64,000 nucleotides of DNA. Source: Mobula birostris (lineage: Eukaryota). The translations under genes and the position numbers were made by a program. Positions 1 to 64,000 of the stretch are shown here, piece after piece. Position 1 is the stretch's first letter. Every line of letters starts with the position of its first letter. The stretch covers positions 23,319,289 to 23,383,288 of the forward strand of contig NC_092396.1 in NCBI RefSeq assembly GCF_030028105.1, read 5' to 3'. The notes beneath the pieces were generated by a model, which did no database searches, was not told the origin of the DNA, and saw only the letters and a program-made list of their open reading frames with translations.

Positions 1-116
1 TTGACCTTGAATAAGTTTGAGCTGGAAGATTGAAGAAAATCTATTAAAAATGAGAAATTAATGTTTATATCTGGCTGTTTTGAATTGATTATCATTTATG
101 TTCATATCTTTCATAG

Positions 117-193
117 GATATGGAAAACAAGATCAGAAGTACATTGAATGATATCTACTTTGGGAAAACAAAGGATATTGTGAATGGACTAAG
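117..193 (+). CDS. CAPZB: F-actin capping protein beta subunit, last common coding exon (77 nt)
   Basis: ttcatag|GAT...CTA AG|gtaatg; translates DMENKIRSTLNDIYFGKTKDIVNGLR, near-identical to vertebrate CAPZB. Confidence 0.97.
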
Positions 194-1289
194 GTAATGT
201 ATAATGTGTTATTACTATATATAAACTTTGGAAATATTTTAACCAACCCATTGCAGCTTTAATTCAGGAAATCCAGATGGTTCAGAGATGTAGATAAAAA
301 TTGGCTGCAGAGGAGTCTAACCCAATGTTTTGCCTTAGCTGTAGATTTTAGTGAAAGTCTTAAAAAGGAAGGGGTTTGGAAAGTTTTAAGAAAATCCTGG
401 AATGCTGCCCAAGGAGGCTAAAAGCACAGAGTGTAACATGGGCCAAAGAGATGATCCATAGCAGCCCTGGCAAGGCCATCAATGTACTTCAAAACAAGAT
501 TGAAAATTTTACATTGGGAGCAAAGGTCCTGAGGATAATGGGAGAATGTCACTTGGTTTGACTTGGATATTGGCACCAAAGGAACAATGTTTGTGATGGG
601 GCTGGAGTCACAGGGTGTCTTTTTTGATGTTTAGCTGTAAATAGTGGAGTGTAGACTAAGAAGGCATGCTATCCATGGAAATGTGATAACCAAGGCTGGA
701 TAGAAACCAGATGAAGTTAATCCCATCACTCTAGGCTATTAGGATCTGTAATTAGAAGTGGTGATCACTGTCATGCATATAACTTGGGGAAACTAATGCG
801 CTCTCTTCTGCATCATAATGTTAGCTGAAAGATTTTAATTTAAGAACTGAGGTATATTTCAACAAATCGTATGTTTTAATTTGTAAAGTGAAACTTCATT
901 TCTGAACTTTTTCATTGTGAGTGACTTGGAGCAGCAGAAGTAAAAGCTATAGCTTTCACTGGCTTCACAGTGTCAAGAAAGCTAGGAGTATATTCCAGTC
1001 TTGTAGACAGCTGCATTGTTTCATTTCAGCTAGTGAGAGGAAAGGGAAGGTCCATTCTAGCCTCGCATCAGCTGCTGTTCAAGTGTATGCAGTATGAGGC
1101 AATGCTTGAACATTGTGTTCACTGAGGTCTTATCTGAAATTGCCTCATTGACAGGAAATGAAGTGCAATGCTTGACTTGTGTTTCTTTTGTGACTGGAAG
1201 GATGCTTCCAGCTCTGTTTTATGGTGCACTTTACTAGAACCCTTATTTTTGAGGCACTTATCAATTACTTGGCCTTAAAATGAATGCTT

Positions 1290-1960
1290 AACAAGAACTG
1301 TCACCTAGTACAAAGTACTGAGGAAGAAGGACGAGTCTGTGGGTAGTAATGTAGCAAAGAGAGTAGAATGCAGCTGAATGAAATTACGCATTTCAGTAAA
1401 CTGGGCAAAGTAAAGCAATGCACAATAGGAAAGGTAATAAAACAGACACAAGAGTGTATGCTATAGTTGAAGAAGGTGCTTATGAAAGCACATTGGATTC
1501 TTCCAGTTAACAGTTGAGGCATTAAAAATAAAACTGGGAATTGATACTCTTTAAAAGACTGGTTAGTCTATAGCTACTGTCTTGTCACCACTTTATAGAA
1601 GATCTGTAAAAGAAAATTTTAGCAATGTAACATAATATTGAAGAGGCTAAAGTAGCTTTCTTTGAAATAAAGGTGATTAAGGTATGATTTAGTTGAGCTG
1701 TATAAAATTTTATACAAATAATTGGGACAAGGTTAGTGGACAAGGTAAGTAGTAAAATTTTCGCTCAATTCACCTGAAGCACACACTCAGTTTACTTTAG
1801 GAGTAGGAGAAATCTTCGGCAGTTATGTCGTACTTGGATGTATTTCTGAAATCCAACACCCTGCTAAAACTATAGACAGAGCCCTGGAAGTTAGGATTAG
1901 ACCAGATGGGCTCTTTCTGTGCTGGTATGGACTTGAGCCAAGTGGCATTCTTTTCTCTTT
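1290..1960 (+). mobile_element. Old, decayed CR1 LINE 3' fragment in CAPZB intron
   Basis: Degenerate CR1 RT C-terminal and 3' end motifs. Confidence 0.5.
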
Positions 1961-2365
1961 GTATTTCTTGAATTGTATAATAATGTAGTCAATGATGTGA
2001 GGTGATCTTTGTCTTCCCCCTCATTGGGACTGAAGATGCAGTTCATATGGGTTTTTGTTCAGGAAGTTTATTTAGATAATAGGCTTGCTAAAGATAAAAG
2101 TTTAGTACAACATTATGTGTTTATTTTTATATATGTGTCCTGATATTGTGGTTAGGAATTGTAATGTAAAGGTTAAATGGTGATTGAATGTAATATAATA
2201 TATTAAGATGTAATTTAGTTAAAGAATTTCCGTTTAACGTTTTTGAGCATGTTATCCAAAATAAGAATTCTGTTAAAATGAGATTTGTGTATGAAGAGAG
2301 CACCATTCCTAAGGTTTGTATGTATCTCTTGAACTTATTGATGTTTTAAAAATGTTTCTGGATTA

Positions 2366-2630
2366 CTTCTCTCTTTCCTTTACTTTCATGTAAAAATAAA
2401 ACATCTTTATAGATCAATTGATGATATACCAGACACCCAAAAGCTTAAGCAGTTACAGAGGGAACTGTCTCAAGTACTCACCCAGCGCCAGATCTTCATC
2501 CAGCCTGATAATTAAATGCCCAGGTATCTGCCTGTGAGGCTTAAACTGTGATTAACTGACACTTAACTGGGCTGAAATGATCAGTCTTTATCATTGCATG
2601 AACTTTTACTGGTAATTCTAACCCTTAACC
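2366..2630 (+). promoter_or_regulatory. Splicing-regulatory motifs around the beta1 exon
   Basis: CU-rich tract ~2366-2388 upstream (PTB-type); downstream TGCATG 2595-2600 (RBFOX) and CTAAC 2618-2622 plus several TTAAC (QKI-like). Confidence 0.55.
2413..2515 (+). CDS. CAPZB: CAPZB beta1 (muscle) alternative exon, coding part; exon continues to donor at 2523
   Basis: tttatag|A TCA ATT...; [33 protein letters not shown] matches the beta1 C-terminus; donor CCAG|gtatct; phase fits the previous exon. Confidence 0.96.
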
Positions 2631-2793
2631 AACCTCACTGAAGGCAACTGCTGCGTTTTATTACAGAGTGAGCACAATACTTGATCACGTGGTCTGTGAA
2701 AGTGCTTTTATAACTTTACATCTTGATGTGTCATTGTGCTGAAAGTTTGTGTAGAATTAATTTTCATTTGGGAGCTTCTAAAAGGATGTTCTA

Positions 2794-3352
2794 CACTTAG
2801 TGGCCACTATTAAAAACACCTGTACACTGCTCGTTAATGCAAATATTTAATCAGCCAATCATGTGGCAGCAACTCAGTGTATAAAAGCATGCAGACATGG
2901 TCAAGAGGTTCAGTTTTTGTTCAGACCAAACATCAGAATGGGGAAGAAATGTGATCTAAGTGACTTTGACTGTAGAATGATTGTTGGTGCCAGATGGGGT
3001 GGCTTGAGTATCTCAGAAACTGCTGATCTGGAATTTTCACGCACAGCAGTCTCTAGAGTTTACAGAGGATAGTGCAGCAAAAAACATCCAATGAGTGGCA
3101 GTTCTGTGGGCAAAAATGCCTTGTTAATGAGAGAGGTCAGAGGCAAATGGCCAGACTGATTCAAGCTGGCAGGAAGGTAACAGTAACTCGAATAACCATG
3201 TGTTACAACAGTAGTGCTAAGAAGCACATCTCAGAACACACAACACATTGAACCTTGGAGTGGATGGGCTACAGCAGCAGAAGACCATGAACATACAGTC
3301 AGTGGCCACTTTATTAGGCACAGGAGGTACCTAATTAGATGGCCACTGAGTG
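2794..3352 (+). mobile_element. Tc1/mariner-derived non-autonomous element
   Basis: TA|CACTTAGTGGCCAC...GGCCACTGAGTG|TA; transposase N-terminal remnant MGKKCDLSDFDCRMIVGAR. Confidence 0.85.
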
Positions 3353-5058
3353 TATGCATTGAAGGACTTTTCATTTGATACATATACATGCTTTTAAGTT
3401 TATGACTTCCATGGGAAATCATTAAATTTCATAGAACATATTACTATTTTTTTTTTAAATTCTGGGCAGTTTGAAATGCAGAATTCACCAGTCCTGCCAT
3501 TGTGATCGAAAGTTTTCTTTGCGTACTATCTTCATTATTGGTAATGCGTTGTCCTGAGTATAGTATGTTATTCACATTGCATATTTAACGTAGCAAAGCA
3601 TCTCAGTGTCTCTTCTTGTTCTGAGATAAATCCTCACAAAGAATGTGTTGTTACCGAATCATATTGGACAGTTACTGGGCTATACTGTTCGTTCATTTCC
3701 TGGAATTAGTGGGGACTAGCTAATTGCCATAATTACTCCTAATTGCCATCTATCTGTTTTGCTGGAAAGTGAGAGGCAGAGATTGGGGTTGCCCATGCAC
3801 TTCACGTTCCAAAAGTCTTCTAGTGTTATAACCTATGTAACACTTACATAAATACCTGTGGTGTTTCCTACCAGGATGCTACATTTTCAAGAAAGATGGA
3901 AAAGTAAAATAATTTACTATCCAGCTTTGTGAATTCTTCTAAAAAGATACAGTTAGTACATTAATCAAATTAAAATTTATATTTAACTTTTCTCACTTTT
4001 ATTAAAGTTTTGATTTGTTACCATTTAGTTCAGCGTGCAAGTTCTGTTAGAATTGGGATTGTCTTTTTGAGGCTACTACTGCGATCTCAGGGTGGATAAG
4101 TTCTTGTTCAGTGTTTAGTACAGAGAAGTGGGGTGTGGGTCCTCTTTGTGGCTGATGGGAGTAATTAGTGAAGTGACTTTTAGAGCAATGTTAAATCATG
4201 AAGAAAAGCTTAAGTCCACGGCTTATTAATTCCCTTTGACACTGGGCAATTCCCAGAAGGAAGTTGGGAAACACCGTTCATTGAATGCACAAAACATGTT
4301 GCATCTCACTTGAATGTAGCTTTTACAATGTGAGATGGAAATTCTGTGTGCTTAGCTGAAGAAAGATCTGCTTGCTGTTCCTGGCAAAAGATAAAACAGG
4401 AAAAAAAGTGGCCAAATGGATATCATGTTAAGCTAACTGAAGTAATTACATGTGAGTTTAATATTTTGGGAGTTCCTGCATGTAGTGAACTTGGTAAAGG
4501 CTTTCAGCTGAGCATGACACTTGCCTTTAAATAGGCTTTAAAATCTCAGCAAGAACTCTCAATGTGTGATTGTTCATCATGACTGACTACTTTGACTTTT
4601 TAAAAAAAAGTTAACTATGTATTTCAAAACAAATGATTATTCTATAACTGTGTGGCTCCTCTGTCTCCTACAGTGATCACTTTTTAGTGAGAAATGAAAA
4701 TCTTTATTAGAATACAACTTTTGAATAACCCCTTGCACATGGAAACTGCAAATGAAGTCTTGGTACTGGTGTACTCAGGTTGCAGACGCTCTCATTCAAG
4801 TCAGCATGGGTTCAGTTATAAATTTTGCTTTGGAATTTGCACTTCTGATCAGTGTAATAATTTGTAGATTCTCATTTTGTTGAAAAATTTGTGCTTTTAA
4901 TCCAGTATTCCTTTTATTCTGTTTTCTTACCTTAAAAATTTGCTATTCTCCATGTTGCCTTAAGCCCTGATCTTTTCCCTCAAATATTAGGATTCAGTAT
5001 CTGACCAGTTATCTCAGCTGTAGGAGTATTAGTGCTTGAAATAAAAGGGGAGCGAGCT

Positions 5059-5099
5059 GGGGGGGGGGGGGGCGGGGGTGGGGAGGGGAGGGGTGTGGG
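5059..5099 (+). repeat. G-run cluster with G-quadruplex potential
   Basis: G14-C-G5-T-G4-A-G4-A-G4-TGT-G3. Confidence 0.75.
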
Positions 5100-7300
5100 T
5101 TGTACCACTTGTGTGGCACTTCTGAAAGGGAGCAGCATCCACTAACTGCTTAATATTTCAACCTAAAATAATTGCTGTGGATAGAAGAGTAAATTTCCTC
5201 TTTCTAGCTGGAGTCTTGTTTCCTATGCAGACTTCTAAAAACCCTGATGTTCATAAAAATTGCAAGGGAAACCTTTTCCTTTCGGTCTTGATCTTAAAAT
5301 AGTTACTAGTGAGATGATACTAATGCCAGATTCTAGAGTTTGTTTCCAAATGACTCCTCATATAGGACCTTACTGATGTGCAGGGGATGTTAACCCATCA
5401 AAGTTCTATTTCACTTGTAGGTTACTATTTCTCCGCATCACTCACATTACAACTGTGACCACAGAGCCAGTGAAACTTATTTTCATTTCCAAGTTTAATA
5501 TATTAATTCTAAAATGCTGAAGTGACCAGGATTTAACGTGTGGTTGTGTAATTCTACAACTGTTCAGATTATTTACTGTACAAGGAACGTATCAGCCTCA
5601 GACTGAACAAGAGACAAAATGCACATTTACTGTAGAACTAGGCATGTTTACTTTCTACCAGCGATTTGAGTTCACAGCCTATAACTTACTAAATTAAATT
5701 AGCTGTTTTATGCTGTTTGGTTTTCTTTAGGTTGGCAAGTGAGGTTAAATTTACTTAGTGCCTTGGAATCATTTGATAACAGAAATAGCTCTTTAGTCAG
5801 ATCGTGGTCTTTGATGGAATAAAATTCCTCTCAGCATGTTGAAATTGGTTAATCTGTCACTTTGCTTCGAAAACTTGTGTTAGTTTTCAATCGATCACAA
5901 AGTACTGCCAGCCATACTTCCTGTAGGTTTATTGGAGATAACAGCCAATACGTTCATTTGTGCTACACAGCAGGTGAGAACTCAAGGACTCATTTGGGCA
6001 AGGAAACTTGTGACAAAATTGATGCAAGTTTACATTTTCACCCTTTCTGAACGTTCACTTTATAAAGGGTTCGTTCTAATTCAGAACAGTTGTTTTCTAG
6101 AATTCCTCCGAACACTGAGATACACTAATCTAACAGTAAACATGCTCATCTCCCCTTCAGCAGACGTGTTGATATAATGATGTAACAAGCAGGAGTAAGC
6201 CAGGAAGCACCTACCATGGATCATTTATTCACCATTCTATTTAGTAATTACTGATCCAAAAATAACTTGTTTACTGTTTTTGTTTCATAAATTGACTACT
6301 TACTGGTTAGTGCAAATGTATTATTCCCAATCTCAGAAATTCTTATTTTATGCAGTAGCGCTCTGTAAATCCAGATAAATTGGTTCTGTTTTTCATTCCC
6401 TATTTGTTAAATCCCCAAAGAACTCCAGCTGATCTGTCAAATGTGATTTCCTTTTCATAAAACCATATTGATTTCACTTGGGTATCTTATTTTTGAGGAA
6501 AATTGAAACATTGGATACTGCAAGGATATTTTCTGTTTAGAAGCATTTACAACTAGGGGCATAATTTCAGAATAAGGAGTCAAGAATGAGGAGCAGTTTC
6601 TTCTCCAAGGATCATGAATCTCTGGATTTTTCTAACCCAGAAAACTGTGGAGGCAGTGTAACTGAGTATATTTAAGGTCATTGACATGCGGGGTATAGTA
6701 TAAGGGGAGAAAGCAAGAAAATAGTTTTAGGTTTTCTGTCGTACTGCTACATTGTCAATAGATTCTAATATTTTTCCAGTAACAGATGCCAGTTGAACTG
6801 CTCTATCACTTCCTGATTTCTGTCTCTTTTTAGTCATAGTGCTATATTTGCAGTTTTCCAGTCTTCTGTGGCCTCTCCAGAATCAAGGGAATTTTAAATA
6901 TCCTAGTTTTATTTTTCATTTAATTGTCATCTCAGACAAAGTTAACAGAACACAGGTGAATTTTTAAAATGATTTTTATTAGAAAACAAGCTGCGCAGGT
7001 TCGTAGTGGTCTAAGCATGCTCTATGGGCCAGACAAATGGGAACAGCGCGAAGGATGAAATGGAGGAATGGAATGCACAGCTTGAGATTCTTCGGGTCCT
7101 ATAAAAAGCATGTTGAAATCCAAAAGAATGAGACCACTAAGAGCTACTGTATTTGCACCATGCACCTGTGGTGACATCACCTTTTAGTCATCGTCACTGC
7201 TGTTGTTTTAATACCACCAAGTTGTTCTACGGATTTGATTTCCACAGCAGAGTTTTGTACAGTCCTTCACCTAGTTAACTGTTGTTCATTTGTTTCACAG

Positions 7301-7394
7301 GTCTGTGCCATCACTTGCAGACAGATCAAGCCAGGAAGCTCTGATAACTAATTTGGCAGAAGCTTTGAAGAAAAGACAGCAGCAACCTTATTGA
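7301..7394 (+). CDS. CAPZB: CAPZB beta2 terminal exon, coding part
   Basis: tttcacag|G TCT GTG...; SVPSLADRSSQEALITNLAEALKKRQQQPY* resembles human beta2 [28 protein letters not shown]. Confidence 0.94.
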
Positions 7395-7731
7395 TTCTTA
7401 GCTAACTGACAAAAGCAAAGCACTGTCAGTTTCAGTTACATTTGTTTTCTTATTTCTTTTGTTCTTTAATTTGTCCCTTTTAAAATTTGCCTGAACTATT
7501 CGTTTAAAAGCCATTCTAACCCTGTCCGAATTGTATAAAATGCTGTGTTTTAGCTTGTAAAACCTACTTCAAACTATAAGAAAGCTTATTTCACAATCCA
7601 ACATGAGGAACATTTACTAAAAGGCATCTTGTACTTTCATTTTTGTTGGTCACATTGGTTAACACAACACCAACCTAGCATTTTTTTTTGTTCAAGGACA
7701 CTGGTTATGCTTATGTAAAATGTAAAGCAAG

Positions 7732-8014
7732 AATAAAATTGACTTGCAAATGACTATGGTGGGATGGAGACCCAATCTCACCAGAGCATCATGTTATAAT
7801 TACCGGTTTTAACTTTCCAAGGAACAAGGGTTGTATGTTCAGTATTGTACTATAGAAAAGATATGATATAAATTGTCCTGAAATTCTACAAATTCTAACA
7901 TATTGCCTTTAAGGTTTTCCCGTGTCAATATTTTAAAGAATGCAAGGGTTTCTTTTGTAAAGCTTAAACATTGAAATGTACATCTTGTACTTGAACCTCC
8001 AACTTAAAAATAAA
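7732..8014 (+). terminator. Candidate CAPZB polyadenylation signals (AATAAA 7732-7737 and 8009-8014)
   Basis: Hexamers in the AT-rich 3'UTR; the distal one is followed by T/GT-rich sequence. Confidence 0.6.
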
Positions 8015-8505
8015 TAGAAATAGTAAATCACAACAAACAGCACTTGTATGTTAATTCCATTTCTTTTTAACAATGTGTTTCACATTTTAAAAGCATGTGA
8101 AAATATACAAATCATTCCAAGTCTACTCCCCCCATACAGTTAAATCTTGGCTAATCTTCACTTCATTTATCTGTCTTAGATCCATTTTATGGATCCCCTG
8201 ACCTCATAAAATTCGAACTACTTAGTTCTAGATATCCCAGTTGTCCTACTATCCATAGATTTCTAGGAGAAGAGAATCATGGAGTTGCAGGAATCATTGG
8301 ACAGCACTCTGCCCAGTATGCCATAACATTGTTGTTTATCTTGCTAATAAAGAAGATGTTGCAATTTGAGATAGCTTACTAGTTTGCAGTGGCTGAACTC
8401 TGACTGTGTTTCCTCTTTTTCACAGCCCTTCTAAAGTTAGACTCCACGATCAAATATACTTTTCCCCAGACTCCCATTGACATCACTAGATATTGTGCCT
8501 CTGTG

Positions 8506-8605
8506 GGTCCTGATGAAGGATCTCGGCCAAAATGTTACTCTTTATTCCTCTCAATAGATGCTGCCTGACCTGCTGAGTTCTTCCAGCATTTTGTATATGT
8601 TCCCG
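8506..8605 (+). mobile_element. Penelope-like element terminal fragment with decayed hammerhead core
   Basis: gtcCTGATGAaggatctcggccaaaatgttac...gatgctgcctgacctgctgagttcttccagcattttg. Confidence 0.6.
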
Positions 8606-8990
8606 CAACCTTGGTTTCCTGACATTTTGGAGTCTCCTATTACCAGGAAGAACTCTTTCATTTCATGCCATGGGATCTTTTACAGCCATTAGAGTGAGTC
8701 CTAAAAGTTAAGAAATATACTTTTACTTCCTATATATTTTACACTTCTTCCCTTAATTTAGTTTCATTAATCAATATCTATGAACTCGTTTTGTATTCCC
8801 TTAAAATATCACTTAATACCACTTTCTGTGTTTCACTTGTCTATTAATGCATGTTTGAACTTCCACCAATTCCACTTCCTTGGAAGATCCATTGTTTCTT
8901 CTTGCCCCGGAGAACTGATTTCTTTCAACTCCATATGTGCTTTAAATAGTAGCAGAGTCCAGAAGAAGATTAACGATTCTGATCTCCAAT

Positions 8991-9930
8991 AATTCAGTGG
9001 GAGGCAAGTTGCAGAAATTGCAGGGGCCCTAGCAGAGATATTTGGACCAGCTGGGAAAATGGACTGAAAAATGGCAGATGAAATTTAATGCAGACAAGTG
9101 TGAGGTGTTGCATTTCAGTAGGACCAGCCAGGGTAGGTTTTACACAGTAAACGGTAGGGCACTGTGGAGTGCAGTAGAACAAAGGGATCTGGGAATTTAG
9201 GTCCATAATTCATTGAAACTAGAATCACAGGTAGATAAGGTTGTAAAGAAAGCTTTACGCACATTGACCTTCATAAATCAAAGCACTGAGTACAGGAGAT
9301 GAATATCGTGTGAGTTGTATGAAGCATTATTAAGGCCTAATTTGCAGTTTTGGTGATCTACGTACAGAAAAAATGTAAATGAGATTGAAAGTATAGAGAA
9401 AATCTACAAGGATGTAGCCAGTACTGGATGGCCCAAGTTAAAAGGAATGATTTAATAGGTTAGGACCTTATTCCTTGGAACATGGAAGATTGAGGGGAGA
9501 CTTGAGAGAGGTCTATCAAATGATGGGTATAGATAGGGTAAATGCAAGCAGGCTTTTTCCACTGAGGTTGAGTGGGACTCCAACCAGAGGTCATGGGTTA
9601 AAGGTGAAAGGTGAAAAGTTTAAGGGGAGCATGAGCGCAAACTTCTTCATACTAGACTTTGGAACGAGCAGCCAGTGCAAGCGGTGCATGCAAGCTCAAT
9701 TTCAATGTTTAATAGAAGTTTGGATAGGTACGTGGATGCAGGGGTGTAAAGGGCTATGGCCCTGGTGCAGGTCGATGGGACAAGGCCAGAGGTTCCCAAC
9801 CTTTCTTACACCATGGGCCAATACCATTAACCAGGGGGTCCATGGACCCCTGGACTAATGAGTTTAGCTGGTTTAGCATGTACTAGACAGGACAAAGGGC
9901 CTGTTTCTGTGCTGTTCTTTTCTATGACTA
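8991..9930 (+). mobile_element. CR1 LINE 3' part (internally deleted) with small hAT-MITE fragment at ~9788-9853
   Basis: RLRGDLREVYQMM...TRGHGLKVKG; CR1 tail ctatgactat. Confidence 0.85.
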
Positions 9931-9934
9931 TCTG

Positions 9935-10205
9935 AGGGAGTGTTGTGGTGCAAGGTTTCCTAGTATCACTCAGTGACAGTAATTTCAAGAGCAAAAGAGT
10001 TATCTGTTGTATCCCAGCTGATATTTATCCCAGAGTCAATAGCAGTAAATAAAGTATCTGCCAATTATCATATTTGTAGAATGTTTTAGTGTGCAAATTA
10101 TCTGTGCATTTTCTACATTATAGCAGCGACTGGAACTTCAGAAATATCCTGTAATGGACTTGGACTTTAGTCAGTCATCTGTGCAATATATGACAGCATA
10201 TTGAT
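9935..10205 (+). mobile_element. Decayed Deu-domain (SacSINE1-like) SINE; another fragment on the minus strand at ~14500-14630
   Basis: gtgcaaattatctgtgcattttctacattatagcagcgact resembles the shark SINE 3' region. Confidence 0.45.
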
Positions 10206-10676
10206 ATTTTTTCCAGTTCTGCAAAGGTCATTGAACTGTGAAATTAACTCTGCTTCTCTTTCTACAGAACCAGCCCAACCCCATGAATATTTCTAGTGTT
10301 TTCTACTAGTATAATTGCAGCTCCTGTAGTATTTTGCTTCTGAAACTTTTCAACCTGAAGATATCAATTAAAAAAAAATACACTAGCTAAGAATGGCTAA
10401 CTGCCTAAGAGTGTATTCTAATCTCCAAGCACACCACCGGGCTACTTTGAAACCTGCATATCCTAACGCATATCTCTAAGGTGTAGGTGACTTCTAAGGT
10501 TTTAGAATAAAGCTGCCACCTTGCAAAGTCCAATCACAAGCAGTTTTCTGCCAAGACTAAGACGTAAACATTACATTCTGATTGGGACTAATCTGTCTAG
10601 GGGATTGTGTCACATTGATTTTAAATGTAGTTACAGTAGCTGCACTCTAATACATATTTTGAATCTATATAGATAT

Positions 10677-11205
10677 GATTCACCTGAAACCCCGCTGGTT
10701 TCCTTGGCTGCATAAGTCTAGGGAAGACACACTCCGGTCCCGCTAAACCGTGAGATTGAAACGGCTCTCCCACCCCAGACCCCGGTTTGTGTGGATGCTG
10801 TGTAATTTGCAACCCTGTTACAACTCAGTACCAAGAAACAGCAGACAACACCCTGCATACAATTAAATCAATTATATTTATGAATCTTAGCCAAAGGGTT
10901 AGTAAAGAAATGAAAGTTAAAATAAACAAAAAGAGCTCATTATAATTAAACAGTCAAATGTGCACCAGTTGGAGCTCAACTCTTCCCAAATTCATATTCA
11001 CCAATCCTCAGTCGATCTTGGCACTTGGCTCCATTGAATCATGGCCCCCCACTGGGTCGAAACCTACGATTGGTACTCTCCAGAGACTTTTCTCTTCATC
11101 TCCTGCCGAACAAAGGACCCAGCTCACATTCCAAAGCACCTGTTATCTCTAATGATAACCCAAACACTGTTAGGTGAGCAGTGAAACCTTTCCCAGGGTG
11201 TTACA
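10677..11205 (-). mobile_element. Probable solo LTR
   Basis: Minus strand begins TGTAACACCCTGGG; ~530 bp, non-coding; far end degenerate. Confidence 0.5.
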
Positions 11206-11479
11206 AACCCAAAATATAAATCAAAGCAGCACATCTCCCACAGTGATGATGAATTAGTAAAATAGACATTGCAAACGTTTTCTTGAAAGTTGTGTATTTA
11301 AATACAAAAATAAATATGATTACAACCAACTGTTTTCCTGTCAAAACATTTTACAATTATAATTACTGCATTCATTACTTATGCTAATTTATACTTTAAA
11401 CCAAATGCATACTGCCATGTTTTTTTCACTTGAAGATGGGAGAGAGGCCCAAGAGAGCAAAGATAATAAATACATCTTC

Positions 11480-12572
11480 ATCCCCAAAAGGGCTACATTC
11501 ATCATTAAGGACCCCCGTCACCCAGAAATGGGTTCTCTTCTTAGTACTACCATCAGAGAGGAAGTACAAGAACCCAAAGACGCACTCAGTGTTTCAGGAA
11601 CAGCTTCTACCCCTCGACTATCAATTCAAAGTACATTTATTATCAAAGTATATGTGCAGTGTACAACCCTGAGATTCGTCTTTCTACAGACAGCCACGGA
11701 ACAAAGAAACACCATGGGACCAGTTCAAAGAAAAATATGAAAAGGCCCTCCCGCCCCCCGCCCCACCCCATACACACAAAAAAACGCACAAACGGCAAGA
11801 AAATGAGCGAAAACCACAAACTAGAAAGAATCCAGCCATATTCAATTCAGCTCATTTCTAGTTCAATCAAGCACTGTGTTGTACGATATCTGCAGGCCGT
11901 CCAGATCAAAATCGTCCAAAATAGCAATTGAAATAAAAAGGAGCGACCAGAAACCAGAAACACGTCATAACATGAACTACAGAGCCCAAACCACACACCA
12001 CATTGATTAAACCTTGCCCAAGCCTCAGAACTTGAGGGAGAGACAGAGACCTGTCAAATGCAGGGATCTTCCTCCGGGAGCAGTGAATGAGAGGAAGAGA
12101 GAGAATGGACAATCAACCAGCCCATGAACACTTAATCACCAGTTTTGCTCTTACTTTGCACTACTTAATTTTAAAAATACATTTCTTATTGTAATTTATA
12201 GTTTTTTGTGTATTGCAATGTACTGCTGCTGCAAAACAACAAGGACATGCCCTTTTCTCACTGTTACCATCAGGTAGGAGGTACAGAAGCCTGCAGGCAC
12301 ACACTCAGCGATTCAGGAACAGCTTCTTCCCTTCTGCCATCTGATGGACGTTGAACTCTTGGACACTACCTCACTTTTGTCATTATATATTATTTCTGTT
12401 TTTTGCAGTATTTTAATCTATTCAATATACATATACTGTAATTGATTTATTTATTTATCATTATTACTGTTTTGTTTTGTTTTCTTTCTTCTGTATTATG
12501 TATTGCATTGAACTGCTGCTGCTAAGTTAACAAATTTCATGACACATGCCGGTGATAGTAAACCTGATTCTG
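11480..12572. mobile_element. Rex1/Babar 3' fragments (+) interrupted by a minus-strand LINE-tailed non-autonomous element (~11620-12110)
   Basis: ccatcaggtaggaggtacagaagcctg...ttcaggaacagcttcttccc; tail aaacctgattctga. Confidence 0.7.
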
Positions 12573-13074
12573 AGTATTTTGCAGCAGGTAAATTTATTCA
12601 CAAAGATTGTTGCATTGGGCACCAAATCTTCAATTTCAAATGGTAATCATTGACAAGAATGATTTTAAAATACAGATCAGAAAAATCTTAAAGGGGTTAA
12701 AACAAACCCTAAAATCAGTTTATAAATGCTTAACTGCCCCTTTACATTTGAGGAAAATCCTTAAAGTTCCCTAGTTGTTAACAACTGGGGATTTCTATGC
12801 ATTTGCTCCAACGAAGCAGTGAATGAAAACAACTCCATAATCGCTTCAAGGTAAGGCAAGTTTATCTGTGAATGGAATCATTGCAGTGCAGCATTCAGAT
12901 TAAACAGAATTGTGTTTACCAGACTTGGAAGGAAAGATGGATCAATAGGCAAGGAGAGGAGAATCCAGCTTTAGAAATCGGACCTGACTTAGCTTGCTGC
13001 TGCCTCCCTGATGCTGTTGTGAGCTGTGTTGTATAGCAGCGTTCTCCTTCTCACTGTGAACTAAAGTTTTAGAA

Positions 13075-13651
13075 ATGAGACTTTATAAGGCATCGGTCTG
13101 AGTGCATTTGGAGTATTGTGAGCAATTTTGATATCCTTTCCTAAGAAGGCATGTGTCGGCATTGGAGAGGGTCCTGACGAGGTTCACAAGAAAGATGGCA
13201 GGGATGAGAGGGTTAACGTATGAGGAGCAGCTAACTGGCTCTGGACCTGTATTCGCCAGAGTTTAGAAGACTGCAGGAGGATCTTACTGAGATCTATTGA
13301 ATGCCGAAAGGCTTAGATATGGTGGAAGTGGAGACAATGCTTCCAGTAGCAAGAGGATCTAGGACCAGAGGGCACAACCTCAGAATACAAGGCCACCCTT
13401 TAGAACGGAGATGGGGAGGAACTTCTGCAGCCAGACAGTGATGGACCTGTGGAATTCCCTGCAGAGACAGTCGTGGAGGCCAAGTCATTGGGTATATTTA
13501 AAGTGGAGCTTGATATGTTCTTGATTAGGGGTGTTAAGGGTGATGAGGAGAAGGCAGGAGGATGGGGTTGAGAAGGATAGTAAATCAGCCATGGTGGAGT
13601 GGCACAGCAGACTTGATGGCCAAATAGCCTAATTCTGCTCTTATATCTTAT
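13075..13651 (+). mobile_element. CR1 LINE 3' end
   Basis: LYKASV..HLEYCEQF-like and RTRGHNLRI motifs; CR1 tail. Confidence 0.85.
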
Positions 13652-14355
13652 TGAATTGAATTGACTTTATTTCTTACATCTTTCACATACATGAGGAGCA
13701 AAAATCTTTACATTACGTCTCCATCTAAATGTGCAATGTGCAATCATAGTAATTTATAATAATTTATAATAAATGGAACAGTCACTGTAACATAGAAATA
13801 CACTCAAATCACCGTGAATTAATCAGTCTGATGGCCTGGTGGAAGAAGCTGTCCCGGAGCCTGTTGGTCCTGGCTTTTATGCTGTGGTACCGTTTCCCAG
13901 ATGGTAGCAGCTGGAATAGATTGTGGTTGGGGTGACTTGGGTCCCCAATGATCCTATACACCTGTCTTTGTAAATGCCCTGAATCATGGGAAGTTCACAA
14001 CTACAGGTGCGCTGGGCTGTCCGCACCACTCTCTGCAGAGTCCTGCGATTGAGGGAAGTACAGTTCTCATACCAGGCAGTGATGCAGCCAGTCAGGATGC
14101 TCTCAATTGTGCCCCTGTAGAAAGTTCTTAGGATTTGGGAGCCCATACCAAACTTCCTCAACTGTCTGAGGTGAAAGCGGTGCTGTTGTGCCTTTTTCAC
14201 CACACAGCTGGTGTGTACAGACAACGTGAGATCCTTGGTGATGTTTATGCCGAGGAATTTAAAGCTGTTCACTCTCTCAACCCCAGATCCATTGATGTCA
14301 ATAGGGGTTACCCCGTCGCCGCTCCTCCTGTAATCCACAACCAGCTCCTTTGTTT
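13652..14355 (-). mobile_element. Young Rex1/Babar LINE 3' end inserted in the CR1 tail
   Basis: ORF 13877-14338 VERVNSFKFLG...FYRGTIESILTGCITAWY; (ATTCA)n tail. Confidence 0.9.
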
Positions 14356-15799
14356 TTATTTATGGTCTAACTAGTGAGTTGTAAGGTATAATTAATTTGT
14401 ATTATGTACTGTAGGTACCTGCGTTATCCAGATTGGACAAAGCCTGGTTTCTTGGCAATTTAGATCCTTGCATGTGAGCTGTCTGGTGATGAGAAGGTTT
14501 ACTTGTTCTTTAAATTGTTCTGTGGAATCTTTCACATCCACCTGAATAAAAGTCAGATTAATATTTTAACGAAAAGACAAAACATCTGGTATTACAACAC
14601 TCCTTCGGTGTTTTTGGTGAACTTGATTCAAGTCATCCTAAAAGGTGAATGGTCATTGAATTAAACGAAGTGCAATTAGTTACGATCAATGTTCTCTCTA
14701 ATTTGTAATGACCAGTGTACGCAAAAATCTTGTGCTGTGCAATTTGTTGCCCAGTGACAACAACGTGTGCGCACTCAGTTTTTAACTGGAAGTAAACCTG
14801 ATGCTATTCTAAGGATAATAAACTACCAAATCCAGTTTGTTGTTCATTGTTTAAAAGGAATAAAATAACTGTCCATGAGAACTTAGATCTCCTCTGAGTT
14901 TGATTGTTTCTGCTTTCGTTTATCTGCACTTCCACAAAACGTACGTAGCAGGGCTGTAGCGGGTAATGAAGGATTTTCTTGCCGGAGTTTTTGCACACGG
15001 TCCATATGTGATTTGCTTGTTAAATGATGCTTTAAAAAGTCAAGTTTCCAAATATCATGTGCACACTTTAGCGGGAACATTGGTTATGATCTACCAACAA
15101 TAGATATTAATAATATGGAATAGGAGAAATGAGCAAATGCAATTGAACCCGCTCTGTTTGTTCCACTACTTACACCAGGTTCTGTCAGAACGAACATTCT
15201 AATTGCTAAAATGCTAACACTAAAATTCAGATTTCAATTTAAGTGTTTCGATAACTCGGTATGATGCTCATGTTTCAAGTTTGGACTCAGAAGTATTGCT
15301 CAATATTTGTTCATTTCCATCATCTATGTTTATTTTTTTAAAATCTTATTGAGATTTCCAACATTATTGGAAAGGCCAATAACGTTACATCCCTTATTTA
15401 CCATGTCTATAGAAACTAATGCGGTATTAAATAATAATCTGGAGGGATTGTGGTTTTAATTCTTTAATCAAGGACAATTGAATAAGAAGTGAACAACAGA
15501 TAGAATATCAAAGGTCATACCAGGAGTCCAACAGTACTCATTATGGTTCAGTTCAGCGGAGTGTTGCTAATCCACTGCTGGGCGCAGGGCCATTTTTCGC
15601 CACATCAAGCCACTCCAAAGCAGCAAATAAGAAGGGTAACCCAGAATCCAGGAACACATGCAACATGAACTACAAAGTCCCCCAAAACGAGTCCACAGCC
15701 TCACTGACTAATACTTGCTACATGGTATTGACAAAACTTTCCATTATTTTCTCAATTTATCTAATTTAGAAAGATAATTTGCATTTTCATCCCTTAATT

Positions 15800-16422
15800 T
15801 ATCATTTAAATGGAATGAGACTATAAAATATTGCAGTACAAAGGAATCAGGCCCCTTGTGCATGAAACATCAAAAGTTAGCATGGAGGTACAACAAGGAA
15901 CTAAAGAAGGCTAATGGAATGTGTATCGCAAGGGTAATGGAGTATAAAGGTAGGGAAGTTTTCATGAAACTGTATGGAGTATGCCAAATCACTGGAGGCA
16001 GTGCAGACAATATTCCTGGGTTGAAGGGCTGTTGTGTAAAGAAAGGTTCGGCCTGTGTTAGAGAATGGATGTAGGACGTATGAAGATATCACTTGTAAGA
16101 TACTTAATGGGACTGAGAGAGCAGATACTAAGAGATAATTTCCTTAATGGAGGTACCCAGAACGAGTAGTATGGTTTCACAATAAGGTGTCAAGACGGTG
16201 ATATGGAGAAAATTTCTTCTCTTGGGGTGTTGAATCACTGGAATTCTTAATCCCAAAGAATTGATGGCAGAATCACTGAAGACAGGTTAACAGATTTTAA
16301 GGGAGTTGAGGGGAATGGGGAGGGGGGTAAATGGAGTTGAGGTCAAGCCAGGATCTTATTGAATGGCAAAGCATGTACGAGGGGCTGACTTGCCTGTTCT
16401 CTGTCCTCTTTCTTTTTCCCTG
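15800..16422 (+). mobile_element. Old CR1 3' fragment
   Basis: KKANGM..IARVMEYKGREV; CR1 3' end. Confidence 0.7.
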
Positions 16423-17564
16423 ATCAGTAGAGTGAGTGTTTTCCATCTGTATTCAGTACAACTGCGTGTCTGTGTGAGACTGACCGGCGGAGTACATTCC
16501 TCGGAATAAAGAGCGGAATGCAATGAATTGAACTCTTTAGTTCGTGCGATGACAGGAGGCAGACAAGGGATGCATAGCAGCCACAGAGCGGCAGGTTAGG
16601 GAAGGATGGATGATAACTGCATACCTTGGTGAAAGTATCAGTCACTCAAGACTCAGCAGCAGACAAGTTCTTATTAAGTAGCTCCTAACGGGTGTTAGGG
16701 TCCTGCTCTTCTCCCGCTCCGAAGCAGAGATGTCGGAAGGGAACGATGAAAGATTTCTGAAAGGCTGCTTGTAATGAAGATGTTTGAGCATTGTGCTCCA
16801 GCTGGCCTCTGCATTCCTTTTAACAAATGAGCCTTTTACCTGCACCCTCACCAACTCAGCCACGCAAACACACACCGCATGATGAGGACATAACCAGGCC
16901 GTATACTCTTCAGTCCTGCGATGTGCACATGGCCAACTGCTGGCAAATTAAGTTCATTTATCCAGCACAGTCCCTTCGTGTTTGTATAATTAATGTGTTA
17001 AATCCAACAGAATATCTTACATTTGTGTTGGATTCAAGTTTCTTTGACACTGACGTTGAAACTGATAGCTGCAGAATTAATTCTGGCAAGACAAAAACTT
17101 TGTGCCCTGTGACATATAGTTCTGCAAAGGCACAGCTTTGCGTATGCATGGATGCCCCAGCAAGTGGATCTCATGTTCCCTAGGAAATGAAGTGCTTTGT
17201 CTGCTGCTCAGTAGCTGCTTAAGCAAGACCTGATTGTAATAGAGAAGTCTTGTTCCACTTTGTAATAGAAACACCATCTGGAGTACTGCTAGTATGCACT
17301 GGATTTATTGGAGTACAAATGGAAAAGCATTTTCAGAAAGACACAACCTTATCTAAACAACATATAGAAAATAGTGAAATGGATTCCTTGTAGAGCTATT
17401 CCCAAGCACAGCTCCCCATTTGATCCTGGGTGTTCAATCTTTTCATTACAAACGACCGCTCCAAAATGATATCGTATTTGTAAGTAGGATGCTGTGCACA
17501 ATCCTGATTTGATGGAGACAGTCGTGAAAAGCACGGAGGAACGTCTGGAGAAACTTCTGAAATG

Positions 17565-18140
17565 CCCGCTTCGCCGCCGCTGCTACTGTGCAATCGAGAA
17601 TCTCCGGAGGGGAAGGCCCCAAATCCTCGGCTTTGCCTGTTGCCTGTTGCCTGTTGCCAGGGCCAGGATCGAAGCGCTTGGCAGAGATGGTGCTCAGTGC
17701 TCGGTGTCGGAGGGCTAGTCGGAGGCTGGAAGTTTTCGGATGGACTCAAGAGACGCCTGTGGTCGGGTGCTTCCAGGATGCTGCATCGGCAAGTTTGCGG
17801 CGCTGGAGGTTCATGGCAGGGAGAGAGTTTCTCTTCCTTCTACCATCTGCATGAGATGATGGGACTTTCGAGAGACTTTGAGACCTTTTTTTACCATGCC
17901 CATGGTCTGTTCTTCATCAAATTACAGTATTGCTTTGCACTGTTGTAACTATATGTTATAATTATGTGGCTTTTGTCAGTTTTTTTAGTCTTGGTTTGTC
18001 TTGTGTTTCTGTGATATCATTCTGGAGGAACAAATTGTATCATTTCTTAATGCATGCATTACCAAATGACAATAAAAGAGGACTGTGTGTCCTCATAATC
18101 TAGTCTAATCTAATCTACTCTAATCTAATCTAATCTAATC
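17565..18140 (+). mobile_element. LINE-tailed non-autonomous retroelement with (AATCT)n tail
   Basis: GC-rich body, aataaa, then aatct repeats ~18097-18140. Confidence 0.6.
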
Positions 18141-20160
18141 AAACACTTGCCATTTTCTACATCTTTACAATCACCAACTCCACTCCCGCCTTTACCCAAA
18201 AGTTTCTCACTTGTGCTTTGATTTATGTATGAATGTGACCTCTCAAGATCATTCAGTCTTCCCCAAACCAGAAGCCCTGGATGAACAATGAGATACACAA
18301 TCCTACAGAGAGTTAGGGAAGAGGATGAAGAACTGGACCTCCAAGGCAGTAATCTCTGGATTACTCCCAGAGCCATGTGCTAGTCAGGGCAGGATAGGAT
18401 GATGATACAGATGAACGTGTGGTCGAGGAAGTGGTGCAGGGAGCAGGGTTTCAGATTTCTGGATCACTGGGATCTCTTCTGGGGAAGATATGACCCGTAC
18501 AGAAAGAACGGGTTACACCTGAACCTGAGGGAGGCCAATATCTTTGCGGAAAGGTTTGCTTCAGCTGTTCGGAAGGGTTCAAACTAATTTGGCAGGGGAA
18601 TAGTAACTGGAATGATGGGGCTGAGGATGGAGCAGTTGTATACAACTAGGTGCAGTGTGGAGTGAGACTGCGAGGAAGGACAGGCAGATGATAGGGCGAA
18701 GTTGCAGTCAGTGGGTTGAGTTAAAGTGTAACATGGGGGCAAAGTTGAAAAGGATTAACGATTACAGGATGGAAGGTGTTATATTTGAATGGACAGAGGG
18801 TGCTATATTTGAATGGACACAGTAAACGGAATAAGGTAGATCACCTTGCAGTGCATTTCGAGATTGGCAGGTATGATGTTGTGGACTTCACCCAGACATG
18901 GCTGAAAGATCATAGTTGGGGTGTAACATCCAGAAATACACCTTGTATCGAAAGGACAGGCAGGTAGGCACAAGGGTTGGGGTGGCTCTATCAGAAAAAA
19001 ATGAAATCAAATCCTTAGGAAGAGTTGACATAGAATCAGAAGATGCAGAATCCTTGTGAGAAGAGTTAAGAATCCATAAGGGTAACAAGACCCTGATGAG
19101 AGTTATACGGTATACAGGCCCCCCAAACAGCCAGGAAGTGGGATAAATGTTTCAACAGGAAATAGAAAAGACACATAATAAAGGGAATGTTACAATAGCC
19201 TTGGGAGGTTTCAATATGCAGGTAAATTGGGAAAATTAGGTTGGTGCTGGATTCTGAAAATTTATAGAATGCCTATGAGATGACTTCTGCGCAGCCTGTG
19301 GTTGAGCCCGCTAGAAGAAAGGCAATTCTGGGTTGGGTGTTGTGTACTGAACCAGATTTGATTGGTTAGCTTAAGGTAAATGAACCCTTAGGAGGCAGTG
19401 ATCATAATATGATATAATTCACCCTGCAGTTTGAGGGGGAGAAGATAAAGCCAGAATTATTGGTGTTACAGTGGAGTAAAGAGGATTACAGAGGCATGAG
19501 CGAGGAGCTGGCCAAAGTTGACTGGAAGGGAACACTGACAGGGACGACGGCAGAACAGCAATGGCTGAAGTTTCTGGGGGCAATCAGAAAGCTGGGGTAG
19601 ATACATCCCAAAGATGAAGAAGCATTCTAAAGGGAGGATGGGGCAACCGTGGGTGACAATGGAAGTCAAAGACAGTATAAAAGCAAAAGAGAGGGTACTA
19701 TAATATAACAAAAATTAGTGGGAAGTTAGAGGATTGGGAAGCTTTTAAACACCAACAGAACCAACTAAACAAAACATAAGTGGAGAAGAGATAACATAAG
19801 CTAGACAAAAGTATCAAATGTAAGTTTTTTTTCAGATATATAAAGATTAAGAGAAAGGGAAAAGTGGATATTGGACTGCAGGAAAATGACGCTGGAGAGA
19901 TAGTAATGGAGAACAAAGAGACAGCAGACAAACTTAATAGTATTTTGCATCAGTCTTCACTGTGGAAGACACTAACAGTATGCCAGAAATTTGAGAACTT
20001 TGGCAGGTAGAAGAGAGTGTGGTTGCTATTACTAAGGAGAAGGTGCTTGGGAATCTGAAAGGTCTGAAAGTAGATGATTCACCTGGACCAGATGGACTGC
20101 ACCCCAGGGTTCTGAAATAGCTGGCTGGAGAGATTGTGGAGGCGTTAGTAATGATCTTTC

Positions 20161-20517
20161 AGGTGACCTGATAGAGGTGTACAAGATAATGAGAGGCATG
20201 GATCATGTGGATAGTCGGAGGCTTTTCCCCAGGGCTGAAATGGCTAACACGAGAGAACATAGTTTTAAGGTGCTTGGAAGAAGGCACAGAGGAGATGTCA
20301 GGGGTAAGTTTTTTACGCAGAGGGTGGTGAGTGTGTGGAATGGGCTGCTGGCAGAAATGATAGGGAACTTTAAGAGACTCCTGGATGACTACATGGAGCT
20401 TAGAAAAATAGAGGGCTATGGGTAAAGCCCAAGTAGATCTAAGGTAGGGACATGTTCAGCACGGTTTTGTGGGCCAAGGGGCCTGTATTGTGCTGTAGGT
20501 TTTCTATGTTCTATGTT
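20161..20517 (+). mobile_element. Younger CR1 3' fragment nested in CR1
   Basis: TSD TCTTTC; (CTATGTT) tail; YKIMRGMD..TREHSFKV. Confidence 0.85.
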
Positions 20518-21051
20518 TCTTTCAAGAATCTCTAGATTCTGGAATGGCTCTGAAGGACTAGAAAATTGCAAATGTCACTCCAGTCTTTAAGAAGGGAGGG
20601 AGGCAGAAGGAATGTGACGAATACTGACTCAGTGGTCGTTAAGATGTTGGAGTCCCATAAGAAAAGTGAGATTTTGGGGTTACTTGGAGGCACTTGATAA
20701 AGTAGGCCAAAGTCAGCATGCTTTCCTCAAGGGGAAATCCTGCCTGACAAATCTGTTGGAATGCTGTGAAGAAATAACAGGCAGGATAGACAAAGGAGAG
20801 TCAGAGGATGCCTTTTACTTGGATTTTCAGTAGGCCTTCGACAAGGTGCCGCACATGACGCTGCTTAACATGGTGTTACAGGAAAGATACCGGCATAGAT
20901 AAAATATTGGCTGACTGACAGGAGGCAAAGAGTGGGAATAAGGGGGTCTATCCTGGCTGGCTGCTGGGGGCAAGTAGGGGTCAGTGTTCTTATCACATTA
21001 TATGTCAATGATTTGGAATTAAAGGTTTTGTGGCCAAGTTCACAAACAATA

Positions 21052-21470
21052 GGTAGATTGATAGATTGATAGATAGATAGATAGATATACTTTATTAATC
21101 CCGAGGGAAATTTGGTTTCGTTACAGCCGCACCAACCAAGAATAGAGCGTAAATATAGCAATACAAAAACCACAAACAATCAAACAACAAAATGCAAACT
21201 ATGCCAGATGGAAAATAAGTCCAGGACCAGTCTATTGGCTCAGGGTGTCTGACCCTCCACGGGAGGAGCTGCACGTTCAATGGCCACAGGCAGGAACGAC
21301 CTCCCGTGCCGCCAAGTGTTGTATCACGGTGGAATGTGGCCGAAATCCAACAGTAAAAAGTTCAATATCCAGTCTGCAAACACGTTCCTCGATTGAAATA
21401 TGCCCCGGATTGCACCATCCGTTGTTAGCCAGAACAGTAAGCACCCAACTCCTTTACGCTTACCGCTCTT
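21052..21470 (-). mobile_element. Rex-type LINE 3' end with (TATC)n tail, nested in CR1
   Basis: gata repeats 21055-21086; short AATA duplication. Confidence 0.7.
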
Positions 21471-22011
21471 AATACAAAGCTAGGTGAAGGTGTTAGTAGT
21501 GCTGAGGAATCAAGGTGTCTGCAGAACCACATAGACAGATTGGGAGAATGGCCAAAGAAATGGCAGATGGAACATAGTGTAGGGAAATGCATGGTCATAC
21601 ACTTTATAGAAGGACTAAAAGTGTAGACTATTTTCTAAATAGGGAGAAAATTCAAAAACCAGAGCTGCAAAGAGACTTGTGCAGGATTCCCTAAAGGTTA
21701 ATGTACTGGTTGAGCTGGTAGTGAGGAAGGCAAATGCAATGGTAGCATTCATTTTGAGAGGGCTAGAATTTAAGAGGAAGGATGTGATGCTGAGGCTTTA
21801 AAAGGCCTTGGTCAGAGTAGACTTGGGATATTCTGAGCAGTTTTGGGCTCCATATCTAAGAACAGATGTGCAGATATCGGAGAGGGTCCAAAGGAGGTTC
21901 ACAAGAATTATTCCAGGAATGGAAAGGTTAATGTATGAGGAGCATTCGGTGGCTCTGGGCCTGTACTCGCTGGAGTTCAGAAGAACGAGAAGGGGGGATC
22001 TCACTGAAACC

Positions 22012-22581
22012 CAGACATCCCACCCTGCAAAAACTCATTTCAGGGAGGTAGCATCATCAATTTGCGGGAGACTTCCAGGAGAGGTGGGATGTCTGCAATA
22101 GAGTAGCTCCTTAGCAGCCGGCCAGCTAGTTTAAATAACGTTAGCTACGCTAATGAACGAATGACACCTGTTAAACTCACCTCAACATGTCTTTTACATT
22201 TTAACGCACCATGGGCAATAGAAAACTCACTGTTGCAAACAGTGCAGCGAGCAACCCTGTCATTATTTTTTACCCCTATTAGGCAGGGGTACACTTGAGG
22301 GTAGTCTGGGGTGACGTACGTTTCATATTTTCTTTTTTTGGAACATTCTGCCATGGCGCGCGCTCTCTCTCACTTGCGTACTCTGTCTCTCATGGTTGCT
22401 TTCGCGCTCACTTTCTCTCTCACGCTCGCTCTCGTGGTCGCTTTCTCTTACTTTCTCTCTCACACTCGCTCCCTCTCCAAAAAATTGATTTCCGGGACAT
22501 TGTATATAATTTGCGGGCATCAGGGATCCACTATTAATATACAGGAGACTCCCGGAACTTCCAGGAGAGGTGGGATGTCTG
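22012..22581 (-). mobile_element. hAT-family non-autonomous element carrying a BED-type zinc-finger exon remnant
   Basis: TIR CAGACATCCCAC/GTGGGATGTCTG; perfect 6-bp TSD GAAACC (22006-11, 22582-87); ORF ARCTVCNSEFSIAHGALKCKRHVE|gtgagt. Confidence 0.75.
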
Positions 22582-22819
22582 GAAACCTATTAAATATTGA
22601 AAGGTCCAGACAGAGTGGATGTGAGGAGGATGTTTCCTATAGTGAGTTAGTCCAGGACTAGACTCAGAATAGCCTCACAGCCTCAGGATAGAGTTGTCAT
22701 CCATTAAGAACAGAGATGAGGAGGAATTTCTTTAGCAAAGGATGGTGAATCTATGGAATTCATCACTACAGGTGACTGTGAGAGCCCAGTCAGTGGGCAT
22801 ATCTAAAGCAGAATGCTAT

Positions 22820-22990
22820 TAAGACAAGGTTGGGTAGATTTTTGCATAGTAGGGGAAATACGGGTTACAGGGAAAAGGCAGGAAGGTGGAGATGAGCCCA
22901 TGGTCAGATCAGCCATGATATTATTGAATGGTGGAGCAGGCTCCACAGGCCAGATGGCCGACTCCTGCTCCTATTTCTTATGTTCTTATG
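22820..22990 (+). mobile_element. Short CR1 3' end at the position expected for the Gypsy 3' LTR
   Basis: ctcctgctcctatttcttatgttcttatg tail. Confidence 0.8.
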
Positions 22991-23272
22991 CTTTGTTTTA
23001 TAATTCCAGACTCCAATTCAATATAGAATGTACCTCAACCATATACACAATTTACTATATAATAAGACTACTACACAGCCATCCACAACGTAGTCAATTT
23101 TAACTTGACCCATTCAGGCCTAAGGATTTAATCGCTGTGTAAGATTTCTTACTCTTGTGGGATAATGTCTTTCCTGACAATGGAGATCACTCTGCTTGGC
23201 AGGTGAGACTTGTGGCCATGGAAACGATCTGAAGCCTCCTCCATGATGTGTGTAGGAGTTGACCCTGAGACT

Positions 23273-23742
23273 GCAGGGGCACAATTGAGAGCATCCTGAC
23301 TGGCTGCATCACTGCCTGGTATGGGAACTGTACTTCCCTCGATCTCAGGACTCTGCAGAGAGTGGTGTGGACAGCCCAGTGCATCTGTGGGTGTGATCTT
23401 CCCACTATTCAGGACATTTACAAAGACAGGTGTGTAAAAAGGGCCCGAAGGATCATTGGGGACCCCAGTCACCCCAACCACAAACTGTTCTTGCTGCTAC
23501 CATCCGGGAAATGGTACTGCAGCATAAAAGCCAGGACCAACAGGCTCCGGGACAGCTTCTTCCACCAGGCCATCAGACTGATTAATTCATGCTGATACAA
23601 TTGTATTTCTATGTTATATTGACTAGCCTGTTGTACATACTATTTATTATATATTACTATAAATTGCACATTTAGACGGAGACGTAATGTAAAGATTTTT
23701 ACTCCATGTGTATGAAGGATGTAAGTAATAAAGTCATTTCAA
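23273..23742 (+). mobile_element. Young Rex1/Babar 3' end (same family as 13652-14355)
   Basis: GTIESILTGCITAWYG...RLRDSFFHQAIRLINS. Confidence 0.9.
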
Positions 23743-23755
23743 GAATTTAAATGGT

Positions 23756-25178
23756 TCTCTCAGCTCTGGGATCTGTTTTGATCCTTGCCTCTCTCCCGGT
23801 CGCGGCTTCTTTCCTTCTCTTTATCTCGCTCCTTTTCTTTTCACATTCCGTCTCTCTTTCTGAATTCCGGTTAAGATGGCAGCAATGAACACAGACAACA
23901 ACTCTCTGGTAGTTAAAAAGCCAAGAAATCTGACTAAAAACATCAATAAAAATACCTTCACTGACATAAATTGTGTTAAATTATCGCGGCAAGCAGCGAA
24001 GGGGTGAGCAATAGCAAGGTGAGTTTGGGGGACGAGCTGAGATGGCGTGTTGCACAATCGTTCCGATGCCCGTACAGCTGGCCTGGGAGTGACGTTAGAT
24101 CACTCTGGGAGCCGAAAGGAGAAGTTGAGGCCCAGGCAGAGGAGATTCAATTTTGATGGCTGAACAACCGGCCCGGATGCAAATTTGGATCGATCTGGGC
24201 ACCGAGCTGATTTGAAGATATTGAGAGCTGCTACGGGCTTGGCAGTGAAATCTGGGCCAGGAGCGAGTCGCTGGGCGGTGTGGTCTGGGTTCTGAGACTT
24301 TCGCTGCAGTGGTGCCCAGGTCCTAGTGTGAGGTACGATTTGCTGTTTAGACGATTTAAACACCAGCCAGGTTGGAGGCGAGAGCTGATTTTGCTCACTT
24401 TCCACAATGGTCACCCCTCTCCCCACGGTGCTAAGGCTATGAAGACAGCACCCGGCTGCTGTGCTCAGTGGCGCAAATATAATGAACTGATAAGTGAGCC
24501 TTTGGGCCTACTCTGGGTTCTTTCAGGTTTCTTGCTTTGTGGCTACCTGTGAGCAAGCAAATCTCAGGGTTGTATAATTTATACTTTCTTTCCTAATAAT
24601 TGTACTTGAATCTTGAATCTTTCACTCCTTTCTCTTTCCCACTCACATTCTTTATCTCTATCTCTTCTCTCAATTTCTACAACTTGCCTTTCTTTTTCTT
24701 CTTCAAGCTTCTTGTGAGTATCGGGGAAATTGCTGATTTATTGAGAAATTTGGTCTTGTTTGTCCTCTTCCATTTCCATAGCACTCATGCCATCTTCCTC
24801 TTTCTTTTCCTTTTTTCTTCTTTCTAGTTTGTCCATCTTGATGTTGGGGAGGTACATTTGGTTCACTGGAGTACTCTCTTATTAATCCTTCTATTGTTCC
24901 CTTTATGATTTGACCTCTGCTCTTGGTTTTCTCATCCACAGCATCATCTGATGAATCCTCTGTTTTTGTATCTCCATTGACTCCTTTCCTTTTGACCTTC
25001 CATTCATCCGGCTGGGCTTTGGTCTTTGCATCTACTTTTTTAAGCAGCTTTTTGTCTTCCATTTGAAGTTCATGCAAAAGCGTTAAGGAACACAGAGTAG
25101 ATCCTGATTGTTAATGCTCACAAAAGCTTGCAACTTTCCCGAAGCTCTTTGAACTCTCTTCCAGCTTAAAATCAAGCC
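23756..25178 (-). pseudogene. RBM25: Processed RBM25 fragment (second half of RRM to RE/RD-rich region), interrupted by an insertion at 23861-24617
   Basis: GLILSWKRVQRASGKLQAF/CEH*QSGSTLCSLTLLHELQMEDKKLLKKVDAKTKAQPDEWK...IKGTIEGLIREYSSE...MEMEEDKQDQISQ*ISNFPDTHKKLEEEK...KERSRDRERGKDQNRSQS versus recalled human GLVLSWKRVQGASGKLQAFGFCEYKEPESTLRALRLLHDLQIGEKKLLVKVDAKTKAQLDEWK; no introns; stops and frameshifts. Confidence 0.92.
23861..24617 (+). mobile_element. Non-autonomous LINE-tailed retroelement inserted into the RBM25 copy
   Basis: 5' ttccggttaagatggc; (TTGAATC)n tail; TSD TCTTTC at 23855-60 and 24618-23. Confidence 0.8.
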
Positions 25179-26322
25179 TTATTTTGTGGAATGACTGAAA
25201 TAGCCAAGCCAGTGTCCAATTCCATTTTAATTAATTTGCCGTTCACTGCTGGTGTAAGCCATTTTGCTGGTCTCTTGTTAATTTTACATTGTAAATCTCT
25301 TGGCTATCAGTCCTGTGACACTCACATCATTATTAGATCTTTCTTCAACATCTCTTTGAAATTGCAATTTGACTTTTTATCTTTTTCTCTTCCCTGTGCT
25401 GTCCATTTATTTTTGTCTGCCTAGCATGCTGTTTGTATGTGTCCTACTTTGTTGCACTTTCTGCAAGCTTCACCTTTATGCATTGGTCTTGTGTATGTCA
25501 GCCCCTGCCACAATGGTAACACATTTGTTCAGTCAGGCAGTTTCTGTTTAGACATTGCAGTTTTGTTCAGCCTCACTTTCATTCCTGACTGCAACACATT
25601 TGTGTCTATGTCAGCAGTTTCCATTGATACAGCTGTTCTCAATTGCTCTTTAAAATATAAGTTGTACTTCAGTTAGGAAACATTTTTGATATTTTTGTAG
25701 GATTCCATAAACTAAACAATCTCTCATTGCGCCATTAAGCCTGTTCCCAAATTGACAATGCTTAGACAATTTCTTCAATTCAACCACATATGCTGAAATG
25801 AACTCTCTTTCTTTTTGATTCTGATTATGAAACCTAAAGTGTTCTGCAATCAACAATGGTTTAAGTTCTAAATATTCCTGCATTGCTTTCACGACATCAG
25901 CAAAGCTAATTTTGGCTGATTTGGTTAGAGCAGTCAAACTTCTAAGCAAACTGTGTGCCTTGAATTCCAATGTACTCAGCAAAACTGGCACTTGCTTTTC
26001 ATTGCCGATTTCATTAGTTCTAAAATACTACTCAATTTACACAGTGTACAATATCCCATTATCTCATGTGCAATCAAACACGTCTATCTTTCCAATGTAG
26101 CCAGACATTAATGTTTTTTTTAATTTATGATTATTATCACCCGGTACTCACTGTTTATAAAACTGTGAATTTCATCCATTTTCTACTTTCTCAAACTCAA
26201 CCATGTTTGTCCCACCCTGAAGAAGCATGTGCTGTGCTTCTTTTTTTTTAACCTGAATGCCTCACTACACTTCAACAGGTAGCTAGTCAATCCGGGTTCA
26301 TTTAAAACTCCCTCATTTCTAT

Positions 26323-26550
26323 TGTTATGTTTTTAAACTCCAAAATATAAAACTAATTGAAAGGAAAACAAGGGAGCCAAGAGATAACGTGTGTAGTTTT
26401 GTTTTTACTTTAAGCATTATGACATATGCAATTCACTTATTTTTACATATAGCCCCTAACTAATGAATTATTTAAATGAGGAAGAATGGTTAATGTAACA
26501 GTATATTTACAATATTGCTCAGATACTACTGAAATATTAAATACACAACA
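26323..26550 (-). repeat. 5' LTR of the Gypsy element
   Basis: TGTTGTGTAT...CATAACA termini followed by a degenerate PBS-like ATAGAAATGAGG. Confidence 0.7.
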
Positions 26551-27689
26551 CAAAGTTTGATAGGTTCTTGGCTAGTCAGGGCATCAAATGTTACAAGGAG
26601 AAGGCAGGTGAATGGGGTTGAGAGGGATAACAAGTCAGCCATGATAGAATGACAGAACAGACTTGATGGGCTGAGTGGACTCATTCTGCACCTATGTATA
26701 TAGATAAGAACATGGACAGGAGGGGTTTTATCAATACATGTAGAGGAAGCTGGCTCATTGGGTAACACAGTCAACGTCGATGTGTTGGGTCAAAGGACCT
26801 TTGCCTTGCTGTGTGACTCCGTATGGCTTCAAGAATGACAAAGACAACAGGTTGCACATTATCCTGATTTGGAAATATTTCACCAGTCCTTCACTGTCGC
26901 TGGATCCCAATCCTGGAACTCCCTGCCCAACCACATTGAAGGAGCACATTCATCCGAGGACTACAGTGCTTCAAGGATGTAATTCCCCGTCACCTTCTCA
27001 GGGGCCCTTGGGCGAGGGCATTAAATGGTGGCTTTGTTGGCAATGCCCAGGTATGTCCTCCATGAACCTATTGGCTTTTTAAAGGAGAATTTATATTCTA
27101 TAAACTATATGTAGCTTTAAGTCCCAGCAAAGTATCTAATGAAGTCTCACGGAAGCGATCACCCTACCAGACACTCGTTAAATCCACTCCTACTCGTTAA
27201 CGACCACTGAACTCCCAAGGGAACCATGTGTAACAAAGGAGATTTTGTAACAATTAAGTGTAATGTTTAAACCACTCCTATCCTGCTTCATCTATCCGTC
27301 TGGGGAAGTTCTTTCACTCATAGAAGCCTTGTTCAACAGGTCTCATTGTATGCGATCAAAGATCCAATTTGCAAACCCACTCATTGGAACCGTGGCTTAC
27401 AGGGGTTTGCCTTCCTTGACCGCTCTGCTGGTAAATTAAATTCAGTTTGAACAGGCCCTGGCCTTTAAACAAATGCTCTTAGTTTTCTTAAATTTCCATT
27501 TACAATAAAAAAAAGCAAGTTTGTCTCAGTGCGGAGCAGCTCAAGTTGCTTATTACAAATCGCAGCTGGTGACCCATCTCCCGTAAAGTTCCCTGGGACT
27601 AAATGCGCTGGAGTCATTCACAGCTTGGAAGCTGATCCAGCAGACAGTCGAAGCATCAGATTCTAAAAGGGCAAAATTTGGGCACAGGC

Positions 27690-27975
27690 TCTTTGGCCGG
27701 TGAGACACACCAGCCGTCAACCACACACTTACACGAGTCCTGCAATAATCTTATTTTTTATTCTCTTCTCATCAGCTTCCCATCAGACTCTGCGCAGGGG
27801 GAGGAACGTGTGGCAGCCAGGTAACCAGCCAACCTGGAATGTGGAGCACTGTGGGAAACTCACCCAGTCACAGGAAGAACGTGCAGACTCCACGCAGACA
27901 GCACCCAAGGTAATGATTGAACCTAGATCTCTGGTGCTGCGAGGTGCCAGCTCAAATTACTGTGCCACTGGGCAC
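27690..27975 (-). mobile_element. tRNA-derived V-SINE (HE1-like)
   Basis: gtcacaggaagaacgtgcagactcc..gattgaacctagatc (B-box, reverse strand). Confidence 0.65.
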
Positions 27976-28087
27976 AAGTGGTTGTATCCAGTCTGGGTTT
28001 TGAAGAGAGAGGCCTCTCTCATTAACAAGGCATTTTTACCCACAGAACTGTCAGGCACTGGAGTTTTGTTCTGTTTGTCACACTATT

Positions 28088-28630
28088 AGAATAGAATAGA
28101 ACTTTATTGTCGTTGCTCAAGACAATGAGAATATGGTGCCTCTCCAGTCTGTGCAAAACAGATATTTACAATGCATATGATACAGCTTAATTTTTTAAAA
28201 ATCCCATTTTTACATGCAACAAGTGACTTTGATAGTCCATAACACCTAAAGGCCATCGGCAAGCCGGGGTGTAGCGATATTCAGCTGCACAACAGCCCTC
28301 GGGAAGAAGCTGTTTTTCAATCTTACTGTCTTGGTTAAGATATTTCTGTGTCTCCTACCAGACGGCAGGAGATTGAACGGACAGTGGCCAGGATAGGATG
28401 GGTCTTTAATGATGTTACGAGCACACCGTGGGCATCGAGAATTGTAGATTGTTTCCAGGTCCGGTTGTTGAGTCCCAATGGAGTACTAAGTTGTCATCAC
28501 CCATTGGAGTGCTTTGTGATCTGTCTTGCTGCAGCTGGAGTATCACACTTCCATTCTGCATGTCAGTGTGCTCTCTATCCCACATTGATAAAAGTTGGCC
28601 AGCAATTTTTGGAGCAGATGAACTCCCTTA
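28088..28630 (-). mobile_element. Rex-like LINE 3' fragment with (TTCTA)n tail
   Basis: tagaatagaatagaactttattg; gaagaagctgttttt. Confidence 0.6.
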
Positions 28631-28635
28631 AATTT

Positions 28636-29418
28636 TTTGTAAACTCTAGAGACTGTTGTGCATGAAAATCCCAGATCAGCAGTTTCTGAGATACTCAAAC
28701 CACCTCATCTGGAACAATCACTCCACGGTCAAAGTCACTGAGATCACACTTCTTCCCCATTCTGATATTTGGTCTGAACAACAACTAAAGGCTGACTTAC
28801 ACTTCTGTGTCAAGTTGACGCTGTAGGTACAGCATCACCGCGAACCCTACGCAGAGCCTACACGGATCTCTACGCTGTAGCCTGACTCACACCTCTACCA
28901 AAATGTAACTACACGTCGCGGCAACGCAGATCGCAACAACTGTGATTGGTCTGCTTCGTAGCATCGCATTTCCTCCTATGCTACAATAACTTCCCATTGG
29001 GCGACTGAAGGGTAGGGAAGGAACTCTGGCCGCAATGCTTTCCATAAAGCTTTACAGACCTCAGACATTATGGAGAACACATTTCACTTTTACAAAAAAA
29101 GACGCTCGCTTTAAACTTGTTTACCCCGAGGAAGACTACCATGACCATGAAGCCTTGCACGGACAGGTGTGTGCGCATGCGTGACGTGCCCGAATTGCAG
29201 AGCGACGCAGACACACCAACGCACAAGTATAAATGCTTACAACACACGTAGGCCACTTGCGTAGGTTACGGTGTCGAGTTGACACACAAGTATAAATCAG
29301 CCTTAAGCCTCGTAACCATGTCTACCTGCTTTTATACATTGAGTTGCTGCCTCATGATTGGCTGATTAGATATTTGCATTAATGAGCAGTCTACCTAATA
29401 AAGTGGCCACCAAGTATA
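28636..29418 (-). mobile_element. Tc1-derived element (same family as 2794-3352) split by a Harbinger MITE
   Basis: Reverse-complement match to ~2800-3060; ends ctaataaagtggccac. Confidence 0.85.
28789..29303. mobile_element. PIF/Harbinger MITE
   Basis: TIR AGGCTGACTTACACTTCTGTGTCAA / TTGACACACAAGTATAAATCAGCCT; 3-bp TAA TSD on both sides. Confidence 0.85.
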
Positions 29419-30029
29419 GTTGCACATTCACTGAAGCAATCTAAATCTCCTCTGTACTCCCTTCATTATCTCTACTGGTGCCTGGTTTTGTGTATATTCC
29501 TCTTATCCAAACCAGTGATATGGGCTGTGAACAGCTGGAAATGAACTCTGTGATGTTTCCTTAGTCAAAGCTTCCATGCAATTTAAAAATGACCCATTCA
29601 TTCCTAATGTCTCTTTTCTATCCATTAATCAGTTGGCAACCCAAATCTCACCCCCACATATTCAAATTGCCTGGAACTTCATGAAAAGTTTTCTACAAGT
29701 CCATTTACGGTAAAACTCCATTAACCACCCACCCAAGAGCAGGCGCCGAACTCTCCCTCTAAACTCGTAGGATTCCCACGCTCCCTTTAAACTCACCCTC
29801 GACAGAGTCCCGTTCCAGTTCTCCCTGTAAACTAACCAGAGTCTCACATTCTCTTTAAACTCACCTTGTTCACTGGAAAATGTATTGTTTACTTTAAAAT
29901 GGTGGTTGTCCATCATGTCCAATGTTGACAGGAAACCTGTGCAGGAGAGTTTTTGAAGTGTTACACTGGAGCAGTTCCACTCTCTCGACCTTAGAAGTCT
30001 GGGTAGAGTGATACAAACAAGCGTCACAA

Positions 30030-30385
30030 ACTGAGGTCTTGGTTGCAGTGGATTACCACGACGTCTTCTGTGCCGTGTCATGCCTTTGGCTCTCCACAGA
30101 GCGCTACAGTATCACTTTCCTAGCCGTTGGATCTTATAGATCTCATCAGCCCAGTCCGCCAGAGCTGACTTCACAAGCTAGGACCGGGATGTCCCCATCT
30201 CACCGGGGTGCAAGGCTGCCGGCTACCCCCACCTGGTGTAGCCAGCCTGTCGAAGTGCTGTACCCAGGGTGTGGCCGCTGTCACATGCAAACGGCTACTT
30301 GGAGCCGCGGGTGAGAGCTGAGTGTCTGGTGGGGACCAAAGATGGGTTAGCTGCCCCGGAATGGACACAACAAGCCCCTTCATCC
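30030..30385. mobile_element. Interspersed repeat, probably RTE-related non-coding part
   Basis: GC-rich repeat-like block; family assignment from recollection only. Confidence 0.35.
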
Positions 30386-31653
30386 TTTAAAATAGTTAAC
30401 TAAAATTGTGTAGGTCTATTAATAGGAGTAAGATCCAGAAGTCTGAAAAACTTGCTGGTGTGGCTCCACCAAGTCCTGAGGGTGCGGATATTTGGAATTT
30501 TATGATACACCACATCACACAGTTTCCCTTCTGTAAATTCACAGTGACATGGGCCAATTCTGTTCTTATTTTCCTGTTGTCTTGCTAATGGATTCCAACA
30601 TATTCCCTACTACACCCTCAGGCTAGTCTTCAGAAAGAGTTGATTAATAATCTTAGAGTCTGAGGGCCTTGAGGGAAGACAGCAAAATAATATGACAGAA
30701 TTTAAGAAAAAGATTGTAAGTTATTTAGCCCAAGGTCTTAGATCTAAACAAACAACAGCAGGTGATCTGAGATAGATATGTAGACTGCAAAATGATATTC
30801 ATGAGCCAGTAGACGAGCAGTGGCTGATATTTTAAGAATTAATATACAGTTTGTAACTAAGATATACATTTCTTTAAACTGCAAACTGCTACATGAAACA
30901 TGATCCAATTGAATCTATACAAAAAGAAAGGTTAAAGATAGTTTGAGATACCCATCCTCAAACTGGGGGCAAAAAGCAAAGAAGGACCGGGAAATTAAAA
31001 AGGAAAAGGGAGGTAAAATATTAGAGCTGTCGACCAGAAAACAAAATGGGTTTTAGAGATTCTGAAATGCTTCTGGCCTTCAAATCTGCATTTCAACAAG
31101 AGAACAAGGCTTTGGGCATTTGCCGAATCCCTAGATGAGGCTCCACATTCCTAACTCCATTTCGGTGATTAACACCATGACTTTGAGACTGATTGGTACT
31201 GAAATCACCAGAAAGCTCCCACTCTGCCACCTTCGCTGCTGCAGCTAACATTTTTCACACGCCTGAACGTGGGCGGGTAACAGTGCTCTTCTCCCGACTC
31301 AGAGCTAATCAGATTCCAAACCTTCAGCAGCCTGCATCCTCAAGGAGAAATAAACTCAATCAAAGGTTTTAAATCAGATTAATCAGCACAGAACATCTCG
31401 TGCAGAACCGAAAAAATAATTACATCTTATTTTTTTTAAATTGTAGCATGTTTTCTGAAATATGTGCCTCAGGACCCTGTCATTGTGACAGATTAAGGGG
31501 AATCTTTAACTCTTAGTATGCAAGTAATTTTGACTCCATATTCTCATGCTTCTAACTTGCTCCATTTCTGAAGGTGATCTGGCCTTCTTCAGTCAGCTCC
31601 TTAATTGTTTTAATACCAGACCTGCTGCTCAGCTTTTGGAAGAACGTCTAGAT

Positions 31654-32500
31654 ATTTATTTACTTATTGAGATACAGCACGGAATAGGCGCTTCTATGCC
31701 TCCCAGCAAAGCCCCAATTTAATTAATCCTAGCCTAATCATGGAGCAATTATCAATGACCAGTTAACCCAGTGGTCTCCAAAGCATGTGCTACAGGGTCG
31801 TGAGGAAACGATATGATTTGGCGATATGAGTCAGCTGCACCTTTTCTCAATCCCTGTCATGCACTGTTGAACTTGAAATAACCTACCAAATCATACCAAA
31901 TAACACATAACATATAGTAAAAGCAGGAATGATATGATAAATACACAGCCTATATAAAGTAGAAATAATGTATGTACAGTGTGGTTTCACTTAACAGAAT
32001 CAGGAAGATAAAGCCAAAACCGATTTGTAAAAAAAAATTGGCACGTACACGCATGCGCACGTCACACATGCGTACACCGGTGCCCGCGCAAGGCTTCATG
32101 GTCATGGTAGTCTTTCTTGGGGTAAACACAGATGTCCCATATTTGATTGCTACTTTTATCCCTTATTTGGGAGTGAGAAAGTCGGCAACTCTAACTGTAA
32201 AAGACATGTTGAGGTGAGTTTAACCCTACTCAAACACCCCCCCCCCCCACATCCGGTTGGCCAGACCGCAAGAACATTGTCAATATTAAACTGGTCCACA
32301 GTGCAAAAAAGGTTGGGGACCCCTGAGTTAACCTACCGACCAGTACGTCTTTGTACTGTGGGAGGAAACCAGAGCACCCGGAGGAAACCCACGCGGTCAC
32401 GGGGAGAACGTACAAACTCCTTACAGGCAGCGGCGGGAATTGAACCCGGGTCGCCTGTACTGTGAACCGTAGTGCTAACCACTATGCAACTGGGCCACCC
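31654..32500 (-). mobile_element. V-SINE (HE1-like) split by a hAT MITE
   Basis: gtgggaggaaaccagagcacccggaggaaacccacg...gggaattgaacccgggtc; (TAAA)n-like tail. Confidence 0.85.
31769..32325. mobile_element. hAT (Charlie-type) composite MITE
   Basis: CAGTGGTCTCC...GGGGACCCCTG; perfect 8-bp TSD AGTTAACC. Confidence 0.88.
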
Positions 32501-33129
32501 CATTTCTCTACATTAAATGCATTCCAAACTAATCTCTCGTATGAAAGTCAATGTAATCATTTTCACCTACACTGGACAAACTGAAACACAAAGATAATCC
32601 TGAGGATGAATTCTTGGAATACAATGGAGACACTTTCTTATGATAATATACTTTAACTCCAGATTCCAGCATCTGAAATATCCTGTGACATTCATTGGGG
32701 ATTCATGGGTTGGCTGGAATATAGATCTTGGGATAGTCCAAGGGAAATAGAAGAGGAAATTTGGAAGCTGGGCAGGTGCATTTTGCATTAGTGATCACAA
32801 TTCAGTTAATCTCAGCATCACTATTAAAGAAGACCAAAACAAAATAGGCTTTAAGATTATAAATTGGGTACAGCTTCTGGAAATTGCTAATTTAAGATAG
32901 ATCTGTCTTGAAATAATGGGAGAATATATGAGGAGATTCAAGGGTCTCAGGGCAAACATTCTCACATTAAGGAAGAGGATGGGGCTGCCAAGTCTAGATT
33001 CCCAGGAGCTGGATTAGAGTCCAGAATGTTGTTTTTATTATTTTTCCTTGTAGTTTTAACTTTCTTTACACTTGTTTAAATGTTTGTATAATTAGCAGTT
33101 TAGCTGTTAAACATTTATTGACTTGTAGT

Positions 33130-36002
33130 ATATTTAAAGCAACTTAATGATCTGCAGATTTGATGATCTTCTGAAGGACTCGGTGAACTAAGCAGGTACG
33201 GAACCTTCAAGCAGATGAAAGTTCATCACCATGTGGTGGGGAGTACTCCAAAGTCAGGCTGAACCGCAGGGGGGTGAGGCTCTCGTTACTCAGCATCTTG
33301 CTAGCAATGTGCAGTCGCTGGTAAATAAAATTGAGGACCTGAGGGCAAGATTGCTGCATTGGATGGAAATGAGAGATTGTCGTATTCTATGTCTGAGTGA
33401 GACTTGGCTGTCTTCCAGCACGCCAGGTACAGTGATCAGACTGGGAGTCTTCCTGATTTACTGGATGGATCAAACTGTTCATTTGAAAAAGGCAAAGGGA
33501 GGAGGTGTGTGTTTCATGATAAACTCTCGGTGGCGCTCTAATGTGGCAGTTTTGTCGAGCTTGTGGTCCCCCATAATTCTGACCACAGTTTACATACCAG
33601 GAGTAGCCGACTATAATCAAGCACTTGAGATACTGCATGATGCCATCTCCAAACAAGAAACAATCCATCCTGATATATTTCAACTCATAGTAAAGGACTC
33701 CATCCAGGCTTGTTGGAAGAAAACCCTGCCCAATTACCATCAGCAGATAACCTGTGGCATCCAGAGTTCCCAACACACTAGACCATTGTTATACTCATGA
33801 ATGAATACACCACAGTTGTCATGGACTTTATTAAAACAACTGTGGACAAGTGTGTCCCCACAAAATCATGCAGAGTCTTCCCCAGTCAGAAGCCCTGGAT
33901 GAAACACGAGATCCAAAACCTGTTGACAGCCAGATCAGAGGCATTCAAGTCTGGTGACCAAGAAAGTTACAAGAGGTCCAGGTATGATCTCCGGAAAACC
34001 ATCTCATGGGTGACATGGCAATTCTGGACTGAAGTTGAAAAGGGTGCTCGACAGTTGTGACAGGCCTTGAATACCATCATCTCCTAGAAAGTTAAATCAA
34101 GTGACATTGGCGACAGCAGGACTTCACTTCCAAATGGGTTCAATGCCTTGTATGCTCACTTTGAGGAACATGGAGGAACCATCACAAACTCTTACATCCT
34201 ACGATTTCAGTCTCTGAGGCTGATGTGTGAGCAGACTTTGTGAGGGTGAAGCCATGAAAAGCATACAGCCTAGAGGGGATACCTGGCTTAGTACTAAAGA
34301 CCTGTGCTGATCAACTTACTGGAGTACTCACTGAGATCTTTAACCTCTTGCTTCAGCAGCCTGAGGTACCCTCCTGCTTCCAGCAGGCTTCAGTTGTACT
34401 AGTGCCTCAATGAAATGTCCAGTAGTACTTACGTCCACAGTAATTAAGTGTTTTGAGAGGTTGGTGATGAAATATATCAAATCCTGCCTGGAAGATGACT
34501 TGGATCCACTCCAGTTTGCCTACCAGAGCAACAGGTGCACAGCAGATGCCATCTCACTGGCTCTTCACTCAACCCTGGAACACCTGGACAGAAAGGATGC
34601 TCTTTATTAACTACAGCTCAGTAATCAATGTCATTCATCCCTTCAAAATTAATCAATAAGTTTTAAGACCTTAGCCTCAGTACCTCTTTGTGTTTGGATA
34701 CTCAGTTTCCTCACTTGCAGAGCCCAGTCGGTTCAGATTGGCAACGACATCTCCTCCATAATCTGCATCAGCACAGGTGCACCACAAGACTGTGCTTAGT
34801 CCCTGCTCTACTCGCTTCACACTATAACTGTGTGACTAAGAACAGTTCCAATCCCATATTTACATTTGCTGATGACACCACTCCCACAGGCTGAATCAAA
34901 GGTGGTGATGAATCAGCATATCGGAGGGAGATTGAAAATCTGGCTGAGTGGTGTCACAACAACAACCTCTCACTCAATGTCAGCAAGACCAAGGAGCTGA
35001 TTATTGACTTCAGGAGATTGAAACCAGAGGTCCACGAGCTAGCTCTCATTGGAGAAGAGGTGGAGAGGGTCAACAACTTTAAGTTCCTCAATATTATTAT
35101 TTCAGAGGACCTGTTTTGGGCCCAGCATGTAAGTGCTTTTACAAAAAAGCATGATGGCGGCTCTACTTCCGTCGGAGTCTGTGAAGATTCAGCATGGCAT
35201 CTTAAACTTTGACAAACTTCTATAGATACGTCGTGGAGAGTATATGGACTGGCTGCGTCACAGCCTGGTATGAAAACACCAGTGCCCTTGAATAGAAGAT
35301 TCTTAAAAAGTAGTAGATAAGGCCCAGAAAATCACGGGTAAAGCCCTCCCAACCATTGAGCGCATCTACATGAAACGCTGTCACCGGAAATCAGCATCCA
35401 TCATCAGGGATTCCCCCCACCACTACTTCAGAACATGCTCTCATCTTGCTGCTGCCATCAGAAAGAAAGTACAGGGGCCTCAGGATTCACACCACCAAGT
35501 TCAGGTGGAGTTACTCCCCCTCAACCATTGGGTTCCTGAACCAAAGGGGATAATTTCACTTAACTTCACTTGCCCCATCATTGCAATGTTCCCACAATCA
35601 GTGGCCGCACTTACCAGGATTCCATCTCATGTTCTCGATATTTATTGGTTNNNNNNNNNNNNNNNNNNNNNNNNNNNNNNNNNNNNNNNNNNNNNNNNNN
35701 NNNNNNNNNNNNNNNNNNNNNNNNNNNNNNNNNNNNNNNNNNNNNNNNNNNNNNNNNNNNNNNNNNNNNNNNNNNNNNNNNNNNNNNNNNNNNNNNNNNN
35801 NNNNNNNNNNNNNNNNNNNNNNNNNNNNNNNNNNNNNNNNNNNNNNNNNNNNNNNNNNGAACAACTAAGTTGGTGCAGTCTTTCATTGATTCTATTTTGG
35901 TTATTATTCTATGGATTTACTGTGTATGCCCACAGAAAATGAATCTCAGTATTGTTTATGGTGACATTAATGTACTTTGATAATAAATTTACTTGAACTT
36001 TA
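33130..36002 (+). mobile_element. Near full-length decayed Rex1/Babar LINE (APE and RT), inside an older CR1 (~32650-33000 and ~36200-37650)
   Basis: LASNVQSLVNKIEDL..LCLSETWL; [22 protein letters not shown]; FADDTT; VERVNNFKFL. Confidence 0.88.
35651..35858. other. Assembly gap (208 N)
   Basis: Run of N. Confidence 1.
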
Positions 36003-36897
36003 GTATAGTTGGTTCTACATTTTTGTAGTTCTTTTATCTGCAAGGATGAAGTGTGACTCAGTCAGTACCTGCTGAACCCGATTCTTGTCCAAACTGGTCC
36101 AAACCAGCCTGCTCAGGTCCATTTGTTAATGTTGTGGTTAGTCACTGTTAGCTCTTTGCCTTGCCTGCCGGTACAGGATAAATCTGCCTGATCTGTATAT
36201 CCAATAAAATACCTGTAATCATAAGATTTGCACCTCATTCTTGACTTCTGAAGAACCTCTTGGACAACAGTTCCAGGGCATACACAGGGATAACAAGAGT
36301 TACCAACGATAGCAGGAGGCAAAACAGAGAAGTTTACCTTTGCTCAGTAGAACAGAGAGAACACTGAAAAAGTACGGAAAATGCAGGAGTGATCTCAAAA
36401 TGGAAATTAAGAAAACATAAAGGGAGTTTGAAGCAATAGCAGTGGGTAATTTTTTTTGTGTGCATAAAGAACAAATAGACAACTAAGAAAAGGAGAGGGC
36501 TGATTAAAAAGGTGTCCTACTTGTGGGGGTGGAGGAGGTGGAAACAGCTTAAGGCATATTCAGGGACTGTCTTCTTCTCATGGGGGAATGGCACCAGTGT
36601 TGACATTAAGGGCAAATGTGTGTGAAATCTTGGATAGGACTAACACCACAAAAGAGGAAGTATTGGGTGGATTAGCATTTTTCAAAGTTGGCATGAATGA
36701 AATATATTTTAGGGAGGAAATTACAGAGGTTCAGATGATTCCAGGTGATCTTTTTTGGCCATTGGAGAGCAGCCAGAGGATCAATGGACTGATAACAATG
36801 ATGAAAAGGGAATTAAAGAATAACTACAGAACAGTGAGTTTCAATTTGATTGTGAAAAAAAAATTGGAATCCATTTGAGGAGAAAGGGTTAGTCATA

Positions 36898-37118
36898 CCA
36901 TGCCTTGAAAAAGTATTCAACCCCAACCCTTTGCTGACATAAATGAGTATTACAACAGGGGATTTTTACAATTTCCCCTGTTTCTAGGCTCTACTATGAA
37001 AAAATGAGCATGTGACTTACAAATAAAAATTCAGAGTTAAATTGACGAAAATCCTTGCTTGAAAAACTCATTTATGTGAACAAGAGGTTTTGGGGTTGAA
37101 TACCTTTTCAAGGCACTG
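36898..37118. mobile_element. Tc1 MITE
   Basis: TA-flanked TIRs tgccttgaaaagtattcaacccc / ggggttgaataccttttcaaggcactg. Confidence 0.8.
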
Positions 37119-37799
37119 TAGTTGTTAAGGGAAGGTGGTGTTTGATTCATGGTTGCATTTTCTTAGGCAGTATGAGGACAGTGCGCCTCAAGCAGACCAC
37201 ATGGATTTTAGCAAAGATTTTGACCTGATTCTGCATGACAAAGAACTATAAGGCCATAGAATCTATGGGAGATTGACAAATTGTTCCCAGAACGTCCATT
37301 TGGGAATGCGTCAAAGGAATGTACAACTGAGTGGTGTAGGGAAACAGAAAGATGCATTTTCCCACCAAACAGATCAATAATATGGTTGCAAGTGTCTACA
37401 GGGCCACTTTCCCCTTTATTAGCAGAGGCAATAAAAGACCAGTGACATCATGCAGAATGTGCACAATGTTGGTTAGGCCTCAGCTTGATACACATTTGGA
37501 AGACTGGGGAATTGAGGGCCATTAAGAATGGGTTGAGTCCTGGGCCAGATCAGTTATGATTATATTGAATGTCAGGGGAAGCATGGGGGACCAGGTGACC
37601 CTCATCTTTTTCCTATTTTCCTGTGTTTTTGTGACATCCATAACCTTCATTGCAATAGACCTAGAACAGAAAGGTGGGATGGATTAAGGAGCTCTTTATG
37701 TCTGACACAGATGCAATGGGCCAAGTGGCCCTCTAATTTGAACATTTTCTATGATTCATTGAAGGGTTCATTTAACAATGACATGTATTGAGGAATTGT

Positions 37800-39800
37800 C
37801 AATGAAGATTTTTTACATCTACATTTACTTGTGAGTCAGATACAGAGGCAAGCTGCAGCAAGATCATGGACCCAACTCAAGTTACAGCAGAGGAGATGTT
37901 TGCTGTCTTGAGACAAATTAGGGTGGATAAATCCCCAGGGCTTGACTTGTGTTCCCTGTGGGAGGCAAGTGCAGAAACTGCTAGGGCCCTAGGAAAGATA
38001 GTTAAATCATCCTTAGCAACATGTGAGGTACCAGAAGAAATTAGGATAGCTAACATTGTTCCACCGTTTAAGAAGGGCTGAAAGAATAAACCAGGAAATT
38101 ATAGGCCGGTGAGCCTGACATCAGTAGTGGGAAACTTATTGTAAGGTATTCTAAGGGACTAGATATGAGTACTTGGAAAGACAGGGACTGATTAGGGATT
38201 GTCAGCATGGTTTTGCGTGTAGTAGGCGGTGTCTAACCAACCTTATAGAGCTTTTCGAGGAAGTTACCAGGAAAGTTGATGAAGGCAAGGCAGTGGATGT
38301 GGTTTACATAGACTTTAGGAAGGTATTTGACAAGGTCCTGCTTGGGAGTTTGGTCAAGAAGGTTCAGTCGCTTGGTGTTCAAGGTGAGGTAGTAAATTGG
38401 ATTAGACATTGGCTTCGCAGGAGAAGTCAGGGAGTGGCAGTAAATGGTTGCCTCTCTGACTGGAGGCCTGTGACTACTGAAGTGCCACAGGGGATTGGTG
38501 CAGGGTCCGTTGCTGTTTGTCATCTATATCAACAATCTGGATGATAATGTGACTGACTGGATCAGCAGATTTGTAGATGACACCAAGATTGAGCTGTGGT
38601 GTTCATAGCAAGAGGATTCGAGTACAGGAGCAGGGAGGTACTACTGCAGTTGTACAAGGCCTTGGTGAGACCACACCTGGAGTATTGTGTGCAGTTTTGG
38701 TCCCCTAATCTGAGGAAAGACATTCTTGCCATAGAGGGAGTACAAAGAAGGTTCACCAGATTGATTCCTGGGATGGGAGGACTTTCATATGATGAAAGAC
38801 TGGATCAACTCGGCTTATACTCGCTGGAATTTAGAAGATTGAGGGGGGATCTTATTGAAACATATAAAATCCTAAAGGGATCGGACAGGCTAGATGTAGG
38901 AAGATTGTTCCCGATGTTGGAGAAGTCCAGAACGAGGGGTCACAGTTTGAGGATAAAGGGGAAGCCTTTTAGGACCGACATGAGGAAAAACTTCTTCACA
39001 CAGAGAGTGGTGAATCTGTGGAATTCTCTGCCACAGGAAACAGTTGAGGCCAGTTCATTGGCTATATTTAAGAGGGAGTTAGATAAGGCACGTGGTTAAA
39101 GGGATCAGAAGGTATGGAGAGAAGACAGGTACAGGGTTCTGAGTTGGATGATCAGCCATGATTGTACTGAATGGCGGTGCAGGCTCGAAGGGCTGAATGG
39201 CCTACTCCTGCACCTATTTTCTATGTTTCTATGTTTCTATGTAGTGGACAGTGAGGAAGACTATCAAAGCTTGCAGTGGGATCTGGACAAGATGGAAAAG
39301 TAGGCTGAAAAATGAGAGATGGAATTTAATGCAGATAAGTGTGGGTTGTTGCACTTTGGGAGGTTCAACTAGGATAGGTTTTACATAGTAAGTGGGAGGG
39401 CACTGAGGAGTGCGGTAGAACAAAGGGATCTGGGAATACAGGTACATAATTCATTGAAAGCGGTGTCACAGGTAGATAGGGTCGTAAAGAAAGCTTTTGG
39501 TACATTGGCCTTCATAAATCAATGTATTGAGTACTGGAGTTGGGAAGTTATGTTGAAGTTGTATAAGGTGTTGGTGAGGCCTAATTTGGAGTATTGTTTG
39601 AAGTTTTGGTCACCTACCTACGGAAAAAATGTAAATACGTCTGAAAGAGTACACAAACATTTTACAAGGGTGTTCCAGGACTTGAGGACCTGAGTTATAG
39701 GGAAAGATTGAATAGGTTAGGACTTCAGTCTCTAGAAAGTAGAAGGGGAGGTTTGATAGATGTATACTGTGCATAATTATGAGCTGTATAGATAGGGTAT
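37800..39800 (+). mobile_element. CR1 RT region with a younger CR1 3' end nested at 38596-39240
   Basis: VDVVYIDFRKVFDKV, FVDDTKI; nested copy has an unbroken frame LYKALVRPHLEYCVQFW..RRLRGDLIETYKIL and a (CTATGTTT)n tail. Confidence 0.9.
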
Positions 39801-40008
39801 TGGATGGTTGGTGGAGATACGTCTTTACCAAAGGAGGTGTCAGGCTCTTCTTCCCTCCGCTAGCCTGCAGGTCACCTAATTAGCTCCTCCCCCCAACCCA
39901 ACCAATCAGGGTCATGTGAAGCCATGGAAGCAGGTGGCGGACAGTCGTGCGACCACCGTCACCAACCTCTGAAGAGTATTGATAATGGCTGAGTCAATGA
40001 CTCTAAAA

Positions 40009-40088
40009 CAGGGGTTCCCAACCTGGGGTCCATGGACCGCTCAGTTAATGGTAGGGCTCCATGGCATGAAGAAGGTTGGGAACCCCTG
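40009..40088. mobile_element. 80-bp hAT MITE
   Basis: CAGGGGTTCCCAACC...GGTTGGGAACCCCTG. Confidence 0.8.
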
Positions 40089-40231
40089 AACTAAGAGATG
40101 TTGCAGATAAGAAGATGTAGAGAATGGGATCAATTTTCAGATAGGCAAATGTGATTGGTGGGACACCACAGAAATCAGAAACATACCGCAGCTGCTTACA
40201 ACTTCTTGGTACACCACCCCATATTTATCTT

Positions 40232-40515
40232 TGCGTGGCGCGTGGCCAAGTGGTTAAGGCATTGGTCTAGTGATCTGAAGGTCGTGAGTTTGAGCCTCAG
40301 CCGAGGCAGCGTGTTGTGTCCTTCAGCAAGGCACTTAACCACACATTGCTCCGCGACGACACCGGTGCCAAGCTGTATGGGTCCTAATGCCCTTCCCTTG
40401 GACAACATCGGTAGCGTGGAGAGGGGAGACTTGCAGCATGGGGGACTGCTGGTCTTCCAAACAACCTTGCCCAGGCCTCAGTCAACATCGAAAATCGATG
40501 GACAGCCGAAGCAGA
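40232..40515 (+). mobile_element. tRNA-headed SINE
   Basis: A box TGGCCAAGTGG, B box GTTTGAGCC, then gtccttcagcaaggcacttaacc. Confidence 0.7.
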
Positions 40516-40549
40516 TTTATCTTCATCAAAAAACAATTCACGATTTACA

Positions 40550-41203
40550 AACAAGAGAAAATCTGCAGATGCTGGGAATCCAAGCAACGCACAAAACATG
40601 CTGTAGGAACTCAGCAGGTCAGGCAGGAAAAGAGTACAGTTGATGTTTTGGACGGAAACCCTTCGGCACTTTACATATTTATTATTCAAATTTCTCAATG
40701 ATAAATGTGTGCTAAGTAACTATGAATATCGAGTACATTCACCTGTATTACGAGCTTGTGATTTGCACTAAATTAAGTGCGCGGTGGCTAATCAGTGACT
40801 GCCATAGAACAATTCTGGTACAAAAGGCGCAGGAAACTTGCATTCTGTCACAACACTACCACCTATTGGTCAATTGTGGTAATTCAGCAGTAAACTCATA
40901 ACGTCAATCTGAAATAAAAATGGAATAATACAGGCATAAATGCCAGAAATACGCAGCAGGTTAGGCAGCATCTCTGGAGAAAGAAATAAAGCTAACATTA
41001 CATGTCAATGAGGTTTCATGCAGGTGAGGGTGAACATGTTAGGTGAAAAACAACTGTCCTCAATTTAACAAACGAGAAGCTCTGCAGATGCTGGAAATCA
41101 GAGTAACACACACAAAATGCTGGAGGAACTCAGCAGGCCAGGCAGCACCTACGGAAAAGAGTAAACAGTTGACGTATTGGACCGAGACCCTTCACTAGGA
41201 CCT
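40550..41203 (-). mobile_element. Cluster of Penelope-like terminal fragments (40550-40670, ~40925-41020, 41066-41203)
   Basis: ctgcagatgctgg...aactcagcagg..aggcagc; decayed hammerhead motif on the minus strand. Confidence 0.6.
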
Positions 41204-42150
41204 TCCTCAACTTAAGCTAGAGCATTGCTAAAAGTATAAAGGACGAATAAAGCTCTATCAGTGAACAGATGACAGCAGATATTTAATCAGTTATGCCGTA
41301 AAGCTTGGTAGAAGTTCATCTGAGTAGGAAAAAAGGACTCAGCAAGTACCTAAGGTGAAGGAAGATATTAAATCAAAAGCTAGAATATACAAAGCAGGGG
41401 ACTAAAACACAGAGAGGGAGGAAGTGAGCTGATTGTAAGAGAAAACAGGCAACGTACATTGAAACAAATAACAAGAGTTTCAGTGGGTATATATAAAGGA
41501 AAATGGTAGCAAGAGTAAAAGGAAGTGGGTGGCTAAGGGGGATTAGTAACAGGAAACAAGGAAATGGCAGAGAATTTAAACCAATACTTTGTATCCGTGC
41601 TTATGCTGGTGGACATTGCAGATATCCCAAAGGCGACAGATGAACTAGTTGCAAATGGGAGGGAAGAACTTGAAAAAATTCCTACTACAAGGAATAAATA
41701 TTGGAAACTTAATGAAACTGCATGCAGACAAGTTAGATGGGTGTTAAAGCATTATTAAAGTATCATTAAAGAATGGAACCAATGGTTGAAGCTTTTCCAA
41801 ACTCACAGTTTTAGGAAGGTACCAGCAGAGTGGAAAACTCTTGTTGAGGAAGGGAGACAAAAAAGCTGGCAATTAGTTCAACATCTGCTGTTTGCGAACA
41901 TGTGAGAGATCATAATTACAATGCAAATGGCTGAAAATTTAGAGGAGCTTAATGCACTCAAACAATTGAACATAGTGTTCTGAAGGAAAATCGTTTGACA
42001 AATTTGCTAGGGTTCTGTGAGGATGTAAACACAGTCATTCAGTATTCTGAAGGCAACGTGCCCAAGGTAAGGGCTCGTGGTATTGGGGGAGATTATATTG
42101 ATGTGAATTGTGTGGTTATTATGTGTCAGAATAAATAGGTCTTTGTTAGA

Positions 42151-42808
42151 CTAAACCTTGAGAACTCCAGAAGTCACTCTTGGCCCTTATCAGTTTACTG
42201 TCCACATTTAGAAAAAGGGTCAAAGTGTGAAGTGAGAAAGCTTGATAATGACACAAGAACATGCAGGAGGACATACTGTGATGAGCATAATTGGACTCGC
42301 AACTGAATATGTTGAGTAAGTGGGCAAAAACTTGACACAAGGAATTTAATGTTAGGAAGTGCAAGATCAAACACATTGATAAAAGGAATCAAAGGGGAGA
42401 TTATGATTTAAAGTAGAGAGAGACAATAAATCAGCAGAGTACAATTGATCCTGCTGTACTTGTTCATGAAATAGAAAAGGTTACAGACAGGTACAGGTAG
42501 TAATTATATGGCAAGTGACATATTAATCTTTATTGCTGGGGGGGGCTCAGGTGGGGAGGAGGTGGAGTTTAAACATATGATTAATTGGTCACATGGGTGT
42601 AATTGGGCAGAATGGACTTGTTGGGCCAGAAAGGTCCTTTACAATGCTGTATCTCTAAAAAAAATAAATAAATATTGTTGCGTTTTATACAAGATAGTGG
42701 TGAGACCATACCTGGGGTATAGTGTGCAGCAGAAGAGGTTCCCTGGCTTAAGAAAGAATATACTAGCTCTGGATGCAGTCCTGAAGAGATTCACTTGGTT
42801 AATACTTG
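42151..42808 (+). repeat. Direct repeat copy 1 (decayed CR1 with nested SINE-like tail)
   Basis: Colinear and highly similar to 45788-46424. Confidence 0.93.
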
Positions 42809-45787
42809 GATTGGGTGTTGTGCAATGAACTTAAGAGAGCTTAAGGTAAAGGAACCCTTGGGGACAAGTGATCATAATTTGATAAGCTCTACCCTGCAAT
42901 TTAAGGAGAAGGTAAATGGGACCGCATGACCCCAATTACATCGGTGGTGCGCAAGTGGAACAGGTCAAAAGCTTTAAGTTCCCTGGGGTCAATATCACAA
43001 ATGACCTGACTTGATCCAACCAAGCAGAGTCCACCGCCAAGAAGGCCCACCAGCGCCTTTACTTCCTGAGAAAGCTAAAGAAATTTGGCCTGTACCCTAA
43101 AACCCTCACTAATTTTTATAGATGCACCGTAGAAAGCATTCTTCTAGGGTGCATCACAACCTGGTATAGAAGTTGTCCTGTCCAAGACCAGAAGAAGCTG
43201 CAGAAGATCGTGAACACAGGCCAACACGTCACACAAACCAATCTTCCGTCCTTGGACTCACTTTACACCGCACGCTGTCAGAGCAGTGCTGCCAGGATAA
43301 TCGAGGACACGACCCACCCAGCCAACACACTTTTCGTCCCTCTTCCCTCCGGGAGAAGGCTCAGGAGCTTGAAGACTCGTACGGCCAGATTTGGGAACAG
43401 CTTCTTTTTGATCTGGGATCCTGACCCGGATCTGGGCCATACCCTCCAAATATCCGGACCTGCCTCTCGGTTTTTTTACACTACCTTACTTTCCCTTTTC
43501 TATTTTCTATTTATGTTTTATAATTTAAATTTTTACTATTTACTATCGATTTGTACTCCAGGGAGCGCATAGCGCAGAATCAAATATCACTGTGCTGATT
43601 GTACGCTCTAGTATCAATTGTCTGGCGACAGTAAAGTCAGATCTATCAGAATTACAGTGGGCATAGGGAATTACAGATTGGAAAAGAACACTGGCAGGGA
43701 TGAAGGCAGAACAGCAATGGCTGGAGTTTCTGGGAGCAATTCAGAAGGCGCGGGATATATATATCCCAAAGAGGAAGAAGTAGTCCAGATGCAGAATGAC
43801 ACAACTGTGGCTGACAAGAGAATTCAGAATCAGAATCAGGTTTATTATCACCGGCAAGTGACGTGAACTTTGTTAACTTAGCAGCAGCAAATCAATGCAA
43901 TGCATAATATATTAGAGAAAAAACAAAATAAAATAATATTAATAATAATAAAGTATTCGCATATTGAATAGATTAAAAATCATGCAAAACACAGAAATAA
44001 TATAGATTTTAGAAGTGAGGTAGTGTCCAAGGGTTCAATGTCCATTTAGGAATCAGATGGTAGAGGGGAAGAAGCTGTTCCCAAATCGCTGAGTGTGATT
44101 CAAAGCCAACATAAAAACCAAAGAGAGGGCATATAACAGAGCAACAATTAATGGGAAGTTAGAGGATTGGGAAGCATTTAAAAACCAACAGAAGGCAACT
44201 AAAAAGTCATTAAGAAGGAAAATATGGAATACGAAGGCAAGCTAGAAAATAATATCAAAGAGAGGCGAGAGAAGATAATCAGACAGCTAGAAAATGATGC
44301 TGGATAGGTAGTACTGGGGGACGAGGAAATGGCTGATGAACTGAATAAGCATCTTGCATCAGCCTTCACCGTGGAAGACACCAGCACGATGGCAGAAGTC
44401 CCAGGTGTCAGAGGTCATAGTGTGTGAAGTTACCATTACTAGGGAGAACTTTCCTGGGAAACTGAAGGTCTGAAGGTGGATAAATCACCTGGACCAGATG
44501 GTATACTCCCAATGGTTCTGAAAGACGTAGCTGAAGAAATTGTGGAATCATTAGTAATAATCTTTCAAGAATTAATTGATTCTCATATGGTTTTGGAGGA
44601 CTGGAAAATTGCAAGTGTCTCTCCACTCTCAAGAAGGGAGGGAGGCAGAAGAAAGGAAATTAAAGGCCAGTTAATCTGACCCCAATGGTTAGGAAGGTGT
44701 TTGATTCTATTGTTAAGGATATGGTTTCTGGGTACTTGGAGGCATATGATTAAATAGGCTAAAGCTGGCATGGTTTCTTTAAGGGGAAATCTTGCCTGAC
44801 AAATCTGTTGGAATTTTTTGAAGAAATAGCAAGCAGGATAGACAAAGATTGGCAGATGTTGGGTTTTCAGAAGGTGCTAAACAAGTTAAGAGCTCATGGT
44901 GTTATCGGAAAGATACTAGCATGGATAAAACATTGGCTGATTGGCAGGAGGCAAAGAGTGGGATAAAGGGAGCCTTTTCTGCTTGGCTACTGATGACTGG
45001 TGGTCTGTGTTGGGATCGCTTTGTTTTATGTTATACGTCAATGATTTGGATGGCGGAATGGAGAGAAAATTCAAAATCTGAGATGCAAGGGGACTTGGGA
45101 GTCCTCAAGCAGGATACCCTAGAGGTTAATTTGCAGGTTCAGTTTGGTGGTGAGGAAGGCAAATAGGATGTTAGCATTCACCTTGAGAGGACTAGAATAT
45201 AAAATCAAGGATGCAATGTTGAGGCTTTATAAGGCACTGGTGAGGCCTCACTTGGAGTTCTGTGAGCAGTTTCGGGCCTTTTATCTAAGAAAGGGTATGC
45301 TGACTGGAGAGTGTTCAAAGGAGGTTCACCGTAATGATTCCAGGATTGAAAGGCATCTCGTATGAGGAGCATTTGATGGGATGGGCCTCTACACACTGGA
45401 ATTCAGAAGAAAGAGAGGTGGCCTCATTGAAACCTATCGAATATTGAAAGGCCTCACTAGACTGGATGTGGAGAGGATGTTTCCTTTGGAGGGAAAGTTT
45501 AAGACCAAGAGGACACAGCTTCAGGGTAGAGAGATGTCCTTTTAGAACAGAGGTGAGAGTGGTAAATCTGTGGGATTCATTATCACAGGTGGCTGTGGAG
45601 GCCAAATCATTGGGTATATTTAAGGCAGAGATTGGTAGATTCTTGATTAGTCATGGCGTGAAGGGATAGGGCAGGGGAGCAAGTAGAATGAGATTGGGGC
45701 TGAGAGGGAAAATTGAGCAGCCATGATGAAATGGCAGAGCGGACTTGATGGGCCAAATGGCCTAATTCTGCTCCCACGTCTTATCAC
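42809..45787 (+). mobile_element. 5'-truncated CR1 with nested Rex fragments (~42915-43636 +; ~43824-44098 -)
   Basis: DKSPGPDGILP..EDWKIA, LYKALVRPHLEFCEQF; CR1 tail gcctaattctgctcccacgtcttat. Confidence 0.88.
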
Positions 45788-46424
45788 CTAACCCTGGAAC
45801 TCACTTCTTGCCCTCATCAGTTTACTGTCCGCGTTTAGAAAAAGGGTCAAAGTGTGAAGTAAGAAAGCTTGATAATGATACAAGAACATGCGGGAGGGCA
45901 TGCCGTGATGAGCATATTTGGACTCTGCAACTGCATATGTTGATTAATTGGGTAAAAACTTGACAGAAGGAATTTAATGTTAGGAAGTGCGAGATCAAGC
46001 ACATTGATGAAAGGAATCAAAGGGGAGATTATGATCTAAAGTAGAGGGAGACTACAAATCAGTAAAGTACAATTGATCTTGCTGTACTTGTTCATGAAAT
46101 AGAAAAGGTTACAGACAGGTACAGGTAGTAATTATAAGGCAAGTGACATATTAATCTTTATTGCTGGGGGGGGCTCAGCTGGGGAAGTGGTGGAGTTTAA
46201 ACATTTGATTAATTGGTCATGAGTGTAATTGGGGAGAACAGACTAGTTGGGCAGGACGGGCCTGTTACTGTTCTGTATCTCTAAATAACAGATAATGTTC
46301 CATTTGTACAAGATGGTGAGACCATACCTGGAGTATGGTGTGCAGTATTGATGGTGCCCTGGTTTGAGGAAAAATATGCTAGCTTCGGATGCAGTCCTGA
46401 AGAAATCCACTCGATTAATACTTG
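45788..46424 (+). repeat. Direct repeat copy 2
   Basis: Starts directly after the CR1 tail; matches 42151-42808. Confidence 0.93.
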
Positions 46425-46562
46425 AGATGAAAGGGTTGCTCTATTTTGAAAGGCTTAAAAAAAAGTTAAGAATTTAGAAGATCACATTGATACACCAAAG
46501 TTCATAAGGGAGTAGAAAAAGGCAGATAAAGGACAAGAGTTTCCAACAGGACGACATGATCT

Positions 46563-46700
46563 CACAGCATCTGCAGATTATCAGTGTTGCTTTGACCCCA
46601 GCATCTGCAGATTATCCACGGATACTGCCCGACCTGCTGAGTTCCTCCAGCGTGTTGTGAGTGTTGCTTTGACCCCAGCATCTGCAGATTATTTTGTGTT
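46563..46700 (+). mobile_element. Penelope-like terminal fragment with internal tandem duplication
   Basis: cagcatctgcagattat x3; agtgttgctttgaccc x2. Confidence 0.6.
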
Positions 46701-48114
46701 GACGTGATTTGAAAATATGGGTAATTTAAAATAGAGGTGCATCTTGTCACAGAGGACTGCAAAAGGTTGAGAACTTGGATAAATGGTGATACTTAAAGAG
46801 ACACAAAACTAATTTATGAAGGATTAGGGAGTTCAGGGCTAGGTAGAACTAACTTGAAAGGAGTTGAGGCCTGGGGGCAGATCAGCCATGACCTCATCGA
46901 ATGGCAACAGAGGCCTGAAGAATCATGTGACCCATTCCTCCTCCCATTTTCTTCTGTTCCTTTCATCAGAACTAGGAAAATAACTCCCAAGGGAAGGGGA
47001 ACTTGACGGTTCCCAGGAATTCCTTCCCAGTCCTGATGAAAGGTGATTATTTTAAAACTTCAAGTGTTTCCCAACCAGTAAACACCATCATAACATTTTT
47101 TGTCCAGAATCTCTATTATTTTCTGATTTTAAATTTCAGGTTTTCAGCATCTGCAGCTTCACATTTACTAATTCTTGTGTTCCAAATTTTTCAGTCTGAT
47201 CATAGTTTATCAACCTGAGACATTATTATGTCACCACAGACTCTGCATAACCAATGTTTCATGTTCAGTATTTCAGAATTCCACAGAGCCCTTTCAAGTT
47301 CAACTTAAAAGGTGACCAATTAACTCATGCCAAGAGTTTGAATTCATGGACAGAAGAACAGCAAGCGATGGGGGTGGGATAATGGGAAATCCATGGTAAC
47401 CTGACCCCTTCCTTCTCTGGGTACTTACACGTGGCAACAACACCTTAGAATGGATAGAAGTTTATATGGTTCACATACAAGCTGAAATAATAATTAAGCA
47501 TGCAGGAGATCTAATCGACTTATGTTCATCCCTGTGGAAAACTCATTATGCCTCATTTCAGCATTTAAGTATTTCTCAAATATTTTCTTTTTTTTTTGCA
47601 CCGCTCTGTTCAGAAAACTATTCTGTATATCAGGAACTTGATATTATTTTCAAAACTTCCACTGAACAGTTTAAATATGTCCCTTTCCCAGATCCTAACA
47701 GGTAGTTTAAAACGTTCTGGATACATTTTCCATTCCCTTAAGTTTAATTTTTTGAATTTATATATAATTTCACAGGCCTGTTCTTTAGAAGGGAAACAGC
47801 TCTTCAAGTTTTTCTTCCTAACACGGACACTGGACAGCTGTGATCAGCTTTGGAGTTCTTTGAACTCCCATCATTTTGTATTTTAAGTCCTCTTCTGTGA
47901 CTCAAGCTGGACATGATACAGACTAGCCTAGCCAGGAGTTTTGTTACGATTTTGCCTTTTAATATCTGCTTTGAATCATTGGGGAATATTGTAAATCACA
48001 TCTCCCAAAATGCTAGGCTCTTTTACAGATTGACTCGTATTTGAACAGGATTAAAATAAGAACTTGTGTCCAGAAATCACTTTAAAAATCCAGATACATC
48101 ATCAATGAGAAAAA

Positions 48115-48440
48115 TGAAGGGAGATTTGATAGAGATATATAAAATAATGAGGGGTTTAGATAGGATAAATGCAAGCAGGCTTTTTCCACTGAGGTTGGGT
48201 GAGACTTAAACTGGAGGTCATAGGTTAGGGGTGAAAGGTGAAATATTTTAGGGGAACTTGAGAGAGAGGGTGGTGAGAGTATGGAACGAGCGGATGCAGC
48301 TTCGATCTCATCATTTAAGGGAAATTTGGACAAGTATATGGAGGGCTATGGTCCAGGTACAGGTTGATGAGAATAGGCAGGATAACAATTCAGCATGGGC
48401 TAAAGAGCCTGTTTCAGTGTTGTAGTGCTCTATGGCTATA
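48115..48440 (+). mobile_element. CR1 3' fragment; further old CR1 remnants at ~49230-49760 and ~52990-53630 (+)
   Basis: gagatttgatagagatatataaaataatgagggg...; CR1 tail. Confidence 0.75.
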
Positions 48441-51400
48441 GTTATTGAATGTAGCAGTTAAAGATCTCAAGTTTGTTAGAAATGTTTTCTTCTCATCCGT
48501 CCCACTCCCTCTCCTAAATACTTTGGTCATTAATCCAGGTTTGTGCAGGTGGATTAATTTGGTCTGAGATTATCAATGCTAGATAATTTTCCTTTACTTT
48601 CTGGACTCCACAGCAAGAATCCCCACAAAAATTAATGCAGATCAGATTTGATACGGCAAAGGATTTAAATAGCAACCATCCATCCTGCACTTGCAGAAGC
48701 TGAAACCCAGCACAATTTTACCTTTGGCCTAGGCCTGTATGTAATTTCAAGTCTTAGACCCACACTTCCAAGTATCTGCTGTTTCCTATCCTCAAGCACT
48801 TTGTCCATTTCTGCATTCTCAATGTACAAAAAGACAAACACACAGATATTTTGAACATAATGGTTTATGTAAAAGAGCAACCATTGTACAAACATTGGGA
48901 ATGTTTAAAACAAGTTTGTAAACTTTTAAAACAAATTATTCTGAATTTATCATACATTATATTAAACAAAATTAATTTTATTTGTATTCAAGTATGCTGC
49001 AAAATACATTGATTCTGTTGTGATAAAATAGATTAGTACTATAATGTACTGAATATCCTAAAGAGAGCAGCTAATGAGGCTCGGCAGAGATCAATTTCCT
49101 TCACAGGCATGCAAGTTTCTCTCCCTTCCTATCTATACTGACATGCAGTACAAACAGAGTGCATCCTTGCTCAATTGAACAATGCTGTCCAGGGAGGAAA
49201 ATCATTAAAGGCAGACGTAATTATTTGTGTACATTGAAACAGATGTATGGGACCACAAGGAGGTTATGCTAAATTGTTATCAGTCACTAACCAGACCCCT
49301 GTTGCATTCAGTTCTGAGCTCCATGTCTAAGAACACAAAGCTTTGCAAAAGTTGTACTAGGGATCCTCTCAGATGGGAGAGTGCATTTATAATGAAAGAA
49401 TGGAGAGAAAGTCGAGGGAAGATGTCCAATATTAGGACAGGCCTGAGTAGAGTAGAAGCAGCAAAATTATTTTCTCTGGCAAGGAAGTTGGCAAACAGAC
49501 AGCACAAAGTACGATAAACTGGCAAAGAGCCAGGTGGGAGTGGAACAAAGTTTCTACTACTACTGAGTGGTTTTAAATTTGAAACAACCAAAAGGTGAAG
49601 GAAATAGATTCAATAGTAACTTTAAGAAAGCTGCTTTAATGTGGGAAAGAAAATTGGGTAAGTGGCAGGAGGTGGGGGCATCATCAGACACTGGCATGTA
49701 CAGTTAATTGGAAAGCTTTCAAAGAAATGGCACAGACATTTGGGCAGACAGCCTGTGAAAAGCTGCCAAGCTCAGTCTTTTCCAATACTAAGTGATTGGA
49801 TGCATTTAAATACTGTAGTTATTTTCTCCTTCTAAAGTCATTCATTTAATTAATCCCACAGCCCTCTAGTGTCTAACATTGTTTGATGTTTGGTTTATTC
49901 AGGGAAAAAAAACACCAAATATAAAAAGATAGGAGAATGAAAAATGTTCATTTGATTAACCGCTTCTTTGATAAATGCTTGATATATTATGCGTACATTT
50001 ACATTGTTCAATAATTGACTTTCAGATGCTAGAAATAGCAGTTTATCTAACATTTAAATTATCTGATCTACTATTGTATTAAAAATAATTAAAATACGAT
50101 TTGATATTTTCTATTAGTCAAACTAGGAAGAACATTATAGTACAATAAAATAGTGAAATGTTGCCTCCCTTTATCTTGTAATTTACAATATCATAGCAAC
50201 AGATACTGGAAAAAATAATCACTCAAAAACCACATATGCACTAAAGAGACCAGTAAACTGCATAAACATCCTGTGCAGAAGGTAACTATTCATAAATACA
50301 AAGTAGATTTGTCACCAGACAGTTCATGTGAGAAGTGGGTTACTCAGAATCCTCCATTGCCTGGGGAAATTCAAGCATCTTTAGATAACTGCACTACTCC
50401 AAAGAGCGCTATGAGGTCATTCTTACCCCTGACCATTAGGCTCTGGAGTGAGTCCGGCCAGAGAAGTGATGACCCCCCAGACTGTTTGTGGCAACTTATT
50501 TTTTATTATTTCTACTTTTGTGCACTTGTAATGCTACTGTGACACTACAATTTCCTTTGGAATCAATAAAGTATCTACCTATCAATCAGTACTGGTATAC
50601 TCTACACCAACGAGTGCAACAAAGTGCTGTGCAACTTTGCAGCACCTTTTGTAAACATTCCTATCCCCTCAGCTACGGCAGAGGAGATAAATTCCCTGTG
50701 AAGATACCCTTTTCAATGTATTTATGACCATTTTTTCCATTTCCTCTTAAGTAGCCCGAGTGACATTAATGCCTTTTTGTGAAATACCTCGGCGCATCCT
50801 TGTTTGAAATCAATACAGAGCAACATTAATCCAACCCTCTTCTGAGAGATTACGAAGAGCCAAATGAATAAACAGAGCCAAATTAAAAGGCAAGTTTGAA
50901 TTTAGCAATTTGTGAAGATTTGAAAGGATAAGTCACGATGGATAAAAGATTAGGTCTGAAGGACTCAACAGACTCCCTGTCCATTTCTACAAGGATGTAC
51001 TTGTAATTGCATATTTAAATACACCCCGAACAAGCCTGTGGGGTAACAAACAAATTAGTAAATGGCTGCAGTTTCCCTCATCACTCATGTTCTCCCTCTT
51101 TTGGACCTTCCAGTCATTTAGTCCTGATAAGGACAATCAGATACCCTTTGTCAAATGCTCTTTAGGATGACATATTCAGGATTGTTGAGGAACCTACGTC
51201 AGGAACTAATTAACCAACAACACAATGAGATAACAGGGCAAAAACTTTCTTCTCCGTAACTTTGCACAATTTGTTTTAAACATGAGCACCCAAAAACTCA
51301 GCCAGTCTGTTAATACTAATACCATCTACAACATATTGGAATTAATCTGAAACACAAATGCAACAAATAAATACATAAAATAAGAGAATCAGATATGAAG

Positions 51401-51989
51401 TTGCCCAGAAGAAAGTTATGCAAAAAAATACCAAACCCATGAGCTTTCAGTGGTTGTTGGTGCTCACAGTCACAGATGCCATTTTCTCCCAATATTACTT
51501 CAAATTACATAACAATGAATATTAAAATATTCAAATAGGGAGGGCAACTAGTTATGGAGTCGTAGAGCAATACAGCATACATGCAGGCCCTTCAGCCCAA
51601 TGAAGCCATGTTGACCTTGTTTCTCCAGCTACCTACCCCAATTTCCGTTTGCCCAATCCCTGCAGGCTCCTCCCCTCATGCACCTAAAACAAAAGCAGAG
51701 TCAAATGCACAAGAACTTAACTAGGATAAGAATCAAAGGGATGATGAGAAAAGGGGGAAATGCAGAAATCACTATTGACTCAAGTCAAGTATGAATTGAA
51801 TAATTAACTGATACTTTAGGAATTTTGAGAATACTTCAGGATTTTCAGAAGGGATGGGCTTGCTCACATCACACGAAGAAAAAATATCCATCAATTGCAA
51901 GTTTTTTTACTTTTAAAAAAGTTAGAGGCCAAACCTTCGTGCAGTCCGATTTAATTTTAAATAATTATTAAATATTAGGATAAGCTTTG

Positions 51990-51995
51990 TTTATT
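51990..51995 (-). terminator. First canonical AATAAA downstream of the SLC66A1 stop (ATTAAA nearby at ~52019)
   Basis: TTTATT on +; none seen by eye between 52000 and 55482. Confidence 0.3.
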
Positions 51996-54302
51996 TTCAG
52001 TTAACTTGCTGGCAAATCTTTAATATGTGCACTTTTTTGTTACAGTAGCTGGATGTGTGAAGTGATGGAGGACAGCATTATAAGGGTTTGGGCTAACTCC
52101 AAACATCCTTCAATCCTTCATAATACTTCAGACAATGAAGCTTGAAAACAAAGCCTGAGGTTGAAGCACTGTGCCTCTGTCACCATTCACATTTAACTGG
52201 TGGGTAGAATTATGTTAACTCTGCCATGGACAGTCCCAAGCCTGGCTACAAAAGGGGGGGGGGGCAGGGGATGGGCCTGGGGCTAGCAAACTACAGAAAT
52301 GGCAACAGAAGCTCCATAGAACTCAGTCCTGAGAGGGGAAGGATTTTTGACTAGGAGACGTATGAAGTTATATGGTGAAAGTGGAAGCACAGAGCTGATC
52401 ACCCTTCTGTTGGCCCAGAACATGGGACTCTGGGGAGCTGCGGTCAGGGGTCTTTGCCTCAGTAGGAATGATGGGCTTAAGCAGAAGATTTTGCCTGTGC
52501 TGAAGTCAGAGTTGCCAATTCAGCCTTGTGGGATAAACAAAAAATTAATTTGACACACAGATTATTTTCAATTGGCTTGTAGTGTAACATCCAGATGTGG
52601 GGACTAATTAGAGCTACTGAGTAAATCCAGACAGCAAGGGTAGTTCTTGTTTTAAAAAGCACATTCTATGTGCCAATGATTTAGCTCTAAAAATGCATGA
52701 ATAAAAAAATTAAAAATACTGCTACCTTGCTAAGAAAGTCAAATACCAGAGTAAAAACATTTATACATCAACTAGTTTATACAAAGTTATCAATAGCTAT
52801 CGATTTATGTTTCTTTTGCATTAAAATAATTCTGATATACAGGAATACGCGAGGAAAAAGTGAGAAAAAGGTTGGGTTTTAAGTGTTACTGCAGGAGGAA
52901 AAGGAAAATTAGAATGAATTAAGAGCAGAAAATGGTTCTGTGAACCTTGATCCGAACACAAGTGAGGATAGAGGGAGAAGCAGTGAGAAAAATGTGCCTT
53001 AAGAGGAACAAGCAATGCTGAGAAATGCCAAGTTACATTGTGGCAGGATGAATGAGAAAGGGCAATATAAAGTCAATGGCACAATTCTAACAAAGGTTAA
53101 GTACAGGGAAATTTCAGGTACAGGTATAGTTTGTTAATAGTGACCAAATAATTGGGAAAGTTGTTAAAAAAAAACAAACAGGATCTTGGGCTTTATAAAT
53201 ATAGACAGACAGGATTAGAGCAAAGAAATCATTAACTTTATGACTAGCACTGTACTTTAGGAAGCAGTCTTTGGACTAATCACTTTTACTCAAGTGATTC
53301 CATCACTGAGGGATTTTTAGTTGTGTGGATAGGCTGGAGGAGCCAAAGTTGAAAGAGGGGATAGTAGAGGACCCAATGAATTATGAAGGATGAAGAAAGA
53401 AACTGCTGTCATTGGTGGCAGGGTCAAGAGCCAGGGAACACAAAATGAAGTTGACTGGCAGTGTGCGGTGGATGGTTAGAATCTATAATGCATGGTCAAG
53501 GGTAGTCATGGAGGTATTTGGATAATTATCTGAAAGAATTTGCATGGCAACAGTGAGAGGATGCAGAAGTAGGGCAGCTGGAGAGTCAGCATGGACTCAA
53601 TAGGCCAAGCAGCCTTTTGTAACTATTGAGATTCCAAACAAAAATGGTAAATCCAAAGGAATGTTACCCATATCAATAACATAATAAAGGATAAACAAAT
53701 TTTGCTGCTAATTGGTTCAATTCTGAAAATCTCAAATGATCAAAATCAATTTAAATAGTTTCACTAATTTTATAAGCCACAATGTTCCATAAGAACCCAT
53801 AAAAATTTAAAACACTGGACAAGACTTTTCTTGATCTTGTCACTTAAGTTCATACAAAAATATTAATATATATCAATTAAAATACAGATAATGTATTTAA
53901 AAACTGGAACAACATTTATGATAACCTGCACAGAACCATCTCCTATAAACCAAATTCCTGCTGGGATACAAGTTCAGTGTTTTGCATTCTGCTACATAAC
54001 TCAAGTGTTCATTTCCGGTTGATGAGCCCAGACAGCAAGTGTCAGTGGGCCAGTCAGCTTCTGAAAGCATCGCATAGCTCAGCCCAATTACATTCCAGCT
54101 TTACACCTTCATACACTGGTCAGGTAAATGTGACTGAATAGATGAGGAACTTGCCTGATTCCTTAACCATTCTTTATCCAAGGAAAGTTGTAGTTGATTA
54201 TCAGTACAGACCAGGAATACATTTTTGAATGGCTCATGACCACACCCAACATTCGTCAGGGTCACTGAGAAGTGCAGAACAGAAACAGGCTCTTCAGCTC
54301 TC

Positions 54303-54612
54303 CACACGCAGATGCTGGAGGATATCAGCAACTCAGGTAGCACCTATGGAGGGGACAGGTAACACTTTGGGCCAAGACCCCTCATCAGGATTGGAAGCAG
54401 ATAGAAGCCAGATTAAGGTAGGGGTAAAGTGAAGGAGAACAAGCAGGCAGCCCCTTCCTCACCATTCTTATTCTGATTTATGTCCCATTCCTTTGCAGTC
54501 CTGATGCAGGTCTCAGCCTGAAATGTCCACTGCTTATTCCGCTCCAGATGCTGTCTCTAGCATTTTGTGTGTTGCTCAAGATTTCCAGCATCTGCAGAAT
54601 CTCATGTTTATG
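54303..54612. mobile_element. Inverted pair of Penelope-like terminal fragments
   Basis: Minus copy ~54303-54450 (CTGATGAGGGGTCTTGGCCCAAAG) then plus copy ~54450-54612 (CTGATGCAGGTCTCAGCCTGAAATGTC). Confidence 0.65.
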
Positions 54613-54619
54613 AAATGTT

Positions 54620-54830
54620 TATGGACCAAGTCCATCAGAATAACTTAGTGGCCAATCACCTATCAACTTGCACATTCTTGAGGCATGGGAGGAAACTAGA
54701 GAACTTGGAAAATATCTAACCCTGTCACACAGAGAAGAGATGCAAACTCCAGAGGTCAAGTCTGAACATGGGGCATTGTTGTCCCTGTGAAGCAGTGGCT
54801 CTACAAGGTGCACTACTGTGTCACCCAGTG
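54620..54830 (-). mobile_element. V-SINE fragment
   Basis: atgggaggaaactagag..gtcacacagagaagatgcaaactcc. Confidence 0.6.
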
Positions 54831-55482
54831 CATCTTCCCATTTTTAAAATGCAGTTCCTATGATGTGAATTTGTATATCTAATATTTCAAGTTCAATAAA
54901 AGTCTAATTAAAACCCAATTGTAAATAAAATTATTGCAGTTTGGTTAAGAATTGTCTGGGCAGCTTTACCACCCCATTCCTAAGTTCGAACAAATATTAA
55001 TGGTTGGTTAATTTCTTGACTGCAATATCTTTGTGTGAAATTTGATTTGACTCTTCCTTCAAGTATTTCTGATCAATAGCAACATCATTACACATAGATG
55101 TAGAAACCGATCACTTGGTGCAGTCCAGTGGACAGGTCCATAACTAAATAATGTTCTTAATTGCTGTGACTGGATGAATTTTACACCCATTTTTCTCTGT
55201 TTTTCATCTATTGGTTCATCCACTGATTTCAAGACGACAAACATTTTGCACCTTTGTCCCTCTTCGCCCAGCGGGAACACGATGATGCATGAAAGTCAGG
55301 TTTGTGCAACAAGCTCTTAGGGGTGAGGTATCTCCCAGGTGACCTTGATTCCAACATATTTGTAAAAATTAATTAATATGGAAATGCAGCATAAAGTTTA
55401 GTTATCTTCTAAACTAAATCAGGTTTTCCAGTTGAATTTACATAAGTATTTCCCTTATCATTGTTTCCATTTTTAAAAATCT

Positions 55483-55560
55483 TCAGTGTAATCTTCTCTG
55501 TGGAATTAATGGTTCCCTTTCATCCTTCTGTGTTTTATACATGAAAAACTGAATTAAAAT
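55483..55560 (-). CDS. SLC66A1: Lysosomal cationic amino-acid transporter PQLC2, last coding exon
   Basis: ttttgtttctccttg...tgtgcag|ATT TTA...; ILIQFFMYKTQKDEREPLIPQRRLH* versus human ISIQFLVYRRSTAASELEPLLPS; convergent to CAPZB as in human; upstream exons not found in the window. Confidence 0.85.
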   Translation of the reverse strand: MLIQFFMYKTQKDEREPLIPQRRLH

Positions 55561-55649
55561 CTGCACAGATATCATCAAGGAGAAACAAAATGTTTTTATT
55601 GCATTCACGAAAAAAAAATCAGAAAATATAAATATTCCCACTTTTGACA

Positions 55650-58600
55650 CAAGACAAAACAGAATTAGACCATGGAACCCATTGTGTATGTTCTGCCATT
55701 ACATGGCTGATTTATTTTCCCTCTCAACTCCATTCTCCTGCCTGCTCCCCATAACCTTTTACACCCTGACTAATGAAGAACCTATGAACTTCCATCTTCA
55801 ATACGCCCAATGACCTGGCCTCCACAGCCATCCGTGGTAATGAATTCCACAGATTCACCACACCCTGGCTACAGAAATTTCTACTCATCTCCATTCTAAA
55901 TGGTCGTCCTGCTATTCGGAGGCCCTTTGGGCCCAAGACTCCCCCAGTATAGGAAACATCCTCTCCACATCCACCTGGCCTTTCCACATTCGACAGGTTT
56001 CAATGACATCCCTGCTCATTCCCCTGTATTCCAGCGACTGTAGGCCTAGAGTAAAACACTCCTCATTCGATAACCCTTCATTCCTGAAATCATTCTCATG
56101 AACCTTCTCTGAGGAATCTCCAGTGTTAGTACATGCTTTCTTAGATAAAGGATCCAGAACTGCTCAGAATACTCCTAAGTGGGGCCTCACCAGTGCTATG
56201 TAAAGCCTCAGCATTAGATCTTTGTTTTTATATTTTAGTCCAGCGGTCCCCAACCACTGGGCCGCAGAGCATGTGCTACCGGGCCGCGAGGAAACGATAC
56301 AAGTCAGCTGCACCTTTCCTCATTCCCTGTCACGCACTGTTGAACTTGAACATAGGGTTGCCAACTGTCCTGTATTTGCTAGGACATCTCGTATATTGGG
56401 CTAAATTGGTTTGTCCCATACGGGACCGCCTTTGTCCCGTATTTCCCCCACTAAGGTACAGTGTTCCTCTGAAACCTTTCGTGCCGAAATGGCGTGAAGC
56501 GAAGAAGCAATTACCATTAATTTATATGGGAAAAATTTTTTGAGCGTTCCCAGACCCAAAAAATAACCTACCAAATCATACCAAGTAACACAAAACCAAA
56601 AATAACACTAACATATAGTGAAAGCAGGAATGATATGATAAATACACAGCCTATATAAAGTAGAAATAATGTATGTACAGTGTATTTGGGAAGATAAAGG
56701 TAAAAATTGATTTGTGGAGAAAAATCAGCAGTAGGCGAATGCGCACACAGATGCCCACGCAAGGCTTCATGGTCATGGTAGTCTTTCCTGGGGTAAAGTG
56801 TCCTGGGATTTGACTGCTACTTTTGTCCCTTATTTGGGAGTGAGAAAGTTGGCAACCCTAACTGTAAAAGACAAGTTGAGGTGAGGTTAACCCTACTTGA
56901 ACACCCCCCCAACCCCCATCGGCCAGTCCGCAAGAATATTATCAATATTAAATCGGTCCGCGGTGCAAAAAAGGTTGGGGACCCCTGTTCTAGTCCACTT
57001 GAAATTAATACTAAAATTGCATTTGCCTTTCACCTGACTCAAGCTGCAAGTTAACCTTTAGGGAATCCTGCACAAGGACTCCCAAGTCCCTTTGCACCTC
57101 AGATTTTTGAATTTTCTCCCCATTTAAAAAAGTGTTTTTATTCCTTCTGCCAAAGTACATGACCATACACTACCCGACACTACATTCCATCTGCCACTTC
57201 TTTGCCCATTCTCCTAATCTGGCTAAGTCCACCTGCAGTCTCCCTGCTTTCTCAGCACTACCCATCAATACCTACCTTTGTATTCTTTGCAGACTTGGCC
57301 ACAAAGCCATCAGTTCTGTCATCCAAATTACTAGCATATAACATAAACAGCAGTCCCAATACAGACCAACCAGACCAGAAAAGGCTCTCTTTATTCTTAC
57401 TTTATCTCCTGCCAATCAGCCAATCCTCGATGTTGGTATCTTTCATGTAATACCATGGGCTCTTGTTAAGCAGCCTTATGTGCAGCACCTTGTCAAAGGC
57501 CTTCTGAAAATCCAAGTACACAACATCCACCAATTATCCATCGTCTATCCTGCTTGTTATTTCCTCAAAGAATTTCAACAGATTTGTCAGGCAAGATTTT
57601 CCCTGAAGGAAAACTTGAGGATTTTGACCCATTTTATCCTGCGCCTCCACCCTTAACAATTGACTCCAACATTTTCCCGACCACTGAGGTCAGGCTAAAT
57701 GGCCTATAATTTCCTTTCTTTTGCCTTCCTCCCTTCTTGAATAGTGGAATGACTCCCATAATTTTCCAGTCCTCTGGAACCAATCCATAATCTAGTGATT
57801 CTTGAAAGATCACTACTAGTGCCTCCACAATTTCTTCAGCTACCTTGGGTGTAGACCATCTGGTCCAGGTGATTCACCTACCTTCAGTTTCCCAAGAACC
57901 TTCTCCCTAGCGACAGCAACTTCACATACTTCTACCCCCTGACACTCTCAAACTTCCGGCATACCTCTAGCGTCTTCCACAGTGAAGACTGATACAAAAT
58001 ACTTAGTTAGTTCATCCGCCATTTCCTTGTTCCCCATTACTACCTCTCCAGCGTCATTTTTCAGCGGCTCAGATCAACTCTCGCCTTTTACATATCCACA
58101 GGAAACTTTACTTATCCTCTTTAATATTATTGGCTAGCAAACCTTCATATTTCATCTTTTCCTTTCTTATTTTTTTTTTTTTTTTAAAAGTTGCCTTCAG
58201 TTGGTTTTTAAAAGCTTCCCAATCCTCTCACTTTGCACAAATGTTTCTCAATTATATGACTCGCTTTTGCTTTCATGTTGTCTTGTTAATCACGGTTGTG
58301 TCATCCTACCTTTCGGATACTACTTCGTTGGAATGTATCTATCCTGTGCCTTCTGAATTTCTCCCAGAAGCTCCAGCCATTGCTGTTCTAGCATCATCCC
58401 TGCTAGCATCCCCTTCCAATCTACTTTAACCAGCTTCTCTTTCATGTCTCTGTAATAATGATACACCTGAGCTTAGCCTCTCCCTCTCAAACTGCAAAGA
58501 GAATTCTATCATATTATAATCACTGTTTCCTAAGGGTTCCTTTACCTTAAGCTCCCTAATCAAATCTGGTTCATTACTCAACACCTAATCCAAAATAGCC

Positions 58601-59122
58601 TTTCCCCCAGTGGGCTTAACCACAAACAGCTCTTTAAAAAAAAGCCACCTCATAGGCATTCTATAAATTCCCTCTCTTGGATAAAGTACCAACTTGATTT
58701 TCCCGATCTACTTGCTTATTGAAATCCCCCATGACCACTGCAACACTACCCTTTTTACATGCCTCTAACTCTTGTTGTAATTTGTACACCACATCCTGGA
58801 TACCGTACAAATGCCTGTATATAATTCCCAGTCTTTTTATCCTTGCAGCTTCTTAACTATACCCACTGGATTCTACATCTTCCGCTCCTATGTCACCTCT
58901 TTCCAAGGATTTGATTTCATTTTTTACCAACAGAGCCTTGCCATCTGCTCTGTCTGCCTGGACGTCCTTTTGATACAATTTATATCGTTGGATGTTAAGC
59001 TCCCAACAATCTTCTTTCAGCCACAACTCAAGTGATCCTCACAATATCATTCTTGCCAATCTCTAACTGCGCTACAAGATCATCTACCTTATTCCATATT
59101 CTGCATGCATTCAAATATAACA
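55650..59122 (-). mobile_element. Long decayed CR1 in the SLC66A1 last intron
   Basis: VPEDWKI..IPLFKKGGRQKKGNYRPFSLTSVVGK; CR1 3' end near 55650-55780. Confidence 0.88.
56241..56987. mobile_element. hAT composite MITE (longer relative of 31769-32325) with an internal TAGGGTTGCCAAC-bounded element at 56353-56860
   Basis: CAGCGGTCCCC...GGGGACCCCTG; TSD TTTTAGTC/TTCTAGTC (7/8). Confidence 0.88.
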
Positions 59123-59434
59123 AGAAATGTTCGGCAATCTTAAGTTGGGCACATCAAACCAAGACTCAGGGAAAAAGTTCTCTTTACTCGCTTTCTGGTA
59201 CACTTTTTCTGGTACAAATTTTCCAACCAATGCCCTATCCTGCCAAGTTCAATTCTACCGGTTTATTTCCACGTTAACCCTCCAGGCAGCTCCATAATTT
59301 GCCAATATGTTAAACAATGAACATTCCTTTCTCAAATATTAATTGATCTTTTATCTCATAAAATCACACAAAATTAACAACACAGGAGACCATTTAGCAT
59401 GTTCTATCTGCCTCTTCAAATACATTTCCAGATT

Positions 59435-59501
59435 CAGTCCATTGCAAAAGTCTTAGGCACATATATATAGCAAGGGTGCCTAAGACTTTTGCACAGTACT
59501 G
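59435..59501. mobile_element. Tc1-type TIR-only hairpin mini-element
   Basis: tgcaaaagtcttaggcac...gtgcctaagacttttgca. Confidence 0.7.
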
Positions 59502-59769
59502 TATTTATCAATGTGGAGCAGACAGCAAGTTTGTAAATCTGGCGGGAGCAAAGGATGTTGGGAATGGCAAGGGTGGAACACTGCAGGTGGCATAGGAGTC
59601 AGGGGTAGAGGGTGGCATTGCTTGCAGAAACACCCAGCTCTGAGACACCATGGAAGGTCGATTGGTTTATTTGTTCATAACAGACTGTCTATCTTGTGCT
59701 TCCCTATTTCCAACCACAATTCCCTTTCCCTGTCTCCTTCCCACTCTCAGTCCACAACAAAGACCCACA

Positions 59770-60140
59770 TCAGAATCAGGTTTAATATCACTAGCATATG
59801 TCATGAAATCTGTTAACTTAGCAGCAGCAGCAGTACAATGCAATACATGATAAACATAGAAAAAATAATAAATTAAAATATATAAATTACATTAAATATT
59901 TAAATTAAAAATTGTGCAGAAACAAAAAAAAGTGAGCTAGTGTTCACGGGTTCACTGTCCGTTTAGGAATCAGATGGCAGAGGGGAAGTAACAGTTCCTG
60001 AATCACTGAGTGTTTACCTTCATGCTTCTGTACCCCCTTCCTGATGGCAACAATGAGGAGAGGGAATGCCCTGGATAAACATGGAGCGTTGACATCACCC
60101 ACATGACATGAAATTTGTAGATTTTTTGCAGCAGCAGCAG
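59770..60140 (-). mobile_element. Rex1/Babar 3' ends
   Basis: cagaatcaggtttaatatcac tail; same family as 12245-12572. Confidence 0.75.
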
Positions 60141-60509
60141 GACAGAGCAATACAGAAAATTACTAAGGTATGAACCTTAGGCATCCTGTAAATGTAATGA
60201 CAGTTTTTACTTCTAACCATTTTTTTTATACAAGGAATCCCTCCATCTGCATAAAATATCAATTAAAATTTTTTGCTCAAAATTTCAGCAGTAAACGTAA
60301 TTGGATAACAGGAAAACATAGGTTGATCTTTCAATGTTAAATGATCAAACTTAGCTTGATTTGATTGTAGATCAGAAGTCACAGAATATTCTTATACATT
60401 TGAAATCAACGTTAAAATCAAATAAAGGGTGCACTCGATCTCTATTGGTGAGATTAATGGTTTAACATAAAAGAGCTGAGCTATACCAATACTTGTGTTA
60501 AGCTGCTGT

Positions 60510-61411
60510 TTCTTGATTACAGTTCAGAGTTTAACACAATCATTCCTACAGTTCTGATCAACAAGATCCAAAACTCAAGCCTCTGGCCCTCCTTCTGCAA
60601 CTGAATCCTCAACTTCCTAACTAGTAGATCACAACTTGTGCGGATCAGAGACATCATCTCCACCTTGCTGACAATCAACATTGGTGCACTTCAGGGATGT
60701 GTAATTGGTCCACTGCTCTACACCCACGGCTGTGTGGCTAGGAACAGCTCAAATGCCATCTATAAATTTGCTGACAACACATCTATTGCTGGCAGAATTT
60801 CAGATGGTGACAACACAGAAGCGACATAGATCAGCTGGTTGAGCGTTGTCGCAGCAACAACCTTGCATTCAACATCAGTAAGACCAAACTGACTGTGGGC
60901 TTCAGGAAGGGTAAGATGAGGGAACACACACCAGTCCTCATTGAGGGATCAGAAGTGGAGAGAGTGAGCAATTTCAGTTCCTGGGTGTCCACATCTCTGA
61001 GGATACATCCTGGGCTCAACATATTGTTGCAGTTACAAAGGTGGCATGACAGTGGCTATACTTCACTAGGAGTTTGGGGAGACCTGGTATGTCAGCAAAG
61101 TCACTCACAAATTTCTACAGATGTATCATGACAGCATTCTAACTGGCTACATCACCATCTGGTATGGGGAGGCACAGGGGGAACTGCACAGGATCGAAAT
61201 AAGCTGCAGACAGTTGTAAACTCAGTCAGTTCCATCATGGGCACTAGGCTTTCCAGTATCCAGGACGTCTTCAAGGAGCAATGTCTCAAAAAGGTGGTAT
61301 TCATCATTGATGACCCCCAGTTGCCTAAGGTATGCCCTCTTCTCATTACTACCATCAAGGTGGTGGTACAGGAGCCTGAAGGCACACACTCAATGATTCA
61401 GGAACAGCTTC

Positions 61412-61413
<2 letters not shown>
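60510..61413 (+). mobile_element. Rex1/Babar RT fragment; its 3' end resumes at ~63085-63170 after the Tc1
   Basis: GALQGCVIGPLL..IYKFADNT; EVERVSNF. Confidence 0.85.

Positions 61414-61467
<54 letters not shown>
61414..61467. repeat. (CA)27 microsatellite
   Basis: Directly visible. Confidence 0.98.
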
Positions 61468-61469
<2 letters not shown>

Positions 61470-63064
61470 GGCATGCAGAAGTTTGGACATTTTTGGTCAA
61501 CAAATTCTGTTACTGTGAATAGTTGAGTAGAAGATAAACTGATCTCCAAACGTCATAAGGTTAAAGATGAAACATTCTTTTCAACATTTTAAGCAAGATT
61601 AGTGTATTATTTTTGTTTTGTACAATTTTAGAGTGGAAAAAAAAGGAAAGGAGCACCATGCAAAGGTTTGGGCACCCCAAGAGATTTGAGCTCTCAGATA
61701 ACTTTTACCAAGGCTTCAGACCTTAATTAGCTTGTTAGGGCTATGGTTTGTTCACAATCATCATTAGGAAAGGCCAGGTGATGCAAATTTCAAAGCTTTA
61801 TAAATACCCTGACTCCTCAAACCTTGTCCCAACAATCAGCAGCCATGGGCTTCTCTAAGCAGCTGCCTACCGCTCTGAAAATTAAAATAAATGATGCCCA
61901 CAAAGCAGAGAAGGCTATAAGAAGATAGCAAAGCGTTTTCAGGTAGCCGTTTCTTCAGTTCGTAATGTAATTAAGAAATGGCAGTTAACAGGAACGGTGG
62001 AGGTCAAGTTGAGGTCTGGAAGACCAAGAAAACTTTCCGAGAGTACTGCTCGTAGGATTGCTAGAAAGGCAAATCAAGACTTCCGTTTGACTGCAAAAGA
62101 CCTTCAGGAAGATTTAGCAGACTCTGGAGTGGTGGTGCACTGTTCTAATATGCAGTGGCACCTGCACAAATAATATCTTCATGGAAGAATCATCAGAAGA
62201 AAACTTTTCCTGTGTCCTCACCACAAAATTCAGCATCAGAAGTTTGCAAAGGAACATCTAAACAAGCCTGATGCATTTTGGAAACGAGTCCTGTGGACTG
62301 ATGAAGTTAAAATAGAACTTTTTGGCAGCAATGAGCAAAAGTATGTTTGGAGAAAAAAGGGTGCAGAATTTCATGAAAAGAACACCTCTCCCAACTGTTA
62401 AGCACAGAGGTGGATTGATCATGCTTTGTGCTTGTGTAGCAGCCAGTGGCACGGGGAACATTTCACGGGTAGAGAGAAGAATAAATTCAATTAAATACCA
62501 GCAAATTCTGGAAGCAAACATCACACCGTCTGCAAAAAAGCTGAAGATAAAGAGGATGGCTTCTACAACAGGATAATGATCCTAAACACACCTCAAAATC
62601 CACAATGGACCACCTCAAGAGGCGTAAGCTGAAGGTTTTGCCATGGCCCTCACAGTCCCCCGAACTAAACATCATCGAGAATCTGTGGATAGACCTCAAA
62701 AGAGCAGTGCATGCAAGGCGGTCCAAGAATCTCACAGAACTAGAAGCCTTTTGCAAGGAAAAATGGGCGAAAATCCCCCAAACAAAAATTGAAAGACTGT
62801 CAGCTGGCTACAGGAAGTGTTTACAAGCTATGATACTTGCTAAAGGGGGTGTCACCATGCAGGGTGCTCAAACTTTTGCTTTGGGCCCTTTTCCTTTTTT
62901 GTTATTTTGAAAATGTAAAAGACGGAAATATAAAAGTAATCTTGCTTAAAATATTAAAGAAATGTGTCATCTTTAACTTTACACCTTTTGGAAATCAGGA
63001 CATCTTTTACTCGCTTAGCTATTCACAGTAACAGAAACTTCGACCAGGGGTGCCCAAACTTTTG
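61466..63064 (+). mobile_element. Full-length Tc1 transposon with ~200-bp IR/DR-type TIRs
   Basis: CAGTGGCATGCAGAAGTTTGG left end; right end ggggtgcccaaactttt; internal direct repeats at ~61660 and ~62860. Confidence 0.92.
61845..62860 (+). pseudogene. Tc1 DD34E transposase, disrupted
   Basis: MGFSKQLP..RSGRPRK..VLWTDEVKIELFG..QQDNDPKHTSK..WPSQSPELNIIENLW; frameshifts and a stop. Confidence 0.92.
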
Positions 63065-64000
63065 TGTGTGTGTATATATATATGTAAATAATGTATTGGA
63101 TTGTACTGCTGCCGCATAACAAGAAATTTCATGATATGTACCAGTGCTATTAAACATGATTCTGATTTTATTTATCCTCATATTGACAAGTGCAGAGATC
63201 AAAGATCTCATCTAATTTAGACCCTAGAAGCACAGGTAATATTAGAGAATCTCCAATTCTACTTAGACTGTTCAGAAGCTTGTCTGCATGGATAGGACGA
63301 GCTTGGGCTCCCTCCTCCTGTAAATGTGAAAGACTATTTGGAAAAGTGGCAATGTTCTGTTTTTCCACTCCTTGGGGATTTTAGCTGCCAACAATCTTCT
63401 GTGAGAGCACTGTCAATTATCCCTGTATCCTGCCTCTCTTTATAATAATGTTATTGCCAATGGGAAAAGGGTAATGGTGCATTTCAAATGAGATACAATG
63501 GTTATGTAGACCAGTGTCCCACTTCTTCCAGAGTTCATGGTGGTACGCCCCTCCCTATCCATCCCAAAGTGAGACAGAGCAAGAGCAGAAGATGGGAGAG
63601 ATACTCTTCACTAACCACATCCTTTGTCATCTATTTCACTGTTCGCTCCCCCTACTCACATTAAACACCACTCCGCCTAGCTTTTAATTAACATTTCCGT
63701 AGTTTCATTTCTATCTACTTCTGTTATGTTTGCTATTAATCCCTTGTTAGTTTGTTCCATTACTGTGTATTACTGAAGCTGATACACTTGCTTCTTTCTT
63801 CTGTACGTACCATTGCCCAGTAGGAGTTATTGCCATAAGTACTAACTCAAGAAGCACTGAAGTAAATCATGTCATTAGCACTGCCACACCAGCTGAAGCA
63901 AGCTAATTCAGAAGGAATCAGACCTGACCTTACCTGGCCCACATAATACCATTATACCTCTGAAGCATAGCTGTCAGCAGTCAACTGCATAGGTCTCCAA

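Follow-up and report, generated by a model that had tools for sequence, protein, structure and literature searches.

How did a Ty3/Gypsy element of Mobula birostris come to carry coding sequence of the host gene RBM25? The question is raised by a minus-strand element at 22809-26555 of the 64,000-nucleotide stretch analyzed here (the window). Our reading, which we hold to be very probably correct, is that the element belongs to a non-autonomous Ty3/Gypsy family and has since decayed. This family most likely arose by one double template switch onto a co-packaged host mRNA, and is likely to have been spread by the enzymes of pol-bearing relatives.

Structure of the element in the window

The element splits a CR1-type LINE. 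Along its own strand the following features were assigned; RBM25 exon numbers are those given in this analysis.

26551-26555: target-site duplication, one copy, 5 bp, CAAAG on the plus strand, inside the split CR1-type LINE
26323-26550, minus strand: 5' LTR, TG...CA, 228 bp; the same LTR stands at either end of other copies
26311-26322, minus strand: primer-binding site, decayed, better preserved in other copies
25424-26108, minus strand: gag with stops and frameshifts, 76% identity to a pol-bearing copy
25521-25480 (contains a stop) and 25465-25424, minus strand: two CCHC knuckles of gag
25181-25270, minus strand: aspartic protease, N-terminal portion, including the DTG motif
25178-25184, minus strand: breakpoint of a microhomology deletion of about 510 bp, private to the window copy
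24618-25184, minus strand: captured RBM25 cDNA without introns, from exon 5 into the first part of exon 9
23861-24617: later 757-bp insertion with a GAAAGA duplication
23764-23860, minus strand: captured RBM25 cDNA, end of exon 9
23752-23769, minus strand: 3' switch region with the first bases of the Gypsy post-integrase tail; the longest form in the family has about 35 bases more
23278-23751, plus strand: later LINE 3' fragment, 85% identity to window 13656-14120
23009-23277, minus strand: Gypsy post-integrase tail and 3' non-coding sequence, pol stop at 23122-23120
22989-23008, minus strand: 3' LTR remnant, last 20 bases or so, 15 of 20 letters matching the end of the 5' LTR
22819-22988, minus strand: later CR1-type 3' piece, 170 bp, 88-91% identity to copies elsewhere
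22809-22813: target-site duplication, other copy, 5 bp, CAGAA on the plus strand

The order of LTR, gag with two knuckles, protease start, RBM25 and Gypsy tail described in the first-pass annotation was recovered at its positions. Two boundaries had to be moved. The inner insertion, given as 23861-24623, is present but ends at 24617 and carries the GAAAGA duplication. The tail had been placed after a Rex insertion; it begins at about 23769, before the LINE piece (about 23751-23278), which we take to be the fragment labelled Rex. The polypurine tract and most of the 3' LTR are deleted in the window copy. The RBM25 part at 24618-25184 comprises the second half of the RRM, the linker and the start of the RE/RD region. 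Pfam matches for gag (PNMA, E 2e-4) and for the complete protease of copy L133 (RVP, E 0.002) were below the cut-off. LINEs are abundant in the window. A host gene around the element was rejected as a candidate: the 29 long ORFs of the window gave mobile-element domains alone in Pfam, a survey that short exons could escape.

The captured segment is spliced RBM25 mRNA

The identification of the segment as RBM25 held, with a best E value of 1.4e-25, 135 of 379 candidates at E <= 0.001, and RBM25 as the top named matches. The RBM25 reading frame of the window copy gave no significant match in PDB or Pfam. The host RBM25 gene, which lies on C1, was located in the genome with a C-terminal protein query; the C-terminal part of RBM25, which was not captured, matches the genome at this gene only. 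A genome search with Pfam PWI gave two matches, which were rejected as other genes, presumably SRRM1 and PRPF3.

Compared with the host gene, the captured segment is intron-free. The window copy crosses E5/E6, E6/E7, E7/E8 and E8/E9 with 83% identity to the host, where introns of about 1-7 kb lie at the same junctions, so that the proposed spliced origin was confirmed. In the family as a whole, eight splice junctions are crossed without a gap by 81, 77, 81, 88, 79, 34, 30 and 28 of 92 chimeric loci. The captured piece begins 10 nt before the end of exon 3 and stops some 28 nt inside exon 10. On the host mRNA, the coverage of these loci extends from position 161 to near 1235, with position 151 present in 1 of 92 and position 1251 in none. 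The RBM25 ends had been described as free of poly(A) and target duplication. This is so at the window copy, and none of the 92 loci has poly(A), a duplication of its own or the RBM25 3' part at the mRNA ends.

Two switch points are shared by the family

The out-of-frame join at 25178-25184, with its AAAT microhomology, had been proposed as the capture point. It is a later deletion private to the window locus. Four chimeric copies aligned at 25178 carry 479-518 extra bases, which are the rest of the protease and RBM25 exons 3-4, and because of this extra sequence the join is not the capture junction. With up to 3 mismatches allowed, its joined 33-mer has a single match in the genome, the window locus itself, so that counting the loci that share this junction returned no other. 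The join was thus rejected as capture site and as founder of a subfamily. The window copy lost the end of the protease in this deletion of about 510 bp, together with the true 5' switch and exons 3-4 of RBM25. An independent capture by the window copy was likewise rejected, as the family alleles are present in this copy at 13 of 16 columns, along with the derived 752/753 pair.

On the parent element, the true 5' switch is found about 280 bases beyond the 25178 join. It stands after the protease at TGCCACA, 10 nt before the end of exon 3, and is in frame with a 7-nt microhomology. Therefore, gag-pro and RBM25 formed a single open frame in the founding element. The 3' switch lies in exon 10 at GAGAAGAAA, directly after the integrase, and is out of frame with a 9-nt microhomology. 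Both microhomologies are to the pol-bearing parent; the chance of such microhomology in a random join is 8e-4 for 7 nt and 9e-5 for 9 nt. Between the switches the chimeras lack pol, which measures about 2.8 kb in L152 and L153, and none of 36 chimeras retains parent sequence before the 3' acceptor. Derivatives with a pure deletion of pol re-use this acceptor in 6 of 30 loci, and microhomology deletions are common in the chimeric family, the window copy included.

Size of the family and its pol-bearing parent

Matches to the 5' junction motif numbered 621 and those to the pol-bearing form 1,266, while the controls gave 0. First-look counts of candidates were 2,676 and 2,239. Among independently chosen copies 8 of 25 passed the 5' junction pattern, corresponding to about 1,900 copies. 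We estimate the chimeric family at about 2,000 copies, a figure extrapolated from the best-scoring and hence less diverged copies, and the chimeras at a sixth to a third of the whole Gypsy family. The first-pass annotation had suspected an LTR-host-LTR chimera with RBM25 in place of reverse transcriptase (RT), RNase H and integrase, amplified non-autonomously; at least 621 copies with one 5' junction bear this out.

LTRs, primer site, polypurine tract and 5-bp target duplications are retained across copies, and the junctions are common to hundreds of dispersed copies. Rows left out were that of the window copy, repeated records, the segmental duplicate L113 and any locus in which the junction was deleted or too diverged. 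Both LTRs were present in the fetched stretch at 26 of 60 loci. Where the ends could be located, 6 of 14 loci had target duplications matching at 4-5 of 5 letters (chance 2%).

Pol-bearing copies contain LTR, gag-pro, pol, post-integrase tail and LTR within one element. The assignment of the tail (23277-23010) to the same Gypsy family as gag-pro was therefore correct. The parent pol has the order PR-RT-RH-IN, with RVT_1, RT_RNaseH, Integrase_H2C2 and rve above the cut-off and in positional order. Parent-type LTRs are TG...CA with primer site and polypurine tract, and the primer site presumably matches tRNA-Ser.

Divergence of the copies

The tree was star-like, with terminal branches of 0.149 and internal branches of 0.006 (61 of 92 aligned rows, at least 760 bases each), and did not recover the chimeras as a single clade. 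Because the tree does not group them, the case for a single origin is made by the junctions and alleles that the copies share. The derived alleles at mRNA positions 752/753 are common to the copies, absent from the host and present in the window. In gag-pro, chimeras and pol-type copies differ at 7 of 1,394 columns, five of these clustered in one short stretch.

Paired LTRs diverge by about 0.21. The family differs from the present host RBM25 at 27 of 624 columns, with 16 codons differing synonymously; this gives about 0.12 per synonymous site and resembles the value of about 0.10 per LTR since insertion. The distances are inflated by CpG decay. A rate of 7e-10 per generation, as given in PMC10587355, is not convertible to years for this family, and the age is uncalibrated.

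Origin of the chimeric family

Template switching on co-packaged RNA is taken here from the literature. During a burst of the parent family, a single RBM25 mRNA would have been captured, and its spliced piece would have taken the place of RT, RNase H and integrase; the star-like tree and the similar values for divergence from the host and per LTR speak for this timing. The hybrid could have spread since no cis signal was lost and the gag-pro frame remained open, with pol-bearing relatives supplying the enzymes. RBM25 would have been a passenger that was progressively shortened, after which all examined copies would have decayed; later losses in the window copy would have taken its true 5' junction and the greater part of its 3' LTR.

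The cargo might instead have been useful: amplification would then have been driven by help with expression, stability or packaging, given by an in-frame Gag-Pro-RBM25 product or by the RNA itself. The reading frame is what speaks for this. Over 447 codon columns upstream of the switch the commonest codon of the chimeras is never a stop (the other two frames have 48 and 36), nor is it over 208 codons downstream in RBM25. Single copies read through the junction (L133, 124+44 codons), and the RRM exons persist in both long and short forms. Moreover, SUDS3 was captured in frame by a second, independent and younger Gypsy family of the same genome at the same protease-RT linker. However, an in-frame sense join is expected by chance in one of three cases, and the cargo was unnecessary for amplification because purely pol-deleted derivatives (6 of 30 loci) amplified too. 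Shared RBM25 variants show no synonymous excess at three thresholds (p 0.41-0.79), a weak test with few variants: at the 20% threshold, the 8 shared non-CpG variants comprised 6 non-synonymous and 2 synonymous ones, with 27% synonymous expected. Per-copy pN/pS of the RBM25 part was 0.84, with 143 stop codons. What speaks against a mere passenger is that gag-pro variants common to the chimeras leaned slightly towards synonymous changes at one threshold of three (19 of 50, p = 0.04). Exons 8-10 were lost in 25 of 59 junction-chosen loci, and the short-form deletions fall into the frame classes as 5, 7 and 12 of 24, no single frame being kept. We consider a useful cargo unlikely.

Two further routes to the same structure are less probable still. 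A LINE-made processed pseudogene of RBM25 could have inserted into a Gypsy copy, with deletions trimming both before the hybrid spread. The abundance of LINEs here and the frequency of microhomology deletions in the family, the window copy included, would suit this; yet poly(A), duplication or RBM25 3' part is present in 0 of 92 loci, no C-terminal RBM25 retrocopy was found in the genome, and two further precise deletions would be required, each ending in host-parent microhomology. This route is very improbable. No more credible is a recombination hot spot at which RBM25 mRNA was captured many times independently, without a single founder. All loci have one 5' switch point, the 752/753 alleles that the host lacks are shared, the window included, and no other host gene was found among 29 protease-anchored and 30 tail-anchored loci. 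The scatter of the chimeras over the tree would favor repeated capture, but this tree is an unresolved star. Re-use of the 3' acceptor by pol deletions points in the same direction, as does the recurrent switch site reported for BLASTOPIA in PMC5131818.

Comparison with known elements

A single double switch agrees with the LTR-mediated retrocopies of animals, for which the account of Tan et al. (2016, Genome Res, PMC5131818) already describes the mechanism. As in the cases given there, a partial spliced mRNA stands in place of part of an internal ORF, both LTRs are present, and the mRNA ends lack poly(A) or target duplication. Microsimilarity occurs at both switches (median 6 bp in theirs, 7 and 9 here), and secondary retroposition with common switch points and a recurrent return site is found in both. 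In contrast, their retrocopies are young and occupy one to few sites (18 for nine fly retrocopies), whereas the RBM25 family is old, has an estimated 2,000 copies and has a deletion sub-lineage of its own. Maize Bs1, as presented in PMC5131818 and PMC13317346, similarly has host cDNA replacing pol, common switch points and a fused frame. Bs1 itself, present in 1-5 copies, drew on three donor genes and has a product that is transcribed and translated; the RBM25 family has one donor and thousands of decayed copies, with no sign of a retained product. The parent family resembles the Mag-lineage Ty3/Gypsy elements of PMC3286476 in its short LTRs, length of about 5 kb, 5-bp target duplication and PR-RT-RH-IN order; the Mag rows of table 1 there have duplications of nearly always 5 bp. 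Membership of the parent in the Mag clade is a lead only.

Among annotated proteins of other species, 25 matches to the junction peptide of a Gag-Pro-RBM25 fusion were obtained, none covering more than 60% of the peptide. A search among longer proteins gave no match, which is weak evidence. We found no published account of an RBM25-carrying Gypsy family. The main text of the VGP preprint mentions neither RBM25 nor SUDS3, although its supplementary retrocopy tables may list them.

The two in-frame captures also invite a bolder reading. Defective retroviruses that transduce oncogenes carry spliced host coding sequence in frame behind gag, are replication-defective and depend on a helper. Unlike these, the RBM25 family lacks env, is fixed in the germ line and shows no evidence of cargo selection. 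Gypsy elements of cartilaginous fish might nevertheless have gained repeatedly by exchanging pol for an in-frame nuclear regulator (RBM25, and SUDS3 in a sister family), with a Gag-Pro-cargo polyprotein that was made and helped spread against host RNA processing or silencing. They would then be a germ-line counterpart of the oncogene-transducing retroviruses, in thousands of copies. We regard this as improbable.

Gene capture by LTR elements is known; scale is what sets the RBM25 family apart. In the published cases compared, as far as their accounts go, secondary spread of LTR-captured animal host genes ends at few copies. Here a cassette of host exons has multiplied into a repeat family that numbers roughly 2,000 copies and makes up a large part of the parent family. 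For annotation this is a hazard, as copies may be mistaken for RBM25 retrocopies or genes, or real RBM25 exons masked as repeats. Since one genome holds two in-frame captures that arose independently at the same linker, passenger and helper roles become testable by sequence alone, and the fate of captured cargo becomes measurable through its founder, its shortening sub-lineages and selection.

Structure and later damage of the window copy

The order proposed in the first-pass annotation, namely LTR, gag, start of protease, RBM25 and Gypsy tail (the post-integrase coding end), was present on the minus strand of the window. A protein search matched the reading frame at 24706-25110 to RBM25 proteins. 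The captured segment was spliced, as the window copy aligned to exons 5 through 9 of the host gene without introns, at identities of 83% and 87%. The element interrupts a split CR1-type LINE and is flanked by a 5-bp duplication. Three later insertions were found in it, it has no polypurine tract and its 3' LTR is reduced to about 20 bases. Decayed LINE pieces are abundant across the window, which corresponds to positions 23319289-23383288 of contig C32.

Features of the window
22813-26550, minus strand: RBM25 chimera element
23861-24617: 757-bp insertion with a 6-bp duplication; one end high-copy, interior low-copy
22819-22990: CR1-type 3' piece of about 170 bp with sharp ends, copies elsewhere 88-91% identical; possibly a separate short mobile family
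22060-22585: element of about 520 bp that interrupts the host LINE and contains direct repeats of 28 nt (at 22071 and at 22557); sequence of this kind also lies inside another locus (L084)
62551-62907: DDE_3 transposase fragment (E 2e-11)
61476-61677 and 62862-63064: inverted-repeat-like matches near the DDE_3 fragment

The join at 25178 had been taken as the 5' capture junction. This assignment was not sustained, since, among 29 other top-scoring loci, every one that retains gag-pro holds extra sequence at this point, typically about 500 bases. Alignment of four copies to the window gave a deletion of 479-518 bases bounded by two AAAT(G) words. What was lost is the remaining protease together with the linker and exons 3, 3b and 4 of RBM25. 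Genome-wide, the joined form occurs once at up to three mismatches. A fresh capture of RBM25 by the window copy was ruled out by the family letter at 13 of the 16 columns in which family and host differ. Together with a derived pair at mRNA positions 752/753, these letters show that the window RBM25 was inherited from the family.

Switch points between parent and host sequence

Searching with the protease only, 29 other loci were found, of which five run on into RBM25 and nearly all others into pol. The pol-bearing copies, the parent of the chimera, have the Gypsy domain order of RT, RNase H, integrase zinc finger and integrase core. At the 5' switch, TGCCACA is common to parent and host; the chimera follows the parent before it and the host after it. 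This switch lies 10 nt upstream of the end of exon 3 and leaves the reading frame unchanged. At the 3' switch, GAGAAGAAA is common to host exon 10 and the parent tail, and here the chimera rejoins the parent out of frame. For random joins, the chance of at least seven shared letters is 8e-4 and of at least nine 9e-5.

The host RBM25 gene lies at about 154.44-154.49 Mb of contig C1. Exon limits were set by splice sites, and the exon numbers are our own. The joined exons form a single open frame. Of 203 residues compared, 196 agree between the protein and a record of Heptranchias perlo, which points to a cartilaginous fish as host. Exon 3b (48 nt; C1:154450900-154450947, locus L041) is a real host exon that is also found in the Heptranchias protein; it is missing from all four bony-fish and bird RBM25 proteins compared. 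The chimera element retains an old RBM25 mRNA that contained exon 3b.

Family size, movement and sub-lineages

In the 4.0-Gb genome, with at most one mismatch allowed, 621 sites match the 21-nt chimeric 5' junction and 1,266 match the pol-type junction; no site matches the reversed control patterns of the two. Eight of 25 chimeric loci chosen via other queries passed the junction pattern, and applying this rate to the 621 matches yields about 1,900 chimeric copies. First-look candidate counts were 2,676 and 2,239.

Thirty tail-anchored loci comprised 16 full pol junctions, seven RBM25 chimeras, six pol deletions and one unclear case, and the six pol deletions were re-joined at the same acceptor. 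The purine-rich 3' acceptor is therefore a recurrent switch or deletion site. Pol-deleted parent derivatives re-joining there were seen at L174, L178, L184, L194 and L200, and at L063, L064, L072, L077, L079 and L080. They left the parent sequence at two or more different sites, including the start of RNase H and the zinc finger of integrase.

LTRs and duplications were sampled in the first 60 of 100 exact chimeric-junction matches listed. Both LTRs were visible in 26 of these 60 loci, and the 20 loci with at least 120 aligned bases had a paired-LTR divergence of K2P 0.21 (0.13-0.27). At six of 14 chimeric loci with locatable ends, 4-5 of 5 letters of the target duplication agree. Primer site and polypurine tract are retained across chimeric copies. 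Two loci on contig C3 (L112 and L113, 126.80 and 126.94 Mb) have the same match patterns on opposite strands, 130 kb apart, probably reflecting segmental duplication or a duplicate in the assembly. In one further chimeric copy (L145), part of the RBM25 cassette is repeated in tandem.

Exons 8-10 were absent in 25 of 59 distinct junction-chosen loci and partly kept in 24; ten were unclassed. Since the short form is tied to one allele pair, it likely represents a sub-lineage that continued to spread.

Reading frame, selection and timing

In a column-wise count over the chimeras, a stop was the commonest codon at none of 447 codons upstream of the 5' switch and at none of 208 codons in the RBM25 part downstream; for the upstream part, the two alternative frames gave 48 and 36 such stops. 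The founder therefore had a single gag-pro-RBM25 frame. Family and present host RBM25 differ in 27 of 624 columns, with 16 synonymous and 12 non-synonymous codon differences. Seven of the 12 involve a CpG when the host codon is viewed in its context. The sole non-synonymous difference at high frequency agrees with Heptranchias. The gag-pro tree is a star, and the synonymous distance between family and host (about 0.12) is similar to the decay of a single LTR; capture and amplification burst were therefore probably near in time.

Decay of the chimeric copies is nearly neutral (pN/pS 0.84). A cargo useful to the element would be an alternative to passive carriage of RBM25. Shared gag-pro variants had a slight synonymous excess that was not robust. 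Among shared variants of the RBM25 part a synonymous excess was looked for and not found, which speaks against a useful cargo; as this test is weak, we regard that explanation as no more than disfavoured.

Traces in other organisms

Sequencing runs of nine other organisms have words in common with the window locus, and those of four were compared in detail. One (organism B) yielded pieces 95-99% identical over unique parts of the locus, including the tail/CR1 boundary, and another (organism C) one piece spanning the 5' LTR boundary. Because these pieces span boundaries, the insertion likely predates the split with both organisms. In all four, summed depth was about 3,000-29,000 in RBM25 bins vs tens to hundreds in unique bins, which fits an amplified family, depth not being copy number.

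A second captured gene and comparison with known systems

Sds3 matches numbered 114 among 150 scored candidates in the same genome. Gag or protease lay upstream of SUDS3 in 14 of 15 loci examined (L202-L216, e.g. C22:13627273-13630794), and SUDS3 followed the protease linker in frame in all three loci translated. Compared with the RBM25 chimera family, protein identities of gag/protease were 44-52% and mostly 28-41%. The SUDS3 copies are about 90% alike, and some retain open frames of 300-650 codons. The SUDS3 carrier is a separate, younger Gypsy family sharing the layout of the RBM25 chimera.

The RBM25 chimera has the structural features of LTR-mediated retrocopies described in PMC5131818 and lacks those of LINE-made pseudogenes. 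For secondary spread of LTR-captured host genes, that article and a plant review (PMC13317346) give few copies only, with 1-5 for Bs1. Our literature search found no paper on an RBM25-carrying Gypsy family. Capture by LTR elements is a known mechanism; what is new is how large and how old the family is, and that RBM25 and SUDS3 were both captured in frame.
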